The notes beneath the pieces are model-generated. The model did not search any database. It saw nothing but the letters and a program-made list of their open reading frames with translations, and was not told the origin of the DNA. A program made the position numbers and the translations under genes. This document shows, in pieces, positions 1 through 64,000 of a stretch of 64,000 nucleotides of DNA. How positions within the stretch are numbered: position 1 is the stretch's first letter; every line of letters starts with the position of its first letter. Source of the DNA: a virus (taxonomy: Duplodnaviria; Caudoviricetes); IMG/VR virus record IMGVR_UViG_3300037455_000245, positions 41,229 to 105,228 of that record. One strand, 5' to 3'.

Positions 1-576
1 GAAACGCAACCTGTGACTAAACCAGTATAGGCAGTTGAACCAGTACCTGCAAACGAAATTAAATTCAACTTGATAAATAAAACCAACGAAACCGTATATT
101 TCTCAGGTAAGTTGAAACTCTACATTAAACAGAGTAATACTGATATATGGGATAATGATGGGTTTGAGATTAACTTATGTGGTCCAGATGATATTTCAGA
201 TGGTTGGCCACACTGGCGTAAGAATAATATAAGTCTTGCTCCTGGTAAATCAAAAGAACTCACAGTAACTGAAATTAAGAAATATGTTGGTACAGGTGTT
301 GCAAACAAAGTTAATACTGTAACAGAACCACTAAGTAAATATATTGGATGGAAGTTTGTATCTGCAGATAAAGGAAACCCATTTCCTAATTTATCTATTC
401 CAGCTGTTAAACTTGGCGTAGCAGTAATAAGCAATGGAAGTATATCTAATAGTGCATTTATATTACATATAACACCGATTAACAGTACAATACAATTAGG
501 TAAGACATATAATCTTATTATAGACACCATTAAACCTAATTATAAACCAAACGCTGATAAATTATACAGCAAATAA
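1..576 (+). CDS. 3' part of an uncharacterised AT-rich protein (5'-truncated, contains an in-frame TAG read as Gln)
   Basis: Frame 1 is open from base 1 except TAG at 28-30 (ETQPVTKPV*AVEPVPANEIKFNLINK...). It is continuous with ORF 70..576, ends in TAA and is followed by a terminator. Confidence 0.7.
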
Positions 577-578
577 CG

Positions 579-604
579 AAAAGCTCCTCAAAAGGGAGCT
601 TTTT
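579..604 (+). terminator. Intrinsic (probably bidirectional) terminator
   Basis: AAAAGCTCC...GGAGCTTTT inverted repeat with flanking A and T tracts, directly after the stop at 576. Confidence 0.8.
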
Positions 605-699
605 GCGTATATGGTATTTTGTGAGGTCCGATTCCTCACTACGCACAATGTGGACAGCAGGGGCAGCGTGACACCACTATAAAAACAAACGCCCCACAC

Positions 700-773
700 G
701 GACTTTTAGCTCAGTTGGTTAGAGCAACAGACTCATAATCTGGAGGTCGCAGGTTCAAGCCCTGCATGGTCCA
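700..773 (+). tRNA. tRNA with CAT anticodon, most like tRNA-Ile2 (Met not excluded)
   Basis: Cloverleaf: acceptor GGACTTT/ATGGTCC+A, D arm TAGCTCAGTTGGTTAGAGC, anticodon loop CT-CAT-AA, T arm GCAGG-TTCAAGC-CCTGC. No encoded CCA. Confidence 0.93.
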
Positions 774-792
774 CAAACAAATCATAATCAAT

Positions 793-1272
793 ATGAACAC
801 AGGTTACAAGGAAATGCTGAGGGACAGATGTCCTAAAGTAGTTAGCTTAGCATTAAAGTATTGTAAAGCTAAAGAAACATGGTTAAACCATGTGTACAAG
901 AATTGGATTTGGATATACAAGAGCAAAAAGGAGCGTCTCGATGCTACTAAAAGATTGCTCGGCAGTAAATCTAAGCCATTCTGTTTTGCAGATACTATCG
1001 ATTGGGAGAATCTCAACAAAGAAGAGAAATCTTATTGGGAAACTATTCAAACTTGGGTATCTTGGTTCCAGAATAAGTATGCATATATGCAAAACGCTTA
1101 TTCTATCTCTAAGAGTAAAGGATATAAAGTAGAAGACATTAAATATGAGCTCATGCTTAATTTTATGTTGGAACTATGCCCAAGCTCACAGGATGATACA
1201 AAGACAAAGAAAATGAAGAACAAAAAAGTTAACGAACTCGCAGATTTTCTTATCGAATCGTTTGAACAATGA
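793..1272 (+). CDS. Hypothetical protein
   Basis: ORF 766..1272 with the start moved to ATG 793, because 766 lies inside the tRNA. Overlaps the next gene by ATGA. Confidence 0.75.
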   Translation: MNTGYKEMLRDRCPKVVSLALKYCKAKETWLNHVYKNWIWIYKSKKERLDATKRLLGSKSKPFCFADTIDWENLNKEEKSYWETIQTWVSWFQNKYAYMQNAYSISKSKGYKVEDIKYELMLNFMLELCPSSQDDTKTKKMKNKKVNELADFLIESFEQ

Positions 1273-1721
1273 ATATGTCTGTATTTTCCAAATATCTCGA
1301 GCCTCTACGTGAGGCAAATTTGATCTGTTTAACGGACGATCCAAAGCCAAGTGAGATCTACGCAGCGCTGCGTATCGCATACAATCAAGGCTCAGTGGGT
1401 GTAGAATACACTACGCAAATGATCAGTCCAATTGCAAATGACGGAGATGATTATGACGAATGCTATGACATCTGGGAATGTGCACAATCCGAATCACTAA
1501 AAGAGTGGATTGGATGGGTTAATCGAAAGATAACTCTGCAAATTGGCTTACAGAACTACCAAACAATTGGTGTTAGAGTACGTATAGCCACCAGCATGTT
1601 AAATATGTTGGTTCAATTAGGAAAAGTACCAGACAAAGTAGCTCAAAAGATTCATTATTATCTTTGTAACAACGTAAGGAACGAAATTACACTCATCGTA
1701 AACGAAGAGTTACCGTTCTAG
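1269..1721 (+). CDS. Hypothetical protein with C-terminal EELPF; TAG stop
   Basis: 150-aa ORF translationally coupled to the upstream gene. Its acidic-LPF tail resembles SSB C-termini. Confidence 0.75.
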   Translation: MNMSVFSKYLEPLREANLICLTDDPKPSEIYAALRIAYNQGSVGVEYTTQMISPIANDGDDYDECYDIWECAQSESLKEWIGWVNRKITLQIGLQNYQTIGVRVRIATSMLNMLVQLGKVPDKVAQKIHYYLCNNVRNEITLIVNEELPF

Positions 1722-1916
1722 GGCAGTCCCACCCATCCCAGGTATTTATACGCTGCATATGGGTTCTAAAAGAGGTATGGTTTGATCCAAACTGCCCGCA
1801 ACACAGCGGATGTCTGTTATAGGAGTGACACCTTAATAACCATCGTCTTGGTAAAATTCCGTCCAAGCACTAACGGTATGTCCCTCCCAGGAACTATCTA
1901 CTCAATTTTGTTTGAT

Positions 1917-2477
1917 ATGGCTAAGAATCCGAAGATTACAGAAGAAGAAATAGCCCTTATCAAAAGCGCTCAAGCAGGAGAAATCTCTGCTTATAATAAA
2001 CTTTATGAGAAGTACAAAAACTTCACCACAAACCTTTTGTTTAGATACATTAAGGATTTTGATGAATCCAAAGAGATTAATAATATCGTTTGGCTTAAAG
2101 TTTATAAGAAACTCTCGAAATTCAAAGACTATACTTCATTTGGAGGATGGTTGAGAATACTTACAAATCGAACTGCAATAGATTATCTACGCAAGTTAAA
2201 TGATTTGAACTATGTCTCTGACACTAATGCTCGCTTTGTATCCGAGGATGACAGAGAAGATGTTTATAATGATAGCATCTCTGATGATATTACTTACAAA
2301 CAGTTAGTTGAAACATTTAAGCAATTCCCAGAAGACGCTCGTAAAGTCTTTGAATTGTATTACGGAGAAGGTCTTACTGTCAGTGAGATTCATAAGGTTA
2401 CGAACATTCCGGAAGGTACGATTAAATCGCATCTCTCACGAAAACGTAACTTGTTAAAAAACAAATTCAAACTGTAA
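1917..2477 (+). CDS. ECF-type (sigma-70 group 4) RNA polymerase sigma factor
   Basis: Region 2 pattern (AYNKLYEKY...VWLKVYKKLSKF...FGGWLRILTNRTAIDYLRK) and region 4 HTH (FPEDARKVFELYYGEGLTVSEI...IPEGTIKSHLSR). Likely start is MAKNP at 1917. Confidence 0.92.
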   Translation: MAKNPKITEEEIALIKSAQAGEISAYNKLYEKYKNFTTNLLFRYIKDFDESKEINNIVWLKVYKKLSKFKDYTSFGGWLRILTNRTAIDYLRKLNDLNYVSDTNARFVSEDDREDVYNDSISDDITYKQLVETFKQFPEDARKVFELYYGEGLTVSEIHKVTNIPEGTIKSHLSRKRNLLKNKFKL

Positions 2478-2481
2478 AATT

Positions 2482-2892
2482 ATGATGACTTTAATCGCTT
2501 TCTTGGCTATTACAGCAGTAATCACAGCTATAGCTCGCTATAACGAAAGTGATTCTCTGTTCTGGAAGCTCTTTATCTCCCTTGTTGGAGCTTATGGAGC
2601 AGCCACTATCGTCACCCACGTGATTGATAGTAAAGAGAAGGATAAAGTCGTGATGATTGATGACAATCCCACACAGGTGCACAAGAGCGTAAGCTACGCT
2701 CCGTTTGTGATGCGTAGCACGTCTCTTAGTGCTACCCGTCGGGTGAAAACCCAAAAGCCTGTGAGTAAGGATACTGTCATTAAGAATAGCGATTCTATCC
2801 TGAGTAAGGTCTTCGTGTCTGCACGAGGCCAACCACAGATAAGCTCTGTACGACATATACTACATGAGCTTGTATACTTCGACACGTCATGA
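2482..2892 (+). CDS. Small membrane protein (two N-terminal hydrophobic helices); possible sigma partner
   Basis: Hydrophobic segments LIAFLAITAVITAIA and LFISLVGAYGAATIVTHVI; starts 4 nt after the sigma stop. Confidence 0.7.
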   Translation: MMTLIAFLAITAVITAIARYNESDSLFWKLFISLVGAYGAATIVTHVIDSKEKDKVVMIDDNPTQVHKSVSYAPFVMRSTSLSATRRVKTQKPVSKDTVIKNSDSILSKVFVSARGQPQISSVRHILHELVYFDTS

Positions 2893-2967
2893 CTGACATA
2901 TTTCACTAAGAAATCACATTCGAAGTACATTTAACTAGAGTATTAACAAAAAATTTTCATTATCAAA

Positions 2968-4362
2968 ATGGGAAAGAATAATAACAAGAAAACTCCTGCT
3001 GTTGAGGCTCCTGTAGTGGAGGCCAAGCAGGTAGAAGAAGTGGGTGGAAAGTCCGCTACCGCCACCATCGTCGATATGGCCGCAGGTAAGGGCTTAACCC
3101 AAAGCGAGAAGCTGCAGTTTGCCACAGAGCTGCGCCATCGCGTGTCCGAGTTAAGAGAAGAGGACAATCCTCCTCTCGAGATGATTAAGGGCTACAACAT
3201 GATCCGCGATATCACATTCATTGACCTGGCAGCAGGTGAGATTGCATGTGGTACCAGCGCGACTGGTTTCATATTCTCCGGAAACGAAGTTGCATACAAG
3301 GCTCTTTGTGGTCTTGCGTTGACAATGGGCGTTAAGATGCCGGACTTCAAGACTCTGCCAGCTCCTACAAAGGAACAGCTGCACAACGCTGGTCTGGAGG
3401 GTATCGGTGAGACAAAATATGTCGCCATCGAGAGCAAGGACGTGTCTAAGGAGACCAAAGAGAGAAAGAAGAAGGAGCGTAAGCTCAACGACGAAGCAGA
3501 GAAGGCTGACAAAGCCTATCTGACCGACCATACCAAGATTGAGACTCCTGAACAGCTCGGTGAGGCGCTTGGGTTTCAGTTGGTTAACCTTAAGGTTGCT
3601 AGTCCAGTTGAGCGTCTTATCACAGCAGCTCAGTTCTACCGTTCCTATCTTGAGGCTCGCGCCGAAAAGTCGGACAATCCGGAAGCTGAACTTGCTAAGA
3701 TCCACGAGAATTCTCTCGCTGATCTGCTTCAGGACATTAGCACTATGGTGCCCCCCACCTTCGCCATTGAAGGCTTCGGCAAGCACTTATGCAAGCTTGC
3801 GGAATCTAACGGAAGTATTATTCCTGCGTTCAACCTGTTCCGCAAGGCTTCCATCAATAAGACGACGGGAAAGTGCAAGTTCTCTGATGAGGAATGTGCA
3901 GTCCTGGTTCGCGTCATTATTGTATGGAATGCAAGCGCTCAGATCGCAAGTATCAGTAAGGATATCAAGCTTCTGAACAAGGACGCTAAGGCTAACGCCA
4001 AGGCTATTGAGCAGTGTACTGCTAAGATTCAGCATCAGCAGGACATCATCTCTCTCGCATCAGAGCCCGATTTCGATATCGCTGACAACTTCATTGCTGC
4101 ATACAAGGACAACGAACATGCTAAGCACAATCTCGCTGTAGCACTGTATAACAGCATCATATCTACGTACTATCCTGACGCTGATATCCCTGAGTTGGAA
4201 GTCGATACTGCATTGTTGAACGTTCAGCAGCGCATCGGCATCATCATAAACCTGTTCAACTCTGAGCTTGGTAAACGTGATGATTATTCTGAAGAAAACC
4301 TGATTGCATTCTCCACCGAGGACGAAAAGCCCAAAGAAGGTGAAGGATCAAAAAACTCATAG
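2968..4362 (+). CDS. Uncharacterised 464-aa protein, probably highly expressed; TAG stop
   Basis: Long ORF with strong AAG/GAG/CAG/TTC codon bias like the capsid gene; helical, Ala/Lys/Glu rich. Confidence 0.88.
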   Translation: MGKNNNKKTPAVEAPVVEAKQVEEVGGKSATATIVDMAAGKGLTQSEKLQFATELRHRVSELREEDNPPLEMIKGYNMIRDITFIDLAAGEIACGTSATGFIFSGNEVAYKALCGLALTMGVKMPDFKTLPAPTKEQLHNAGLEGIGETKYVAIESKDVSKETKERKKKERKLNDEAEKADKAYLTDHTKIETPEQLGEALGFQLVNLKVASPVERLITAAQFYRSYLEARAEKSDNPEAELAKIHENSLADLLQDISTMVPPTFAIEGFGKHLCKLAESNGSIIPAFNLFRKASINKTTGKCKFSDEECAVLVRVIIVWNASAQIASISKDIKLLNKDAKANAKAIEQCTAKIQHQQDIISLASEPDFDIADNFIAAYKDNEHAKHNLAVALYNSIISTYYPDADIPELEVDTALLNVQQRIGIIINLFNSELGKRDDYSEENLIAFSTEDEKPKEGEGSKNS

Positions 4363-4434
4363 TGGTCATTAAGGGAAAGGGCAAAGCCTTGATGACCAAA
4401 GTGAAGAATTACATTTTTGCTTAAACTGTGAGCT

Positions 4435-4926
4435 ATGAAACGGTTAACTACAGTAATATGTTGTATCTGTCTTATGGTAGCGGGAATCGGTCTTGCTATA
4501 TATGACTCAGATACGCATCTCAATGAGCTATATGCTGGCGAACCGGCTCCATTAGTATGGAATATCCCCAATGGGGGTGTGATACCACTCGATCTCCGAT
4601 TGGATTCGGAAAAGAGACAACCTGATATCCAGATGCGAGACTCTATCAACATCATCGATTCTATTCGATGGGTTGATAAGTATCGTTATCGTATAAAGTA
4701 TAAAACTGTGTCTGATCGCACAACAGCACGGGAAGCAGGTGAGCATCCGGACGGTGTCAATCCAGACACCTTAGCTGGACGTACTGCAACAATTTGTGCG
4801 CTGGAACGTGAGGAGCAACCCAGCGATACTGTTGGCACTCCTAAAGTGCCATCTATACAGCTTTCTGTCGGCGGAAAAGTTGTATATTCGAATGACGATA
4901 ATCACTCCACGGGGGAGAGTCAGTGA
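4435..4926 (+). CDS. Hypothetical exported or membrane-anchored protein
   Basis: N-terminus MKRLTTVICCICLMVAGIGLAIY is signal/TM-like; 163 aa. Confidence 0.75.
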   Translation: MKRLTTVICCICLMVAGIGLAIYDSDTHLNELYAGEPAPLVWNIPNGGVIPLDLRLDSEKRQPDIQMRDSINIIDSIRWVDKYRYRIKYKTVSDRTTAREAGEHPDGVNPDTLAGRTATICALEREEQPSDTVGTPKVPSIQLSVGGKVVYSNDDNHSTGESQ

Positions 4927-4984
4927 GGATTCACTGGCTCTCCGGCCATTGGGCATCCCGCTTAGTCCACGTCAACGGTCTCAT

Positions 4985-6860
4985 TAGCCGGGACGAAAGA
5001 GTACAACTTGATCCGAGAATATGTCGAGCCCCAAAGGCAAACTCAAAAGGTAGGATGAAATGCTGTATAGTCATACGTACTCTATGACAGAAAAGTATAC
5101 AGTAAGAGGTGTGAGAGGTGTATCAACACCTTGCTGCCTCCCGAGAACCGATTGGTGGGGAGGATTGCCAGCTAAACTCTCGTAAGTCGCAAGAAGCGCA
5201 AAATGAACCGTATCGACAGATCTACTATAATGATACATAGTAGTAGAATAACGTTACACGAGTTGAACATACAGTAAAGATGCCAAACCCTGTATGATGT
5301 ATCAATTCACTATTGCTGTAGTCCAGTGTTCCACGCAATCCAGGGCGTGTATGAAGGGATGAAGAATTATCTGAGTATATGAACCTAGCGGAAGGTTTGA
5401 CTGTCCGCGCCGTACCGTAACTACGGTCCTTGAAGAAATCCTTCCTGTGTCGAGACAGGATGACCACCTTTGAGGCCAAGGTCCCAATGGGTCACCGGGG
5501 ATGGGGTGCTGAGGAAAATATGATGAAGATGACCGCCAGGCTTTGGTCGTTCAAGCGGTATAAGACACGTGGAATTGATTCGTGCTAAAAGTAAATGACC
5601 ACCAGTTCGATGCAGGAACTGATTGATTAGTAGCGCCTAGAGGCGTGATTGCTGCCCGAGTGAAGGCCGGGATGAAAGCCTATTCAAACGGCACATAGTT
5701 CTAGTAAGCAAGAACTCACTGTGTAGATGGGAGATGTACCAGAGGAAATGCTGGAGTCGAAGGATGACAACCTGACAGTCAAAACCAAGTTTTTTACAAT
5801 ATCGGTCGATTCGAGGTCTATACATACCAGTGTAGAAGGAGATCGCCAACGTCTGTATAGGATAATATAGTAGAACACTGATATACTATATCAGCGAGAG
5901 TAGTAAACTCGTGTGCGGTATATCTTTAGTTACAAGCAAAACTATATGAAAGTAGCCAGATGAAGTTAACATGTTGAACAAAATTAAGTGTCCCTCTATG
6001 AAATCTATTACGTTATGTATAATCGGGATAGAGTCCGCTACCTCCTGTTGTATGGGAGAACATAGCCATTTTAGACGTATGATAGAGAAGCTTGAGTGCC
6101 AACCGTTTCTGAGAAGCAAGTAGCAGGATAGATAATAGTTTGGGGTTAGACTGCAAATCTAACTAATCGGCTTAGTCTATGAAGCAATATACGCAAACGA
6201 TGCAAGGCAGCCTATCGCAAAATGAAATCACCTCACTGTCTATGAGGGGTAAAGGAAATGAGTAATTAGTCCGTCGAAAGATGGTTCGCTGATGAAAAGG
6301 ACTCGATGAAGTGGCGCATTAGGTGGGTGATAAATCTTATAGCGTATGAGGTGGAATTCCTCCAGTATTCGCGCACTATAAACAGAAGCCAGCAGCAAAG
6401 CTGAATGTACAGTAAAAAGCCGTAGGTCCATCATGGGTTCTGGAGCCCTAGGCCATGTCCGATAAAGAAACACGTTCCTCTTGACGTGAGATGCCACATG
6501 CTGATAAACAACGAAGCCAGATCCAACTGGAAAGCAAATGGACGAGAACGTTAATGTTGCTGTTAGTCTCGTAAAATATTCAGAAGCATAGCAGACAATC
6601 TTCGACACTTATTTGGAACGTACAGCGAGAAGATACACTGCACCTTATTGGTTTACGTTATTTGCATCTATGAGCACTAGGCCGTGACCATCGTAAGATG
6701 TAGCTACTCTGCCAACGAGCGCAAATAATATTTTACAAAAACTAAATATTGTGTTTTATATTTGGTGCTTGATTGCACAACTGGCAATTAGCGCTTTTGA
6801 TCCTTATATAGAGATGGGCTTGTATATCCTACCGTTGGATTCCCGTCGTACGAGTTGAGC
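4985..6860 (+). ncRNA. Candidate very large structured non-coding RNA (~1.9 kb; ends approximate)
   Basis: No + strand ORF of 60 aa or more lies within 4988-7054. Nested long-range helices: 5004-5010/6851-6857, 5049-5056/6826-6833, 5163-5171/6781-6789, 5246-5254/6655-6663, 5370-5378/6576-6584, 5396-5405/5774-5783. Many local hairpins, several with G-U pairs and GNRA loops. Confidence 0.75.
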
Positions 6861-7054
6861 TTCACTTTGAGGAATATAGAAGTATGACAACTATGTAAGT
6901 AAACGCGCTTCCCATGAGCATAGCACAACCAGAATAAGAAACAAATTAGAAACACAACATACTTTTTATAGGCAACGTCCCGCCTTAGAAGTGGACAAGT
7001 TCATTACCTGATATCGTTGGTTAATCAATAACGATGTCAAAAAGGATATAAGGT

Positions 7055-7672
7055 ATGGCATATAACGAAATGGATATTGCCCTGGAGTCAGTACGACCCC
7101 AGGTTATCAACATTAGCCGCACGCTCCCAACTGGAGCAAAGTTTTACAAAGTAGAAGCAACTGACATTGATCAGGGCTTCGAAGAGCGCAAGAATCAGCT
7201 GATGGCTGATCCTAACACTCCTGAGTTTATTTTCAATCGTTCACCGCGCGTCATCGTGTTGAAGGACTTCAGCGTGAAGAGCCAGGACTTTGAGGTCGAC
7301 ATTGACGGCAACAAAGTGGTGGTCTTCAATAAGGGTACGAATGAGCAAGCCCAAGCAACGATCGTTGCTGGTGGTGTGAACTTTGGTCAGACCACCGATG
7401 AGGCCATGAAGGATGCACTTCGTGGGCAAGATCGTATCTTTGCCGACGGCATTAAGACCGCCACAAAGGTGAACGCTCTGAACGCAGCTGAGCTCTCCCG
7501 TGTGGAGGCCATGATCAAGTACTGGACTGGAAAGGCTGATGCCATCCGTTCAGCAATTGCTTCCAACAGCAAGAAGGTCAAGGACTACCAGGACGTTCTC
7601 GCTAAGTTCCGCAAGGATATCGATTTGTCTGCCGGAGACGGCGACGGCTTCGCAGTACAGGTTGAAGGATAA
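7055..7672 (+). CDS. Hypothetical protein with C-terminal coiled coil
   Basis: 205-aa ORF with highly biased codon usage; first gene after the long non-coding region. Confidence 0.85.
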   Translation: MAYNEMDIALESVRPQVINISRTLPTGAKFYKVEATDIDQGFEERKNQLMADPNTPEFIFNRSPRVIVLKDFSVKSQDFEVDIDGNKVVVFNKGTNEQAQATIVAGGVNFGQTTDEAMKDALRGQDRIFADGIKTATKVNALNAAELSRVEAMIKYWTGKADAIRSAIASNSKKVKDYQDVLAKFRKDIDLSAGDGDGFAVQVEG

Positions 7673-7674
7673 GT

Positions 7675-8277
7675 ATGGCGAACTCGGTTGATGATGCAAA
7701 GCTGCAGGCTCCCGAGTTAATATCGCTCTTACTGAAGGAACCAAAAATCCTTCAGAAGATTGTATTGGCTATGAAGCCTAAAGCGCGGGGTTACACCAAA
7801 TGGAAGGTTGTACCTGAAGAAGAACGAATTTATCTGGGAAAATATTCCTGGCATGGATTTGGAGAATTCTGGAACAATCTTATCAAATGCTGTGATCACA
7901 TCTCTTTCGACGATTTCTACATTAAAGTGTGGGATGCGTTGGTTGAGATGACTGCTGGTACTGAAGCACACGAAGCCGTGCTTGAAGGACTTTCTCGTGA
8001 AGTTCTCATGCAAGGCATCCACGCAAAGGACCAGAATATACTTCATCGATTCTTCGATGTATGTCGACATTTAACATCCGATGGATATTGGAGGGACAAG
8101 GGACTGAAGCGGGATAATCCGCCTCACCACCATTTTAAAGGCTGTCCGTATTCTGGTGATGTAGAAATAGAGGTAGAACCTCATGGCCGACCGCGACCTG
8201 GAGTATTTCGGGTGGTAGACTCGGTTGGAGATGCATTTGAGATTATTAATGTGAAATGGTTAGGTGGACGTCATTAA
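7675..8277 (+). CDS. Hypothetical protein
   Basis: 200-aa ORF starting 2 nt after the previous stop. Confidence 0.8.
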   Translation: MANSVDDAKLQAPELISLLLKEPKILQKIVLAMKPKARGYTKWKVVPEEERIYLGKYSWHGFGEFWNNLIKCCDHISFDDFYIKVWDALVEMTAGTEAHEAVLEGLSREVLMQGIHAKDQNILHRFFDVCRHLTSDGYWRDKGLKRDNPPHHHFKGCPYSGDVEIEVEPHGRPRPGVFRVVDSVGDAFEIINVKWLGGRH

Positions 8278-8288
8278 ACGGGTACGTC

Positions 8289-8496
8289 GGGCCTCTGCGG
8301 GGGTCTGTAGTTATTGGTCTGAGGGCTGGTGCTACAATTGGTATCTGTGTTAATGATAACACTTAAACAAGTCGCACAAACGTTTTAAGTGCGCTCAAAA
8401 TAGACACAACAGCTATACTTTGATTAGGAACTCTGCGGGGGGCCATATAGTCAAAGTATAGCTGTCAGGTTTCTAATGAAGTGATTTATTAGAAAC
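8289..8496 (+). other. Structured intergenic region with long hairpins and a repeated C-TGCG-G loop
   Basis: 18-bp stem 8409-8426/8448-8465; stem 8469-8496; CTCTGCGGGGG occurs at 8293 and 8431. Confidence 0.6.
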
Positions 8497-8560
8497 TGCA
8501 AGGTAAATGATGCTCGAATTCAATTTTAATTAACATGTCTAACTAAATCAAGAATTGCTT

Positions 8561-9106
8561 ATGACGAAATCAATTAAATTGAATGCATCGAATATTCTTA
8601 ACATTAAGAAGAAGATTGATAACGATATTACAAAGTATAGCCACATTATCCGTGAGGAGAATTTGATATCTAAGAAGGCTATTGAGGCTGGTAAGGGTTC
8701 AGGCTTTGATCTTAAAGCTCTGTATAATACTATCCAGCAGCTTCGTACTAAGCGTATTATGCTTAAGGGTATGATTCAGTATCTTAATATGGGTACTACT
8801 ACGTTTAATTACGAGGATTTTAAGAAGACAAACTATTATGCTATTTTCTCTGCTTGTGAGGCTAAGGAGGATATCACTTTGTTAAAGATGATTAAGACTC
8901 TGGACCCCAAGACTAAGGCTCAGAAGGGTAAGAAGACTCTTGCTATGAAGGAGACTTTCTCTAAAGAGAAGATTGCACAGCTGATACACGATCAGCAGCT
9001 TGAGGCCAACAAGTTTGACGCTATTCTGGCTAAGTTCAATACTGATACTAGCATCGAGATTGATGAGAGCAACAGTGATGACTTTAAGGAGTATATTACA
9101 GCGTAA
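8561..9106 (+). CDS. Hypothetical helical protein
   Basis: ORF 8555..9106; the ATG at 8561 follows an AT-rich leader. Confidence 0.82.
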   Translation: MTKSIKLNASNILNIKKKIDNDITKYSHIIREENLISKKAIEAGKGSGFDLKALYNTIQQLRTKRIMLKGMIQYLNMGTTTFNYEDFKKTNYYAIFSACEAKEDITLLKMIKTLDPKTKAQKGKKTLAMKETFSKEKIAQLIHDQQLEANKFDAILAKFNTDTSIEIDESNSDDFKEYITA

Positions 9107-9221
9107 TAAAAATTGGCAGGTTATAACAAAATAAGGGCGTCTAGACAGTTCGATGCTGTCAATAACCACAAATGGTGAGTTCCACACCTATAACATGTAA
9201 AACAATTAAATCATTATCAAA

Positions 9222-10142
9222 ATGTCACGAAAGAATTTTAAGGTAGACACTGCCGCAAACGGTCAGACTGCCAAACAAGATACAAAACACGCATTCAGCG
9301 AAATAAAGCGCGAACTTGGCGTAGTTGAGAAGACTAACGTTCCTACTGGAAAAGTCAAGAATACGGAAGATCGCCGTAAGGCACGTGAAGAATCATACAA
9401 ACAGTTCCGCGTGAACGCTCTCAAACGACGAGCGCAACGCATGGGCTTAACGGAAGAGCAGACGAAAGTAAAAATAGATCAGCTGCTCAAACAGATGGAT
9501 GAGCCCGCTACGTATAATATGATCGTAACGTATCATGTCAGCGACAAGGATATGCTTATCCAAGCTCTAAAGAAGGAGGATATAGTATGGAAGATTATGG
9601 TAAATCCTACTCGACGCTGTCAGGATGCATATTGCATCATAGAGGCAGACAAGGATGTACTCGATTATCTCCGTGGATTGAATATCCCGACGCTGAAGAT
9701 CTATCCGTATGTCAAGAAGAAGCCAGCTATAATAGAGGCTCTGTCAAGGAAGAAGAGTGATTACGTTGCTAAGAACAATGATAAGTCTAAGACTCCGAAG
9801 GGTATCCGCAATGCACGAAAGGCTATGATAGTAGCCGCTATGATCGAGCATCTTAAGGAACTCAAAGCTAATGGCGTCATCAAGCAGACAACCGCAAACA
9901 TGCTCAAGCGCACTTATGTAGCAATGCATAATGACCACAAACTTGCTGCCAAGTTGCAGAAAGAGGTGCGTACAAAGCATGAGCGTAAGTTGAAAAAGCA
10001 GGAAATGCTGCTCAAGAAGAAGCTCGAGAAACGCCGTCAGGAGGCCAAGAAGCGTAAGGCCGGTACAATTGTACCTATGAATGCTAAAAAGGCCTCAGAG
10101 AGCCCCAAAACAGCCTCTAAGACGCTCAAACAGGCCGCATAA
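9222..10142 (+). CDS. Very basic Lys/Arg-rich hypothetical protein (possible nucleic-acid binder)
   Basis: 306 aa with K/R-rich termini; ends ...KQAA. Confidence 0.82.
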   Translation: MSRKNFKVDTAANGQTAKQDTKHAFSEIKRELGVVEKTNVPTGKVKNTEDRRKAREESYKQFRVNALKRRAQRMGLTEEQTKVKIDQLLKQMDEPATYNMIVTYHVSDKDMLIQALKKEDIVWKIMVNPTRRCQDAYCIIEADKDVLDYLRGLNIPTLKIYPYVKKKPAIIEALSRKKSDYVAKNNDKSKTPKGIRNARKAMIVAAMIEHLKELKANGVIKQTTANMLKRTYVAMHNDHKLAAKLQKEVRTKHERKLKKQEMLLKKKLEKRRQEAKKRKAGTIVPMNAKKASESPKTASKTLKQAA

Positions 10143-10171
10143 CCTATGTTCAAATTAATATACAAATTGAT

Positions 10172-10960
10172 ATGGGACATAGCAGCATTCGTCCTAAGGT
10201 GCGTCGAAGAAAAGTAGCTGCCCTTGCAGCCTATAGCCGTAAGTTTACCGTTAGGAATAATACAATACACAAGCTAGGATTGAACTCTAAGAATGTTGTA
10301 GTAATGTTCAAGGAGATACCGACTGCTAGGTTTGATACTCCTATATTCGGTAAGATGTTTGAGATAGATAAAGACGGTCATTATCATCTGATTGAGCGTG
10401 AGTTTGATCCGACACCGATGCTGTTGAATCATAAGCAGCCGAAGCGACTTATGAAGTATAACAGAATTGATAAAGACGGTAATCAACGTAATGACTTTGT
10501 CAAGTTCTTCCCCAATTATCCATACAATCTTCCTAAGATGAACAAACAGGAGTATATGGAGAAGCTTGTACAGCATAAGTTGGCCAAGTGGGAGAAGAAA
10601 AATCCTAAGCCACAACAGGATCTGTTTGACAAAGTAGAAGACTGGGAACAGCGACGATTCCTAGCAGAACAACGATTCAGAGACTTCGTCGTCTCTGTCT
10701 ACGACCCTCTGACCCTCATAGGACGATTCGTCCTAGGCGCGGGTAACTCAGCTACCTATCAGGAAAAGAAGATAGCTGAGATAAAAGATATCAACGGAGA
10801 AGGACACATGGTCAACCATTTGTCAAAAAATTCAAAGTTGATGAAAAAGGCTCAGAAGATTACAAATCACACAAAGAATAAATATCCAAGTTTGGTAGCA
10901 TGTAATCTGAAAGACCACAAGAAGCAGCATGGCAGGATAATCTTGCCACAGGCTGCGTAA
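10172..10960 (+). CDS. Basic hypothetical protein
   Basis: 262 aa; ends ...PQAA. Confidence 0.8.
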   Translation: MGHSSIRPKVRRRKVAALAAYSRKFTVRNNTIHKLGLNSKNVVVMFKEIPTARFDTPIFGKMFEIDKDGHYHLIEREFDPTPMLLNHKQPKRLMKYNRIDKDGNQRNDFVKFFPNYPYNLPKMNKQEYMEKLVQHKLAKWEKKNPKPQQDLFDKVEDWEQRRFLAEQRFRDFVVSVYDPLTLIGRFVLGAGNSATYQEKKIAEIKDINGEGHMVNHLSKNSKLMKKAQKITNHTKNKYPSLVACNLKDHKKQHGRIILPQAA

Positions 10961-11053
10961 CCTATATGGGACCCCCACTACAGAGAATGTACTTCGTCAG
11001 CGAAACGGAGTGTACAGCGATTGCACGGTGGGGAACAATTAGACATGTGAAGT

Positions 11054-12928
11054 ATGATTATTAAGAACAAACTAGTCGTTGTTTACGACATAGAAGTATT
11101 TAGTAACTGCTTCCATTGCTGCTGTAAAGATACAGAAAGCGGAGACATCATAAAGTTTGAAATAAGTGAAAGAATCAATCAGCTCGAAGAGCTGGTTGAT
11201 TTCTTTTACTATAATTCGCAGGACAGAATGTTCTGTGGGTATAATAACAAACATTATGATGATGTTATCATAAATTATATGATAGACTATCATTACAAAA
11301 TGGCGCAACTGCCAGTTAGTAAGGTATGTCGTTCGCTATTCAATTTATCGCAGCTAATCGTCGATGATGAAATCGACGGAGTATCAACATTCAAACGATG
11401 GAAGTACGCTAATTACTTCTATTCAATGGATTTATTGACTATGATGTTTAGTCAGAAGTTACGTGTCGGCTTAAAAACGATGCAGGTAACGATGCACTAT
11501 AAAAATGTGCGGGAGTATGACGGCGACTTCAACAAACCAATAGCCGTCGAAGATATTGACGATATGATATCGTATAATATCAATGATGTAGAGTCTACTA
11601 CTCAGTTGTTAAACCAGCTGAAAGGGCAAATAGACTTACGTCTCTTCATAGAAGAGGAACACGGAATTGATTGCTTGTCAATGGATTCTGTTAAGATGGC
11701 AGAGACCTTCCTGTTGGAGAAATACTCCGAGAGGTCAGGTATTCCCAAAAATGTAATAAAGGAAATGAGATCTCCCATGGATTATATTCCGTTAAGAGAT
11801 GTTATTCTGCCATTTATATCCTACAAAAACCCAAAGTTACAGAGTCTCTTAGAAGAAATGAAGGAACAGGTAGTTTATTCTAAGGAACGAAAAGGCTACG
11901 AGAAGGAGTTCGTCCTCTCGAACGTGGTGTATTCTGTGGGAGTGGGAGGTATACATACCAAACACGACCCAAAGATATTCCTCCCAGCCGATGACGAGTT
12001 TATAGGGCACGCAGATGTGGCGTCGATGTACCCGTCTTTATTGATAGAATATCAGTTTGGACCTCGTCACTTGGGGAAACTATTTTGCGAGTTATTTGCC
12101 CAACTGAAAGCCGAAAGGCTAGAAGCAAAACATACAGGTCAGAAGATTAAGAACTTGTTCCTAAAGATTGTGCTAAACTCTCCTACTGGTAAAATGCAGC
12201 AGGAGGTATCGTGGATGTACGATCCGTTTAACGTTTTTAAGATAAGAATAAATGGTCAGTTAATCCTTCTTTTGCTCGTAGACAGGCTTTTAGAGCTTGG
12301 CTGTGAAATTATACAGTGCAACACCGACGGTGTCGTCTACAGGGCTAAAAAAGGCCTTAAATCGGCTATTTCAGATGCTATTACCGAAGTTGAAAAACTT
12401 ACGCGTCTAGAATTCGAATCTGATGAGTATGAAGCCTTCTATCAGTACGCTATCAATGACTACTTTGGTGTCTTGAAAGGCGGTGAGATAGAAGAAAAAG
12501 GTATGTTTATTACGAAGCGAGATGACAGGAGACTGGGCAAAGGTCTCGCACCTGTGGTTATACCAAAGGCAGTAATTGCATATTTCACAGAAGGAATTCC
12601 TATTGAACAATATATAAAATCTGATGGAGACATCAGAGACTTCTTAATGTCCCAACAAGTCGATAAGAAGTTTACTGTGCTGCACGGGGAAAATCGAGTA
12701 CAGCGCATTAATAGGTTTTACGCAAGTACAAATGGTGAATATCTGTTTAAACAAAAAGATGGAGAAAACCCAGAGAACATGTTAACAAAGTCAGGAGTAA
12801 CAATCTTGAACGAGTTATATGATACGACTGTAGAAGGTCGAAAGATCAACTATAGGTACTATATCAGCGAAGCCAAGAAGATTGTTTCTGACTTCACTGA
12901 ACAACAATTAGAACTATTCAATCTATGA
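11054..12928 (+). CDS. polB: Family B DNA polymerase with 3'-5' exonuclease
   Basis: Exo motifs YDIE, GYNNKHYD, YNINDV; polymerase motifs DVASMYPS, KIVLNSPTGK, NTDG. Confidence 0.95.
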   Translation: MIIKNKLVVVYDIEVFSNCFHCCCKDTESGDIIKFEISERINQLEELVDFFYYNSQDRMFCGYNNKHYDDVIINYMIDYHYKMAQLPVSKVCRSLFNLSQLIVDDEIDGVSTFKRWKYANYFYSMDLLTMMFSQKLRVGLKTMQVTMHYKNVREYDGDFNKPIAVEDIDDMISYNINDVESTTQLLNQLKGQIDLRLFIEEEHGIDCLSMDSVKMAETFLLEKYSERSGIPKNVIKEMRSPMDYIPLRDVILPFISYKNPKLQSLLEEMKEQVVYSKERKGYEKEFVLSNVVYSVGVGGIHTKHDPKIFLPADDEFIGHADVASMYPSLLIEYQFGPRHLGKLFCELFAQLKAERLEAKHTGQKIKNLFLKIVLNSPTGKMQQEVSWMYDPFNVFKIRINGQLILLLLVDRLLELGCEIIQCNTDGVVYRAKKGLKSAISDAITEVEKLTRLEFESDEYEAFYQYAINDYFGVLKGGEIEEKGMFITKRDDRRLGKGLAPVVIPKAVIAYFTEGIPIEQYIKSDGDIRDFLMSQQVDKKFTVLHGENRVQRINRFYASTNGEYLFKQKDGENPENMLTKSGVTILNELYDTTVEGRKINYRYYISEAKKIVSDFTEQQLELFNL

Positions 12929-13488
12929 TAATTGAATTAGACACAAAACTTCTGGATGAATTTCCAGATCTAACTATGAATCAGTATGTATTCCTAAGTA
13001 TGGTATTGGGTAAGAATCAACCAAAATATCAAGACGTCCGCAAAGTTGTCAGCCTTATAAGCGACGAAGAGATATCATACTTAGTTTCTCATGAACTAGT
13101 AACCGCGATCGAGAGCGGTGAGTCAATTACATATCAACCGACAGATAAGCTAATATCCTCGGTAAAGAAAGAGAAAGATTATTTCGATCTCTTTTACGAT
13201 ATGTACCCAGTGTATGTAATGAGATCAGATGGGAGTAAATCTTATCTGAGAGCCAATGTAAACAAGTGCCGTCATTTCTTTAACGCCAGGTGTGGGGGAA
13301 GTTCTGCAATGGCGGAGCACCTTATCAAATGCCTTGATTATGAAATATCTAAGCGCATGCGAGAAGGTAGTCTCAGTTATATGATGACTATGTGGAATTG
13401 GTTAACTCGTTCACAGTGGGAAGCGATTGAGGAAGAGATGCAGGATACAGATAAAAATGTAGCTTCTTATGGAACAGAACTTATCTAA
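12925..13488 (+). CDS. Hypothetical replication protein (possible helicase loader/initiator)
   Basis: Overlaps both the polymerase and helicase genes. FDLFYDMYP resembles the F..FW..YP motif of phage replication proteins. Confidence 0.6.
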   Translation: MIIELDTKLLDEFPDLTMNQYVFLSMVLGKNQPKYQDVRKVVSLISDEEISYLVSHELVTAIESGESITYQPTDKLISSVKKEKDYFDLFYDMYPVYVMRSDGSKSYLRANVNKCRHFFNARCGGSSAMAEHLIKCLDYEISKRMREGSLSYMMTMWNWLTRSQWEAIEEEMQDTDKNVASYGTELI

Positions 13489-14395
13489 CGTTGTACGTCC
13501 GATGAGTGTTGTGGCCCAAGAGACCATCAACTACATCAAAGGCAGAAGAGAGCATAAAATTGTTTCTCTTAGCACGAGATGGAAGAAGTTCAATAAGCAG
13601 TGTATGGGAGGTATTGAACCCAATACTGTATACACCATACCTGGCATCTCGGGTTCCGGTAAGTCTAGTTTTGCTAACTTACTATCTACTGATATCATAG
13701 ATCTTAATCCCTCAGAGGATATAATTGTGCTTAGCTTCTCGTTAGAGATGGTTGCATTTAGGCAAGTTGGAAGGACGCTTTCTAATAAGCTCAGGAAAAC
13801 GACTTCGACTCTGTATAGCTCGGAAACGAGCCTTGATGACCAAACGTTTGGTAGAGTCATTGGAGTATGCAATCAGCTAAAGGAGTATCCTATCTATTTT
13901 GTAGATAGTCCTACTACTCCCATGCAAGTTCAAGAGATTATATCTACATTCTATAACACGTATGTAAAAGGTACTGGTAAACACTTCGTGATATTCTATG
14001 ATCACGCATTGTTAACTAAACCCATCGGTTCTGTCTTGGAAACCATTGCCGAATTACAACGTGTCTTCATTCAGGTCAAGAAATTGCCCATGACGTCTGT
14101 CATACAGATAGCTCAAATGAATCGAAATATAGAGGCGCCTGAGAGGATTAATAACCCACTATCGCATTATCCTATGCGTAGTGATATTTCATCGTCCGAT
14201 GCGATTTTCCAGGCGTCCGATTACGTCCTGGTCATTCACAGACCTGAGATGTTGGGCATACAAGAATACGGTCCAAATCATTTACCTACACAAAACAAGG
14301 TGTATATTCACGTTCTTAAGAATAGGGATGCTGGTAAGCCTTGTATCCTTGAATTCGAGAATGACCTTATGTACAACAATCTCCTTGAATGTTAA
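13469..14395 (+). CDS. dnaB: DnaB-like superfamily 4 replicative helicase (ATPase domain only)
   Basis: Walker A GISGSGKSS, FSLEM, AQMNR, SSSDAIFQASD, KNR. Confidence 0.92.
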   Translation: MEQNLSNVVRPMSVVAQETINYIKGRREHKIVSLSTRWKKFNKQCMGGIEPNTVYTIPGISGSGKSSFANLLSTDIIDLNPSEDIIVLSFSLEMVAFRQVGRTLSNKLRKTTSTLYSSETSLDDQTFGRVIGVCNQLKEYPIYFVDSPTTPMQVQEIISTFYNTYVKGTGKHFVIFYDHALLTKPIGSVLETIAELQRVFIQVKKLPMTSVIQIAQMNRNIEAPERINNPLSHYPMRSDISSSDAIFQASDYVLVIHRPEMLGIQEYGPNHLPTQNKVYIHVLKNRDAGKPCILEFENDLMYNNLLEC

Positions 14396-14437
14396 TCTGT
14401 CGGACAAGTATTAACATTTTAAAAGAAAGGCTGAATT

Positions 14438-14962
14438 ATGACAAAGTATACTTTTTCTATCAACAATAGTAATATTAATAAGACTAATACCGGTTGTCCT
14501 TTTTGCAACAAGTGCAATACCTCTGCATATTATTCTGAGATGCTTACTGATCTCATTAATGCTGATATAGAGGAGAAGAATCCTTGGCTGTTTGGTTATA
14601 AGAACAACACTACCAATAAGCCCGGTACTATCGATATTAAGCTTACATCTCCCGGCACTACGTCGTTTGACGAGCTTGAGAATGCGTTCATTTATGGTGG
14701 TACGAAGTACTACTATAACAATGCTTATAACTTCCTGAAGGGTCTCGGTACTTGTATCAATTGCCCGTTCAAGAAGAATATTAAGTACAAGCTGAACGAT
14801 GGTACCTACTTTAAGATTACTGATGATTACATTCACATCAACGATGAGATGTACTTCTTTAATCTGATGGATGATGCTTTCTTCTATAATCTCAGCTGTC
14901 CGTTGAAGAAGACGATCGCTACGATTTATATCGCTGGTCTGAAGATTACTATTAAGAAATAA
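14438..14962 (+). CDS. Asn/Cys-rich hypothetical protein
   Basis: 174 aa; contains CPFCNKC, CINCPFKK and CPLKK. Confidence 0.75.
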   Translation: MTKYTFSINNSNINKTNTGCPFCNKCNTSAYYSEMLTDLINADIEEKNPWLFGYKNNTTNKPGTIDIKLTSPGTTSFDELENAFIYGGTKYYYNNAYNFLKGLGTCINCPFKKNIKYKLNDGTYFKITDDYIHINDEMYFFNLMDDAFFYNLSCPLKKTIATIYIAGLKITIKK

Positions 14963-14974
14963 TTTAGTATAAAT

Positions 14975-15721
14975 ATGAGCTTAGTACTACCTACACAACC
15001 GGTTCCTGCTACCTCGGTAAACCCACAGTACTTGATATTGTACGGTTTGCCTAAATCAGGCAAAACCTCATGTGTAGCTCAGATACCTAACAACCTTATA
15101 ATAGATCTTGAAGGTGGTTCCACCTTTATTGATGCGATGGCTGTACAAGCGCGCACAATAGAAGATCTAGGAAAGATTGCTCAGGCAATTCGAGCAAAGA
15201 ATGAGGAAGTTGGACACAACTTTTATAAACATATAACAATAGATAATGCAACACGTCTTGAAGATATTTGTATGTCTTATGCTTGCACTCTTTATCGACA
15301 AACGGAACTTGGAAAGAACTGGAAAGGTACCGATATCACCACTCTGGCAAAAGGTGCGGGTTATGGATACTTGCGCACCGCTGTAAAGAAGGTAATAGAT
15401 ATGTTCAAGGAATTGTGTGATGAATTCATACTTATAGGACATGTCAAAGATAGTATCACCAATAAGGATGGGCAAGAGGTTAATGCAAAAGAAATCGACC
15501 TCGTCGGAAAGCTTGGGAAGATCGTTTGCGGAATGGCTGACGCAGTCGGATACGTATACCGAAAGGACAATGAAACACATATTAGTTTCAAGTCTGGAGG
15601 AGACGGGACTATTATGGAGGCTCGTGCCAGACACATCGCAGGTAAAGATATTGTCATCGCTACTGGGAATGAAGACGGAAGTATAACAACATATTGGGAT
15701 AAAGTTTATAAACTTGAATAA
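14975..15721 (+). CDS. AAA-domain ATPase (AAA_24/Sak4-like)
   Basis: LYGLPKSGKTS Walker A, IIDLEGGS, ITIDNAT, ILIGH, ADAVGY; lies upstream of an SSB-like gene. Confidence 0.88.
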   Translation: MSLVLPTQPVPATSVNPQYLILYGLPKSGKTSCVAQIPNNLIIDLEGGSTFIDAMAVQARTIEDLGKIAQAIRAKNEEVGHNFYKHITIDNATRLEDICMSYACTLYRQTELGKNWKGTDITTLAKGAGYGYLRTAVKKVIDMFKELCDEFILIGHVKDSITNKDGQEVNAKEIDLVGKLGKIVCGMADAVGYVYRKDNETHISFKSGGDGTIMEARARHIAGKDIVIATGNEDGSITTYWDKVYKLE

Positions 15722-15723
15722 TC

Positions 15724-15909
15724 ATGAAGTATCGTGGTTCAATGATACATCTAAAAATAAACGGTGAGTATAAAAGTGCAAACCTTTATTTAGGTATAAA
15801 CTCTGTAAAAAGAGTAGGAAACGCGTTACGAGAGCTGAATAAACAATGCGATCCATCTGAATTTGTAGGATGGATAACATTGGGATTTAGTGATGATAAT
15901 AAAATCTAA
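15724..15909 (+). CDS. Small hypothetical protein
   Basis: 61-aa ORF that tightly fills the gap between two genes. Confidence 0.6.
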   Translation: MKYRGSMIHLKINGEYKSANLYLGINSVKRVGNALRELNKQCDPSEFVGWITLGFSDDNKI

Positions 15910-15915
15910 GGAACT

Positions 15916-16509
15916 ATGTATAGTACAAAAACAGCAACAACAAGCAATACGGAGTTTACAAGCTCCTATATGCCAGTAGGCATCAATGAAAACATCACTC
16001 TGAAAGAAGTAAACGTCAACAAATCGCCTCAAGGTCTTGACTTTCTGGAGATAATTTTCCAGAACAGTGAGGGTCAAACAGCAACTATGACTGAATGGAA
16101 GAACGAGAAGAATATGTGGATTAAGACCGATGAAGATTTACAGCGTCGAGATAATCAGCAGTTCGGACGTATTCTGCAGGTTATAGATGCAATTAAAGGT
16201 GGTCATAATGATTTCGAAGGTAATTCGTTTATCGAGATGATTACTTGGGCTAAGACGTGTCTTAATGACGGTGATAACGATCCTGTGCGTCTTAAAGTAA
16301 TTTATGACAAAAAGGGTTATACTACCGTATCTAAGAATGGTGTATTTATCGAGTCTATGGGTGTTGCAGAGTCGCAGATTAAGCTTTGGAAGAACGATCT
16401 TCTGGAGCGTCCCGTACAGGCTGACGTTGAGAAGCCTATCGACCCGCTCGCTGGTAACAGTGCTCCGGTGACTGCAGACTCTACAGGTGCTGACGACCTA
16501 CCTTTCTAA
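15916..16509 (+). CDS. Putative single-stranded DNA-binding protein
   Basis: C-terminal acidic DDLPF tail; located between the AAA ATPase and primase genes. Confidence 0.75.
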   Translation: MYSTKTATTSNTEFTSSYMPVGINENITLKEVNVNKSPQGLDFLEIIFQNSEGQTATMTEWKNEKNMWIKTDEDLQRRDNQQFGRILQVIDAIKGGHNDFEGNSFIEMITWAKTCLNDGDNDPVRLKVIYDKKGYTTVSKNGVFIESMGVAESQIKLWKNDLLERPVQADVEKPIDPLAGNSAPVTADSTGADDLPF

Positions 16510-16914
16510 TAATATAAACGATAGTTAGAAAGAGTTTAACTATTTAGACGCCATAACTATAGTGTCTTTATAGAAATAGTCAGTGGTGCTGACAACCAAT
16601 AAGAAGTATTCCAGAGGTATGACGGAAAAAGACGTGGCTCGCAGAGCTGAGAAACGAAACGTAATGGCACTCGTGTTGGGTGAAATTCCCATCTATCTCG
16701 TATAAAGAATCTAGTATGAGAAGCTAGCTTATAAAAGATCAGTGGTGGAGGACTGGAGGTCTAATAGTGCGACGTGAGTATCGGCAGATAGAAATATCGG
16801 GGACGCAACACACTATGGCAGCCAGCCCCTAACAATTAAACAATTTGAGGGTGGGAGGAGGAGCCTGGTCAGTGGAATGCTTTTAAAAGAGCCAGGGAGT
16901 AGAATTGTTTAAAC

Positions 16915-17095
16915 GGGTTTTTGGTGTAATGGTTGCATAGGCGGCTGATCTTAATTAGATAATCGTTCCACGTAAGTCTAATAAACTGTGGGTACATGGA
17001 AACTGTACAAATGAACTAGGTTTAGCCTAGAGAGGGTAACGTGAAAGCTAATAAGATGTAAATGCAGTCGGACAGGTTCGAATCCTGAAAACCCA
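16915..17095 (+). ncRNA. tRNA-like RNA with a ~115-nt structured insertion replacing the anticodon loop
   Basis: Acceptor GGGTTTT/AAAACCC+A, D arm GTGT-AATGGTT-GCAT, T arm CAGG-TTCGAAT-CCTG. Stem CGGCTG(16942)/CAGTCG(17065) encloses further helices. Confidence 0.75.
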
Positions 17096-17111
17096 CACAA
17101 AGCTTAAGCTT

Positions 17112-18086
17112 ATGTATAGTACGAAAACAGCTATCACAATGAGTCTTAGAGACTTATTGGAGAAAGTGAGCGACTATGACATTTATAGCTATTATCTAGG
17201 CTCATTTAAGCCTGGAAAACTAATGAACAGTCCCTTGCGCCCAGACGATAAGATCCCCAGCTTTGCTATATTTCCTAGCAAGACTGGAGATCTACTGTTT
17301 AAGGATCATGGGACAGGAGCATCTGGTAATGCTCTAAAGTTCATAAAACTATACAGACGCATTGATACACGTGAAGAACTTGAGCGTGAGCTCTTGAAAA
17401 TCGTCAGGTGTATAAATCCTACACAGACAGCACAAAAGCCCGTTAGAAGGGCTGAAAATGCGTCTGAGACGCGTATTGGGATAGTGAGGCAACCATTTAC
17501 TGAAATAGATAAGCAGTATTGGAAGCAATTTCATATATCTATTGACACATTGCGTCGATTTAATGTATTTAGTATAAAATACTTTTTGTGCAACAATATT
17601 GTTAGAGGAGTGTATAAGGAAGATAATCCAATGTATGCTTATAAGGTGTTTGATAAATTTAAAATATATCGACCACTAGCAAGTAAGTATACAAAATGGA
17701 GAACTAACTTAACAGTACAACACGTACAAGGTCTGGAACAACTAAATCCAGATGGTGGAAATCTCCTCATTATTACTAAATCTTTAAAAGACGTAATGTG
17801 TTTATATGAAATGGGTTTTAATGCAATATCGTCGAGTAGCGAAACTACTTTCATACCCGATGATACGCTTCAATCTCTAAGGAAGAAGTGGAAGCACATC
17901 ATTATTCTATATGATAGGGATACTGCAGGAATGCAGAATGCTCGTCAGTATAGTAAGCAATATAGCTTAGATGCTATATTTGTTCATAAGAAGTTTAAGG
18001 CAAAGGACGTATCCGATGCTGTTAAAGGTAACGGATTCGTTGTTGTCAAAGAATGGTTAACTAAAACAGTAGAAAGATATGTGTGA
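17112..18086 (+). CDS. DNA primase (DnaG/TOPRIM type, crAss-like)
   Basis: N-terminal SPLRPDDKIPSF...FKDHG domain; TOPRIM IITKSLKDVM...ILYDRDTAG...KDVSD. Confidence 0.88.
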   Translation: MYSTKTAITMSLRDLLEKVSDYDIYSYYLGSFKPGKLMNSPLRPDDKIPSFAIFPSKTGDLLFKDHGTGASGNALKFIKLYRRIDTREELERELLKIVRCINPTQTAQKPVRRAENASETRIGIVRQPFTEIDKQYWKQFHISIDTLRRFNVFSIKYFLCNNIVRGVYKEDNPMYAYKVFDKFKIYRPLASKYTKWRTNLTVQHVQGLEQLNPDGGNLLIITKSLKDVMCLYEMGFNAISSSSETTFIPDDTLQSLRKKWKHIIILYDRDTAGMQNARQYSKQYSLDAIFVHKKFKAKDVSDAVKGNGFVVVKEWLTKTVERYV

Positions 18087-18234
18087 AGTTATAAGTTGTG
18101 TGCTCTCTTTTACACTCGGCATAATCGCTGGGGGTGTTGGTCTTTATTATAAGTTGTTAATGGATATTAAAGCCTTTGAAAGGGAGTATGAGCCCCTTCT
18201 GCTCTTGCTAAAGGAGAAGCAGAATGAAATCTAA
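18079..18234 (+). CDS. 51-aa single-pass membrane protein (below the ORF-track cutoff)
   Basis: Hand translation MCEVISCVLSFTLGIIAGGVGLYYKLLMDIKAFEREYEPLLLLLKEKQNEI*; overlaps both neighbours. Confidence 0.65.
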   Translation: MCEVISCVLSFTLGIIAGGVGLYYKLLMDIKAFEREYEPLLLLLKEKQNEI

Positions 18235-18598
18235 AGGAAGGGTTAAGAATGCGACAGCCGTCGATGCGTATGGACTACACTTTCGTAGCAAACTCGAACT
18301 CTATACGTATGAAGCTTTTATGAAAGCAGGAATACCTGTTAAGTATGAGCCAAAGCATTTTACTCTTCTACCAAAGTTCGAATTTTTAGGCGAAAAAATA
18401 AGACCTATTACATACTTACCAGACTTCGTTGGACGAGGTTTTATAGTAGAATGTAAAGGTCTTATGGGGGATTCGTTCCCCATTCGCTGGAAACTCTTTA
18501 AGTATTATTTACACAAACATCACGCCAAAACCAAATTATATTTAGTGAGAAATCACAAGCAGGTTGACGAGATGGTTGAAGAACTTAAGAAAAAATGA
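18224..18598 (+). CDS. PD-(D/E)XK endonuclease (T7 endonuclease I/DUF1064-like, possible resolvase)
   Basis: FRSKLE...YEP...YLPDF...IVECKG. Confidence 0.85.
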   Translation: MKSKGRVKNATAVDAYGLHFRSKLELYTYEAFMKAGIPVKYEPKHFTLLPKFEFLGEKIRPITYLPDFVGRGFIVECKGLMGDSFPIRWKLFKYYLHKHHAKTKLYLVRNHKQVDEMVEELKKK

Positions 18599-18843
18599 GT
18601 TTAGAAGAAGCAAATTACATGATGAATATCGGTATATTCTATACTGCAAATGGTTGGGAATGGTATATAGATACATGTCAGCCTTTTGGAGATATTATAG
18701 GATATAAAAAATACGATACTCCAAATGAGGCTTTAGTAGAATTGAAGGAATTTTTGAGATATTTTACAAAGAATGTTCTCAAAAACGGAGATACTATTAG
18801 GGCATATGTTGAGAAACATAAACCAAAGAATGAGAAATCTTGA
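18595..18843 (+). CDS. Hypothetical protein
   Basis: 82 aa with ATGA overlap to the upstream gene. Confidence 0.6.
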   Translation: MSLEEANYMMNIGIFYTANGWEWYIDTCQPFGDIIGYKKYDTPNEALVELKEFLRYFTKNVLKNGDTIRAYVEKHKPKNEKS

Positions 18844-18985
18844 TTTTAGAAGATATAAAGGTGATCATTATACAGATTTTGTAATAACAATATTCGATTT
18901 GTGTATAGGCGTTGGTTTTCGAAAAGAAAAATTAGAATACCGGACATCTCTTTTGTTTAACTTCTATTTTAAGAGAAAAGAATAA
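18830..18985 (+). CDS. Small hypothetical protein
   Basis: ATG 18830 (MRNLDFRRY...) within ORF 18773..18985; TAATG coupling to the next gene. Confidence 0.5.
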   Translation: MRNLDFRRYKGDHYTDFVITIFDLCIGVGFRKEKLEYRTSLLFNFYFKRKE

Positions 18986-19968
18986 TGGACATTTCTATAC
19001 CATATTACGAGGACCGAACTCGTATCTCGAACAGTAACATAGGCTGGTTTCTACAGAAGGGACCAGCCTATTTACATAAGATGTTAACTGATCCTCCTCC
19101 AGAGGAGAAGAACTACGTCTTAGAGCGTGGAACAATGATCCACATGTACCTACTCCAGCCCGAAGAGTTCCAAAAGACATACGTAGTCTGGGACAAAAGT
19201 AGACCTTCTTCAGCACAGCAGGAGAAGTTCTGTCAGGAGCTGGCCAATACACTCGAAATAGAGCCAAATAGAGCCATTCTAAGCGCATATCAGGCTGCCT
19301 ATAGTACAAAAGGTAAGTCTGAGGAAACAATGCTCTCAGAAGGCCTTAAAATAGCCTCTACGCTTAAGGATTATGTAGACTTCCTAAAGTTACATGATGG
19401 GAGAACTATGATTAGTCCTTACGATGCACAAATGCTTGAGAAAATCAAAAAGAATGTGCAAAACCACAAGTTGGCTTGGGATCTTATATGGTCAAAAGAA
19501 TTATCATCGTGGCATGAATTTCACATCAATTGGACATACTATGTCAAGATGGCTGCTGGAGTTGAGTGTAAATCATTATTAGATGGTCTTACACTTGATT
19601 TCAGAAACAAGAAGGCTATCATATATGACTTGAAGACCACACAAAAGTTGTGGCACTTTGAGGATAGTATAGACCAGTATGACTATTGTAGGCAATTATG
19701 CTATTACTATCAGGCTGTTGTATGGTATCTAAAGTATGAACTCAAAGAAGATACTAATAGTTGGACTTTTGATTTCTATATTATAGGTATCGATACTACT
19801 GGTAGTTATGAGATTCGTGTGTTCAAAGTTGATTACTACATGATTGACTCTCGTAAAGCGGTTATAATGAATGCTATGAAGGAGATTATGTGGCATCAAG
19901 AGCATAACAAGTGGGAACATAGTAGAGCCTATTATGAAGGTGATGGCTCAGAAACTTTAAATTTATAA
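18985..19968 (+). CDS. PD-(D/E)XK exonuclease (RecE/DUF3799-like)
   Basis: YYED..ISNS, GTMIHMYLLQP, CKSLLD...IYDLKTT, YCRQLCYY. Confidence 0.88.
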   Translation: MDISIPYYEDRTRISNSNIGWFLQKGPAYLHKMLTDPPPEEKNYVLERGTMIHMYLLQPEEFQKTYVVWDKSRPSSAQQEKFCQELANTLEIEPNRAILSAYQAAYSTKGKSEETMLSEGLKIASTLKDYVDFLKLHDGRTMISPYDAQMLEKIKKNVQNHKLAWDLIWSKELSSWHEFHINWTYYVKMAAGVECKSLLDGLTLDFRNKKAIIYDLKTTQKLWHFEDSIDQYDYCRQLCYYYQAVVWYLKYELKEDTNSWTFDFYIIGIDTTGSYEIRVFKVDYYMIDSRKAVIMNAMKEIMWHQEHNKWEHSRAYYEGDGSETLNL

Positions 19969-19973
19969 ACATT

Positions 19974-20189
19974 ATGAAAAATATTAGTAATTTAGCAGAA
20001 ACGTATTTAAAAAGTTTAAATAACATTCCTGAAAATATGGTAGAAATAGTAAAAAATGCATATATAGCTGGATATAATCAGCAGGAAATAGAGGATTCGT
20101 TTGACAATGATATACAAGATGACGAAGAAGACGTTTTTGCTGACTGTATTGACGATATCACTCCTATAGATTTAACTGATGGAGAGTAA
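19974..20189 (+). CDS. Small acidic hypothetical protein
   Basis: 71 aa with a D/E-rich C-terminus. Confidence 0.65.
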   Translation: MKNISNLAETYLKSLNNIPENMVEIVKNAYIAGYNQQEIEDSFDNDIQDDEEDVFADCIDDITPIDLTDGE

Positions 20190-20535
20190 TATTTATTCTA
20201 TTGTTTATTATATAGATAATTCATACAAAATAAAGAATTATATAAGGTCGTTAGATATATTGAGATTTGGAAATAATTATGAGTCTAAAATATATTTAAC
20301 AAAAATAGATTATAGAATAAAGAACCTTTTGTTGTCCGAACCAAATTTTATAAGGTTGGGTTTGGATGATAAAGGTATTTATGCTATATTTATGATTCCA
20401 AAAAAGTATGAATATCTTGTAGTAATAGTAGATAAAGTTGGATACAGAGGGATGACAAAAGAGATGTTGTCCCTTTACAACAAAAAGACCTTAGGTAAAA
20501 AAATATTACCTAAGGTCTTTTTTTATTCCAAATAA
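20179..20535 (+). CDS. Hypothetical protein, very AT-rich
   Basis: 118-aa ORF and last + strand gene; its 3' end overlaps the terminator. Confidence 0.55.
   Translation: MESNIYSIVYYIDNSYKIKNYIRSLDILRFGNNYESKIYLTKIDYRIKNLLLSEPNFIRLGLDDKGIYAIFMIPKKYEYLVVIVDKVGYRGMTKEMLSLYNKKTLGKKILPKVFFYSK
20482..20524. terminator. Bidirectional terminator between the convergent arms
   Basis: AAAAA-GACCTTAGGTAA-loop-TTACCTAAGGTC-TTTTTTT; perfect 12-bp stem. Confidence 0.85.
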
Positions 20536-20556
20536 TAAGAAGTATACTCATAGGGT

Positions 20557-23500
20557 TTAATCTTCGTTTTCTTGATCATACCCCCATATTAAATCGTACA
20601 ATAGACTATATCTTTCGAACTTATCCAACTTCATCACCTGCGTTTCATTATATCTACGCTTTGCTGCAGGATCAATAAACTATTCGAAGATATTGTGGAA
20701 AGGTATTGTTTTCATGAAATTTCTAAAACCTTCCGTATATCCTTGATATGTACCGTTTTGTATAATTCCATCGTCTTCTTCAAATTCTGACTCTTCGTCA
20801 CTAAAAAAGTTTAAAGCCAGTCTATAAATACCGGAAACTATAGATTGGGAGGCATAGTTTCTTCCATATCCCAACGTTGACATAAATAAACTAGTACCCA
20901 TTCCAGATGTAAATGTTAATAATGCGTCACTCACGGACGTGGCAGCTGTTGCTGATTTTACGTTGTTTAATATATCTATGAGATTATATTTACTATTTGT
21001 TTCAAATTGGACAGCTCTAGCCCAATATGCAAGTGTTTGAAGCAATAGCCATTTAAGTCTATCGTCGTCTTTATCTGTACTGTCTGCACATGCCACAAGA
21101 AGGTTTGCTATAGGAGCAATTGCGAAGTTTATTAGCATGACCTCATAAAAAGTTTGTCTTATCTAATACGCGTTTGCTATCTAGTTATCATGTTCTTCCT
21201 AAGACTGACCTTCTTTTAAAGAGGCAAATTTAACTCCAAGTGGATTTAATACATCCCCTAAACCTGTACCAAAGAATTCGTTGTTTACGTTCTTTAACGA
21301 TTTACGATCTTTTCTATGTTTGATATTATAAACCAAACTTGTAGCTAAAGAAATTGTACCACATCCGGCTAAAAATACAGGAGAAAATCCGCCAAACGCA
21401 AGTCCAACAAACGCTCCTGCGCCAGCTGCAGCTAATGCGTTTGAAGCCCAAAGATTTCTACAATAGTTAAACAACGTTCTAAATTGACCTCCTTTATATT
21501 CTTCTGCATCAAAATCATATACACGTTTACCCCACGTCTGTTGTAGCATTAATGGTATATATTGTCTGTGAATAAGCACAAATGCTCCTAAAAAATTTCG
21601 TGTCATCAACGCCTTTTGCAATCTTGTTGCCATACCGTCGGCTTGTTCTGCATTTTTCATGGCTTTGTTTGACGCTGTATTTTTTATCTTTTCCCACGCC
21701 GCTTGATATTCTGGTTTTACGATAAGTTTTGTGTCGTTCGAGTTAACTTTAAAATTCCACGCTTCGGAATCTCCTTCAAATATATTATATGCGTTGACTT
21801 TTGAATTTTTAAACTCTTTCATCAACTCTTTATATTTTTCCTCGCCAAGTATAAGACGTTGTTCTTCTATCATATGTTTTGTCATAAACTAACCGTTTAC
21901 ATATCTATACGATAGAAGCGTAGCAACCATGATTGTAGCTTTGGAATAAATGTCTGCTGCGGACATTATACCGAAAGTGCTGTTTTTGTATATTGCCTGT
22001 AATATTCTATTTCTGTTTGAATGCTCAGATTTTTTTCCAGATTGGTCTGATAAATCCATAAGCTCCATCAACAGTATTAATTTGTTTTTAGTAAGTCTAT
22101 CTCCTATAAACCTAGCTCCTGCAAAGTTTGACCCAAATTCATTTAAAGTTATTAGGCCAGCATTAAACATGTCACTTTTGCTATATTTATATCCAACTAT
22201 ACCATTTATAACATGTGTAAACATTGTAGTAAAGAATCCAACCATTGCTACTTTCGGGTTCATTCCTAAGTTTCTTGCTGTGGTCATTCTTTTTAACAGC
22301 GATAAGATTTTTGTGAGATCTATTCCAAACAATCCAAAAGAGTCTCTTTGCATGTCATAGAGATCACGCTCTATTAATTTCCTTGCATAATTGAACGTGT
22401 TTGACTATTGATTGTTTCCTCCAGTAAGCTTTATTTTATCAGTAACTTTTCTAAATTTACCAAATCTATCGGAATTTTTAAACTTCTAATCCCGTATCAA
22501 ATCGAGTATTAATTCACAATCGTCACGTATAATAGACCGTTCTTTATATTGACAAGACATCATGTAATAATCTCTAGTTATTCCAACTATATCTTTTGAT
22601 ATTAATTCCGGATGCTCTAGCGGTTTTGTAAACGGTGTTGGTATTACATGAAATTCTCTTCCGTCTGGGTATACTCCAGATATAGACTGCGTTCTACCGA
22701 CAGATGATTCCTAATATGCAGTATTAATATCTGTATCATTGGGATCCTCGGAAAGACCTATTATTCTACCAAATCCAAATATCTTACTTAAGAAGTTTTT
22801 AAATCCTTTGTATGTAGATTTTCTATACAACCGTTCCATAGCAGTGCACTCCTGCTACGGCAATAAATAATCATCTGCAAATTCTCTGTTCTGCATTTGA
22901 TTTGCTTCATGAATAGTATTGAAAATTCCATTATACAACGCTTTTAGAGTTTCAGAACCACCGTGGCGTACTCCGTTCTCGTCCTTTTTGCCAAAAATCT
23001 TAGAGTAATTTTCTTCGTTGTCATACAACTCTCGTTTTGGAACATAAGACATATTGTAACTTTCGTCAAAGTTATGGTTTAACAAATCGGATTCTTGTTT
23101 ATCAATCCACGCATCGTTTGGCGAAATCTCCATAAAACTTTCGTCTACAGTCTCCATTCTCTACAACCAAGAATACGGAACAAATGTACCCTCTATATCA
23201 AAAAGATCGTCATCAAAAGTTATATATCCATAAGTGTTCCCTAGAATTATGTTCATAAGCTCGTTTTCTGTAGTCTCGTCATCAATATCTTCTATTTCAG
23301 ATAACTATCTCTGAGCTTCTTTTCTAGCCTCTTCCTTTGCTCGTTTTAATTGTTCTGTATCTACATATTTGATATATTTATCCCAAATCTCTTTAAACTT
23401 GGCTATTCTTGCAGCGTCTGTTCCTTGCGATTTATAACGTTCACTATACATCTTTCTGTCGAGCTCTATAAGCGCATTTAACAAAACTTGAGGTATACTA

Positions 23501-26500
23501 TTGGCATCATATTCTCCGTTTAACATACGATATTTACTTAAAATATCCTTTTTCTTCTACTTTAGCTCCTCGTATGCTTCGCCATAGTTTATTTTAAAAT
23601 CGCCAAATTCTTTCTCTATTTCAAGAAACACTAAAGCTTCGCCAAATTCATTCTTTTTTAACGTTTTTATAGAATTTCGCTGATCCCATTTACTGAGCTC
23701 TTCCGAATCTTTTCCGTATTTTGCTATAACTTCGTTTCTCGCCTTAAGCCATTTATCTTTTTTATATTGCTTCTCCTTGTATGTATTATCTCTTTTCTTT
23801 TTAAACGGATTGGGAACATTATACAACTCTTCATATAAATTAGCTAACGCCTCAGCATCTTCTCGATCCTACCCTTCTCGTTCAAATCCGTACTCATTTA
23901 TAGGACTACGTAAAAATCTTCTACGTTCCCAAAGCTTATTTAATTTGTCCCAGTCTTCATCAGACAACTGTTCATAGTGAGGAACACCATCTGCGTCGTA
24001 TAAATTTTTATAATTGGACGTAATTGATTCTATCTGAGTTCTTATAGCGCCAAGTTGATCTTTTATTCTTTGTGGGAGTTTAGAGTAATGTTCATAGTAT
24101 TCCGGTTTATATTTACGCTCACAGTGCGCATTCAACCATTCGTCTTTTTTCTCTTCAAAATACTACTTTGCAGTATATGTTTTTACTACGGTATTGCCTT
24201 TCTTGTCTGTGATTTTTATATTAGCTGTTCTTTTTCCAGCTTCACCGTCTGGAGCAACTCTAGAATCTACAGATAATGTAGCTAACCCAAAATATTTAAT
24301 AAGATCTTTATTTATGCCGTGAATAGCCTCTATATAATCTCGTTTAAATCTACCGAAATTTAGATCGCGCATCAAATATCCTGTAAAATTACCATTTTCG
24401 TCAGTTTCATATAGATGCCAACCCTTCTCTCCACGTTTAAGGTTTTTCTATAATTTTAGCAAATCGGTCTATTTATCTTGTGTAGCAAATTGAGCTTTAC
24501 TTAAAGCGCTATTTATCATGTAACTAATAGCGCGTACAGCATCGTTTGCACTAGCGTCTGATGCACCGGCGATTAATTCTAATGACGATATGTCGTCTAA
24601 TACAGAATTTCCATTTATGGCGTCTATATATTTATCTATACCTTTATAACCTACTTCTTTAGCTTTCTTTTTTAGAGTATGAATGCCGTTTTCTTTAAGC
24701 ATATATTCTAGAATATGCATTGCCTCTTCACTAAACGACTTTGCATTCTTCAAGCTTTGCTCCATGGCAAATATGTCGTCTATTGTTAGCTTTTGTTGAT
24801 CTGGATTGAGATGCTTGTTGTATTCTTCTACAATTCTAGATTTATTGGACGAATCAACTAATATTGATAATATCGTGTCAAACGCTTTATTGTACATGCC
24901 TACGTTTGCGTGCATTTCGCGCATATAATCTGAGTTTGTAAACACGCCATTTTCTCTTCTGATAGTTCTAAGCTTGTCTACAGTTTCAATCATAGCAGGT
25001 ACAGCCGTCTTTAATAGATTTTGTATGGCATTGTACTTTCCAACTTCGTCTATTACGAACATCTCAAGCTGGTTCTCTGTTGTGGAAATAAGTCTACCTT
25101 TTTCTACAGAATCTAGCAAAGATGCTTTTAATGCCTACACTCGAGTGTTAAGCATTTCCTGAATTTCCTCTATTTTGTGTACTTGCACTCCGTCAGAAGC
25201 AAGGTAGTTTTTCTCAACTTCTTGCATTTTCTCAAGCATTTTCATGCTTTCTATAAAATCTTCGTGATTCAACAAAGACTTGTTAGCGTTTGCATAAACC
25301 TGCTTAAGTTTAGAGTTATCAGTGTTTCCTCTTTCTATAGTAGGAGCGCCTATAAGATAGTTAGTAAGTATATTTTCGTAATCCTATATATCTGTCAATA
25401 ACGAATTTTGTGCGAATATAGCACGTTTTCCGAAAGCTTTTGCTATCTTGTTCACAAGATTTTTTAATGTAGCCAATATACCAGATTTTCTGTTTAGTCG
25501 ATCTATCTTTTCGGCAATGCCACACATCTGAGCTCTAACTATAGGATCGGATGCAAAACATGCAGCAAACTCTTTTTCGTTTGCGAGAGCATACATACCA
25601 TCTATTACATTCTTAGAATGCACATCAAGATGTTTTATGTGTTTTGTTATTTTGTTGTATGCGTCTCGGTTAGCTCTCACAAATTCAAAATCAGCTTGTG
25701 TCTTTGGATTATTTATAATATCTACAGTTACTGCGTGTATTAGCTCGTGCATTATGGTAACTCCAGTGTATCCACGGGACACTTGATTAAGTTCATCCGG
25801 ATTTATGAATATAACACTAGCACTTCCATCAGTAATTGTTTTCGCAAACTCTCCTATCTTCATAGAGTATCCTATACGGACAGGAACGTCGTGAAGAGAT
25901 AGGGCTTTTGCAAGTTTATTATCTACAGAATGAAACACTCCACTAGATAACATTGCTCGCATTAAATCTCTACTACTAACGGTTTCTCCGTTCATCAGTT
26001 TCTAAGACAATTCTTGACCAAAAGAAGAAACTATATTTGCAGGTTTAAAATACTCACTATTTTCGTCGAACGTTACATCATTTTTGAGGTGATATATATT
26101 ATTCGTTTTTGGATTCCAAGTACCAAGGTTCTCTACGTGTTTTATTTGATTTGGTTCTTTTACAATATACACATCTCCAAACAGAACGTCAAATTTATTT
26201 TTGCTTATCGAACCATCGTATAAATTAGACTTCAACTCATCTAATAGCTATTTTTCCTTTTCTTGATATTCTATAAAAATAGAACTATATTTGCCTGCCA
26301 TCAGAGGATTTGTATCATTTGGCGACATCTAAAAGTCGGATTCTAGTGGATCTTTTATATTTAAGTACAGAGGAAGCGCTTCAGGAGAATATATAAGATT
26401 TTGTGTACCATACATCGCGTTAATAAGTTGATTTGCAGCAACCTGTCTGTATTTTGAATTTGGATTTATATTCTCTTTTATAAAATGTAACGTGTTTACT

Positions 26501-27828
26501 GAAGTATGTTCTCTATTTCCACCAACAAATTCAAGCCCTGTTGTTAAATAAGATATAATTTTAGCTCTTCTACTTAATTCTTCTATTTCAGAATTAAGAT
26601 TTGTAATTAGCCGCTAATATTCTTTTTTTACAGATTGCGAATTTGTGTAATCTACGCCGAGAAACGATAATATATTATTAAAAACTTTCTTTATAAAAGA
26701 ATCATCTTTTACATTGTATAATTGTTGTGTTATTTTATTGACTTCACTGTGTAATTGACCTATTTTTTTATATATGTCTTTTGTAGTAGGTAAATTATCG
26801 GAATCAAATAAATCGTACACAGAACTTATAATATCTATAATACTGTCAATTTCATGAGCTTTAATTCCAGTATATACAGCATTGTCATAACTAGAAGTAA
26901 AATAAAATTGTTGATTATTCGCTCCCCTATTTCCCTTACCGCTCATGTTTTTGTCAAATCCATTAGTTTTTATAGAATCGTACGTTCTGGTTCCGTGCCA
27001 CACAACTAAAGGTTCACCATTCTCATCTACAACTTTAGAAACGGACTTTGATTTTCTAGACTTTATTTCTACTTGGCGTACGTTTTTATCTATATCAAGC
27101 GGTTCAATAGATTTTATAGTTGCGCCACGATATATTTTTACTTCAGATTCGCCTTGTAATGAAATATGTCCGGTATTATTATTTATAACAATTTTAACAA
27201 GTCCGATTTTATTCAAATCTTGTCCTTTTTGATTGGCATATTGATTTGCATAATCAATAGCATACCCAAGAGTGTAAGATCCATAGAATGCATTTTCATC
27301 TATATTAAAATACTAGCTTTGATTTTTTCTAAAATCGATTCCATTCAATAAAGATTGTATATCGTTTGATGCTGCATATATTGTAATGTCTTCTCCAGAA
27401 TCAAATTTTTTTCTTATATTGTCTACTTGTTCTCTAGATAAATATCTATTTTCTGGTATATTATAAATCTCATACCTATATTTTTTGTCATAGGTTTTTG
27501 TCCAATCTCCAAACCAGTTAAAAAACTCATCAGAATAAACATTAGATTTAGCTATTATAGCTTTAGCTCTGTCTCCATTAAAATGACTCAAAAGAGTCTA
27601 AAATAATAACGATGGTTTGCCCTACGGAGTTTCGTCAAGGAAATTACCACCGTTTCTATCATAAGTTATATAAGCAGCCTCCATTGCAAGATAATCCTGC
27701 CCAGTTCGCTAATTTCTTAGCGAACTTGAGCGGAATTCATCTTCTGTCATAGGTCTGCCACCAAAAGCTTCAACCATTTCGTTGAAGCCGTCAAATACAA
27801 ATTTATTTTTATAATTTGGGCAAAACAT
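20557..27828 (-). CDS. ~2,423-aa polyvalent virion/ejection protein (ART-PolyVal-like and zincin domains), TAG=Gln
   Basis: ATG 27828 (MFCPNYKNK) to TAA 20557; the main - strand ORF-track fragments from 27591 to 20680 share one frame. Motifs FFNWFGDW, SKVVDENGEPLVVWHGT, FYFT, PLYLNIKDP, PNQIK and HELIH. Confidence 0.85.
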
Positions 27829-27839
27829 AGTTATTTTTT

Positions 27840-30800
27840 TTAATCGAACGCATCAAAATCATCAAATGAGTCATTCACATTATTGTCACATTTGGTGTTT
27901 TCCGCGTTTGTTCTACTTGCTTCATCTATCTACTTCAATATTGCAAGTTGTTCAGGAATTTTTTCTTCGTTGTCAAAATCTCCTAGATCCATAGCAGAGC
28001 CTTCAAAAGAGTCGTCGATAATGTCATCGTTAGTATCGTCTATCATGTCTACAGCTTTTTCCAGATCAGATCGATTATCTTTTAAAGCGCTTTCTATTAA
28101 CTATTCGGCTTGTGTGCTACTTTGCATAGAATAATCTTCTTTTCTGTTATCCAAAGCCCACTTTAATTTGTCATATAATTTAGGATTTTTAAATTGTGCG
28201 TAATTGCTTAATGCAACGTTTGCACTAATTGAAGAATCGCTAAATAATTTTACAAATTGTACAGCTTCGGCTGAAGTAGTACTACCATAATAAGATGCAT
28301 CCATGTATATTTCGTCTTCTTTTCCTTCACGAACTTTGTTCATTAACGAGAGTAGATATTTGTTTATCTTATACTACTTTACAGCAAATTCTATAGAGTT
28401 ACTATCTTTTAGCAACCTTTTTGCAGTAGGACTGTCAGTACCAATAATACGCAAATATTCATCTTTATCTTGCTGTGTTATCTGAACATTGTGCTTGTCT
28501 GTTACCTTTACATGGACTCTACGAACAAACGAATCGTCAAACAATAACGTCTTTATTTTATCTAAATCAGATTTTGTTACTGGTTTATCAACATTTAATG
28601 TGATTATTTTCTTTAAATTATCCTCGCTTATACCAGTTTTATTATCTTCTTCGTAAGATTTGAACTCTGTAGTGCCTGTTGTATTTATTTCTAAAACAAC
28701 ATTTGCTGCATTTATGCACTCTTTTTCTGGGTCTTTAAACTTTCCACCAGACGTCTCGGATGCAGGATGTAGGTGCACCCTATTTACAATTTCTTTGAAT
28801 TGTTGTGTATCAAGATTCAAATAAGTACTTCTATTAAATAAATCATATGTCTGTGGAATTTCTTTATCTTGCCATATAATATCCACATCAAACTTTCTAT
28901 CTTTTTTAGAATTAACCTTATCTACAAGATCTTGTACTTCTTTTCTAATAGCCTGATGAGAGAAGTTTGTACTTATCCTATTATCTTCGAACACCGATGG
29001 TGTTTCGTAATCTGCATAAAATTCAAACTGGTGACTGTTTTGCTGATGAAGGCCTGCTTTTGGTATCGGTATATAGATAGACATCTTTTTAGCCGGCTTC
29101 CCATCTTCAACAGATTTTGCCTAAGTTATTCCAACCTTTCGATAAAGCAAAGTCTCTCTTCTTATTTTAATCTTAAAGAAATCGTTGTGCTTTACAGTGT
29201 TATCGTTAGAATCAATTGCTATATACTGCGGAAATCCATATTCTCTACCGTGCACCATAGACGGTCCATAGACAGGATTATTACTTGTAAATGGATATTT
29301 AGAAGAGTAACTTCCGGGATAATATCTTGGGACAATATTATCATCATACCAATAATTCCTAGATATAATATCCATCATTTTGGACACATTAGAATTATCA
29401 TAAATAATATTCATACCCTGTTTAATATCTTCCTCGTTCGAAGAGTTAAGTAACGATAGAGTTTTGCTAAGCGCTAGATCGTATTGTTTTCTGTATTCTG
29501 GAGGAACTAATTCAAAGAACGAATTCATTGTATTTTGGTCGTACGCAGAATAATATGCATAAAACACTAGATCTGTTGCGATATCCTTTACATCCTCGGA
29601 TTTAGAATTCAATAGTTGAGCAAACGAAGATATTAGTTTTCTCTTATACTGAGAATCTTTATCTATCAAAGATGTAATCAATGTTATTTTACCAACGGGT
29701 GACTTCTAGTTCGGCGACTATGGAACAAGTATATCAAGCAGCTCGTTGTATACTTTCCCAGTTTTTTGATCTATGAGATCAAAATAGTCCCATTTCTTCT
29801 TGTTGTTTTTTAAATTCGTCTGTAATTCAGCAATACGTTTGTACAAAGGAGGTGTTTTGTCATTACCGTACAGTATACGTTTCCAATTTTCTACAACAGC
29901 TTGTTTATTTCCTCCTAAAGTCAGGTCTATGGATCCTTCTGGAAGTTCAGACAAAGTCATTGTTCCTGCATTAAACATGGCGTTAAATCTCATGATATTA
30001 TCGATTGCGGATCCAATTGCATCTATCTTATCTGCATTATATTCGCGTTCGTACAACTCCGGATCTCCGCCATTTATATGTGAAAATATCCACCTAAACG
30101 AATCTTCAAATATTTTAGTTGCCGTGAACAATTGCGACTTTAACATATTTCTTATAAGTTTAGTAGACTTTGTAAACTTGTCCTCAAGGTAAGAATCTTC
30201 GAAATATCGTCTAATAGCCTCTCTCTAAGCAGCTTTTTTATCGACTTTTCCATTGTCGTCCAAGAACTACCCATCGAAATCCGGATCATTTATTGTCCAA
30301 ACAGCACCATCTTCCCTAATATGATCCATTTTATTTCTAAAATCAATCATTTGTTTTATAGTATTGCCAAATTTCTTTGTATCTATCTAAGAAGCACTTA
30401 CCAACGAAGATATCGCTTGGGCGTGTTCTGATATTTCCTGGAAGCATCTAATACAAGCTAGTTGGTGCTCATAATAATCGATTAATTCAACATCGTCGCT
30501 AGACCTACCTTTTTGTATCTAATTCTTTCCTATTTGTTCATCAAATACTTTTGCTCTGTCATAATCAAAACTAGGTTCTTTCTCAGCACCTTCACCTTTT
30601 TTATTTTTATTATGATTTTTAGACTTATAATCTGCGTACTAAATAAGCTTATTTAACCGATCTTGTTCTTCCTTAGACAAAATAGATCCGTCTTTCTTAA
30701 CTAAACGACTACGTATACCGTTAAGTTTATTTCGTGTCGATGCATATTCGTGTTGTATACATTGATTCCTACGGCGTTTGTATATCTACGATTCAGGCGT

Positions 30801-33800
30801 AGATCCATCTATATTTCCTCCATATATACCGCCAGCATTATTTATTTCGTCGGCAATATTTTTAAGACTTTGCTGGGCTAAGAACGTAAATGTAGACATT
30901 CCCATACCAGCCCTCAATAAGAAGTTTGCGTAGTTGTATGTAGCATGGTTTACGTTTAGATCGAATATGTATGGATCTTTTGCGACATCTACGTGAGCGT
31001 TAACCATTGCTGATAACCAGTCAGCTATTCGTCTACCATCTTTTCCGTACATCTGGTCAAGATCACCAAACCCGTACTTAGATATATTTCCGTCATATCG
31101 CATAGTAAGGTGGCACATCTAAGTAAGAGATAAGTTTGTAACGTTCAGAGCAAACGGAGCAATACCTTCTTTACCAATAGAAAATTCTCGTTTCTTATCT
31201 ATCTAGAAAGATGGAGTTAGAGCAAATATACCAGGAAGATACTTTTTTGGTTGATTCCTAATCACACCATTCACAAAGTCATTTTTCAGCTCGCTTGTTA
31301 ACACATCAATAGACGCTCTAGCATTAGCATAATTCTTTATATCTGTTATAAGAGTTATATAATGGTCAAGCAGTGAATTTGTTAGAGCTCCTTTTGTACT
31401 ACCGGATTCAGATTCAAGCTCTTTCTTTCCATTCTTATAAGAATATGTAGCTAAGAACAATTTATCAACGTCGAAGTCAGAACCTGTCTGTGCAGTAAAT
31501 TCTCTTGGAACAATAATAAGGTCACCAACAAGAGGTGGCATGACATCTGCCACAGTAAATGCAAACATTGAAGACAAACCTTGAGTAGGAATACGATACC
31601 CCATACCAAACGGTTTAGGATTAGACATTTCTCCATCTTTTGCTGTTGGTTTTGGATATTTTGTATCAAAAGATACTCCTTTAGATTCCAAGAACTATTC
31701 TAATTCTTTTTTTATGTTTTCTGGTACATCTTGAAGAATTGTACGAGTTATTATACTATTTATAGTACCTCCATATTTTCTTGAAATACCAATATTGTCA
31801 AGATATTTAAATGTTTCATCAGACCAGTTTTTATATTGCGTCCTATCTTCTGGTAATAGTTCATCTAGAGTCTCCTTTATAGACAATTCTTCATCCGTAA
31901 ATGATGCTCCACCAGTCTTTCTTCCTTTTATAATGTCATGATCGATAAGCCATTGTTTCTACTCTGTAAACGGTCTTTTCTTAATATCGCCAGGCAATAC
32001 AGACCTAAAGAAGTTTATAGATAATATAATCTCCATACTTCCGTTTTCCATATCCCAGTCGAGTTCTTCTCCGTTGTTGTAATTTATCTTATATGCACCA
32101 ACCTGACTACGTACTTTATTGTTGCCATGCCCTACAAATCCAAATATAGATTGCTGAATTGCAGTTCCGCCAGGCATCTCAATGTCTACTACTTCAGAGT
32201 TTACAAGAGATGTTACACTGTTCTCAAATACCTCTCTAGACATTATACTAGCAGCAACCCCTCCGTCGTCGAATATATCTTCGGCAGCGACACCCAAACC
32301 GTTATTTTGGATTATCAGCTTTATATACTTCCTCAATTCTTCGTCGTTCGGTATTGGGTTGTCTGGGTCACTTCCCGGTTTAAAATATTTTTTACGCAAT
32401 TTTTCGTCACCTACAGAAGTAAGTTGTTTTATTATGCGCATAATATCCTTCTTGATAAATTCTCCGGACTTTCCATTATACTCCGCATCGTCGATTATAT
32501 TAGAAAACGCAAGTTTAAACATCTGTGTACCAATATTTCTGAAATCTTCTTCGTGATGTTCAGTGTTAAGCTGCATTCTAAGATTGTTTAAACTTTGTAT
32601 TTGTACTGGAACAAAGTCGTCACCATAATATCTACGAACCTAACCGTAATTTTTGTTATCTTCGCCTTTTTTATCTTTTCTGCTATAGTCTATACTAGCC
32701 GCACTCTTCTTATTGAATAACTCATCTATTGTACAGACTTGCTCAGATACAGCAGCACCGTCTTTGCTCATCTTTACAGCATTTTGATGACCGCCAACTT
32801 TTACGGCAGATTTGAACGATATCATATCCAACTCATCTCCCTTTTGGTTCATTCGTTCGTACAATTTTCTACTTGTATCAGTAGTAGCTTGGAACTTGAA
32901 TAGAGGGAATACGGCCATTTTGTTCAAGCCTGGTACAGCAGTACCAAGAAATTTACTCGGATCGTTTTGAAAATACGACATTTTTAATGGAAACAATTCG
33001 AGCTTTCTTACGGCGTTGTACAGTTTTTCGTCGGCCAACCAATCCCCAGTGTTAGATCCTTCTTTAAACTTATCACCAACGCCCTGTATTATCTGGTATG
33101 CTCTTTCATCGTCATAAGACCATTGACCAAGCCCAATTCTGATTTTTCTATATAGCGACGGCCTTACAAAAACCTATGCATCGCATACAGTAATATCGTT
33201 ATATGGTTTTAATTGAGATTTTAGCTCTTTCTTTATCTTTGGTTTTATGTCTTCATACAGATTATATATAGCTTTAAACACTTCGTCGTTGTCGTATATA
33301 GAAGCTATTGTTTTCTCAAAACTCAAATTATTGTTCTTGCAATATTCTTCAAATTTTGATTTATCTATAGAACGTATGTGATCTACCAGTAACTGACGTT
33401 CGAATATAGAAGAAACATGATCTATTACCATAGATTGTGCATTAATGTCTTCTACATTCATGTTTGTATAGTCTGTTATAGCCAAGTCTGGATATTTCTA
33501 TAATTCTTCTTCTGTATACGAAAGTCTCATTTCATCACCAGGTGACAAAGTGGAACCGAGTCGTTTTATTTTATCTGAAAAATTATCATTTACAACATCG
33601 ACGTATATAGAACTTTCTGTGGTCTGTCCATTCGACAAAGTAATTCGTTCTGTTATCTGCTGCATACTGGAAACATCTTCTGCGTTTTGCTTTACATATG
33701 ATGTTCCATTCCATTTATACGCAGTCCCGGTATCTTGTGCAATATACAGCACTCCGGCTTTACCTTCTTTTTGCAAACTTGCTTTGTTCTTTACCCTATT

Positions 33801-36800
33801 TGCTTTTTCTGCATTTTTTATAGAATAAAAAGCGGGATCTCCGGAGAATACTTTTTCAAACTCTATTACAGAAATTGCCTGGTTTGCTACATAGTTTGCA
33901 ATAAGAGAGAATAAAGCGTCCTGAGCTACAGTTTCGTCGAGGCCTTGTGTTGTATCAAAATAAACACCTTTGTTTTCTAACGCTTTTGATATCCTGTTCG
34001 CATATGATAATATAAGCTGCGTTGGTATACCATTCGGTATATATTTCCCGTTGCGCTTAGATACCATTTTATAAGGACTGTTTTCGTCGGACAACTTTTC
34101 TAGCTCTTGTTTAGTAGCGCCTATCAACATTTCATTTATAGATGTCTTTATTTCTTGAGAAACAAAAGCTCCTTGTTTGAAATGTAAGTTTTTTATACGT
34201 TTTAATTCCTCTCGTATTAACTCAAATCCATCTAACTAATCTTGTTCTCCTAATGCAAGAGACCCTATTGTTTTATAAAGTGGGTCTGACTACGATAAAT
34301 TTTTTGCATTGCCAGATTCAATTTGTTTCTGCAATTCGTATAAATACTACAGTCGCTGATTAAGATTATATTTTCTTCCCGACTTGTCAGTAAACGTTAT
34401 AACATCGTAGAAATATCTAAATCTTCCGCCATTTCCGGAGAAATCGATTCTTGTTTGACCAGATTCGGTTTTATATTGCTTTCCGTGGTAATTATCAATA
34501 AGACGAGCTGGGTTTTCGATTAGGTTTTTAATGTTTTTTCTAGAGTAATATTGTTCTACAGCATTAAGTTCACCCATCATGTATTTTCCAAACTAATTTA
34601 ATGTAGTGTCGCTGTATCGCATTATCTATACAGATCTATTACTTTTCTTATATTCTTCAGTTGCGTCCTAATCTATCTTTTGTTTAGTTTCACTATTTGC
34701 ATCAAGTCCTCTGTACCACGCCTTTGCGTCTACCTACCACTCTAGTTGTGCCGATTGTAATTTATCTGTAGGTTTCGGTTTTTCTTTTTCGTAATTAAGA
34801 TAAATGTGCTTTTCTAACGTATCTTTATACGGCATCACAATTATTGCGTCATGACAAAGCTTGAGATTTTTGTGTGATATAGAATACCATGTTTTCTTAT
34901 CTGCCATTGTGGGAAGAACAATCTGATCTTTTTCTGTCATTATCAGTTTTGCGATATAATCTTCCATAGGAGTTATGCCAAAATAATCAGCTCCTTTTGG
35001 ACGGTTCATATCTTTTATTCCCACAAACGCGTTCAATTTAAAATGAGTATCGGCTTTTTGTTGTTTTGCCCACTTTGAAGAAATGTCTAACAATTGACTT
35101 ACTGCGCAATATTTAGACGCCTCCATCATACTTTTTGCAAACTTTCCGTCTGTTATAGACAACTGCCTAATTCTATCGGATATAAAACTGTTCTAGCTGA
35201 TTGGATATATTCTGTCTCCATTTGGCGATTTGATTGAGAATTCTTTTGCAGAAGGATGTACTATATTTATTGCTTTTGCAAGTTTATATATATGAGTGCC
35301 TTCCCTAAAATTCGACAATAATTCATCGAACTGCCGTTCTCGTTCATCGCCCGAATATTTAACAGAATTTGCTCCAGAGTTTGCGGCAGAAATAATCGCA
35401 TCAGCCATTTTTGGTAATGTGTTCTGTGCAGATTCAACTGTTTCTCCCACATCATCTGTAGTTTTCGCGTCTTCGTATAAAAACCAACTTTTCAGTTTGT
35501 TAAAGATATATCTATTTGATATATTATCATCTTTTCTAGAAGACAATTGTATCATTACCATTAAAGAATCTCTATCGAGTGGCACAGATAACATATTATA
35601 GAAATCAATAACGTCGTTAACGATATTGTTTATATTCTATTTTAATTCTTTTGTACCGTATTGTTTCGATAATTTTTGCCTTATTGTTTCTAAACGATTC
35701 CCCAATGTTTTTGCGAATTTCTTAGACAATACCGTTTCTCCACGTTTGTTCATTTCAAGCAATCCATGAGCAGTGAGTGCTTTTGACCACTCTCTTGGTA
35801 TATTTCTAGAAATTTCCTCTTCGTTGTCGTTTTTTATGCTCCACTCTCTTTTGACATCTGCTACAGCTCCATTTCTTATTATTTCACCTTCGTCAAATGA
35901 ATCGTCATCAGAAAAATCTTCATCGTCTATCTATTCTAATGGATCTTGTATCCTAAGATACGATACCTGAGGTCTATTTGCGTTTATTGTAGTATATATC
36001 TAACTACGCAATGTTATAGCATCCCAACTGTTACCGTCAATTGTAGTTAATATTCTCCATAAAGATTCATAGAAATCGTTACTTTTGCGTCTTTGATCTA
36101 TCATTCCAAGCAACGATGTTTTTTTATACCCATCTTTATCTTTATCACAAAGAGATTCGCATTGCCACAATCTATCCACAATAAGATTCCATGCTTCTTT
36201 GAACGAATACGTTTTAATCATCCCGAAATCATCGAGTTCCTCTTCGTAATCAAAACTAATGCCGTCATCGTTATACTTTCTTTTCAGTATAGGAATTTGT
36301 TGCATCAAGAGCTTTGTTCTTATTGTAGCATTGTCTCGTTTAGAAACAGAAAGGTCAAATCTGTCCCACGTATTATCAGCGGGAGCGTTCTCCTTTAATT
36401 CTGCTTCATTTACAGCATTTACCTTATCTTCTTTGTCTAGTTTTCCTTTCTCTGCCTTTTCTACCTACTTCATTGTACGTATTTTAGCAGTAAGTCCTAG
36501 CTCTTCAAAAGACTCTTGCACAGCCCTTTTTACCAGCTCTGGGTTCTGCATAACATCTCGCAATATATGTTTCTGCTGAGTAGAAAGATCCGGAGATTTG
36601 TCTATCCACGACTCTACACTCTTCAGCATCTCATCATAGTTACTGCCATTTACACGCTTGATATCTTTTTCTGTGTGAACATTTGCGTCTTTTATAATTC
36701 TGTTTGCTATTGCCACAGAAGCATCGAAGTATTGTTGGTGATTAGAAATATGTTCAAATTTCTTTTGTCTTTGTTCTTCAGTAGTTCCTGGAATATAATA

Positions 36801-39800
36801 TTTTACAAAAGGAGCACCTTCTCGCCACTCTTTCTTGAAATATGCAAGATCTGCCTAGGAAGCGGTGCCTTGTTTGTAATTACCTGCGATAATGTCATCA
36901 AATACTTGTCTATACTCTTTTTTCTTGTTAAACAGCCTTACAAAATCTAACATGTTTGTAAAAGCGCGTCGTATAGAACCTATAATAGACATGTCCTCCT
37001 ATAAAAGAACCCATTTTCTGAAATCTTCAGCCATGCGCTCTTCTATTTCTTTATTATCTGGTTTTTTCCTCGCAAACCATTTGTGAGTGTTTAAATATGC
37101 TTTATATAAATACTCACGTTCTTCCTTGTTGTGCAAAAGTAAGTTTACATAATGCCAAGCTTCATGATAATGTACACTGCGACCGCCAGTTTTACGCAAA
37201 CCTATCGTACCAACCAAAGAGTCTGTTATACTATCAACAATTACGTCTACAGCACCCAATATTTCAGGATCACGCAGCGCTTCCTCTGCGGCCCCCCATA
37301 CAACAACGTTTGCCTGATCTATACCTAATTTGTCAGAAAGCCATTCTCTAGCTTTCTTTTCGTCAAACGTTCCTTTTGTCTTTTTTCTTGAAAAAACACC
37401 TGTTGCCGCAGAAATAGTATAATGCCTTTGATTAAATGGAAGTTCTTCTGGGGTGGCGTCTTCTGTTTCGTACGAATCTACAGTATCTACCAACGCTTTC
37501 ACCTTGCCAGTTTCCTTTTCTTTATATACAAATATAACATCGACTTCGTCTGGAGTACGTTTGTCGTATCTTTTGATAGTCCCATTCTCCACAGACTGTC
37601 TATCCAATTTATCTTTGTGCGTTTTGTTATATTCTTCCACAAAACGATCTACCTGGTCTTCACGTAACTTCTTGTCCCATTCGATTAACCCTTCGTCATC
37701 ATCTTCAGATATTCCAAGCCCAGAATCATCATGTTCTTCGGAGAATTCACAAATAGTCTACTTATCCCTACTCTGTAGGAGAATCATATCAAGTATATCA
37801 TTTTTATCGGTATCAATTCTATTAGCAAAACTTTTATTATTTGCGCCGGAAGACCGTAAAAACTCTACCCATTTTTTTATTTTCTCCTTTACTTCTGCTA
37901 TTGTTTTTGGAATATTTAATCTATCTAATCCTCTAACAGATATTTTTGACATTTGTGCCTTTTCCTTAGGCTCGTCATAAAACACGTTGCTTTCTTCCTA
38001 TACGTCAGGTTCTGAAGCCTGTTGTTTTGCTCTTTCTGGTTCTGTTTTAGCGTTTTTCTTTCTTCTTTTTGCTTCTTGAACTGGGATAGATAATCCACCT
38101 GCTGTTTTTTGTACAGGATCTTTAGACTTTGATTTTACACCATGAGCAAAAACAAACGGAGCCGTAAATATCTAATCGCTAGCATCTGTTTTTATCTTTC
38201 CGTTTTTTATCATCCATGCAAGAACACTACCCCTCTGTTCAACAAGATCGCCGAATTCTGTCGCACCTCCATCTGGAACAGAGTAAAAATCTCCAATTCT
38301 GAAGGAAAGCTGCGGGCATCCCATTATAGACACACGATGTTCCATAATCTAAGCCGGTGTCATTTTGTCAAATGTTCCGGCTTCAAATTCTTGTTGAATT
38401 AAATACTGCACTAGATCTCCAAGAACGCTTTTTGAAGCATCGACAGAGGCAGACTCTCCAAATGTATAGTCGTCAGTATTCCAGTGCATTTGCGTAGCTA
38501 TAGCTTGTACAATACTTTCTCTAAGCTGACGTTTTTGTTGTCTAACCTCTTCTGTATCGTCTTGAGATTCTAGTATTTGGTTTTTAGAGAACTCTTGTTG
38601 TACATAAATAGTTTTGTTTTTCTTTACAGTTGTTCCGTCTGCTCTAGGTACGTCTATTTGCGTTTCTTGGGGAAGACCTATATACAACATTGGTTCACCG
38701 GTACCTTGCTGCCACATAACAACAGTTTTACCAGTAGCTGTTTGCTTCTTGATTCTAACCGGTTTTGCTCCATAGTACAACTGCTTTGCGGCGAGATTTA
38801 CCATAAGATCGCTGTTTGGATCAGGTTGCTTAGCAAGTAATGTTTTCATGCTACAGTTTATAAACAACGAGACCAACTCATTTTCGTCATACTGAACCCT
38901 TCCTTGCTTATTGCCGCTTTGTATGCCTGGTAAATTTAATTCTCCAAGTATCATATATAGCAGTACTTCGGCAGCACTTGGTTTTTCTTTTATACCGGAT
39001 ATTGGTTTTTTTGTAATAGGATCTATGCAAAGTTTTACGCGTCTAGAACTATTTATTGGTACTTTCTCAATCTTCCCGTTATCTGTCTATCTATACTGGA
39101 CATCAAATTTTTCTTCAGCAAGCATTACCGGAATCTTATTTTTGCCAGTTAGACTATGTACCATCATATACAATTTTCCTGACAGACCACCTTTTTCAAA
39201 CAAAACTTCATCATCTCCTTCTCTGCGACTAAATCCGTATTTTACTATAAACTTTTTACCGGTTCTTTTAGCACGTAAACCTTTTCCTATACCTATTAAA
39301 AGAGACTCGTCTTCAAGCATATCTTGTATCTCTTCCATAGACATAGAAGGATCTACTAGAGTTCTGTATATGGGCAAATCACCGGCTGTTTTCTACGAGT
39401 CTACTCTTCCATTACTTTGCTCCAAATATTCTGGACGAACTTTGTCTATATGAGGTGTATTTGGAAATATATAATCCCCATTGGCATCTTTTTCAAGATA
39501 TGCGTCTATTATTTCATCTCTTGTCTTCTTGAGCTTATCTATTTCCTCATCTATCTTAGATTCTTTAAATACAATTCTATCGGGCTTTGAAAAATATTTT
39601 CTTGCATTATACTTGTAAGAATCTTGTATTTCATCTCGTTGCTTCTTGCGCGCTTCAAAATCCTCAATAGACTCAGATGGAGATCTTTGAACACTGTCCC
39701 AAATAGAATACGCCTTTTGCTTTGCATTTTTCTTATCCCTATGAAGTTGTTCATAATCCTAAGCATATAACTCCCTTGCATAGCTATTCACAGCTTGTTT

Positions 39801-42800
39801 ATACGCAGCTTCTATTTGTTTCTCATACAAGACTTTATCCGTTTCTGGCTTTTTTATTCCACCAACGTATTCTATTACCTTCTTTATGTCCATATTATGT
39901 AACAGAAGGCTTGTTTTTAATATTTCGCGCTGGTGTATATGATACACCCTAGGATTCCCATCTCTGCCTTTATATTTACTAGATACTGATACTACATCGC
40001 CTATTGGCTTATATACACATGCATATGATGCATCTTCGTCTTCTAGTATAAGTGCTACTGTAAACGCGTCCTTGTTGTTCTTTGTATTCTTTGCCTGTAA
40101 AGATTGTGTTACTACATAATAAGATTTTACTTTATGTAACCACCCTTTTTGCGACAATTTTTTAGATAATTCTGCACCAGGTTTCAGCGGTTTTCCATTA
40201 AACTCTGTTATAGTTTTCCCGTCTACACTTAATATTATAGGAGTTTTTTGTTCGTTATATTTATAAAATAACGTTTGCCATATTAATTCTGGCGACGGCT
40301 CTCCGACAATATCTCCTAGATTTTCTTCATTGTCTATCTGTGTAGAGTTATTTATATGCACAGGAGCGTTTTCTGCTTCATCTATAAGATCAAATTCTTC
40401 TTTTATAGAATCAGATTCGTCTTCATTTAGTGGATCGCCGTCGTATTCAACATCACCAAATTCGTTCTCAGATAAAAACGACGTGTCGTAATCGTCCTAA
40501 ATATCATCTTCTATTGCATCTTCTGCAATTTCTTCATCTGTTCTCTGGATATCGTCTTCAAACGAAGGCTCAAAATTTTCAGAATCGTTCAAATCACTGT
40601 TGACGCCTGTATCTTCATACTAAATATCACTATCATACGGATTAGCGCCGTCGTCTTCTAAAGACCCCTCTATGGCGTTATCTATATTACTGGTATCTAT
40701 ATCATCTTCGTCTACGTTGGCAACTTCACCAGGCTCATCGTCAAGTTCGTCGTTTTCTGCCTTGTTGGTGTCGCCAGTATTTGTAGAACCTTGTTTTTTA
40801 CCGTCGGCTTCTGTGTTATCGTTTCCACTGTCGTCAGTACTCGTTTTGCCGGATCCTTGTTTTCCTGTTTCAACAGAACCGCCTCCGCTTAAAGAATCAA
40901 ATTCATCAAAAACGTCATCTAAATCCTCATCCTATTCTTCTTTTCCTTTGGCAGCGTTTTTACGTTTTTGTTGTTCCTCTTTTACATCTTGTTTCTTTCC
41001 ACCGTCGTGATAGAATTGTTTCCTTACCGCCTTTTCAGCGTCACTTATGTTGTCGAAAGTTTCCTCGCTTCTTACAATAGGTTCGTCTTCATCTGAGCTA
41101 TCCTAAACCTACTATTCTGGACCGCTTAAAAACTCCTACGGTTCTTCTATGTCTTGAAAACGTCTGTGTACTATTTTCTTTCTTCGTACAGACTCTTCTA
41201 TTTTTTTCTCGATGGCGGTCCAGGCAGCTTTTTTTGACAAATGCTGCATGTCCTCTAGGTCAGTGATCTCATCGAAACCTAAATGCGTATCGGATTCTCT
41301 TCTAGAATCTTTCTTAGCTACTACAGCACCATACTCGTTTACAATATCGTCCAAATATGTACCTGTAGCAGATTCTCCAAATATAGCCTATCTTAATATA
41401 TTCGGGTTTTCTGACAGCGACATGTAAATATTTGCAACTCTGGCCTATGCGTCCATTATTGCTCTATTTATAAAGTAATTCTCTAATGTTTTAGTATGTA
41501 TGTCGTCGTCATCCAATTCAAATACTCCGCCTAAGAATTTCTCAAAATCAGAATTCTTTCCTACAATGTCCTGTTCTACGCTACGGAGCTGCTCTAACTT
41601 CTTTTTATAGTTGTCGACCCACCCTTGTACTTTTGACGGATCTACGTCAAGTCCCGTTATTTGTCTTATTTTAGTAAGAGCTTGTGCTTGATCGGTAGCC
41701 CACGACATGTTGTCTTCGATAGCTTTACGCTTCTTAAGATTATGAAGCATTCTTAACTACTCCAGAGCAAACAATGCTTTTGTTTTCGGTGTTTTAGTGC
41801 GCTGGTATGCTTCATGAATAAGTCTGTCGCGTTCTGTCTCGTCGTTTTCAAATATATCTTCAAGATATGCAGTTATCCCTTCATCGAATGCAAGCGCTTT
41901 GTCTTTAACCAAATCTCTTATTGCCCAATGCCCAGAAAACTTTTTAGATTTGTTTTTTCCACGTCCGTTTTCGTTTAACATTCTCTCTTTAAACAAATCT
42001 TCAGATTCTTTTTCATAAATAGGCTTTAACAGTTCATCACGCTTTTTCTTTGCCTCATCGGTTTTTGCCTCAAATAGACGCTGCGCCTGCACTCTGTACT
42101 TTGGACCTTTTTTCTTGGTTCTCTGCTTTTTTATATCTTCATCAAGATTGTTTTGTAAAACATCTTTACCAATAAGTTCTATAAGCTCGTCAACAGTTTT
42201 TATGGTTTTGACGTAAGACTAAAATTCACGATTTGTGTATTTTGGGAAATCTTTTATATACTTATCATAATTGTTGGAAAATTTATCTATAGCCGCTGCT
42301 AATTTTGAATTATCTTTTACTAATTGTGATAATTCTTCTTGAGAAATACTTCCATCTAATATTTTGGTAAGGATATACTCCTAATATTGTTGTGTAGCGT
42401 TTATATCTTTCATTTGCTACAAAACCAACTCTCTAGTTTTATGATAGTCCATAAGCGCTGTAGCGCCATCACGAAGAAATTGTCTATATTTTTCGCTATC
42501 TTTGTTTATTCCCTTTTCTTCAAGATCTTTACTTACCTGTTCGTTGGAATAAAGCCCCCACACAGCTGTCATCAACTTTATATCGTCGTCAATGTATTCT
42601 TTCTTTACAAGACTGCGATTAGCCTGTTCTATTCTATCTTGGTATTGTTCATTGGTTTCGCCGTCTCTTTGTTTGCCTTTATCTTCACTAAGCATCTATT
42701 TTAGATCATTTAGTGAAGTAAATAAAGAACTCCAATCGGCTCCATGCTAAAACCTATCGTAGAACATGTCGATGTGTACATTGTCCTATAAAGCTTTTTC

Positions 42801-45038
42801 TTGTTCTGATAATATTCTTATAGCAACTTTATCGTCATAAAATTGTCTAGCAAGACCTCTTATGTTTTCATTAGATGCACCGGCTAAATTAGTAAGAGCA
42901 TGTTGACCGCGAGATTGTATTAGTGACGACCAGAATCCAATATTCATAGATTTTACAAGATCTTCGCTCCCGTTATCTGGATCCCATACACCAGCACCAA
43001 AATAATCAGCAACCGCTGTTGCCGCTATCCCAGGATTTGATACAAATTCGCTAAGATCAAACATGGATTGTTTTTTGCGGTAATCGTCATATTCGCCTCG
43101 CATGTATCTAGATGACAATAGATTTTGAACACCTTCTTCTGCAGATTCTGATAAAGCGGTACCCAACAGTGTCCTAAACTTTCTTCCTTCGTACTTGGCC
43201 AAATGCTCTCCCATGAGCGCTATTTTTGGCATATCTCGCTTCAAGAATGTTTCTGCGGCCTTTTTTATTTTTCTAGAAAAATATCCGTCTATTGCGTTTA
43301 GGCTCTAGTCAATGGCGCTTTTATAATCTGCGTATTTATATACATTTGGATCAAACCTCATATTTAAACGCTGACCCAATGTTTTTTCTCCAAGATACAG
43401 ATTGTCTAATGTTTTATCACGAAACACTTTTAACCCGCGGGTCACATCTCCACTATAACTCATATAAGGGAGCATTTGCGCGTAATCTAATATACCAAGC
43501 GCATTGTTTGCGTTTATTAGTTTGTTTATACCAAGTTGAGCATTTTTCTTAGCTTGCTCGAATGCAGCATCGTCTGTCTTTATATTTAACGCAACACCCA
43601 ACTACCACAACTAATCAGTCGTTAACGCATCTACGTCAATCCCCATCAAGGCGCCACCTTCTTTTATTTGGCGCATTATATTTTCAATATCACCACCGTT
43701 TGCTTTTGCTTCATTCGCTACTCTATTGCCAATAGCGCCTATTTTTTCAAGTGCCGTTTCTTCTTGCCTGGATTTTATTGTCGCACCAACACCAGTGGCA
43801 ACATCCGCTGCAGAAAGTACGGTTCCAATAATAGGATGGTTTTTTAAGAAAGCAGAAGTTAATTTCTTTATAAGCACATCTACACCTTGAGCGCCAATTT
43901 GATACTTCATCATGTCTAACGACGATGCTATATCTTGTGTTGCCAAAAATGGGTGCAATAGCCCATCGATAAAGCCGCCTTCCTGTTCGTACCACTACCG
44001 CTGTTGTTTCCATTCTTTAGAAACTTCATTATAGTCGTACGCTCCATCTATACCAAACAGTCTTCCGTATTTTAAATTATCTTGAGATTCTTTCAGCTCG
44101 TCTATAGTCTCATTATATTCATGTTCGGCATTTGATATCTTACTGTTGATATCTTTTATCGCGTCTGCCCGGTTTATTAAATCACCCCCTACATAAGATT
44201 TATTTAATATCTCGTCATCATCTTTTGATAAGTATTTTATATAATTCTGCATTCTCGACGATGTGCTATATTCGTCAGACATTATTTTTTTAACAATATC
44301 TTTTGCCTCACCATAAGCACCGCTTAATATCTCGTCCAAGACTCCAACCGGTCTTGTTACAATATCCGCAGCTCCTTCTATAACTCCTCCTACAATACTG
44401 CCAAGAACACCATATTTACTCAATCCGAGTCTTACGTTATGATTACTCCATCCATTTTTTATAGCTTGTGCAGTCTGTGCGTTAAATCTTTCAAGCATCG
44501 ACAACTTAGTGCCGTCGTACATATTTTGAGCTATTGCATCATGCGTACGACCCTCTCCTGTAAAATACTAGTCAAATTGAGCTATAGATTCTTTTACATC
44601 ATCTAACTACTGAATCAGTACATCAAGGTCTTCTCTGCTTCTGGTTGACATATTAGGATCGTTAAAGATTTTGTCTTCTAAATCTTCTTTTCGCTTCAAA
44701 AGATCATAATAATCTTTTATTTTAAGCAAATCTTCATGATATGTCTTTGCGTCGGAAACGTCACCAATCTTAGCATTTACATCTTGTGTATCCATATCGT
44801 AATTTATGGAATTCCACAAATCAGATACAGTCTGTTTTGTAGAATCCCACAAATTTCCAAAGAAACTATCATTATTGGCAGAAGAGTCTATATCCGCTTC
44901 AGGATCGCCTATGTTTGTAACAATAGTAGATCTATCATAATCATTGAATAGATGTTGTCTATTCCTATTCGCCTATATTTGCTACTATCTATATTCTCTT
45001 AATTGACGATCTAAATCTTTATACTTGTCGTGTGTCAT
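27840..45038 (-). CDS. ~5,732-aa giant virion protein containing the crAss-type RNA polymerase, TAG=Gln
   Basis: ATG 45038 (MTHDKYKDLD) to TAA 27840; about 30 ORF-track fragments share one frame. Catalytic GSDFDVDK (31464-31478), YRIPTQG, VDVAKDP, zincin HEAWH (37152-37166). Not every gap was checked base by base. Confidence 0.87.
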
Positions 45039-45040
45039 AA

Positions 45041-46753
45041 TTATTGTATTATATCTTCGAGATCATCATCTTCATAGCCGCCCTGTCTATCAGATGCTAC
45101 CTTTTTGGTATAATTAAGAGCGTCTCCCATGTCATTTATCTAAGAGTCTATAAATCCTCTTGAATTTATGGTTCTGGAAACTGGTATATCGACATATTCT
45201 TCTTTTCCTTCTACTAGCTTTCCACTAGTATTTTTCTTACGCAAACTACGCTCTCCTTTTGTAGCCCCAATTAATCTTAAAGTAGAATCAAGATCTCCAC
45301 TAAATCCATCCAGATCACTTTTTTTAACTCTTATATAACCATTTATATCCCACACAGATGCGTCTTGAGAATAATCCATGGTATTTACACTTATATCATC
45401 GTCATTTATAACATACCCTGTTATTCCCTTTTTGACCATGTAATCGTATAGTTTTTTACTTGCACTACCAGAAGATACTTTTCCGCCTCCATATACATAT
45501 TGTCTATGAGACGTAAAATTCAATCCAGAGCCAGGCGTGAATGATACTGGTCTTCTCTTTACAATTTCCCATTCTGTTGCAGGAACAGGAGATGTAAGTC
45601 CAGAGAATAACGCACGAGCGGTATTCATGTCTGCGGTACCTGGGGCCAGTTTAGTCTAAAACGCAGAATAGTTTCTAGCATATGCATCTCTATCTGATAG
45701 GCTTAAACCTTTTTGTCCACCTAGTTCAGAGGGTTTTAGTTTTTCTTTGCCGTTAAGCATTATATTTATTCTCTATCTTCCCGTCCACCCCATAGCTTGT
45801 ATCTTTTGTTTCTAAGCTGCAGCAGCTGCCTTCTGTTCGGCTATTTTTAACTTTCGTTCGTTTATAGCAACGTTCTGTCTTTGTAACCGTAGTGCCTACT
45901 CTTTATAATAACTATCGACGCTTTTGCTTAAAGGAGTCATCATCTAGCTATCTGCTGTAACTGCATTTTGTACGAAACGCTCGTTAATTTCATCTTCTGT
46001 GGGAGTTTTCCCTTCCTGGATTAGTTGTTGTTTAGCAATATTCTTATAATACTCATACATAGGAGTTCCCATAAGCCCAGGCAATGCAGATCTCATTGCA
46101 GATTCCATGTCTGCTCTAGTAACTCCTGTATATTCGGCTTTTGGATCGTAATCGCTTCCTACACGAGATATAGCCTCCTCTCTAGAAAGAAGGTGCGGTT
46201 TTATATTTACGAAAGACGGATGTACCATCTCTTGTAATGATATAGACTCTATAGGGGACGATCTATCCCATATTCTTAACCTGTTTTTGTCATCAGATGT
46301 AGAGAAGTCTTGGAAATTTATACCACCGTTATATGCAATATCAAACAACTCTTGAGCTTCACTATACTTGCCGCGCTTTCTAAGATCCTACATTGCATCT
46401 AAATAAGCATAACCAACTTTAGCGTTTTGCTTAGCTGTATTATACCACATAGGATCCATAGAATGACTAAGCTACTACACTAACATTCTACCCTCTGGAC
46501 TCTTAAACAAGTCTATACCTCTGGCATACGCATCGTTAATAGTACTACGAATATTATTCATAATACTACCATACTTCTGCATATCTTTAGCAAAAGGACT
46601 CATAAAGTCTCCGTATGTCTTATAGAAGTTCTCCATCTATGCCTAGCCTTTATCATACATATCTTTGGCTGCATCGATGGCCATCTTCATTACTGCTGTA
46701 TCGTACAAATCCTTAGTAGGCATTTGTACCCAATCATCATATGCGTATGTCAT
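45041..46753 (-). CDS. ~570-aa putative cargo/ejection protein, TAG=Gln
   Basis: ATG 46753 (MTYAYDDWVQ) to TAA 45041; joins fragments 45944..46348 and 45140..45628. Confidence 0.78.
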
Positions 46754-48522
46754 TATATTCTTACATAATTACCGTTTTCGTCCTGGTAGAACAGAGGCCT
46801 GTTTCCATAGAGCGACGGTATGTTAAACATTGTTCCCATATTAGCTAGCTTAGCTGCATTATCCTTATACCAATTGAGCTAGTCTTTCCTCTGCTTCTGA
46901 TCAGCTTCATATAAACTCATTGTCCTATTAAACTGATTACGCTTAAACTCGTTTGCTTGGTACTGTTGTGCCTGAGCAAGCATATTAGCTATTCCGGTCT
47001 GTATACCTTTGTTACGTGCAGCATGTGCCTTGCTATAGTAGTCAAGATCCCATCTATTAGCATCCATTCTTGCTGTTCTAGAAGCCTGTCCTGCATTAAT
47101 TGCAGTTTGAGCATAATTAGATCTATAAGCGTTGTTCTGCTATTGAATACTAGATAAGAGATTGGCTATATTCTTTTGGGTTGTGTTGAGATTTGCCATC
47201 CTTATAGCATTGCGCTAGCTTCCACTAAGACCGCCTGCAATATCTATGGCTCTATTCTGTCTATATTCAGCATCACGAAGCTGTGTTATAATTGGATAAG
47301 GATTCATCCTAAGTCCAGCAAGTGTACTAAGGGCCTCATTCTCATAAGGATTGCTTGCATACGTATTGGGACGATATGGCTTATTTTTGTACGCCTCGTA
47401 TATCTGATCTATACTAGCAAGACTTCCTATTGCAGTAGGAATAAGATTACCTAACCATCCTTCGGCATGTCTCGGAAGTTTTCCGCATTTATAATTTGGT
47501 TTAGTGAGCATTTGCATCATTCTTTCAGCTCCGGTTATGTCTCCTGTACGCCAGGCGTAATCGGAGAGACCATATTTGTTAGTAATAACAGTATCGCTAT
47601 CATTAAGTGACGCTAATTTTCCATCTTTATTGTTCTTAATACCGGGAACCCTGTACATTGTTCCTAACCACTTGTTAGCGATTACTTCTCCGTTTGACAC
47701 TCTAGCCGTAGCTTCTCCATTTACTTTTCCTACAGCGCTAACAAGACCATCTCTAAGCTTTGGAAGTTTTCCATTAGCTGCATATAAAGCTTGATCTTCC
47801 ATATTGCCATATCGTTTGGCTCCATCTAACTTCAGATATTGAGCGTATGCGTTATCTCTAGCTGCCCACTGTTGAATGCTTGCATATCTTGCAGCATTCT
47901 CAGCTTCACGTTTAGCTTTACCACGACCAAATATAGATGCAAATCCTCTAAACGGATTAGTGAGAAAGTCTTTACCTGTCGTCTAATCATACTCTTGCAT
48001 TATCTGGCCTTCGTCTACACCATTCTGTTGAGTATACGTAATACCGTTTATATTCTGTTCAGATGTACCAGCATCAGCAAGATGCTCGTCTGCGGACTTT
48101 ATTCTGTTTATACCTTCAAGAATACCACCGCCTGCCCAGGCTCCCAACGCGAAATACGGACTAATGCCTGCTGCAGCGGAATCAGATTGTGTAGGACCAC
48201 CGTTACTTACAAATTTTGCTCTCTACTTCGGATCTACATTTTGTGTTGGTATATTTGGTGTAGCTGTCATCATCTTCTACACTCCCGCATTTGCTCCAGA
48301 AAAATCAGCCTGCTTCATTGTTGGCATAGTAAGAGGTTTATACGCTCCAGGATTATATTGCGTTGCCTTCTACCAACCTCCATACATGTTTGCAACACTG
48401 CCGGCAACATTGGCTCCTATACCGCCACCAGCAAATCCTGGGAGTTTTTCTACAGTTTCCGCCGTAGGCTACCCGTTATTTATAGCTTTTAATTCTCTAT
48501 GACTAAATTGTTTTAACTCCAT
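46753..48522 (-). CDS. ~589-aa putative cargo protein (Gly/Ala-rich), TAG=Gln
   Basis: ATG 48522 (MELKQFSHRE) to TAA 46753 with TAATG overlap; joins fragments 47215..47802 and 46879..47067; repeated KLPxxxxG motif. Confidence 0.75.
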
Positions 48523-51500
48523 GACATTCTAAATTTCGTTGTTATATATTGCAATGAGAAGTCAGTGGAGTTATAATCCGAAGCTATCTCGCATTGCATT
48601 GTTTTTCCTCGCATTCTATTTCCGTACTCTATGTCAGAATCATGCGAACCATTCCTAGGTATACTTAACCTGTAATCATATTCATCTACACTTATAGCCT
48701 TGTTTCCACGTACAACTGCTTTTTGCTTAAGTGGTGTCTCAAACGTAAACGTTAGGTGGTGCATTGGTGAATTAAGATGTTCTCCTGTAACATACATTCC
48801 ATTGCCGTGTAGCATCTTCCAGTTTGCTATAGTTGGTAAACTACCTTTATACATTCTACCGCCAAACGTAAGATTATCAAACGTCTTGGTGTATATATTA
48901 CTCTTATTTACAACTATGCGCACCTTTGGATATATCGGTTCATTAAACAGCTGGGCATAACCAGAAACGTTAGGTTCGTTCCATACGTAGATACTATCCG
49001 TATCTGAAATATATAAGTTGTTCTGCACTATTGTCCTATACAGTGGCGTGAACGTATATACAGAAGAGAATGCTTGTATTATCTCACTGTATACTAAGGT
49101 TTCATTAGAAACAACTTGCGCCAATAACTCTCCGTACTTGGTATCAAATGCTAGTGAAGGATGAGTAGATTCTTTTCTTTCGTTTATATAGTTAGTACAA
49201 CCTTTTGTCTTTGTTAGCGGAACGAGTTCCATTCCTCCACTATAAGCAAGAATCTCTTTGTTGTATCCGTCCCACCAGTATTGTACATAGTTAGATTGAA
49301 TCTCTGCTTCATATTGCTGAGGCTTCATTCCGTACACTGTAGAGATGTAATCGTATCTAGATAATACGCCACCCGCACCGACTATTATATCATTTCCGCT
49401 AGTATCGTTTAATACTGTACGTTCGTTTACGCTGAGTATGCCTGTAGCATGTTCTTGCCAGAATAACAGTTTATCTTTAAATAGACGCATATTGGTTACC
49501 ATTCCGTATCTTGTATCAACATCTAGATAATCGTTTTGGTTAAATACCAACCAACTGTCTGTTATCTCGCCGTTTGTCTTTGGGTTAGAATAGTGTATTC
49601 TGCAATCATATTTATTGTCCGACACAGTGCTATAACTTATAGTAGAGTACTGTAGACTATTTGGTTCGTAACCGTATGCCGTATTATACATATATGCAGG
49701 TTTTGCTTGCGTGTATGTATCTACAACATCTATTTCATCCTGCATATAATAAGATGCGGCAGATCTACCATATAAGTCGCCATATGTCGCCGACAGATCT
49801 ATATCCGATTCGAGCGGTATATAGTATACACACGATTGTCTTACAGGATCAAAATACTGTCCTTCTTGTGTTATAAGCGATGCATCATACCAGGCGTGCT
49901 GCGCGTTGAATATAAATACACCGGGGTAGCAGTCTCCATCGAACACATCAATGTTTCCAAGTCCTTCTTTATAGTATCCGTGTTGTATGTAATTACTATT
50001 TGTTATAGTATTTGTTCCGGCATACGGATTTGGTGATCTTCTCATTATGTTTACAACAGGAACTGTCATATTGAAATCTTCCGAAGATATCTCAGAAAAT
50101 GGAATATTTTCACTAAGATCGATGAGAACGTACTTTCCCGTGCTACCTACTGGGCTAAATACTGGATAATATCTAAACAATCTTTCTAGATTATCGCTTA
50201 ATTTCATCTCTTGCCAATCATCATCGTCATCTGCCCACTGTTTCTTTACTATCTCTGCTCGTTGGTGATATAATGTTGGTATACTCCAATTTATATACTG
50301 CTTGGAACCTATATTTACACTACTGTTCTCAAAATTTGGAGATTTATCCGAAATTGCTGTTTTTGAATCTGGCGACTTTGTAAACGATACGTTGTTTATT
50401 GCTACGGTTCCTGTATACTTATCTATCTACCTACCTACTGGGTATATTTTATAAAAAGATAGATTTCTTATATCGTGCGTTGATATAATACTGGACGTTT
50501 CACTAAACGTACTTGCAGCAGACGCATCTTGTCCAAATTCAAATCCTGTATAATCGTTATATTGGTTTGCTATTCTTACAGTCCAATAATTCGATGTATT
50601 ATCATAATTGTAATTTTCTACCTGATATAAGCTTTCGGTGTGTAAATATAGTCCGGACTCTGGTATCTGAATGTGCCATTGATTGTCTTTCTTGTTTACA
50701 TCTATTCTCCTATTGTATGCAACCTATACGTCGAGTTGTCTATCTGCAAATATATTCTATATATCGTCAGCCTAATATGTATATTCAGGACATGCAAAAA
50801 CTAGTGTAGAGTTGTCTGTGTCTGCTTGGCACAACACATAATCACTATGTGTGAACGTACTATCTATTGGAAATGTAAACCTATTAGTAGTAATAAGATA
50901 TGGTGCGCATAATTTGTTGCTCATTTGCATTGCGTCCTCAATCCTATTTCTACTCCACAATCTATATGGAAATCCTGCGATACCTTGAACAACGCGAATT
51001 TTATCGGAATTTTGTCTAGGAGCTCTTACTATCTCTACACCTATAAATCCATCAGGTAATCTGTTAACTATAAACCGTATACCAATTTGTATAACTTTGC
51101 ATATATTTCTTCCATTCTTCTGATATACTGTATACGGAGGTTCTATTGGAGCCATTATATCACATAGCCATTTTACAGATGATTTCTATCCTTCGTTATT
51201 ATAGAATATAGCTCCGTATCTATACACCTCGCCTTGTCTGAGAGACGAAATCTGTTCATATATTTGATCACCAACGATTCCAGAATCAACATCGTAGCTT
51301 AAGAATTTTTCATTATTATCATTTATATATACAGCTCGTTCTAATAATTCCCACGATAAATACTCACCGTCGCCACCTATTTCTGTCTGGTCATTAAACC
51401 AACATTGTCTATCGTATTGTTTTATTTTATTATCGTCGAATTGTAAATTATATTCCCTGTATGTTCCGTTTATAGTATCTTTATCCCCACTCGAATATAT

Positions 51501-52478
51501 TCTAAAACCTCCAGCTAAATCCAAAGACTTATCGAGGTCATCCTATTTGTATGTTACATTAGCAGCGAACAAATAATCATTCTTTGACTCTATTATAGAT
51601 GGAACGATAGCCCCTTGCATCATGGCGAGTATGTTATCAAACGAAGACGCTGCTACATTTGTTCCTTTGTCGGTGTACGAAGCCTAGTATTCTCCATCGT
51701 ATACAAGATTCACCGAAGGATCCTAACCTACCTATACATATGCTATCCTGAATATTTGGAGTTTATCAAAATCTCCTCCAGCATACTGTGGTATGTTTAT
51801 AACAACCGCCCTGTTCGATATTTTATCGTCTTTCTGATATCCTTTGTCGCCATCATACAATACAATAATATTACTAAGAGGAGATAATGTTGTTGCGGCG
51901 CCACCCTCTTTGTACATTCTGTATGCATACTATACTTTGACAGGAGGCAGTGTACCACTGTTCTATGACATACTGGCTTCTGGTCTACCTAAAGGAGAAT
52001 CTATAACAGATACTATATCTGTAATATTCTATATTATGCCAGAATCAACATCGTTCAGATTTAAATACATCAGGTTATGCAAGCCATCTGCTATATAAAG
52101 CTTAACGTCGTTGCTATTCTCATACCTCGTAACAAGACTTAGATTTTCAACATTAAACCCCTCTCCACCACTCGGATCAAATATGAGTTGGAATCTATCG
52201 TCGTTGTTTATATCCTTCTTCCATATCTTACTGTCATCAGTAATAACAATGATTGTGTCTCGTATGCTAGTCATTGCTTTTATATTACCGCGACTGTATG
52301 GGAATTGCTTGGTTCCCTCTATTAACCTAAGTTCACCTGTATTCTCTTCTGTGTTTGTTGCTAATCTTACGTTCTCCGCATATCTATACTGACTACTATC
52401 CATTAAGGCATCAGATACGTCAGTATTCATGCCTTTAACAAAAGTGTTTATTTGTTGTAAATTGTCATTAATGTCCAT
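48513..52478 (-). CDS. ~1,321-aa tail stabilisation/muzzle-type protein, TAG=Gln
   Basis: Five fragments in one frame. N-terminal NTFVKGMNTD...YRYAENVR, SLRQGEVYRYG and C-terminal NRMRGK are typical of crAss-like tail proteins. Confidence 0.85.
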
Positions 52479-53412
52479 AATAGTAGTCGTTGTATGTTAG
52501 TTGTTCTTTGCCTATATTCTTAAAGAACGTGTCATCTCCATCCCAATCGGGTACTAGTTTATTCCAATCATTCTTAATATTCTGCATATCGTCTGCAGTA
52601 GGCATCATAGCTTCAGCATAAGCCTAATTACGATAGAAGTTCCACTGTTGTTGTGTATAAAAGTATGACTATGCGGCATATTTCTGCGAATACTTAGAAT
52701 TTCCACCAAGAGATCCATTCATAAACTTTGGGAATGTCAACTTCATTACAACATACCAATAGACAGCCTCCTAGTAAGAAGTAAGATCTGGTATTAATGG
52801 ATATCCACGTTCGTCTGTAGCTATTGCTTTATACGCTAGTTTTATATACCCTTTCTTTTTGTTCGTCACTATCCACCCCGGTTTAATGAAGTACTCTGGT
52901 TTCTGATGCACACCTTCTATGTACATCCTGTTAAGATATTTCATAGTATTTAGTGTGTAGAATTGTGATTGTGACGTATTTAGTTTGTATGCGGCAGGCT
53001 GATGTTCATGTATAAACATTGGCTCCACGTCCTCTATCGCTTTGTTTTCAGGATCGTGATCCAGAGGTTGTGGACCAATTGGCATATGCCGCATTGGCCG
53101 TTTAGGCTCTTTAAATATTCCTGTGGTTGTGCTCATTGGCACCCAAGGACCAGTAGGTCTGTCGGAGTAAGCTACCCCATCTAATACAACCAGATCTGCC
53201 GGCATTGGAACTTGATTGTCCTATATTTTGAGTACTGGTACATCGTCTGTACCGGATTCTTTGCTGATATACTACATAGGAGCACCAATCTTGTCTACGG
53301 CTTCAAAAATCCATTCTCTGATATCAGATATGCGCTACCTGACCTCATTAGAATCTAAATCAGCCATGACCTTTGCAATGACTGATTCACACTTTGTATA
53401 ATTGTATATCAT
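52468..53412 (-). CDS. ~314-aa tail ring/tubular protein, TAG=Gln
   Basis: ATG 53412 (MIYNYTKCESVIAKV...EWIFEA) to TAA 52468; includes DERGYPLIPD. Confidence 0.78.
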
Positions 53413-53830
53413 TTATATCTATATAATCCTGTTTGTTAAATATTAGTTGTGCTAACTTTCGTTTGTTTTGACGAACAAACCCCAACTGATATTTATATCT
53501 GTCTGGGAATGTGCGAGGTATTTTGGACCAGTATAATCTATATTTATACCCGTCCGAATGTTCATTTAAATGATATATATGTTTACCATACACGTTGCTA
53601 GACTTATAGTCTACAGAAAGAGAGTGTGAATCCAGGTTCTTTGGCCTATATTTACCAACCTATATAAAACCTAGCCCATAAGGCATTTTAAAGCCTTCTG
53701 AGCGGTTTAATACGTATTCTAGTATAACATTACACATCTCATCTAATATGCGCTTGTAGAGCTCATAAGGCACCTCTACGGGCATATTCCTATACATATC
53801 TCTAAATGTTACGGACTTCTTATTCTTCAT
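53387..53830 (-). CDS. IHF/HU-like DNA-binding protein, TAG=Gln
   Basis: ATG 53830; FKMPYGLGFI*VGKY with one in-frame TAG; joins fragment 53387..53593. Confidence 0.72.
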
Positions 53831-54551
53831 CGTCCTGTGGTCCGTGTGGTTTTACGCTAGCCAGAGTAGCATTGTTACTATCATCGCTAGGCCTATTAAG
53901 CATGAACGCAAGTTCATTCTTCATTATTCTTTCTTTTATGTGCGGAACCATCCATGCTGGAATCATTATATCATCCTCATCTGGTCCATCTTCGTCTTCT
54001 CCGTCGTCAGTATCGTCTTTTACTTCTTGAAGCCACAACACGTATATATACTCGAGCTGCTCTTTATCGGTAAGCCCCTATACATAAACATGACCGTCAT
54101 CCCTGTAGTATGCGGTCATCTCTCCAAATGTATACTTTCTCCAGTATTGATAATGTCTCCTAATAGGATCCATGTATTGTATATTCTCGCCCTACTGATC
54201 ACGTACAGCAAGTATACTTTTGCCGTCATTGTCAAGTACATCCTTCAGTGGATCTACGGTTCTCTTTGTAAACGTAGGGATCTCAGAATTAGATGGGACA
54301 ACCTCTAATTTCAATGGACCAGTTTCAATCTTCTTTATAAACTCGTCGTCATTCAGGTCGTCCCATAACAAATAATTCTGTTTGGCTAACAATTTCTTTC
54401 TGTCGCGCTCTTCTTTCCAGATTTGATTCTTGTAGGCTTTTATCCAAGCGTGGATATGTGCCCTGGAGAAGTCTTCGCTTTCGCTGATGTTGTTGTTCCT
54501 AACAATAAGAAGAATATCGTCTGTAATTGTTCTTAGTGAAATTTTCGCCAT
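53820..54551 (-). CDS. Putative tail ring protein, TAG=Gln
   Basis: Fragments 54192..54566 and 53820..54041 are in one frame; likely start MAKISLR at 54551. Confidence 0.72.
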
Positions 54552-54552
54552 T

Positions 54553-55206
54553 TTATCGCATTTCAATTACTCTAACGCTGTCTACTTGTATAAGATCGTT
54601 TGTATTCTTAGTAGTATATCGTGTCTTATTAACCTTCTTAAAGTCGAATGTAAACAGTCGTTTAATAAAACTCTTCTTGTTTTTATATTCTCTATGGTTG
54701 TATACAAATAGGTATTGTGTATTATGTACATTAAGACCTATGTTTACTGTATCTTTACCAATAGTATATCTAACTGTAGTAAGATCATTAAATGCTATAC
54801 TATCACTATAAACACTATCTTTTAGTATAGTTATTATATCTCCTACTACCTCTTTACTTTGATTAACGTCTATAGTTTGCGTTTGCGTTGCAGCCGCATT
54901 TATCTGTTTGGCTTTTATGTTCAGCTCCTTGCGAACGCTGTCAATCTTATTGACCAATTCGTCATTATAATTCTGTAGTTCATCTACGGTTAGCTTTAAA
55001 ACATTATTGGCCTACTAAGACCCCTGTAAGGAGCCCTAATAGGCCTCAATGTTATTCTGAGCCACTTCTAGGCTTTCTGATAACTTCTTGTTTTGATGAT
55101 TGAGCATTGCAGCCCAACCGATTAAAAGTCCAACAGAGAGGCCTACGATGGCCTTTATGAGCTTATTCCGATGAACTACTAACTGTGTTAGTATTGTTCC
55201 TATCAT
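54553..55206 (-). CDS. Spanin-like lysis protein (N-terminal TM plus coiled coil), TAG=Gln
   Basis: ATG 55206; TM AIVGLSVGLLIGWAAML, then NNIEAY*GSLQGS**ANNVL, in frame with 54553..54957; adjacent to the holin candidate. Confidence 0.68.
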
Positions 55207-55459
55207 GTTCTATTTCTTTCTTAAGCTCGCGATATTTCGCGTATATTAAGTTAGTACTTTCTCTGTACTTTCCGTTCCAATACATCGTCACTCCGAAGAC
55301 ACTGGCTGCGTACACCAACACCTGAGCAACATAACCTAATACTCCGTTTGTAAGGTCCTGTGTGTCGAAGTACTGTAAGAATGCCAGTATGACTCCACTG
55401 GCAAATGCAGTTACAGCTGTGCTGTACTGTACCAAATCTTTCCATTTTTCCATAGGCAC
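55163..55459 (-). CDS. Putative holin (two TM helices, charged C-terminus)
   Basis: 98 aa, two hydrophobic segments, dual-start-like MPM N-terminus. Confidence 0.68.
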   Translation of the reverse strand: MPMEKWKDLVQYSTAVTAFASGVILAFLQYFDTQDLTNGVLGYVAQVLVYAASVFGVTMYWNGKYRESTNLIYAKYRELKKEIEHDRNNTNTVSSSSE

Positions 55460-55462
55460 ACA

Positions 55463-56383
55463 TTATTCTTCCCACCATCCGGTAACACTACTAGTGTCTA
55501 CATTCACAGTAGTACCATCAGTACGTCTAAGCGCAATGTTGTTATTGTTGTATTCGCCTTCATTAACGTATACGTCAACATATGTAACGCCGCTGTCTTC
55601 TTCTCCGCCTGGGAGTATATCTGAAACATGAGCCGTATTAATCATAATACCAGTGTCAATGCCTTCTTGAGATGTCTTAACCAACTCAAATACGTTCGGC
55701 ATATCTACTGTAATTGTTTTCAGATTACGGCTATTGTATCCAGGAGCATACAACTCAGCAACTATTATTAATTTATATATACCAGTAAACCTCTGCGCTC
55801 TGGCCGGGAAACTAACCTCTACGATATTTTGATCTTTTGTAGCTGCTACATTAGCGATATACTCAGTATCATTTGCGCGAATTAGCGGCTTATAAAGACC
55901 ACCCCAGTGTGGGTGTACACCAAATCCTGCATACGGCATGTATGCGTGTCTCATAGGATATGCTCTCCAACATGGATTGCCGCTAGAACATATATCATAC
56001 GGTGTAGGTTCGAAAGCGTCATAATACGGCTCCATTGGGAATCTGCTTATAAAGCGAGTCTTCTTCTTGAGCATTTCTATACGCTCGTTCTCCAAAGATG
56101 TGTTTACCAAAATAGCTTTTACGGAACGAATGCTGACTGGTGTTCCGAAACCTGGTCTAAGCTTGATATCAAACTCGGAATCGTTCGCGTGATCCGTATA
56201 CTGATTTGGGTAATACACTTCGGTCTTTTTGTTCACCCATATGTCACTATCGAGATTCTCGAATTCTTCGTCGCCAGGATTGAATACTTCGCGTTCGTTG
56301 AGGTAATATCCAGAATTTATATACTGACGGAGATCAACAGCAAGCCTTATGTCATTTCCAATTCTAATCTTCTTGGTTTCCAT
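55463..56383 (-). CDS. Hypothetical virion-module protein
   Basis: Intact 306-aa ORF beginning KIRIGNDI; no in-frame TAG. Confidence 0.8.
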   Translation of the reverse strand: METKKIRIGNDIRLAVDLRQYINSGYYLNEREVFNPGDEEFENLDSDIWVNKKTEVYYPNQYTDHANDSEFDIKLRPGFGTPVSIRSVKAILVNTSLENERIEMLKKKTRFISRFPMEPYYDAFEPTPYDICSSGNPCWRAYPMRHAYMPYAGFGVHPHWGGLYKPLIRANDTEYIANVAATKDQNIVEVSFPARAQRFTGIYKLIIVAELYAPGYNSRNLKTITVDMPNVFELVKTSQEGIDTGIMINTAHVSDILPGGEEDSGVTYVDVYVNEGEYNNNNIALRRTDGTTVNVDTSSVTGWWEE

Positions 56384-56405
56384 AATGCTGTATTTAGAAA
56401 GCTAG

Positions 56406-56426
56406 GAGCGGGCAGTATACCCGCTC
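56406..56426 (-). terminator. GC-rich hairpin after the auxiliary capsid gene (weak terminator or mRNA stabiliser)
   Basis: GAGCGGG/CCCGCTC stem with only a short downstream T run. Confidence 0.5.
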
Positions 56427-56450
56427 ATAACTTTATGTTGTTAGTGTTAA

Positions 56451-57602
56451 TTAGCCTTCGAGCGTAGAAACGCGGCTCTCGAGATCAGCTGCAGCAGCTG
56501 CCTCACCTGCGACGAACGAAGAGAGAATAGCCTGAAGGTCAGAGAGCTGACCAGTCTTGCCATAAACCTCGAGCGTCTGCTTTGTCTTACGCTGAATATC
56601 GTCAGCAGCACGATACATGTTCTCAAACTCGAGAGTAATTGCATCGTAGTGAGCAGTGAGATCCGTCTCCATAGCAGGCTTGATGATCGGCCAAGTACCC
56701 TCGCCACGGTTCAGGATGCCCTGATAACCCATAGCCCAAGACTCGCGATCGCGAACCAGCTTAGCAGAAGCGGGATACTGAACGCCAGGAACCTTGTCGA
56801 TAGTTACACCCTGGGGGAAGTGCTTGTTATTAGCCTCCCAACCCTCACCGGCGGGATCAGTCCAGTACAGGTTAGCATTGAAGCGAACCTTGTTTGCCCA
56901 GCTCAGTGAATCAACCGAATCATCGTCGTCGTAAGGCAGAGCCTCGATCTTGATACCAGTACCACTTGTGCTAGAGCTGAAAGAAGCAAATGCACCGCTG
57001 CTACGAGTAATAGTACCCTGGGTAGCCTGTACACGTGCGCGCTTCCACTCACGGTTAATCAGATTGGCAATGTTCTTAGCGATAGTGATCTTGGTGTCAC
57101 CAGCCTCGGTAACATACTCATAAGACTCAGTCCACTTGCGATAACGGTGAGGCATATCCTTATAAGTCAGGCGAACGATGATACGCTTGCCGCCCTTAGC
57201 GAACTCAGTCAGAACAGCAGCGTTCAGACCATCGAAGCTAATGTATGCGCAATCCTCAGTGTCAGCAGCATAAGAAAGAACATTGTAGCTCTTAATATCA
57301 GCAGCCTTGATCTCATTAGACCACTTAATGATAGGACGATACTCAGCAGAGCCATCCTGCTTGCGGAGAACGCAGTTCTTTCTCGTAACGATACCAACCT
57401 TAATCGTCTCAACATTGAGAGCGTTGGCAGCCGTAACCTCATAAATCTTGTTAGAAGCTACGTTGGGATCACAGTTCATGATGATGAACTTACCTGCATC
57501 GGTAGATGCAGAACTCATGCTGGAAGCTGCTGCAGGAGCGGTCGTCAGAACGGCGCCAGAGCTAAGATTGCTAACGAGCACGGTATTTACATAATTTACC
57601 AT
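56451..57602 (-). CDS. Abundant structural protein, probably auxiliary capsid protein
   Basis: Intact 383-aa ORF with the same strong codon bias as the major capsid gene; position downstream of the ring genes. Confidence 0.72.
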   Translation of the reverse strand: MVNYVNTVLVSNLSSGAVLTTAPAAASSMSSASTDAGKFIIMNCDPNVASNKIYEVTAANALNVETIKVGIVTRKNCVLRKQDGSAEYRPIIKWSNEIKAADIKSYNVLSYAADTEDCAYISFDGLNAAVLTEFAKGGKRIIVRLTYKDMPHRYRKWTESYEYVTEAGDTKITIAKNIANLINREWKRARVQATQGTITRSSGAFASFSSSTSGTGIKIEALPYDDDDSVDSLSWANKVRFNANLYWTDPAGEGWEANNKHFPQGVTIDKVPGVQYPASAKLVRDRESWAMGYQGILNRGEGTWPIIKPAMETDLTAHYDAITLEFENMYRAADDIQRKTKQTLEVYGKTGQLSDLQAILSSFVAGEAAAAADLESRVSTLEG

Positions 57603-57676
57603 AATTAATTAAATTTTTTCTACTCCCCCTATATTTCTATGTCTAGACCTAACTAGCTGGGGTTTCCACGTTAAAA

Positions 57677-58366
57677 TTATTCTTGTGTAAGTACTTCGCT
57701 TGTTATTGTTTTATAGCGAGGATCAGATTGATTCTCAATATACATCTGAGCTGCTATCTTTACAATCTCAAGCCAAATACCATCTTCAAAATCCGTATAT
57801 TCTTCATACGGGTCTTGATCTGTTATTTCAGTAGGAACCTTGAGGTAGCCTACTGTATAGGAGTCTATTTTATATTTCTTATCAGTCAACAGACGAAATC
57901 CGTCTTTCGTTCTTACTCTTAACGGACGAGCTCTATGAAAACGATAATGAAAGTCTGTGAGTTTATTGTTCACACGGTACATGAAACTATCTGCAGTGCA
58001 TTCGAATACACAAGTGTTCATCTTATGCCCGCCATTCATATCGGATATAATTACATCCTCATTTAGTACAAACATCATGTCTGTAGGATATTCATATTGA
58101 TACGAATCGTACGATGGGTTCTCTGGGCTATAGATAATGCATACAGGACTGTCTTCTTTCAACAGTTTAATCAAATCCCTAGTACGTTTTTCATTTTGCT
58201 CATACGATGTCCTCTTCGGATCGTTGCCGTTGAACCTATCTTTAACAAACTTCATTACCGCTTGATTAATCCAATACAAAGAATCGTCTGTGACTGGTTT
58301 AGATAAGGTGTCGTCTATCTTGTTTATTTCTAACTCAAACGACGCCAGAATATCAACACATCTCAT
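57677..58366 (-). CDS. Putative ring/neck protein
   Basis: 229 aa; YWINQA...YEQNEKRTRDL...YLKVP...EIVKIA; appears paralogous to the two upstream genes. Confidence 0.75.
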   Translation of the reverse strand: MRCVDILASFELEINKIDDTLSKPVTDDSLYWINQAVMKFVKDRFNGNDPKRTSYEQNEKRTRDLIKLLKEDSPVCIIYSPENPSYDSYQYEYPTDMMFVLNEDVIISDMNGGHKMNTCVFECTADSFMYRVNNKLTDFHYRFHRARPLRVRTKDGFRLLTDKKYKIDSYTVGYLKVPTEITDQDPYEEYTDFEDGIWLEIVKIAAQMYIENQSDPRYKTITSEVLTQE

Positions 58367-58368
58367 AC

Positions 58369-59175
58369 TTATTCTTCATCTTGTTTATCGTTCTTACGGC
58401 TTTGTTTCTGTTGCTGTTGCTACAGTTGTCTCTTTCTTGCTTCTGCACCTGCTGCATATTGTACATACAGATCCACAGCTCCGCTGACCAAATCATCAAA
58501 CGCGTCACTAGGAAGCTCACATGGAGTAGATGTCATCAGATCAAAATGCTGCGGTTGTTTGTAATATAGAAGCTTGATTCCACATACTTCAGTATATCTA
58601 TCGTAGATAACACTGATTGTTGGATTTGTACCTTTATACTGATTCAGTACAGCTGCAGGATACCTAAGTATACGCAAGCTATCGTGTGGTGTTTCTATAA
58701 GTTTCCAAACTTCAGATTGTGATATCAGTGTGTTTGGAATAACACGAATTGGGGTTTGTGCAGCACGTTTCTCGGACTTAAAACTGAACGTCTTTGTTAC
58801 GTTTGATACACTACGAAGATACATATAGAAGTCCTTAGGTAGAGTAAATGTAATAGATCTAGCTGTATCTATGATAGTTATACCGTTTGCATCCTGGATT
58901 GCACCATTTGTATTGTCTTCAGCGTCAGCAACATCTAACGTTACAGAAGTAAGCATGGATTGTAGGATACTTTCTATGTGTGCAGAAAGCTTTGTGCCAG
59001 AAGGAACGGTGTCAAGATTTCTATAGATATCATGAATGTATTTATCTTGATATTGATTCAGATAAGAATAGATAGTTTCAGTATCAAGCTTGTCTGAAAA
59101 CTCGGTCTCTGGTATCATGGTTTGAACTCGCCTTTCGAATTCAATACCCAATTGTCTTGTTTGTTCTAGTGTCAT
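58369..59175 (-). CDS. Putative ring/neck protein, TAG=Gln
   Basis: ORF 58420..59175 extends through TAG into a poly-Gln run (RQL*QQQQKQSRK) to TAA 58369. Confidence 0.78.
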
Positions 59176-60026
59176 GCTTCAAGTCCTCTCATGTTAAGTT
59201 TACTATTAAGACGCTGTGATTCTACATTCTCAAGTGCGAATGCTACTGCAAGACTTACAAGCTCCTCGGCTACTGTATTGTTACACTCAAACTCATACGA
59301 TCTCTTTACACTATTAGAAGCGTCGTCGGGACAATCAAAGAAACTAGCTCCACTAGTACCGTCGTATAAACTAAGATCTTTTACAAACGTATTCGGCTTC
59401 TTTATATATGCAAGATGCGCACAACTTCCATCTTCTACGATAGGGCTATTTAATAAATCGTATACAACGTATACAACATCTTGCTCTATATAACATACTG
59501 GGATTTTTATCCACGGCATATTATACGAAGTTGTAAAAAACTTCTCTGCCACATAATGTGGAACAAGTTTTATTGGAACAAGTCTGGTTAATTTATTATC
59601 ATATGGAAGTCCTGTTATTTCTGCTTCTTGATGTTGAGATGACTAATTGTCATCAATTATTCTTCCAGCAGCAATGCCATTGTGATTATTGTTCCTAGCG
59701 CTATACTCTATATAGGCTTGCACATAATAATCAAAATCGGACGGCAGCTTAAACGACGCTACATTTGTTGTTGGAACATGTGCATCTTCAAAGAATGCAA
59801 TATGTCTATGTTGTATCAATGGGGCGAGATCTGAAATAGCTTTTACATCCATCTCAAACCCAACTCTGCGTACATTGTTTCCGGTAATCTTTTGAGCTAT
59901 CAGTGCGTTATATGCTTTGTCAAGAACTGTAGCAATTTCATATTCTGTTAACGATGGATATGACGAAGTAACATTTGCCTTGTCATATTCTATCATGAAT
60001 TTAGTATATATGTCTTTGTGCGTCAT
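59172..60026 (-). CDS. Putative ring/neck protein, TAG=Gln
   Basis: Fragments 59643..60026 and 59172..59552 are in frame across TAG 59643. Confidence 0.78.
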
Positions 60027-60049
60027 ATCTCATGTTATTGATCGTTAGA

Positions 60050-60802
60050 TCACTTATTTTTTGTCTCGTTAATAATTGACAGCTTCAGGTCTTGATTCTT
60101 CTTACTATCCAGGTAAGCAATAGCATCTTCAAGTGAATCAGCAAACATGTCTGTTCCGTAGAAGTAATGCGTTTTGTCTTTACGGATAACGCCTTTTGCA
60201 ATAGCCTCTTCTAATACAAACTCTGTATCCTTTGCGTTGTTGTTTACCCACTTATCAAAGAACTTCTTAGGTTGTTTATCAACAATATTGAATAAAGTAG
60301 ATTCAACCAGTTCGTTTGACATTCTGTCAGAAGACATGCCGAACAGTCTAAGACACTTTCGCATCTGATCAAGAGACAGTTTATCAAACTCTTTGATAGC
60401 ATCCCTACGAAGCTTGTTCTGCTTGTTCTGTTCAATTGCTTCTGCCTCACGATTGATAAGCAAGTAATCCTTACCGGCATCAAGTCTATCCAACGACGTA
60501 GCTACGCGCTTATGACCACTGAGGAATTTGATAATCATTGCTTGACGAGGAATAGAATCATCTAACAGAAGTGTACGAGAACCAATCTTTACACAGAATG
60601 TATTCCAGAACTCCGATGTCTTAGCGAGGTGACCCTCTTCGTAACCTAAAGCTTTTTCAAAATATCTCTCATCTTCTGGGGTGAGACCCGTATAAATCGA
60701 CCCGGAACGTGTGAAATAAGGAGCGATATAATCATAACAGCTCTTATACTTAACAAGACCGATCCAGGGATTCTTCTTTTTAATCTTTAATTCAACTACC
60801 AT
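60050..60802 (-). CDS. Conserved crAss-like protein downstream of the capsid gene
   Basis: Intact 250-aa ORF. Confidence 0.8.
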   Translation of the reverse strand: MVVELKIKKKNPWIGLVKYKSCYDYIAPYFTRSGSIYTGLTPEDERYFEKALGYEEGHLAKTSEFWNTFCVKIGSRTLLLDDSIPRQAMIIKFLSGHKRVATSLDRLDAGKDYLLINREAEAIEQNKQNKLRRDAIKEFDKLSLDQMRKCLRLFGMSSDRMSNELVESTLFNIVDKQPKKFFDKWVNNNAKDTEFVLEEAIAKGVIRKDKTHYFYGTDMFADSLEDAIAYLDSKKNQDLKLSIINETKNK

Positions 60803-60821
60803 AATTTACATTAGTATGTTG

Positions 60822-60860
60822 AGTATCGAACAGGGGGTCTGATGACCCCCGTCGAATACT
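60822..60860 (-). terminator. Long hairpin after the major capsid gene
   Basis: AGTAT-CGA..GGGGGTC/GACCCCC..TCGA-ATACT; no clear T tract. Confidence 0.6.
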
Positions 60861-60876
60861 TATGTTATTTTATATA

Positions 60877-62400
60877 TTACGCACCGACTGAAAGCAGACC
60901 GTCGTTAGACAGCTCGGTATCCTCAGCGTCGCAGTACAGAATACCGCAAGACAGCGGGTTACGAACCATGATACCAACCTCACCAAGGAAGTGAACCTGG
61001 TAACCGTCACGGCTGTTAGAACGCAGCGTATTGATGCTGTTTGCATATCCGTTAGGAGCAACAGAACCACCGGTATACCACTGAACGAACTCACGACCCT
61101 TACGACAAACCTTAACAACGTTAGCCTGACCGTCGCTGTTGCTGATATCAACAAACAGGAACGTATAAGACATCAGCGGTTTGCCGGTCAGCGGGTGAAG
61201 CTGACGGAAGAGCTCCATGTTGTCAAACATAGGACAACGCTTCAGAGAAAGCTCAATGCCGTTAGTCATCTTGTAGGTGGTGAACTGTCCACCGAGAGTC
61301 AGGTTCTGACCGCTACCAGTAACAAACACGTTGTCACAGAGGTGGAAGCTAGCAACCTTCTCCTTCAGGATACGATCGAACTCGCGAATACCCATCTCAC
61401 CAGTCAGAGCAACGAACTTACGCTCGTTAGTGCCGAGGATGTTGTAGCACAGATCGAACAGATAATCCTCAAACAACTCAGCTGTAAGAGTTGTATAGTA
61501 ACGGACATTTGCCGGAGAGATCTGCTCGAACAGACCAGACATCGTGGGAACAGGGCGTCCATTAGTACCCTTGTTGATATAAGTACCATCGCTCAGACGG
61601 TTGCTCTTAGAGAACAACAGAGCGGTCTCCTCTCTCTTCTTCCACTCGCGAAGAGCCTTCCAGTACTGATAATCAGACCACAGATAAGACTTCTTACCAG
61701 TCTCGGGATCCTGCAGAGCGATAGCAAGAACGGTGCTATAAGCGTCACCGGTGATATCGTAGCTCAGACGAAGATTCTGGAGGTGGTTACGCATCTTAAA
61801 CGGAGTCTGATAGTTGATGATATCAGCCTCATCGCTGTACTCCTCGTAAGCAGAACCGATACGGCTAACCTGACGACCAGCCAGCAGGAACTCACCAGGA
61901 ATGTAAGCAGCCTGTGAACCATCAATTACATAGCACTCATAAACCCAAGCGCTGCCATCCTGATAAGGAAGACCAGTTACGCGAACCTGGAACTTATAAT
62001 CATCGAAAGAAAGGATTGCACCAGGACCGAACCAACGCTCCTCAAGGGCAAGGTAAATAGGTGTGTTATTCAGACCCGGAGTAATAGTGGTGTAGTTAGA
62101 AGTAGAAATCTCCTGACCATTCCACTTAGCCCAACGGATGTTAACAGCGTGATCGCTATCAATCTGTACAGACCACTCGAACTCACGGTTCTCAATAATC
62201 ATAGTTTTGCCAAGACCACCAGTAATCAAGTCGATGGTCGTAGATACGCCGTCATCTTTAGTACCAAATACCAATGAAAGCAGACCAGATACCTCGTGCG
62301 GCTTGGTCAGCAGGGCGTTAGAAATCATGTTCTCATCTACCAGGTCCGAGAAACGACGTCCACGATACAGCTGGAGATTGTTAAGTAAACTATTATTCAT
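60877..62400 (-). CDS. Major capsid protein (crAss-like, HK97 fold)
   Basis: Intact 507-aa ORF with strong codon bias. Recognised crAss-like MCP features: IENREFEW, MRNHLQNLRLSYDITG, GLFEQI, FVALTGEMGIREF, HPLTGKPLMSY, DGYQVHFL. Confidence 0.92.
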   Translation of the reverse strand: MNNSLLNNLQLYRGRRFSDLVDENMISNALLTKPHEVSGLLSLVFGTKDDGVSTTIDLITGGLGKTMIIENREFEWSVQIDSDHAVNIRWAKWNGQEISTSNYTTITPGLNNTPIYLALEERWFGPGAILSFDDYKFQVRVTGLPYQDGSAWVYECYVIDGSQAAYIPGEFLLAGRQVSRIGSAYEEYSDEADIINYQTPFKMRNHLQNLRLSYDITGDAYSTVLAIALQDPETGKKSYLWSDYQYWKALREWKKREETALLFSKSNRLSDGTYINKGTNGRPVPTMSGLFEQISPANVRYYTTLTAELFEDYLFDLCYNILGTNERKFVALTGEMGIREFDRILKEKVASFHLCDNVFVTGSGQNLTLGGQFTTYKMTNGIELSLKRCPMFDNMELFRQLHPLTGKPLMSYTFLFVDISNSDGQANVVKVCRKGREFVQWYTGGSVAPNGYANSINTLRSNSRDGYQVHFLGEVGIMVRNPLSCGILYCDAEDTELSNDGLLSVGA

Positions 62401-62425
62401 ATATGTTTTAATTGTTTATTAATCG

Positions 62426-63577
62426 TCAGAACATCCCGGTGATCAGGTCTGTAGCTGACTTCTGTTTTTCATCGGCATTATATGTACTATGATTCTTTGA
62501 CTAATGCCGCATCAAATTCCTAAGTTTATCAGCAGCGGATGACTCTCCATCTCGTTTAGCAGTAGATATGAATTTGTCAGCGTTCATAGTAAAATATGCA
62601 GACTCAATCAGGTTCTTTGATAGATTCTTGTTAAAGTCTTTAGTATATTGAGACTGTCCATTCTGATCTACTTTGAAAATATAATCAAACAGAGCCTGAC
62701 GATCTTCTTTAGGAATTGCAATACCTCGAATGCTGTTGAGGTTCTTTATACCCTCAGACACTTCGTTAAAGAATGCGCGAGCTTGCTCTTCCTGTTCTTT
62801 AGCCGCAGCCTCTTGCTGGAGTCTAGCTTGTTCTACTTCTTGCTGTCGTATATCTTTTAATCTGCCTAAAGCATCCTCAGCTTCATCATACAGCACATCG
62901 TTATCTTCATACCTGGCTATCTTCTTATTTATTTGCTCTGTGGTATAACCAGACCGCTGCATGAATTCGCGTACAACTGCCTTTTGATTATTCTCATCTT
63001 CAAGATCGATGTCATCAAGAGTAAGAGCCTGTTGCTGTCTCTGATAAAAGTCTTCAAATTTACCTCCGTTCTTTACATACTCATCTAGCTGTTGTATTCT
63101 AGAGTCTGCATACTCTGGAACAGAGTTCTCTTTTATTACATCTGCAAAATATGATGTAAGGTCGTCGACAGTGAGAGGTTTATCTTTCTCATCAATCTCG
63201 TCCATATTCCAACCTAAAGAGTTTCCAATTGCTTCGAAAAGCAACCCAACCTGTTGAGCTTCAGTTATTTGCTCCGCTGTTGGATCACCGTTGCCCTCTG
63301 GATTAGGCTCTGGATCCTAACTAGGTGGTTCTGGATTATTCGCATTAGGCTCTGGTGTATTGTCCTCATGCGCATTTGGATCGTCATTTGGATCCGCTGT
63401 ATTGCCGTCCTCAGGATCTTTCACTGGCGGCACATTCTTCTGTTCATCAACAAGTGGTACATTAGGCTCCATCAAGGCATCCATATCAGTAGTCTCTTCT
63501 GCACCTTCTGCATTAGAGTATATGGAACCGAGGACGTCTTCGAACTCACTCGGAATTGTATTCTTTTGTTTCTTCAT
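62426..63577 (-). CDS. ~383-aa acidic protein upstream of the capsid gene (scaffold-like), TAG=Gln
   Basis: Fragments 63317..63577 and 62501..63244 are in frame; extends to TGA 62426; acidic disordered N-terminus and coiled coil. Confidence 0.75.
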
Positions 63578-63592
63578 ATAATATTATATGTA

Positions 63593-64000
63593 TTAGTGTT
63601 TCCAGCTTCTGGCATTGTGACTAAATCTAGCTTTCTTTACCATAGCTTTAGAATATTTTTCGGGGTTCCTAAGAACTCTGGATTCGAATTCTCTAACACT
63701 TGCCCCGTGTTTCTTTGCTGCGGCTGTAAATGTGCCGCGTTTAGAAGGTTTTATTGCAATCTTACCGTCTTTGTATTCGTTTAAATTTGTTGTTAGTATT
63801 GGGGCACTTACCGATATTGGAAGTAATGTGCCAGTAATGGCTTTCCAGTAGTTTTCATAACCGTTTGGACCTGTAATCAAATCAAATTCAGGATATATTC
63901 TTTCCAAAGGTTTTTCATTCGCCACAGCGGCCGGTACAAATGACTACAACCATACTGCACGATTAGCCAAATATTCCGGAAAGCTGTTTAAAGTATGACT
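63593..64000 (-). CDS. 3' end of a virion-module protein with a basic C-terminal domain, TAG=Gln (truncated by the window)
   Basis: In-frame TAG at 63944-63946; C-terminal YKDGKIAIKP...GTFTAAAKKHG...ARFSHNARSWKH. Confidence 0.7.

What the first reader, a model, noticed from the sequence alone, without database searches (positions are those of the whole stretch)
1917..8277. Possible RNA-protein system: ECF sigma, two membrane proteins, an abundant 464-aa protein, the giant RNA and two downstream proteins
Seen: a co-oriented run of sigma (1917), 2-TM protein (2482), 464-aa protein (2968), signal/TM protein (4435), the 2-kb structured region, and 205-aa and 200-aa proteins. I see no obvious U-tailed terminator between 4926 and the RNA. 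The 464-aa and 205-aa genes have capsid-like codon bias, suggesting high expression, although they lie outside the virion module. Inference: the RNA and flanking proteins may form a membrane-associated ribonucleoprotein, by loose analogy with OLE RNA and its membrane partner OapA, possibly under control of the phage sigma.
Basis: inference. Interest (0 to 1): 0.8.

Follow-up and report, generated by a model that had tools for sequence, protein, structure and literature searches.

The report
Giant phage RNA in conserved gene block
This gut crAss-like phage, like every subfamily of its family that I examined, carries a roughly 2.1-kb folded non-coding RNA inside a fixed block of genes, but nothing yet shows that the neighbouring proteins bind the RNA or take it to the membrane.

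Summary
There is an ECF-type sigma gene and a protein with two transmembrane helices. There is a 464-aa protein, a signal-anchored 163-aa protein and a 2.1-kb ORF-free stretch. Then come 205-aa and 200-aa genes, all on the + strand, with no terminator-like site before 8288. The 464-aa and 205-aa genes do share the capsid gene's codon bias.

The ORF-free stretch is a genuine structured RNA on the + strand. Its consensus fold scores -311 against -138 ± 7 for shuffled alignments. Compensatory changes occur at 142 of 281 pairs. G·U outnumbers A·C 428 to 120. It matches no Rfam family.

A covariance model of its 5' domain finds the same place in all five Suoliviridae subfamilies. The gene order around it is the same everywhere.

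The "RNA-protein system" reading remains unproven. The whole genome arm is collinear, so synteny cannot separate partners from neighbours. The two abundant proteins are acidic (pI about 5) and have no known fold. Nothing links the RNA to OLE or OapA.

This scan had already found and confirmed the RNA on several other genomes. I found no paper that describes it.

The parts
1917..2477 (+). ECF-type (group 4) sigma-70 family factor, 186 aa from the ATG at 1917
   Evidence: Pfam Sigma70_r2 and Sigma70_r4_2 are above cut-off, and phrog_1740 scores E 7e-22. Homologs align from residue 1 of this start. The gene sits at the same position in all Suoliviridae loci examined.
2482..2892 (+). 136-aa protein with two N-terminal transmembrane helices. 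It is a candidate anti-sigma factor (inference).
   Evidence: Hydropathy shows two TM segments and a conserved ARYNE..LFW loop in 9 of 9 positional orthologs across subfamilies; one of them scores a single segment at my threshold. There is no Pfam, PHROG or NCBIfam match.
2968..4362 (+). 464-aa all-alpha protein with capsid-like codon usage, acidic, found only in Suoliviridae
   Evidence: More than 210 metagenomic homologs, none with a Pfam domain. AF2 model pLDDT 75, pTM 0.72, residues 1-47 disordered. No PDB fold match. BFVD matches are only the same-position proteins of cr272, cr56 and cr114. RSCU r 0.68 with the capsid gene. pI 5.2.
4435..4926 (+). 163-aa protein with an N-terminal signal anchor or signal peptide
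   Evidence: One N-terminal hydrophobic segment in the window and in most positional orthologs. No family match.
4960..7052 (+). Giant structured non-coding RNA locus, about 2.1 kb (ends approximate, not mapped)
   Evidence: ORF-free under four genetic codes. No Rfam match. Length 2.08-2.33 kb in 17 sequence clusters. RNAalifold -311.5 against -137.8 ± 7.0 for column shuffles. 142 of 281 pairs covary, against 25-48 in shuffles. G·U 428 against A·C 120 fixes the + strand.
4966..4996 (+). 5' hairpin with covarying stem and conserved loop UCUCAUUAG
   Evidence: Stem variants CGG/CCG, GGG/CCC, UAGA/UCUA and AAGG/CCUU appear in the alignment. Helices at 4966-4968/4993-4995 and 4975-4981/4986-4991.
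5007..5262 (+). Domain 1, the most conserved part. Motifs: GAGAAUAUG, CAAAAGGUAGGAUGAAAUG, UGAGAACCG, ACACGAG.
   Evidence: the count of structure pairs gives 85.6% paired against 32-44% when partners are slid. 18 pairs show a double change against 9.4 ± 1.7 in shuffles, 0 of 500. Covariance model R1 finds this domain in all five subfamilies.
5292..5947 (+). Domain 2, closed by a pairing that spans about 650 nt
   Evidence: Closing helices 5292-5296/5943-5947 (78% paired; AU to UA change in 10 sequences) and 5300-5303/5936-5939 (95%) in 61 distinct sequences. Internal hairpins have 4-6 covarying pairs each.
5989..6209 (+). Domain 3
   Evidence: The closing helix is 96% paired and invariant. 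Helix 5994-5999/6082-6087 shows CG, UA, AU and GC variants.
6210..6461 (+). Domain 4. Motifs: GUGGGUGACAA, UUCGUGCACUAU, GCCGUAG, CGAUAA.
   Evidence: Alignment A6 has 61% mean column identity. Model R2 hits Dulem virus 42 strongly and Loutivirinae weakly at the expected offset, and finds nothing in the other subfamilies.
6470..6760 (+). Variable, partly AT-rich linker. It could hold an internal 3' end or a promoter.
   Evidence: This is the lowest-conservation stretch. No conserved Bacteroidota-type promoter was found.
6765..6925 (+). Domain 5, a conserved 3' structured domain. Hairpin loop UUGAUU; motif GAUGGGC..UACCGUUGGAUUCC.
   Evidence: Helices have 2-5 covarying pairs each. The closing helix is 92% paired.
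7008..7052 (+). Near-invariant hairpin or inverted repeat that ends 2 nt before the start codon of the 205-aa gene
   Evidence: 92-95% identical across genera whose flanking proteins share about 30% identity. An 18-nt pattern from it retrieved 80 IMG/VR loci, of which 78 carry the RNA.
7055..7672 (+). 205-aa protein: a beta domain plus a long C-terminal helix, capsid-like codon usage, acidic
   Evidence: 115 homologs, none with a Pfam domain. AF2 model pLDDT 77 with helix 132-184. No fold match. RSCU r 0.56. pI 5.1.
7675..8277 (+). 200-aa His/Cys-rich protein (11 His, 4 Cys), function unknown
   Evidence: No family or PDB match. It is syntenic in all loci. In cr53_1 a single 399-aa gene takes the place of the 205-aa and 200-aa genes.
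8288..8307 (+). First + strand terminator-like hairpin after the block
   Evidence: Consensus scan; the T tract is weak.

Best explanation
Window 4960-7052 encodes a very large, multi-domain structured non-coding RNA on the + strand. It is a family-wide feature of Suoliviridae (delta crAss-like phages).

It lies inside a fixed, co-oriented block with no terminator-like site: ECF sigma, 2-TM protein, abundant 464-aa protein, signal-anchored protein, RNA, abundant 205-aa protein, His/Cys-rich 200-aa protein.

My committed reading has three steps.
1. The RNA is made with, or cut out of, the long rightward non-structural transcript.
2. It accumulates as a stable RNA.
3. It acts in trans as a scaffold, either as an RNA-only assembly or as a ribonucleoprotein, in the way GOLLD and ROOL are thought to act.

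I read the sigma and its adjacent 2-TM protein as an ordinary sigma/anti-sigma-type regulatory pair.

**Shown:** the structure, the strand, the conservation, the synteny and the codon bias.
**Inferred:** co-transcription, stability, action in trans, and any protein partner.

My odds:
- functional structured RNA: about 0.95
- one molecule longer than 1.5 kb: about 0.55
- at least one of the six flanking proteins binds it: about 0.25
- membrane-associated: about 0.08
For: **The RNA is structured and on the + strand.**
- Consensus fold z is about -25 against column shuffles, with 142 covarying pairs.
- G·U against A·C asymmetry, 428 to 120, fixes the strand.
- The formal pair count on domain 1 beat all 500 shuffles.

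**It is conserved beyond its neighbours.**
- Conserved islands run at 72-95% identity and are collinear, where the neighbouring proteins share 24-31%.
- The 5' domain model hits the start of the gap, on the gene strand, in Oafi-, Louti-, Boori-, Uncou- and Bearivirinae.
- Collinear islands along the whole gap link the five subfamilies.

**The locus is fixed.**
- The gap is 1.85-2.5 kb and the gene order identical in 18 public phage records from five subfamilies.
- No terminator-like site lies inside the block.

**Two neighbours look highly expressed.** Both the 464-aa and 205-aa genes have capsid-like codon usage.

**There is a precedent.** The crAss-like phage phi14:2 makes abundant long non-coding RNAs from long intergenic regions. 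They appear early and do not decline (bioRxiv 10.1101/2020.03.07.982082, read).
Against: - No transcript ends or expression data exist for this phage.
- No helix joins the two ends. The longest pairing with any covariation spans about 650 nt, so several adjacent RNAs remain possible.
- A variable AT-rich stretch (6470-6760) could separate two units.
- The near-invariant hairpin that abuts the 205-aa start codon would also fit a cis-regulatory role.
- The 464-aa and 205-aa proteins are acidic and lack known RNA-binding folds.
- The strongly basic proteins lie further downstream: 9222-10142 (pI 10.1, net +39) and 10172-10960 (pI 10.0).
- Synteny is uninformative because the whole arm is collinear.
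Confidence: 0.5

Rival explanations
1. The RNA works without its gene neighbours, either as an RNA-only assembly or with host machinery such as the ribosome, RNA polymerase or defence proteins. On this view the flanking genes are simply the next genes in a collinear genome, and the sigma and 2-TM pair is a separate regulatory module.
For: - The entire arm from tmRNA to DNA polymerase keeps its order in all subfamilies.
- The abundant neighbours are acidic and have no RNA-binding fold.
- Capsid-like codon bias also occurs in genes further away.
- GOLLD, ROOL and OLE form RNA-only homo-oligomers (abstract of PMC12286853, listed).
Against: - The 464-aa and 205-aa families are as restricted to Suoliviridae as the RNA itself.
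- They flank it without exception.
- The 205-aa start codon abuts a near-invariant RNA hairpin.
Confidence: 0.35
2. The locus is a tandem cluster of several smaller structured RNAs, for example 4960-6465 plus 6765-7052, or one RNA per domain, rather than one 2.1-kb molecule.
For: - The domains close on themselves and no end-to-end helix was found.
- The stretch 6470-6760 is poorly conserved and AT-rich.
- Model R2 of domain 4 is far less widely recognisable than model R1 of domain 1.
- phi14:2 has two separate abundant intergenic RNAs.
Against: - Total length is held to about 1.9-2.5 kb in all subfamilies.
- No terminator-like site lies inside the region.
- No conserved internal promoter was found.
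- Domain 2 alone spans about 650 nt.
Confidence: 0.25
3. The structured region is a giant cis-acting leader or processing platform. It would control translation or stability of the 205-aa and 200-aa genes, and perhaps the 3' end of the upstream message.
For: - The hairpin 7008-7052 is 92-95% identical across genera and ends 2 nt before the start codon. The predicted outer helix pairs the purine-rich stretch just upstream of the ATG.
- No terminator separates the RNA from the gene.
Against: - Known bacterial leaders are a few hundred nucleotides (general knowledge).
- About 1.5 kb of strongly conserved, covarying domains lies more than 600 nt upstream of the gene.
- That region is conserved better than the protein it would regulate.
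Confidence: 0.12
4. One reading: an OLE-like, membrane-anchored ribonucleoprotein built from the RNA and the two membrane proteins, switched on by the phage sigma.
For: - Two membrane or secreted proteins flank the 464-aa gene and are conserved family-wide.
- A sigma factor heads the block.
Against: - There is no Rfam OLE match.
- The membrane proteins match no named family.
- A small membrane protein right after an ECF sigma is what an anti-sigma factor looks like (established knowledge of ECF systems).
- The 163-aa protein has a signal-anchor topology, so most of it probably faces away from the cytoplasm where the RNA is (inference).
Confidence: 0.08
5. The region works as DNA, for example as a replication origin, a packaging site or an array of protein-binding sites, and not as RNA.
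For: - It lies a few kilobases upstream of the DNA polymerase gene.
- It holds a near-invariant inverted repeat at 7011-7049.
Against: - G·U against A·C asymmetry of 428 to 120 is a property of RNA pairing on one strand.
- Compensatory changes keep pairing rather than sequence.
- Cumulative GC skew turns at about 26-27 kb and 61-62 kb of the genome, where gene orientation switches, and not at the RNA at 46.2-48.3 kb.
Confidence: 0.03

Closest known systems
GOLLD (Rfam RF01998) and ROOL (RF03087), large ornate RNAs of phages and prophages
   Same: It is a very large, multi-domain, strongly covarying non-coding RNA carried by a phage. It lies in a region that also holds tRNA and tmRNA genes, and its function is unknown. 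This is the closest functional analogy: a stable scaffold RNA.
   Different: There is no covariance-model match to either family, even at E 10. At about 2.1 kb it is roughly 2.5 to 3.5 times their length (GOLLD about 800 nt and ROOL about 580 nt, from my own knowledge). The host lineage is crAss-like phages of Bacteroidota. Oligomeric cage formation was not tested.
Abundant long non-coding RNAs of crAss-like Cellulophaga phage phi14:2 (Drobysheva et al., bioRxiv 10.1101/2020.03.07.982082)
   Same: phi14:2 is also a member of Crassvirales. It has a long ORF-free stretch (2905-4601 of NC_021806, 1.7 kb) on the rightward non-structural arm, a few kilobases upstream of the DNA polymerase. That stretch is transcribed above most genes, from the earliest time point, without later decline.
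   Different: No homology was detectable. Model R1 with filters off and the nhmmer profile found nothing in that stretch, and the conserved motifs are absent. phi14:2 belongs to another family, Steigviridae. Its flanking genes are not homologous to the ones here. I did not examine the structure of the phi14:2 RNAs.
OLE RNA with OapA, OapB and OapC (Rfam RF01071)
   Same: OLE is a large structured RNA with a membrane-protein partner and is highly expressed.
   Different: There is no model match. OLE is about 600 nt and cellular, in anaerobic Firmicutes. The membrane proteins here match no named family, and I did not compare them with OapA directly.
ECF sigma / anti-sigma pairs
   Same: The sigma has regions 2 and 4 only. 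It is followed within 5 nt by a small membrane protein, as in ECF operons.
   Different: No recognised anti-sigma domain was found. The membrane protein has two N-terminal helices instead of the usual cytoplasmic domain plus a single helix. The pair is phage-encoded.

Membership tests
Structured non-coding RNA (general) | A conserved secondary structure supported by compensatory base changes beyond chance | tested here: met
   Consensus fold -311.5 against -137.8 ± 7.0 for shuffles. 142 covarying pairs against 25-48. In domain 1, 0 of 500 shuffles reached the observed counts, and 85.6% of cells are paired against 32-44% when partners are slid.
Structured non-coding RNA (general) | No conserved protein-coding frame | tested here: met
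   There is no long ORF under four codes. The longest frames in 17 relatives lie on the pyrimidine-rich minus strand, differ in place and length, and are absent in several.
OLE RNA (RF01071) | Match to the family covariance model | tested here: not met
   There is no hit at the gathering score in the window, and none up to E 10 in 4700-7300.
OLE RNA (RF01071) | Adjacent OapA-type membrane partner | tested here: inconclusive
   The two membrane proteins match nothing in Pfam, PHROGs or NCBIfam. I did not compare them with an OapA sequence directly.
GOLLD (RF01998) / ROOL (RF03087) | Match to the family covariance model | tested here: not met
   There is no hit.
GOLLD (RF01998) / ROOL (RF03087) | Carried by phages or prophages, often near tRNA genes | tested here: met
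   The record is a complete 105-kb virus genome. tRNA-Met lies at 700-774. Relatives carry tmRNA and tRNA genes a few kilobases upstream.
GOLLD (RF01998) / ROOL (RF03087) | Homo-oligomeric RNA-only assembly | not testable with these tools
   This needs cryo-EM or native gels of the transcript.
ECF (group 4) sigma-70 factors | Regions 2 and 4 present, regions 1.1 and 3 absent, about 180-200 aa | tested here: met
   PF04542 and PF08281 are above cut-off, the weaker PF07638 lies just below it, and no region 3 match is listed at E ≤ 0.1 (region 1.1 was not tested). The protein is 186 aa.
ECF (group 4) sigma-70 factors | Cognate anti-sigma factor encoded next to it | tested here: inconclusive
   A conserved 2-TM protein follows directly, but it has no anti-sigma domain match.
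phi14:2 long non-coding RNAs | Sequence or structure homology to the g004-g006 intergenic RNAs | tested here: not met
   Model R1 with filters off and nhmmer --max gave no hit in 2905-4601 of NC_021806.

The most novel reading that the evidence does not exclude
The locus makes one roughly 2.1-kb RNA, which to my knowledge would be the largest structured non-ribosomal RNA known from a bacterial virus or its hosts. With the Suoliviridae-only abundant proteins beside it, this RNA builds a phage-specific ribonucleoprotein body that is needed for infection and is timed by the phage's own sigma / anti-sigma switch.
Probability: 0.12. Interest if true: 0.92.

Novelty: new variant of a known kind. Interest (0 to 1): 0.72.

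Why it matters
Suoliviridae are among the most common phages of human and animal guts, and none has been grown in culture (my own knowledge). A conserved, intricately folded RNA takes up 2% of each genome. It is kept better than the proteins around it, so it must do something central to infection. To my knowledge it is several times larger than any catalogued phage RNA.

This report adds three things about its genetic setting.
- The surrounding gene block is fixed in all five subfamilies.
- Two of the neighbours look highly expressed, but they are acidic and of unknown fold.
- The sigma and membrane-protein pair is more simply read as a regulator.

This narrows which proteins to test first as partners. 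The RNA's near-invariant motifs also give ready markers for finding these phages in metagenomes.

Tried and rejected
**Hidden gene in the gap.** I tried stop-codon recoding (TAG=Q, TGA=W, TAA=Q), and no long + strand frame opened. Minus-strand frames, including those annotated in cr7_1 and Bohxovirus, are not conserved. A purine-rich + strand explains them.

**Known RNA families.** Nothing was found at the gathering score or up to E 10. ARAGORN finds only tRNA-Met.

**Promoters and origin.** A Bacteroidota-type promoter pattern gave 0 matches in the window. GC skew turns elsewhere, so it gives no support for an origin here.

**Protein function.**
- Pfam, PHROGs and NCBIfam recognised only the sigma among the six proteins of the block.
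- Foldseek against PDB gave a best E of 0.03 for the 464-aa protein and 0.18 for the 205-aa protein.
- VIA-align wide gave Z 6.8 and Z 4.7, which are generic helical matches.
- Profile searches against PDB sequences found nothing.
- The ESM Atlas found only unnamed viral clusters.

**Searches that failed.**
A DNA pattern worked instead.
- The automatic RNAalifold run on the default MAFFT alignment of domain 1 found only 10 pairs because of misaligned inserts. I derived the structure from the well-aligned rows and counted it on all rows.
I could not fetch the many 45-90% identical relatives seen.

**Cellular homologs.** A motif scan of 185,579 prokaryote genomes gave 11 hits. Six are crAss-like contigs binned into MAGs. 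The other five are chance matches: four have no model or profile hit and one has only a weak one of 19.5 bits, E 0.04.

**Homology with phi14:2 long non-coding RNAs.** None was found.

Full report
**What the window is.** The window is bases 41229-105228 of a complete 105,228-bp virus record. Its relatives in public phage records are crAss-like phages of the family Suoliviridae, and the nearest belong to the subfamily Oafivirinae. Non-structural genes run rightward to about 20 kb of the window. The virion and giant RNA polymerase genes run leftward and carry many in-frame TAG codons.

**The observation.**
- 1917-2477 is a sigma-70 family protein with regions 2 and 4 only (Pfam and PHROG).
- 2482-2892 encodes a protein with two N-terminal hydrophobic helices. 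A conserved ARYNE..LFW loop joins them in positional orthologs from every subfamily.
- 2968-4362 and 4435-4926 follow. The second has an N-terminal signal anchor.
- 4927-7054 has no long ORF under the standard code or with TAG, TGA or TAA read through.
- 7055-7672 and 7675-8277 close the block.
- The first + strand terminator-like hairpin is at 8288.
- The codon-bias claim holds. The capsid gene is 60877-62400(-). RSCU correlation with it is 0.68 for the 464-aa gene and 0.56 for the 205-aa gene, against about 0-0.2 for most genes. Two other genes share the bias: 8555-9106 and 15916-16509.

**The gap is a structured RNA on the + strand.** An 18-nt pattern from the 3' end of the gap retrieved 80 IMG/VR loci, and 78 of them are homologous to the gap.
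- The 64 full-length copies fall into 17 clusters, each 2.08-2.33 kb long.
- On one representative per cluster the consensus fold scores -311.5 kcal/mol. Ten column-shuffled alignments gave -137.8 ± 7.0.
- Compensatory changes on both sides occur at 142 of 281 predicted pairs, against 25-48 in the shuffles.
- In the predicted pairs, G·U occurs 428 times and A·C 120 times. The mirror structure on the other strand gives the reverse, so the RNA is read in the direction of the genes.
- The pair-count tool was run on domain 1 with 20 sequences that include two subfamilies. It gave 85.6% paired cells against 32-44% when partners were slid. It found 18 pairs with double changes against 9.4 ± 1.7, and none of 500 shuffles reached that.
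- No Rfam family matches.
- The blastn-detectable islands in the RNA reach 72-95% identity between genera whose flanking proteins share only 24-31%.

**Anatomy of the RNA.** Conservation and helices suggest eight parts:
- a 5' hairpin (4966-4996)
- four self-closing domains (5007-5262, 5292-5947, 5989-6209, 6210-6461)
- a variable, AT-rich stretch (6470-6760)
- a fifth domain (6765-6925)
- a near-invariant hairpin (7008-7052) that ends 2 nt before the next start codon

The longest pairing with any covariation spans about 650 nt. Nothing joins the two ends, so a single 2.1-kb molecule is likely but not shown.

**Distribution.** A covariance model of 5003-5156 (R1) finds one site at the start of the gap, on the gene strand, in every Suoliviridae subfamily.

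| Subfamily or record | R1 score (bits) |
|---|---|
| Loutivirinae | 115, 105 |
| Dulem virus 42 | 82 |
| Boorivirinae | 68, 63, 27.5 |
| Uncouvirinae | 30, 23, 19 |
| Bearivirinae | 21 |

The weakest scores are not significant on their own. Each of these is nevertheless the best hit in its locus, and each lies in the same place.
- Collinear blastn and nhmmer islands along the whole gap link the five subfamilies to one another.
- A model of domain 4 (R2) reaches only Dulem virus 42 and, weakly, Loutivirinae.
- In 185,579 prokaryote genomes a two-part motif found the RNA only on crAss-like contigs that had been binned into MAGs.
- I found no paper that describes this RNA.
- Earlier notes of this scan describe the same RNA on several other genomes, and follow-up agents confirmed it there.

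**Is it an RNA-protein system?** In all 18 public records examined the order is the same: sigma, 2-TM protein, a protein of about 460-570 aa, a small signal-anchored protein, a gap of 1.85-2.5 kb, then two proteins of about 160-215 aa, which are replaced by a single 399-aa gene in cr53_1. The same order holds in the IMG/VR representatives wherever the locus reaches far enough. BFVD structure matches show that the proteins of about 460-510 aa in three subfamilies are one family.

The test has little power, however. The whole arm from tmRNA to DNA polymerase is collinear in these phages, and I saw no lineage that has lost either the RNA or a flanking gene.

The proteins give no positive sign.
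- The 464-aa protein is all-alpha (pLDDT 75, pTM 0.72) with a disordered N-terminus.
- The 205-aa protein is a small beta domain plus a 50-residue helix.
- Neither has a PDB fold match or a family match.
- Both are acidic across their families, with median pI of 5.3 and 5.4. That is not what one expects of proteins that coat a 2-kb RNA.
- The strongly basic proteins in the neighbourhood are 9222-10142 (net +39) and 10172-10960 (net +25), which lie outside the proposed block.
- The OLE analogy rests on no sequence evidence.
- The sigma plus an adjacent small membrane protein is most simply a sigma/anti-sigma-type pair (inference from the usual organisation of ECF operons).

**Most likely mechanism.** I commit to the following. 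The RNA is made as part of, or cut from, the rightward non-structural transcript. It accumulates as a stable folded RNA and acts in trans as a scaffold. The best precedents are GOLLD and ROOL, and within Crassvirales the abundant long non-coding RNAs of phage phi14:2. Those appear early and persist. They come from a 1.7-kb ORF-free stretch in a comparable position, but they show no homology to this RNA.

**Rivals.**
- The RNA works independently of its neighbours (0.35).
- The locus is a cluster of smaller RNAs (0.25; this can be true together with other readings).
- It is a giant cis-acting leader for the 205-aa gene (0.12).
- It is an OLE-like membrane particle (0.08).
- It is a DNA-level element (0.03). 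The G·U asymmetry argues against this, and so does a GC skew that turns elsewhere.

**Limits.**
- There are no expression data and the ends are not mapped.
- The structure is a consensus prediction on MAFFT alignments.
- Only domain 1 was checked with the formal pair-count tool.
- Subfamilies other than Oafivirinae and Loutivirinae are linked by weak model hits plus position and pairwise islands.

Noticed in passing
window 7011-7049: A hairpin or inverted repeat (ATCGTT..AACGAT, then TCAAAAAGGAT) is 92-95% identical across genera whose proteins share about 30%. It ends just before the 205-aa start codon. It could be a translational operator, a processing site or a DNA-binding site.
   Followed up: partly
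window 4960-7052: The motif GAT[GA]AA occurs 10 times in the RNA, or 4.8 per kb, against 0.65 per kb on the + strand of the whole genome. Another reader also noted it. I did not check whether its positions are conserved.
   Followed up: partly
window 9222-10142 and 10172-10960: Two very basic proteins (pI 10.1 with net charge +39, and pI 10.0 with net +25) lie 2-3 kb downstream of the RNA. They have no family match. They are better candidates for nucleic-acid binding than the acidic RNA neighbours.
   Followed up: no
window 20557-63577, minus strand: The late arm is TAG-recoded. The 5732-aa gene has 65 in-frame TAGs and the 2423-aa gene has 26, while the capsid gene 60877-62400 has none. In cr7_1 the ortholog of the 205-aa gene itself carries an in-frame stop, and I read it and three other relatives (cr124_1, Bohxovirus, Dulem virus 42) with TAG=Q.
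   Followed up: partly
L004:8916-9398(-), L005:8747-9253(-), L002:8957-10965, L091:3787-3948, L096:11610-11795: The public records annotate ORFs inside the RNA locus. There is a minus-strand ORF of about 160 aa in cr7_1 and in Bohxovirus, and there are many tiny ORFs in Dulem virus 42, cr125_1 and cr10_1. They are not conserved and are probably spurious.
   Followed up: partly
L100, L101, L103, L105, L106, L109: crAss-like phage contigs that carry this RNA sit in GTDB genomes labelled Gastranaerophilaceae, Lachnospiraceae, Sphaerochaeta, Bacteroidaceae and Segatella copri. Most are probably binning artefacts rather than host links.
   Followed up: partly
L110:2905-4601 (Cellulophaga phage phi14:2, NC_021806): A 1.7-kb stretch has had all its former ORF annotations removed. 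It matches the region reported to give abundant long non-coding RNAs. Its structure has not been analysed, and it has no homology to the Suoliviridae RNA.
   Followed up: partly
window 4897-4937: A 13-bp hairpin (GGAGAGTCAGTGA / TCACTGGCTCTCC, loop GGAT) spans the stop codon of the 163-aa gene just upstream of the RNA. It has no T tract and lies in a poorly conserved stretch.
   Followed up: no
L092:2321-3520(-) (cr53_1): A single 399-aa gene occupies the place of the 205-aa and 200-aa genes. It may be a fusion of the two.
   Followed up: no
window 8555-9106 and 15916-16509: Two further non-structural genes have capsid-like codon usage (RSCU r 0.75 and 0.67). 8555-9106 is the best-conserved protein of the neighbourhood, at 55-79% identity.
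   Followed up: no

Follow-up and report, generated by a model that had tools for sequence, protein, structure and literature searches.

What does a 2.1-kb stretch without a credible ORF encode in the genome of a ruminant-gut crAss-like phage? In the window, by which we mean the whole piece of 64,000 nucleotides analysed (IMG/VR record IMGVR_UViG_3300037455_000245, positions 41,229 to 105,228), this stretch lies in the early/middle gene block, about 2.5 kb downstream of the phage sigma-factor gene. A first-pass annotation had proposed a giant structured RNA there, held together by nested long-range helices. The locus is a conserved gene, or a close series of genes, encoding a very large folded RNA in Suoliviridae, and its layout is as follows.

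4435..4926, + strand: upstream flanking gene, 163 aa, no known family, syntenic in all relatives
4927..7054, + strand: whole conserved non-coding locus, ORF-free between two + strand genes, with the same gap at homologous loci
4930..6926, + strand: proposed structured RNA body of ~2.0 kb, with patchy conservation and helices throughout; 3′ end only weakly hinted at
7055..7672, + strand: downstream flanking gene, 205 aa, no known family, used as the query for finding related loci

The lack of a credible ORF was confirmed by a frame scan and by single stop reassignments. Within 4927-7054 the longest ORF has 55 aa on the + strand and 122 aa on the − strand, and each of the six frames carries 21-52 stops, with TAA, TAG and TGA all frequent. 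The stretch never opens when TAG, TGA or TAA is reassigned, one at a time, unlike the late genes of the same phage, which open under TAG=Q. It is non-coding for protein. Both flanking ORFs are complete, the upstream one ending at its own stop and the downstream one beginning at its own ATG, and no lead was obtained for the flanking proteins in PHROG, Pfam or ESM Atlas, the upstream sigma factor being the exception. Spurious small ORFs are annotated across the locus in public records. A GATGA/GATGAA motif is enriched in the window (10 occurrences vs 3.1 expected), an enrichment that is not family-wide.

Helices along the locus

At least 40 short- and medium-range helices with compensatory evolution are found along the locus. 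The supported elements are listed below.

4960..5134, + strand: 5′ domain (model R1), helices 4965-4968/4991-4994, 4976-4979/4987-4990 (invariant loop CUCAUUA), 5008-5014/5053-5059, 5022-5023/5044-5045, 5028-5030/5036-5038, 5061-5069/5096-5104 and 5106-5112/5126-5132
5221..5247, + strand: hairpin 5221-5228/5240-5247, 5 of 7 pairs compensatory, folding independently in 5 of 7 clades
5321..5360, + strand: three-part stem-loop 5321-5324/5357-5360, 5329-5331/5353-5355 and 5332-5336/5345-5349, 5 of 5 pairs compensatory (42-sequence alignment)
5368..5531, + strand: multi-helix domain with closing stems 5368-5372/5527-5531 and 5376-5378/5518-5520 (with 4 and 3 compensatory pairs, respectively); 16 of the 22 pairs predicted are compensatory; inner helices, + strand, 5388-5391/5405-5408, 5409-5414/5422-5427 (loop CCGUAAC) and 5444-5448/5455-5459 (T-loop-like UUCGAUU hairpin in relatives)
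5544..5621, + strand: helix 5544-5556/5589-5601 and hairpin 5603-5608/5616-5621
5765..5947, + strand: hairpin 5765-5768/5778-5781; 5807-5811/5841-5845 with 5817-5823/5830-5836; stem 5865-5871/5941-5947 around 5880-5887/5917-5924 and 5896-5898/5908-5910; 6 of 7 and 3 of 3 pairs compensatory
5994..6087, + strand: stem 5994-5999/6082-6087 around hairpin 6042-6047/6053-6058
6144..6164, + strand: hairpin 6144-6150/6158-6164, loop CUGCAAA, 5 of 5 compensatory
6189..6347, + strand: central domain with closing stem 6189-6194/6342-6347 (4 compensatory pairs), enclosing hairpin 6232-6238/6242-6249 (conserved loop CUGUCU) and the conserved single strand AGUGGGUGAYAA; inner stem variants read by eye
6765..6778, + strand: hairpin 6765-6768/6775-6778, loop UUGAUU, 4 of 4 compensatory
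6805..6930, + strand: 3′ domain (model R2), helices 6816-6818/6842-6844, 6825-6829/6837-6841 (invariant loop UACCGUU), 6845-6851/6882-6888 and 6906-6909/6922-6925 (loop with CAUKAG)
7009..7051, + strand: hairpin(s) 7009-7015/7045-7051, alternatively 7011-7019/7029-7037, shortly before the ATG of the downstream gene, with 5-6 compensatory pairs and conservation stronger than anywhere else in the region

The covariation in homologues that had been set beforehand as a check was found, and it is strong. In covariance-model alignments, which are fitted to the very structure under test, pairing reached 96.0% for R1 (74 distinct sequences), against 76.2% when shuffled and 32-45% when slid, and 88.1% for R2 (56 distinct sequences), against 72.9% and 34-58%, respectively; 29 of 36 pairs in R1 and 19 of 19 in R2 are compensatory, counts matched by none of 500 shuffles in either model. 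Independent folding of 13 sequences gave 840 column pairs shared by at least four of the seven clades, with 0 in shifted controls, and when structure derived from one half of the clades was examined in the other half, 63% and 61% of the doubly changed cells paired, against 33-44% when slid. Stacks with at least three compensatory pairs numbered 11, and a parallel-stack null gave 0. Where the sequence varies most (6183-6352), RNAalifold on MAFFT alignments returned no pairs, as the alignments put homologous hairpins out of register, and covariation in that segment was read by eye only. Two motifs recur in the invariant loops and junctions: there are five conserved ACCGU sites, and two of the loops contain CAUUAG. 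The conserved structure stops near 6926 and is followed by a variable A-rich linker and then by the hairpin(s) at 7009..7051, which enclose the AAGGA ribosome-binding stretch and are probably a separate translational control element.

The end-to-end architecture first proposed did not hold up. Its seven complementary pairs are present at the stated coordinates, but the end-to-end ones occur at chance level, are not conserved, and are accompanied by no covariation between the 5′ and 3′ parts. Uninterrupted stems of Watson-Crick and G:U pairs with a span of at least 300 nt are about as frequent as in dinucleotide shuffles (379 vs 360 ± 29 for at least 8 bp, 139 vs 133 ± 15 for at least 9 bp). 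Three long-range pairs (5163/6781, 5246/6655 and 5370/6576) and the sub-domain closing pair 5396/5774 are absent from relatives; the outermost pair, CAACTTG 5004/CGAGTTG 6851, forms in full in 13 of the 59 distinct sequences; and the pair 5049/6826 varies on one side only, its 3′ strand pairing locally with strong covariation. No covarying stack links the 5′ and 3′ domains; two antiparallel stacks were counted, neither with compensation, against four in the parallel null. One further apparent long-range stack, 5035-5038/6768-6771, was rejected on inspection, as it sets stem bases opposite loop bases and does not truly covary. Nor did folding energy beat dinucleotide shuffles: in this weak test, minimum free energies of the first 1000 nt and six sub-domains on both strands gave z from -1.8 to +0.8, with no strand preference. 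The local hairpins of the first-pass annotation (5061-5104, 5221-5247, 5414-5427 and 5443-5460) are, in contrast, real and conserved, and its GAAA hairpin at 6271 is kept with compensatory change, although only in part of the window's clade. What stands of the proposed multi-domain RNA is thus conserved, dense pairing with compensatory change along its length: a chain of hairpins and multi-helix domains whose helices span at most ~220 nt. Since no supported helix reaches beyond ~220 nt, the domains may or may not fold as one molecule.

Conservation among Suoliviridae

An ORF-free gap of 1.9-2.5 kb with the same two small genes on either side was present in every related phage examined, the comparison set comprising 131 loci with 100 distinct sequences from four Suoliviridae subfamilies. 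In this family (the 'delta' crAss-like group) the gap is bounded by a 130-165-aa gene and a 180-215-aa gene; it measured 2.0-2.3 kb in all 64 loci retrieved via the flanking protein, an equivalent gap is found in Burzaovirus, Dulem virus 42 and three further subfamilies, and a gene never interrupts it in homologous loci. Gap sequences are only ~50% identical between clades, yet the distance between the R1 and R2 matches stays at 1.88-2.12 kb (13 loci compared), and both this distance and the total length are constant within ~6% across very divergent phages. The + strand is purine-rich in all homologues, and the orientation is that of the flanking genes.

As judged from sequence comparison, the RNA is better conserved than the neighbouring genes. 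The flanking proteins share 24-31% identity between genera, whereas the gap contains islands of 75-95% nucleotide identity (blastn), and the stems between these islands change by compensatory substitutions. In metatranscriptome run X3, the contig over the RNA is 98% identical to the window and the contig over the next genes 90%.

We define the Suoliviridae giant RNA by an R1 5′ domain that opens a 1.9-2.5 kb ORF-free gap downstream of a set of sigma-factor, 460-500-aa and 130-165-aa genes; the window shows this arrangement, with an R1 match of 88.5 bits (E 3e-18). In Oafivirinae, R1 matched 88 loci, all at full length and in the same orientation. Elsewhere it scored 75 bits in Loutivirinae cr4_1 and 34.5 bits in Boorivirinae cr55_1, and it was only marginal in Uncouvirinae cr125_1 and Boorivirinae cr10_1. 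R2 matched 67 loci, and a search outside Oafivirinae did not detect this 3′ domain; the parts therefore evolve at different rates, with Loutivirinae and Boorivirinae yielding matches to the 5′ domain and none to the 3′ domain. Among 76 chance matches to a 19-nt motif in bacterial genomes, none gave an R1 match.

Strand, transcripts and competing readings

The locus most likely acts as a + strand RNA. Inside the model-defined helices, G:U pairs number 249 and A:C pairs 56; a strongly conserved G:U, read from the opposite strand, becomes an A:C mismatch, so this asymmetry favours a + strand RNA over DNA, in agreement with the first-pass annotation, which had read an excess of G-U on the + strand in the same way. 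Counts of covarying stacks with G:U or A:C allowed did not separate the strands, and they are uninformative in this respect because A:C 'pairs' are frequent by chance in A-rich sequence. Among the listed runs, 15 are on record as RNA, from bovine and sheep gut metatranscriptomes, and rumen metatranscriptome contigs cover the region; these are assembled contigs, which carry no strand, end or level information and in which DNA carry-over is possible, from runs chosen for containing this stretch. Depth peaks at 5605-6538 in three runs of a second study, and the central domain (6189..6347) falls within the highest depth. In runs X1, X4 and X5, which come from two studies, the RNA contigs stop at 6919-6926, right where the final conserved hairpin lies, and this gives a weak hint of the RNA 3′ end.

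On balance, the locus probably produces one multi-domain, structured, non-coding + strand RNA of ~2 kb, at roughly 4930-6926. The main rival, which we regard as rather unlikely, is a cluster of several smaller structured RNAs and cis-regulatory elements that are made or processed separately. Such a cluster would accord with supported helices that are all local or medium-range and with the missing covariation between the 5′ and 3′ domains, as well as with RNA contigs that are fragmentary and uneven in depth along the region, with the detection of the 5′ but not the 3′ domain in Loutivirinae and Boorivirinae, and with the two intergenic RNAs of the phage phi14:2 (bioRxiv 10.1101/2020.03.07.982082). 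It fits less well with the near-constant total length and R1-R2 distance, the uniform strand and purine bias, and a gap that is never interrupted by a gene. Moreover, a scan of the + strand for sigma-70 promoters and intrinsic terminators stayed at shuffle level, and no site stands out, internal ones included. The same outcome weighs against the single-RNA reading as well.

The stretch might instead regulate expression in cis, either as an unusually long, structured 5′ leader belonging to the two-gene operon that follows (7055-8277) or as a 3′ tail attached to the operon before it. An X3 contig spanning 6751-8431 with a depth similar to the RNA core's, an X1 contig that extends from 1813 into 5437, and the conserved covarying hairpin around the ribosome-binding site at 7009-7051 would be expected of such an arrangement. 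It is nevertheless improbable, as X4 and X5 cover the core and leave the downstream genes uncovered (uncovered parts of the 14-kb stretch in X3-X5 are not to be taken as silence), the structure ends near 6926 with the variable linker before 7009-7051, and we know of no leader with 2 kb of conserved multi-domain structure. There is very little likelihood of a DNA-level element, be it a replication origin, a packaging site or cruciform-forming DNA: iterons and direct repeats were looked for and none was found, no AT-rich core is present, the cumulative GC skew has no turn, and both the G:U excess and the presence of the stretch in RNA libraries point away from it, even though long non-coding phage regions are often origins and Watson-Crick covariation alone cannot separate RNA from DNA. 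A protein gene hidden by an unusual code, frameshifts or introns is scarcely conceivable. This phage does recode TAG in its late genes, but all three stop codons are frequent in every frame here, homologues differ by indel-rich variable stems and paired double substitutions rather than showing codon-wise conservation, and the Rfam scans returned no intron models.

Known large RNAs and a possible role

GOLLD, ROOL, OLE and raiA are all RNAs of ~0.2-0.8 kb, and GOLLD and ROOL are large ornate RNAs common in phages and prophages. The first-pass annotation recognised no known family, and neither did the searches: Rfam models, applied to the window with the gathering score and with E values up to 10, and to eight divergent homologues with E up to 1, matched only tRNAs outside the gap. 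The covariance models for GOLLD (RF01998) and ROOL (RF03087) found no match in the window or the eight homologues. The locus resembles these two in being large, intricately folded, protein-free and phage-borne, with many conserved loops and covarying stems, and in having tRNA genes a few kb off in some relatives; it differs in the lack of any Rfam match even at E = 1-10, in the absence of adjacent tRNAs in the window, and in being ~2.5-3.5 times as long. The claim that it exceeds GOLLD, ROOL and OLE in length is therefore borne out by a wide margin, conditional on one transcript. OLE, a ~600-nt RNA of Bacillota with known protein partners, is thought to be a ribonucleoprotein scaffold, and the present RNA might be likened to it as a large structured RNA with a putative scaffold role; the OLE model (RF01071) gave no match, however, and no oap-type partner was seen, the flanking proteins being without a Pfam or PHROG family. 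To our knowledge, group II introns and ribosomal RNAs are the only bacterial RNAs of the ~2 kb size class. The locus shares with them this size and a multi-domain fold, but it has no Rfam match (the Intron_gpI, Intron_gpII and group-II-D1D4 models found none), no intron-encoded protein, complete flanking ORFs and no interrupted host gene. GOLLD and ROOL form RNA-only homo-oligomeric assemblies, as seen by cryo-EM (PMC12286853).

No description of this Suoliviridae RNA was found in the literature. The closest parallel is with phi14:2, a crAss-like Cellulophaga phage studied by Drobysheva et al., in which transcripts of two long intergenic regions exceed those of most genes, appear already at the earliest time point and persist through infection (bioRxiv 10.1101/2020.03.07.982082). 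In the phi14:2 record, 1.7 kb at 2905-4601 are free of genes, small ORFs there having been withdrawn; as in the window, a long stretch lacking ORFs lies within the early, rightward gene block of this Crassvirales genome. That phage belongs to another family, Steigviridae, with other flanking genes, and structure and conservation were not described there; neither R1 nor R2 matched its 2905-4601 stretch significantly.

If the ~2 kb RNA is one molecule, it would be made as a single transcript, possibly cut out of a longer early transcript, and would be stable and abundant. By analogy with GOLLD, ROOL and OLE it may serve as a scaffold whose invariant loops are binding sites for protein(s) of the phage or the host, or for further copies of the same RNA, and antisense pairing to a target would play no part. 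We advance tentatively that this single transcript is the largest structured non-ribosomal, non-intron bacteriophage RNA known, a Suoliviridae hallmark and a self-assembling or protein-loaded machine in infection, with the ACCGU and CAUUAG loops as docking sites.

A non-coding RNA locus at this position means a correction to phage genome annotation, with its spurious ORFs in public records, and the R1 and R2 models provide a ready handle for metatranscriptome searches. If it is one transcript, the size range of large structured RNAs as we know it would be extended about three-fold; few large structured RNAs with no assigned function are on record, and every one of them has led to new biology or new structural principles. 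The RNA would also supply a structural, family-wide counterpart to the 'abundant early non-coding RNAs' of one cultured crAss-like phage. Its hosts are uncultured, very abundant phages of the gut and rumen, Suoliviridae being among the commonest gut crAss-like groups.

A gene-free locus and its relatives

The stretch at window 4927-7054 is a genuine non-coding RNA locus, both conserved and base-paired. The window covers bases 41,229-105,228 of a 105,228-bp virus record (CheckV completeness, 100%), and the stretch is flanked on both sides by plus-strand genes.

Features of the locus and its surroundings (window coordinates)
4435-4926, plus strand: upstream flanking gene, 163 aa
4960-5134: 5′ domain, covariance model R1, 36 pairs in 7 helices
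5368-5372/5527-5531: closing stem of a multi-helix domain (MAFFT-based counts)
5865-5871/5941-5947: closing stem of a multi-helix domain (MAFFT-based counts)
6189-6194/6342-6347: closing stem of a multi-helix domain (MAFFT-based counts)
6805-6930: 3′ domain, covariance model R2, 19 pairs
7055-7672, plus strand: downstream flanking gene, 205 aa

The first-pass annotation had described these 2.1 kb as lacking a credible ORF, and this holds: the longest ORF has 55 aa on the plus strand and 122 aa on the minus strand, each frame contains 21-52 stops with TAA, TAG and TGA all abundant, and reassigning any one stop codon leaves every frame closed. The recoding check matters because late genes of the same phage open with TAG=Gln. 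These minus-strand genes (window 20557-63577) are short ORF fragments under the standard code, and reading TAG as Gln opens, among others, ORFs of 2,423 aa (26 TAG) and 5,732 aa (65 TAG); the early plus-strand block is readable without recoding. Neither direct repeats or iterons nor a turn in cumulative GC skew was found at 4927-7054. A tRNA-Met (CAU) gene lies at window 700-774, at the start of the early block.

Among GenBank phages, blastn with the region matched islands only, all in Crassvirales, Suoliviridae, Oafivirinae (Buhlduvirus, Bohxovirus, Cacepaovirus and Burzaovirus), and the syntenic site in those records is an unannotated gap of 2.0-2.2 kb or carries a single dubious minus-strand ORF. 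A profile search with the downstream protein yielded 23 IMG/VR and 36 metagenome loci, all with an ORF-free gap of 2.0-2.3 kb, and a search with a conserved 19-nt RNA motif yielded 89 IMG/VR contigs. Altogether, the element was found at 131 loci (100 distinct sequences), sampled from cattle and sheep rumen and from pig, macaque, human and lemur gut. The gap sequences share 50-60% identity overall, with islands of 0.75-0.88 column identity, and the flanking proteins only 24-31% between genera. Among prokaryote genomes totalling 596 Gb, the motif had 81 matches, approximately the number estimated for chance; R1 confirms four of them, which are phage contigs in Segatella copri, Bacteroidaceae and Lachnospiraceae MAGs. 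Two complete-length phage contigs with the RNA (L156 and L230, ~101 kb) belong to Segatella copri bins, which hints weakly at Prevotella/Segatella as the host.

Gene order and a gap of 1.85-2.5 kb are kept in Boorivirinae (cr55_1, cr10_1), Uncouvirinae (cr125_1) and Loutivirinae (cr4_1). R1 matches the gap start in cr4_1 (75 bits, E 3e-16) and cr55_1 (34.5 bits, E 2e-6) and gives marginal matches only in cr125_1 and cr10_1; R2 was not detected beyond Oafivirinae. In public annotation, the homologous gap carries a lone minus-strand ORF in Bohxovirus and cr7_1 (L003 2443-2949, L065 2750-3232) and a dozen tiny ORFs in Dulem virus 42 (L155 6384-8499), all of which look like annotation artefacts. 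Several relatives have tRNA genes downstream of the gap, and related Suoliviridae records have a phage tmRNA annotated a few kb upstream of the sigma-factor gene (L239 5510-5959, L240 5021-5406). Upstream of the sigma-factor block, cr4_1 and cr55_1 have further stretches of 0.8-1 kb without a plus-strand gene (L241 5271-5768 region, L238 4019-5065).

Covariation and the architecture of the RNA

Covariation in homologues, proposed earlier as a check, is strong. R1 matched 88 loci (E <=1e-11), all at full length and in one orientation, and scores the window at 88.5 bits; R2 matched 67 loci. Paired cells amount to 96.0% in the 74 distinct R1 sequences (76.2% when shuffled, 32-45% when slid) and to 88.1% for R2 (72.9% when shuffled). 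Although both alignments are biased in favour of the structure in the model, they exceed the controls by a wide margin: both sides have changed in 29 of the 36 R1 pairs (517 cells vs 129 +/- 9 shuffled) and compensatory changes occur in all 19 R2 pairs (159 cells vs 37 +/- 6), values reached by 0/500 shuffles in either case, and at many pairs four or five pair types occur.

Four further tests avoid an alignment fitted to structure. When 13 representatives were folded singly by partition function, 840 same-column pairs recurred in at least four of the seven clades, vs 0 in three shifted controls; this gave 37 consensus helices, none spanning more than 93 nt. RNAalifold structures were derived from clades A+B for testing in clades C-G, and vice versa: standard pairs persisted in 63% (460/731) and 61% (267/439) of the cells in which both bases had departed from the source consensus, vs 33-44% with slid partners. 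A MAFFT alignment of 42 sequences contains 11 antiparallel stacks with at least three compensatory pairs (8 with Watson-Crick pairs alone), vs 0 in the parallel-stack null for both counts. Finally, in an alignment-free comparison, within and between sequences, of the arms flanking conserved loop motifs, five of the six loops scored above every one of 2000 permutations.

The five nested long-range helices (H1-H5) and two sub-domain closures of the first-pass annotation all exist in the sequence, but at chance frequency and with no support from conservation or covariation. Uninterrupted stems of 7-10 bp spanning >=300 or >=1000 nt are equally common in dinucleotide shuffles, and H3, H4, H5 and one closure (S1) are not conserved in relatives. 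In 59 distinct sequences aligned by R1 and R2, H1 is paired in 57% of cells and changes in H2 are confined to its 3′ strand, which instead covaries with a local partner (6825-6829/6837-6841). No covarying stack joining the two end domains was found. Folding energy no better than that of shuffled sequence had been named earlier as a refuting result, and it is indeed no better on either strand; this is a weak test, outweighed by the covariation.

Between the end domains, MAFFT-based counts support helices along the whole stretch. The typical element is a freely covarying stem with an invariant hairpin loop (CUCAUUA, CCGUAAC, UACCGUU, UUGAUU, CUGUCU(C) and, in relatives, the T-loop-like UUCGAUU). 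ACCGU is three-fold enriched in full-length homologues (173 vs 55 expected), with no enrichment of its reverse complement; its conserved window sites are 5147, 5207, 5414, 6102 and 6831, at least two in hairpin loops. CAUUAG-like loops occur at 4982 and 6914. Between 5054 and 6309, GATGA occurs ten times on the plus strand (3.1 expected) and never on the minus strand, an enrichment not common to all clades. A highly conserved, covarying hairpin pair at 7009-7051 encloses AAGGA, the ribosome-binding stretch for the 205-aa gene, and may be a translational switch distinct from the large RNA.

Strand and presence in RNA libraries

Since helices defined by the models contain 249 G:U and 56 A:C cells, several positions are mostly G:U (e.g., U:G in 64 of 70 sequences), the plus strand is purine-rich in all homologues and the flanking genes share its direction, a plus-strand RNA is favoured over a minus-strand RNA or a DNA hairpin, in agreement with the earlier argument from G-U pairs. 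Of the public runs listed, 15 are recorded as RNA (bovine and sheep gut metatranscriptomes) and contain parts of the stretch. The runs were selected for containing it, and their contigs, mapped at >=90% identity, show the region to be present in RNA libraries but not its strand, ends or level. The contigs of run X1, which carries the identical phage, span the entire early block. When contig depth is summed along 14 kb, three runs from a second study have their maximum at 5605-6538 (129-201, 54-63 and 51) and values near zero over the upstream genes. Contigs of X1, X4 and X5 stop at 6919-6926, where the last conserved hairpin has its 3′ edge.

Comparison with known RNAs

The first-pass annotation recognised no known family, and Rfam 15 likewise gave no match in the gap of the window and eight divergent homologues; literature searches found no description of the locus. 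Experimentally, the nearest precedent comes from phi14:2, a crAss-like Cellulophaga phage of another family (Steigviridae): two of its long intergenic regions are transcribed more strongly than most genes as early as the first time point, and their transcripts persist. Its record has a gene-free stretch of 1.7 kb, in which neither R1 nor R2 found anything.

Most likely, the locus encodes one plus-strand RNA of ~2 kb built of serial domains. From its invariant loops and the precedent of large ornate RNAs such as GOLLD, ROOL and OLE, we infer that this RNA would work as a scaffold or ribonucleoprotein.

Follow-up and report, generated by a model that had tools for sequence, protein, structure and literature searches.

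A tRNA-shaped element with a structured RNA cassette in place of its anticodon loop upstream of the primase gene of a crAss-like rumen phage

What is the role of an RNA that is shaped like a tRNA but carries, where the anticodon loop should be, a folded stretch of more than one hundred nucleotides? The question is raised by positions 16915–17095 of the window analysed here (the whole 64,000-nt stretch of viral DNA, positions 41,229 to 105,228 of the IMG/VR record IMGVR_UViG_3300037455_000245), for which an earlier note, made from the sequence alone, had proposed a novel tRNA-like class: a miniature tmRNA, a decoy or a processed precursor. The source record is the complete 105,228-bp genome of a crAss-like phage of the rumen. 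Its replication genes share about 73–76% DNA identity with the Suoliviridae/Oafivirinae phages cr272_1 and cr130_1, and the public sequencing runs that hold the phage best are bovine gut samples. The plus-strand genes near the element use the standard code; the late genes on the opposite strand require TAG as a sense codon, one frame of 2,423 codons containing 26 of them. The element itself lies within a 600-nt spacer that runs from the stop of an SSB-like ORF, a protein with no Pfam match, to the start of the primase gene.

The structural features that had been attributed to the element from its letters are all present where they had been placed, and their coordinates are collected in Table 1 together with those of the surrounding genes and repeats. 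The frame shares with canonical tRNAs a 7-bp acceptor stem, U8, a D arm with G18 and G19 and a T loop of the T-psi-C-R-A type. It lacks the anticodon arm of a tRNA (5-bp stem, 7-nt loop with U33 and anticodon), and it has neither a 5-bp T stem, nor a variable region of at least 4 nt, nor a single base at position 26. The insert of approximately 111–115 nt occupies the place of the anticodon loop and the central arm reaches 16 bp in total before it leads into a 100-nt structured module. With no anticodon loop and with abnormal connectors, the element in its present form cannot decode. Stacked on each other, the acceptor and T helices make 11 bp and not the usual 12, which might weaken recognition by tRNA enzymes. 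The D-arm region (16922–16938) has the same base as the phage's own tRNA-Gln(UUG) at 14 of 17 positions. Minimum free energy folding recovers the acceptor stem, the T arm, the long central arm and the three hairpins of the insert, at an energy that is unexceptional (z = -1.1).

Table 1 Features of the element, of the spacer around it and of related genes (window coordinates unless stated otherwise)
Feature	Position	Strand	Remarks
DnaB-like helicase		+	near the element
AAA_24 ATPase		+	near the element
SSB-like ORF, 197 aa	15916–16509	+	acidic DDLPF tail of the bacterial SSB kind
Further repeat copy	16486–16498		inside the end of the SSB-like ORF
Short repeat form	16579–16597		
Long repeat form	16737–16829		65-nt insert in the hairpin
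Further repeat copy	16867–16875		
Acceptor stem, 5' strand	16915–16921	+	7/7 Watson-Crick pairs with 17088–17094
U8, G9	16922–16923	+	
D stem	16924–16927 with 16935–16938	+	4 pairs, 2 of them G-U
D loop	16928–16934	+	contains GG
D stem-to-central stem connector	16939–16941	+	3 nt; one base (position 26) in tRNA
Central arm, 5' strand	16942–16958	+	6 bp, 5 bp, 1-nt bulge, 5 bp
Anticodon-type stem	16942–16947 with 17065–17070	+	6 bp, one G-U
Central arm extension 1	16948–16952 with 17053–17057	+	5 bp
Structured RNA module	16952–17054	+	two outer helices and three hairpins
Central arm extension 2	16954–16958 with 17048–17052	+	5 bp, after the 1-nt bulge
Module hairpins	16968–16991, 16992–17008, 17016–17030	+	
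One-sided internal loop	17058–17064	+	7 nt, on the 3' strand of the central arm
Central stem-to-T stem connector	17071–17072	+	2 nt, in the place of the variable region
T stem	17073–17076 with 17084–17087	+	4 bp only
T loop	17077–17083	+	canonical, 7 nt
Acceptor stem, 3' strand, and discriminator A17095	17088–17095	+	CCA not encoded
Trailer	17096–17111	+	16 nt up to the primase ATG (17112–17114)
Perfect 12-nt palindrome	17100–17111	+	composed of two half sites of the HindIII type; adjoins the primase ATG
Toprim primase	17112–18086	+	start codon at 17112
CUA tRNA-like gene	G000:C1 ~23045–23120	minus	outside the window

A strict scan for such frames, in which we required the T-loop consensus, a T stem of at least 4 bp, a fully paired acceptor stem (7/7) spanning no more than 460 nt, U8, and a 4-bp D stem with A14 and GG in its loop, yields three matches in the 105-kb genome (this element, tRNA-Gln and one other) compared with a mean of 0.01 per genome in 100 mononucleotide shuffles; on the strength of this difference we regard the frame at 16915–17095 as real. 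Standard tools make little of it. ARAGORN at default settings, also with its intron options, makes no call at the element, and Rfam returns no match at the gathering score for the window, none at E values up to 10 for 16400–17300 and, at E up to 1, tRNA pieces only in five relatives. The T-arm region (17071–17087) is the sole part touched by the Rfam tRNA and tmRNA models, the former (RF00005) reaching 11 bits on the T arm only, against a gathering cut-off of 29 bits. At relaxed thresholds ARAGORN offers a 'tmRNA' as well as a tRNA-Ile(gat) interrupted by a 113-nt intron, calls to which we give no weight because the same settings produce many doubtful ones in the relatives. The spacer has no blastn match among 50,697 phage records, and exact searches of viral contigs with the 5' and 3' tRNA-like halves returned only one chance match, inside a terminator. 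The suggestion of a new class has thus survived in part: the element is a real, non-ordinary tRNA-like RNA gene that ARAGORN does not call by default and that matches no catalogued RNA family, while the mini-tmRNA that had been one of its proposed identities is not upheld.

The position of the element is occupied far more consistently than its sequence. We collected 80 related loci via the primase protein, which together with the window make 81, and scored the slot upstream of the primase as filled where a T-loop consensus on a stem of at least 4 bp places the predicted tRNA-type 3' end 14–27 nt before the primase ATG. Such a T arm is found at 64 of the 81 loci, as against 90 of 1053 control windows drawn from the same spacers; in the window the 3' end of the element falls 16 nt before the ATG. 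The bodies attached to these T arms vary widely. Around ten loci have ordinary tRNAs (Leu-UAA, Trp, Lys, Thr), and others have frames of 90–180 nt in which the acceptor stem is perfect and the insert unrelated (L009, L010, L017, L038, L044, L063 and L071). In a sister family (L012, L022, L040, L034 and L028) the frame has a central stem of 6–7 bp without a standard anticodon loop; its four helices are kept and four pairs are changed on both sides, so that frames of this kind are under selection as RNA. At L003, L007, L018 and L059 a conserved hairpin motif replaces the T arm altogether, and this points to a positional function at an RNA end and not to decoding. What is conserved at the slot is a structured RNA end shortly before the primase message and not any particular decoder. 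Because no homologue of this particular frame was found, selection on this copy is suggested only indirectly, by the slot and by the sister families. The palindrome that abuts the primase ATG recurs directly before the ATG in relatives, in the same layout with other letters, and may be a translational or processing signal.

The contents of the central arm are a conserved module in its own right. Homologues of the module at 16952–17054 occur as stretches of 86–91% identity or more in rumen-type phage contigs; searches gave five stretches in viral contigs and seven in metagenome contigs, one of the latter by chance, and seven distinct sequences in all. Their alignment holds a five-helix structure of 24 pairs in which 98% of the cells are paired. 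Five pairs, distributed among all three hairpins, are changed on both sides, compared with none in six slid controls apart from one that gives a single such pair, and the covariation score is reached by 0 of 500 shuffles. The check for covariation that the earlier note had proposed therefore comes out in favour of the hairpins, whose pairing is held by compensatory changes; the two outer helices are invariant across the alignment and can give no covariation signal. A covariance model (R1), under which the window module scores 128 bits, found no diverged copies in 85 sources, and the module pattern is absent from prokaryotes, taken as one genome for each of 185,579 species. Being present at 4 of the 81 primase loci, the module is not essential to the clade. 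The six other distinct copies all lie in the same SSB–primase spacer and all outside tRNA-like frames; in sister phages the module stands alone between copies of a strand-specific, hairpin-type repeat motif. Folded, conserved and found outside tRNA frames in these six copies, it is cargo, not part of a tRNA. A short stem closes around it in both contexts, within the frame and free-standing, whereas the extra 5 bp formed by 16948–16952 with 17053–17057 are particular to this phage and have no counterpart in the relatives. No antisense targets of the conserved module loops were found in the phage genome within three mismatches.

One invariant stretch of the module (17034–17051) resembles the GG, GTAACG and CTAA segments (P1.1, L4 and J4/2) of theta ribozymes, a likeness that may be due to chance or to a tertiary motif common to both. 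A theta or other HDV-like ribozyme was sought on both genome strands with a descriptor-style scan, our own approximation of the published motif (P3-L3, catalytic C in J4/2), and no nested double pseudoknot was found; the module positions that would form theta L3 covary as an ordinary hairpin.

The repeat motif that borders the free-standing modules is also present in the window and in many of the loci from L003 to L064. It consists of a conserved 13-nt leader (of the GGTCAGTGGTGGA type), a variable hairpin with a covarying stem, and CCC(C); the short form contains the inverted repeat GTCAG-N5-CTGAC. Its strand bias is pronounced, TCAGTGGTGG occurring 42 times in the forward and never in the reverse orientation in 81 kb (expected 0.08). 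The last codons of the 197-aa ORF are the repeat core GGTGCTGAC, and the first repeat copy is thus coding sequence. Repeats flank RNA modules, and one fills the pre-primase slot in four relatives. Between the short and long forms of the window lies a spacer unit (16598–16736) with a T-arm-like hairpin at about 16676–16692 and other stems, which has the appearance of a further small structured RNA; it bears no relation to the module at 16952–17054. The repeat matches no Rfam family, and attempts to fold the GGTCAGTGGTGG-type repeat by hand as a self-cleaving ribozyme, whether HDV-like, hammerhead or of another kind, gave no fit. It may be an RNA-processing signal, a cassette boundary, or a set of DNA iterons of an origin.

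Assembled contigs of public runs include the element in an RNA library. In a bovine gut metatranscriptome (run X1) a single contig without differences covers 16470–17071 at a depth of 80. Depth in this run is 62–86 over the upstream ORF and 15 over the primase (17171–17500), a roughly five-fold fall at the element, and cover by the phage itself is missing from about 17072 to 17131 and resumes at about 17132. A DNA run (X2) has a flat depth of 13–20 and one contig that bridges 16804–17186. No joint that skips the insert occurs in four runs, all of them read as assembled contigs in which RNA ends and rare spliced forms are invisible. The form that bears the insert exists in the RNA library and abundance changes at the element, and no more than this is to be read from the data; the step in RNA depth could equally be a terminator or promoter effect.

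We favour, and give an even chance to, the reading that the element, akin to the t-elements, is a tRNA-shaped structure for RNA processing and scaffolding that does not decode and that has captured an RNA cassette. According to this reading the slot upstream of the primase in Suoliviridae-type crAss-like phages would be filled by a non-decoding tRNA-shaped RNA whose acceptor stem, T arm and D-arm elbow are the part recognised by the RNase P, the RNase Z and the CCA-adding enzyme of the host. The spacer from SSB to primase would be transcribed as one RNA, in which the element would guide cleavage to 16915 and to a point immediately behind 17095; the upstream non-coding RNA, which is abundant, would thereby be terminated, the primase mRNA set free and a stable RNA of about 181 nt released. 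In this particular phage the anticodon loop of the frame has been replaced by the 100-nt structured cassette, the frame thereby becoming a natural tRNA scaffold that would display the cassette at the end of its 16-bp arm. The frame, the conserved structure of the cassette, the conservation of the slot, the unspliced form in an RNA library and the step in depth are observed; the cutting by RNase P and RNase Z, the stability of the product and any activity of the cassette are what we infer.

The earlier note had linked the element to the reading of TAG, on the grounds that the genome needs a way to decode this codon. The requirement for TAG as a sense codon stands; the case for a role of the element in meeting it is weakened by the lack of any sign of splicing in the contigs and by a CUA gene elsewhere. 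Of ordinary tRNAs the window holds tRNA-Met only, to which the rest of the genome adds tRNA-Gln(UUG). There is, however, a separate tRNA-like gene (Table 1), missed by ARAGORN and by the Rfam tRNA model. Its D arm is Gln-like, its anticodon arm (5-bp stem, 7-nt loop) has U33 and reads CUA, its T loop is odd in having 6 nt, and ACCA is encoded at its end. The related phage L096 carries the gene too, its acceptor stem differing by one double change. It is likely that this candidate is the amber suppressor of the TAG-recoded phage; it is a far better candidate for the TAG reader than the element, which is probably not a suppressor. A genome scan for a canonical CUA anticodon arm combined with a standard T loop gave only a false match in a coding region. 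Two further tRNA-shaped genes, both with irregular anticodon regions, were seen outside the window: an 89-nt gene on the minus strand (G000:C1:11458–11546) that scores 37.8 bits with the Rfam tRNA model and has an odd central arm, and one on the plus strand (G000:C1:37471–37540) that passes the strict frame scan and is called by no tool. Elsewhere, some recoded crAss-like phages are without a detectable suppressor (PMC7886860), and some suppressors are maybe too divergent to detect (PMC7886860; bioRxiv 10.1101/2021.08.26.457843).

Against this background the element could be an intron-bearing tRNA, from which an insert of about 111–115 nt is removed by a protein-dependent or RNA-catalysed route to leave a working tRNA, possibly Gln-like; a cut removing 16951–17061 could leave a 7-nt loop with a CUA anticodon. 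The insert does sit where tRNA introns sit, the D arm does resemble that of the phage tRNA-Gln, the late genes do require TAG as sense and some recoded relatives have no suppressor that can be detected (PMC7886860); relaxed ARAGORN, too, models a tRNA with an intron, of 113 nt. The earlier note had judged the insert too short for a typical group I intron, and rightly so, 111–115 nt comparing with a core of about 200 nt or more; nor does it match any intron family in Rfam at E values up to 10. There is no bulge-helix-bulge, as the 7-nt loop on the 3' strand and the 1-nt bulge on the 5' strand are 5 bp apart, and even after splicing the T stem would be of 4 bp, the variable region of 2 nt, the connector of 3 nt and the anticodon stem of 6 bp. 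RNA contigs show the unspliced form only, the module lies outside tRNAs in all relatives, and the separate CUA gene is common to a relative. Taken together we consider splicing distinctly unlikely. It is possible, if still unlikely, that we are dealing with a dead gene: recombination would have put the RNA cassette into a tRNA-Gln-like gene and left a chimera that is functionless as a unit, even if cassette and T arm may still work separately. The lack of a homologue of the frame elsewhere, the sporadic occurrence of the cassette, the mosaic of shuffled RNA modules and repeats in the surrounding spacer and the several non-canonical features of the frame are all in keeping with this. Decay, however, is hard to square with a perfect acceptor stem and an intact D arm and T loop, with a helix around the cassette that is extended and not degraded, with a slot that holds tRNA-shaped frames across the family and with the high depth of the element in the RNA library. 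A rather unlikely further account makes the locus part of a modular small-RNA system of the Suoliviridae, in which swappable cassettes would be housed between strand-specific hairpin repeats or in a tRNA frame; in the frame they would be cut out, CCA-tailed and stabilised by host tRNA enzymes, and the chimeric RNA would act in trans during infection, for example as a decoy against tRNA-directed host defence or an RNA that binds the ribosome or an enzyme.

The reading as a miniature tmRNA, or as some other aminoacylated tRNA mimic that enters the ribosome with the short frame 16998–17030 as its tag, fares worst and strikes us as extremely improbable. Its attraction is the way in which the T arm follows the central helix via a short GAC-type junction, just as in the 3' domain of the phage's tmRNA, and ARAGORN at an 80% threshold proposes a tag. 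The tmRNA-like 3' junction that had been remarked upon is a genuine likeness in that the phage tmRNA has a short junction in its 3' domain as well, but it does not make the element a mini-tmRNA. The third acceptor pair is G16917-C17092, i.e. G3-C70, and the absence of the G3:U70 alanine determinant that the earlier note had pointed out is real; a D stem is present. The Rfam tmRNA model (RF00023), whose cut-off is 47 bits, scores the element at 5.8 bits in a match confined to the T arm, and ARAGORN -m gives nothing at default. The frame 16998–17030, which had been read as a tag frame, keeps its length in the homologues while its residues change wherever the stems covary, and its last two residues vary (LA, FA, FV, FT); its stop is a TAG in an invariant stem, a codon that is sense late in infection. 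Furthermore, the homologous modules are not attached to tRNA-like domains, and the phage already has a circularly permuted two-piece tmRNA outside the window (G000:C1:39850–40235), a default ARAGORN call with a 15-residue tag ending in EAA. This gene lies just upstream of tRNA-Gln(UUG).

The closest known parallels to a non-decoding processing element come from plant mitochondria, where non-canonical tRNA-like structures, the t-elements, can define mRNA ends via RNase P and RNase Z (Forner et al. 2007, PMC1920247). The phage element has in common with them a T arm of the GGTTCRANYCC type, an acceptor-type stem, a non-canonical cloverleaf and a place directly upstream of the start of an mRNA; it differs in its hosts, which are of the Bacteroidota type, in its full D arm and in its conserved 100-nt structured cargo. 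The tRNA-like 3'-end elements of the mascRNA type in MALAT1 and NEAT1 (PMC12941219) are, by contrast, eukaryotic and nuclear, have no cargo in an anticodon arm and are unrelated in sequence. tmRNA (RF00023) likewise joins an acceptor stem and T arm to a large insert that replaces the anticodon region; the element is about half its size and, unlike tmRNA, lacks G3:U70, a pseudoknot ring and a conserved tag and retains the D stem. In engineered tRNA scaffolds the anticodon stem bears a grafted structured RNA, and cellular tRNA enzymes process and stabilise the product. The phage element would be a natural counterpart, by an analogy of design that we draw from the architecture. The RNAC and RNAD of phage T4 are tRNA-like in shape. 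They may be likened to the element by their description as phage small RNAs that are linked to tRNA genes and whose role is unknown (PMC3014915). Theta ribozymes, minimal HDV-like ribozymes that adjoin phage tRNAs, mature the transcripts of tRNA regions in gut phages with recoded stop codons (PMC10879173); they and the element are both unusual RNA devices of recoded gut phages, the nested double pseudoknot of the former being the difference.

In full-text literature searches no account of tRNA-shaped RNAs with such inserts came up for crAss-like phages, and the gene is one that standard tools (ARAGORN and the Rfam models) miss. The finding also bears on efforts to trace the hidden suppressor tRNAs of recoded phages. 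Very little is known of RNA biology in the crAss-like phages, which are among the most abundant viruses of the gut. Should the chimeric RNA be stable, it would provide a natural precedent for the display of an RNA on a tRNA scaffold, as well as a new phage RNA fold of 100 nt. And if the frame is a processing signal, tRNA punctuation, which to our knowledge has otherwise been described in organelles and in a few long RNAs of eukaryotes, would shape the replication-gene transcripts of a bacterial virus.
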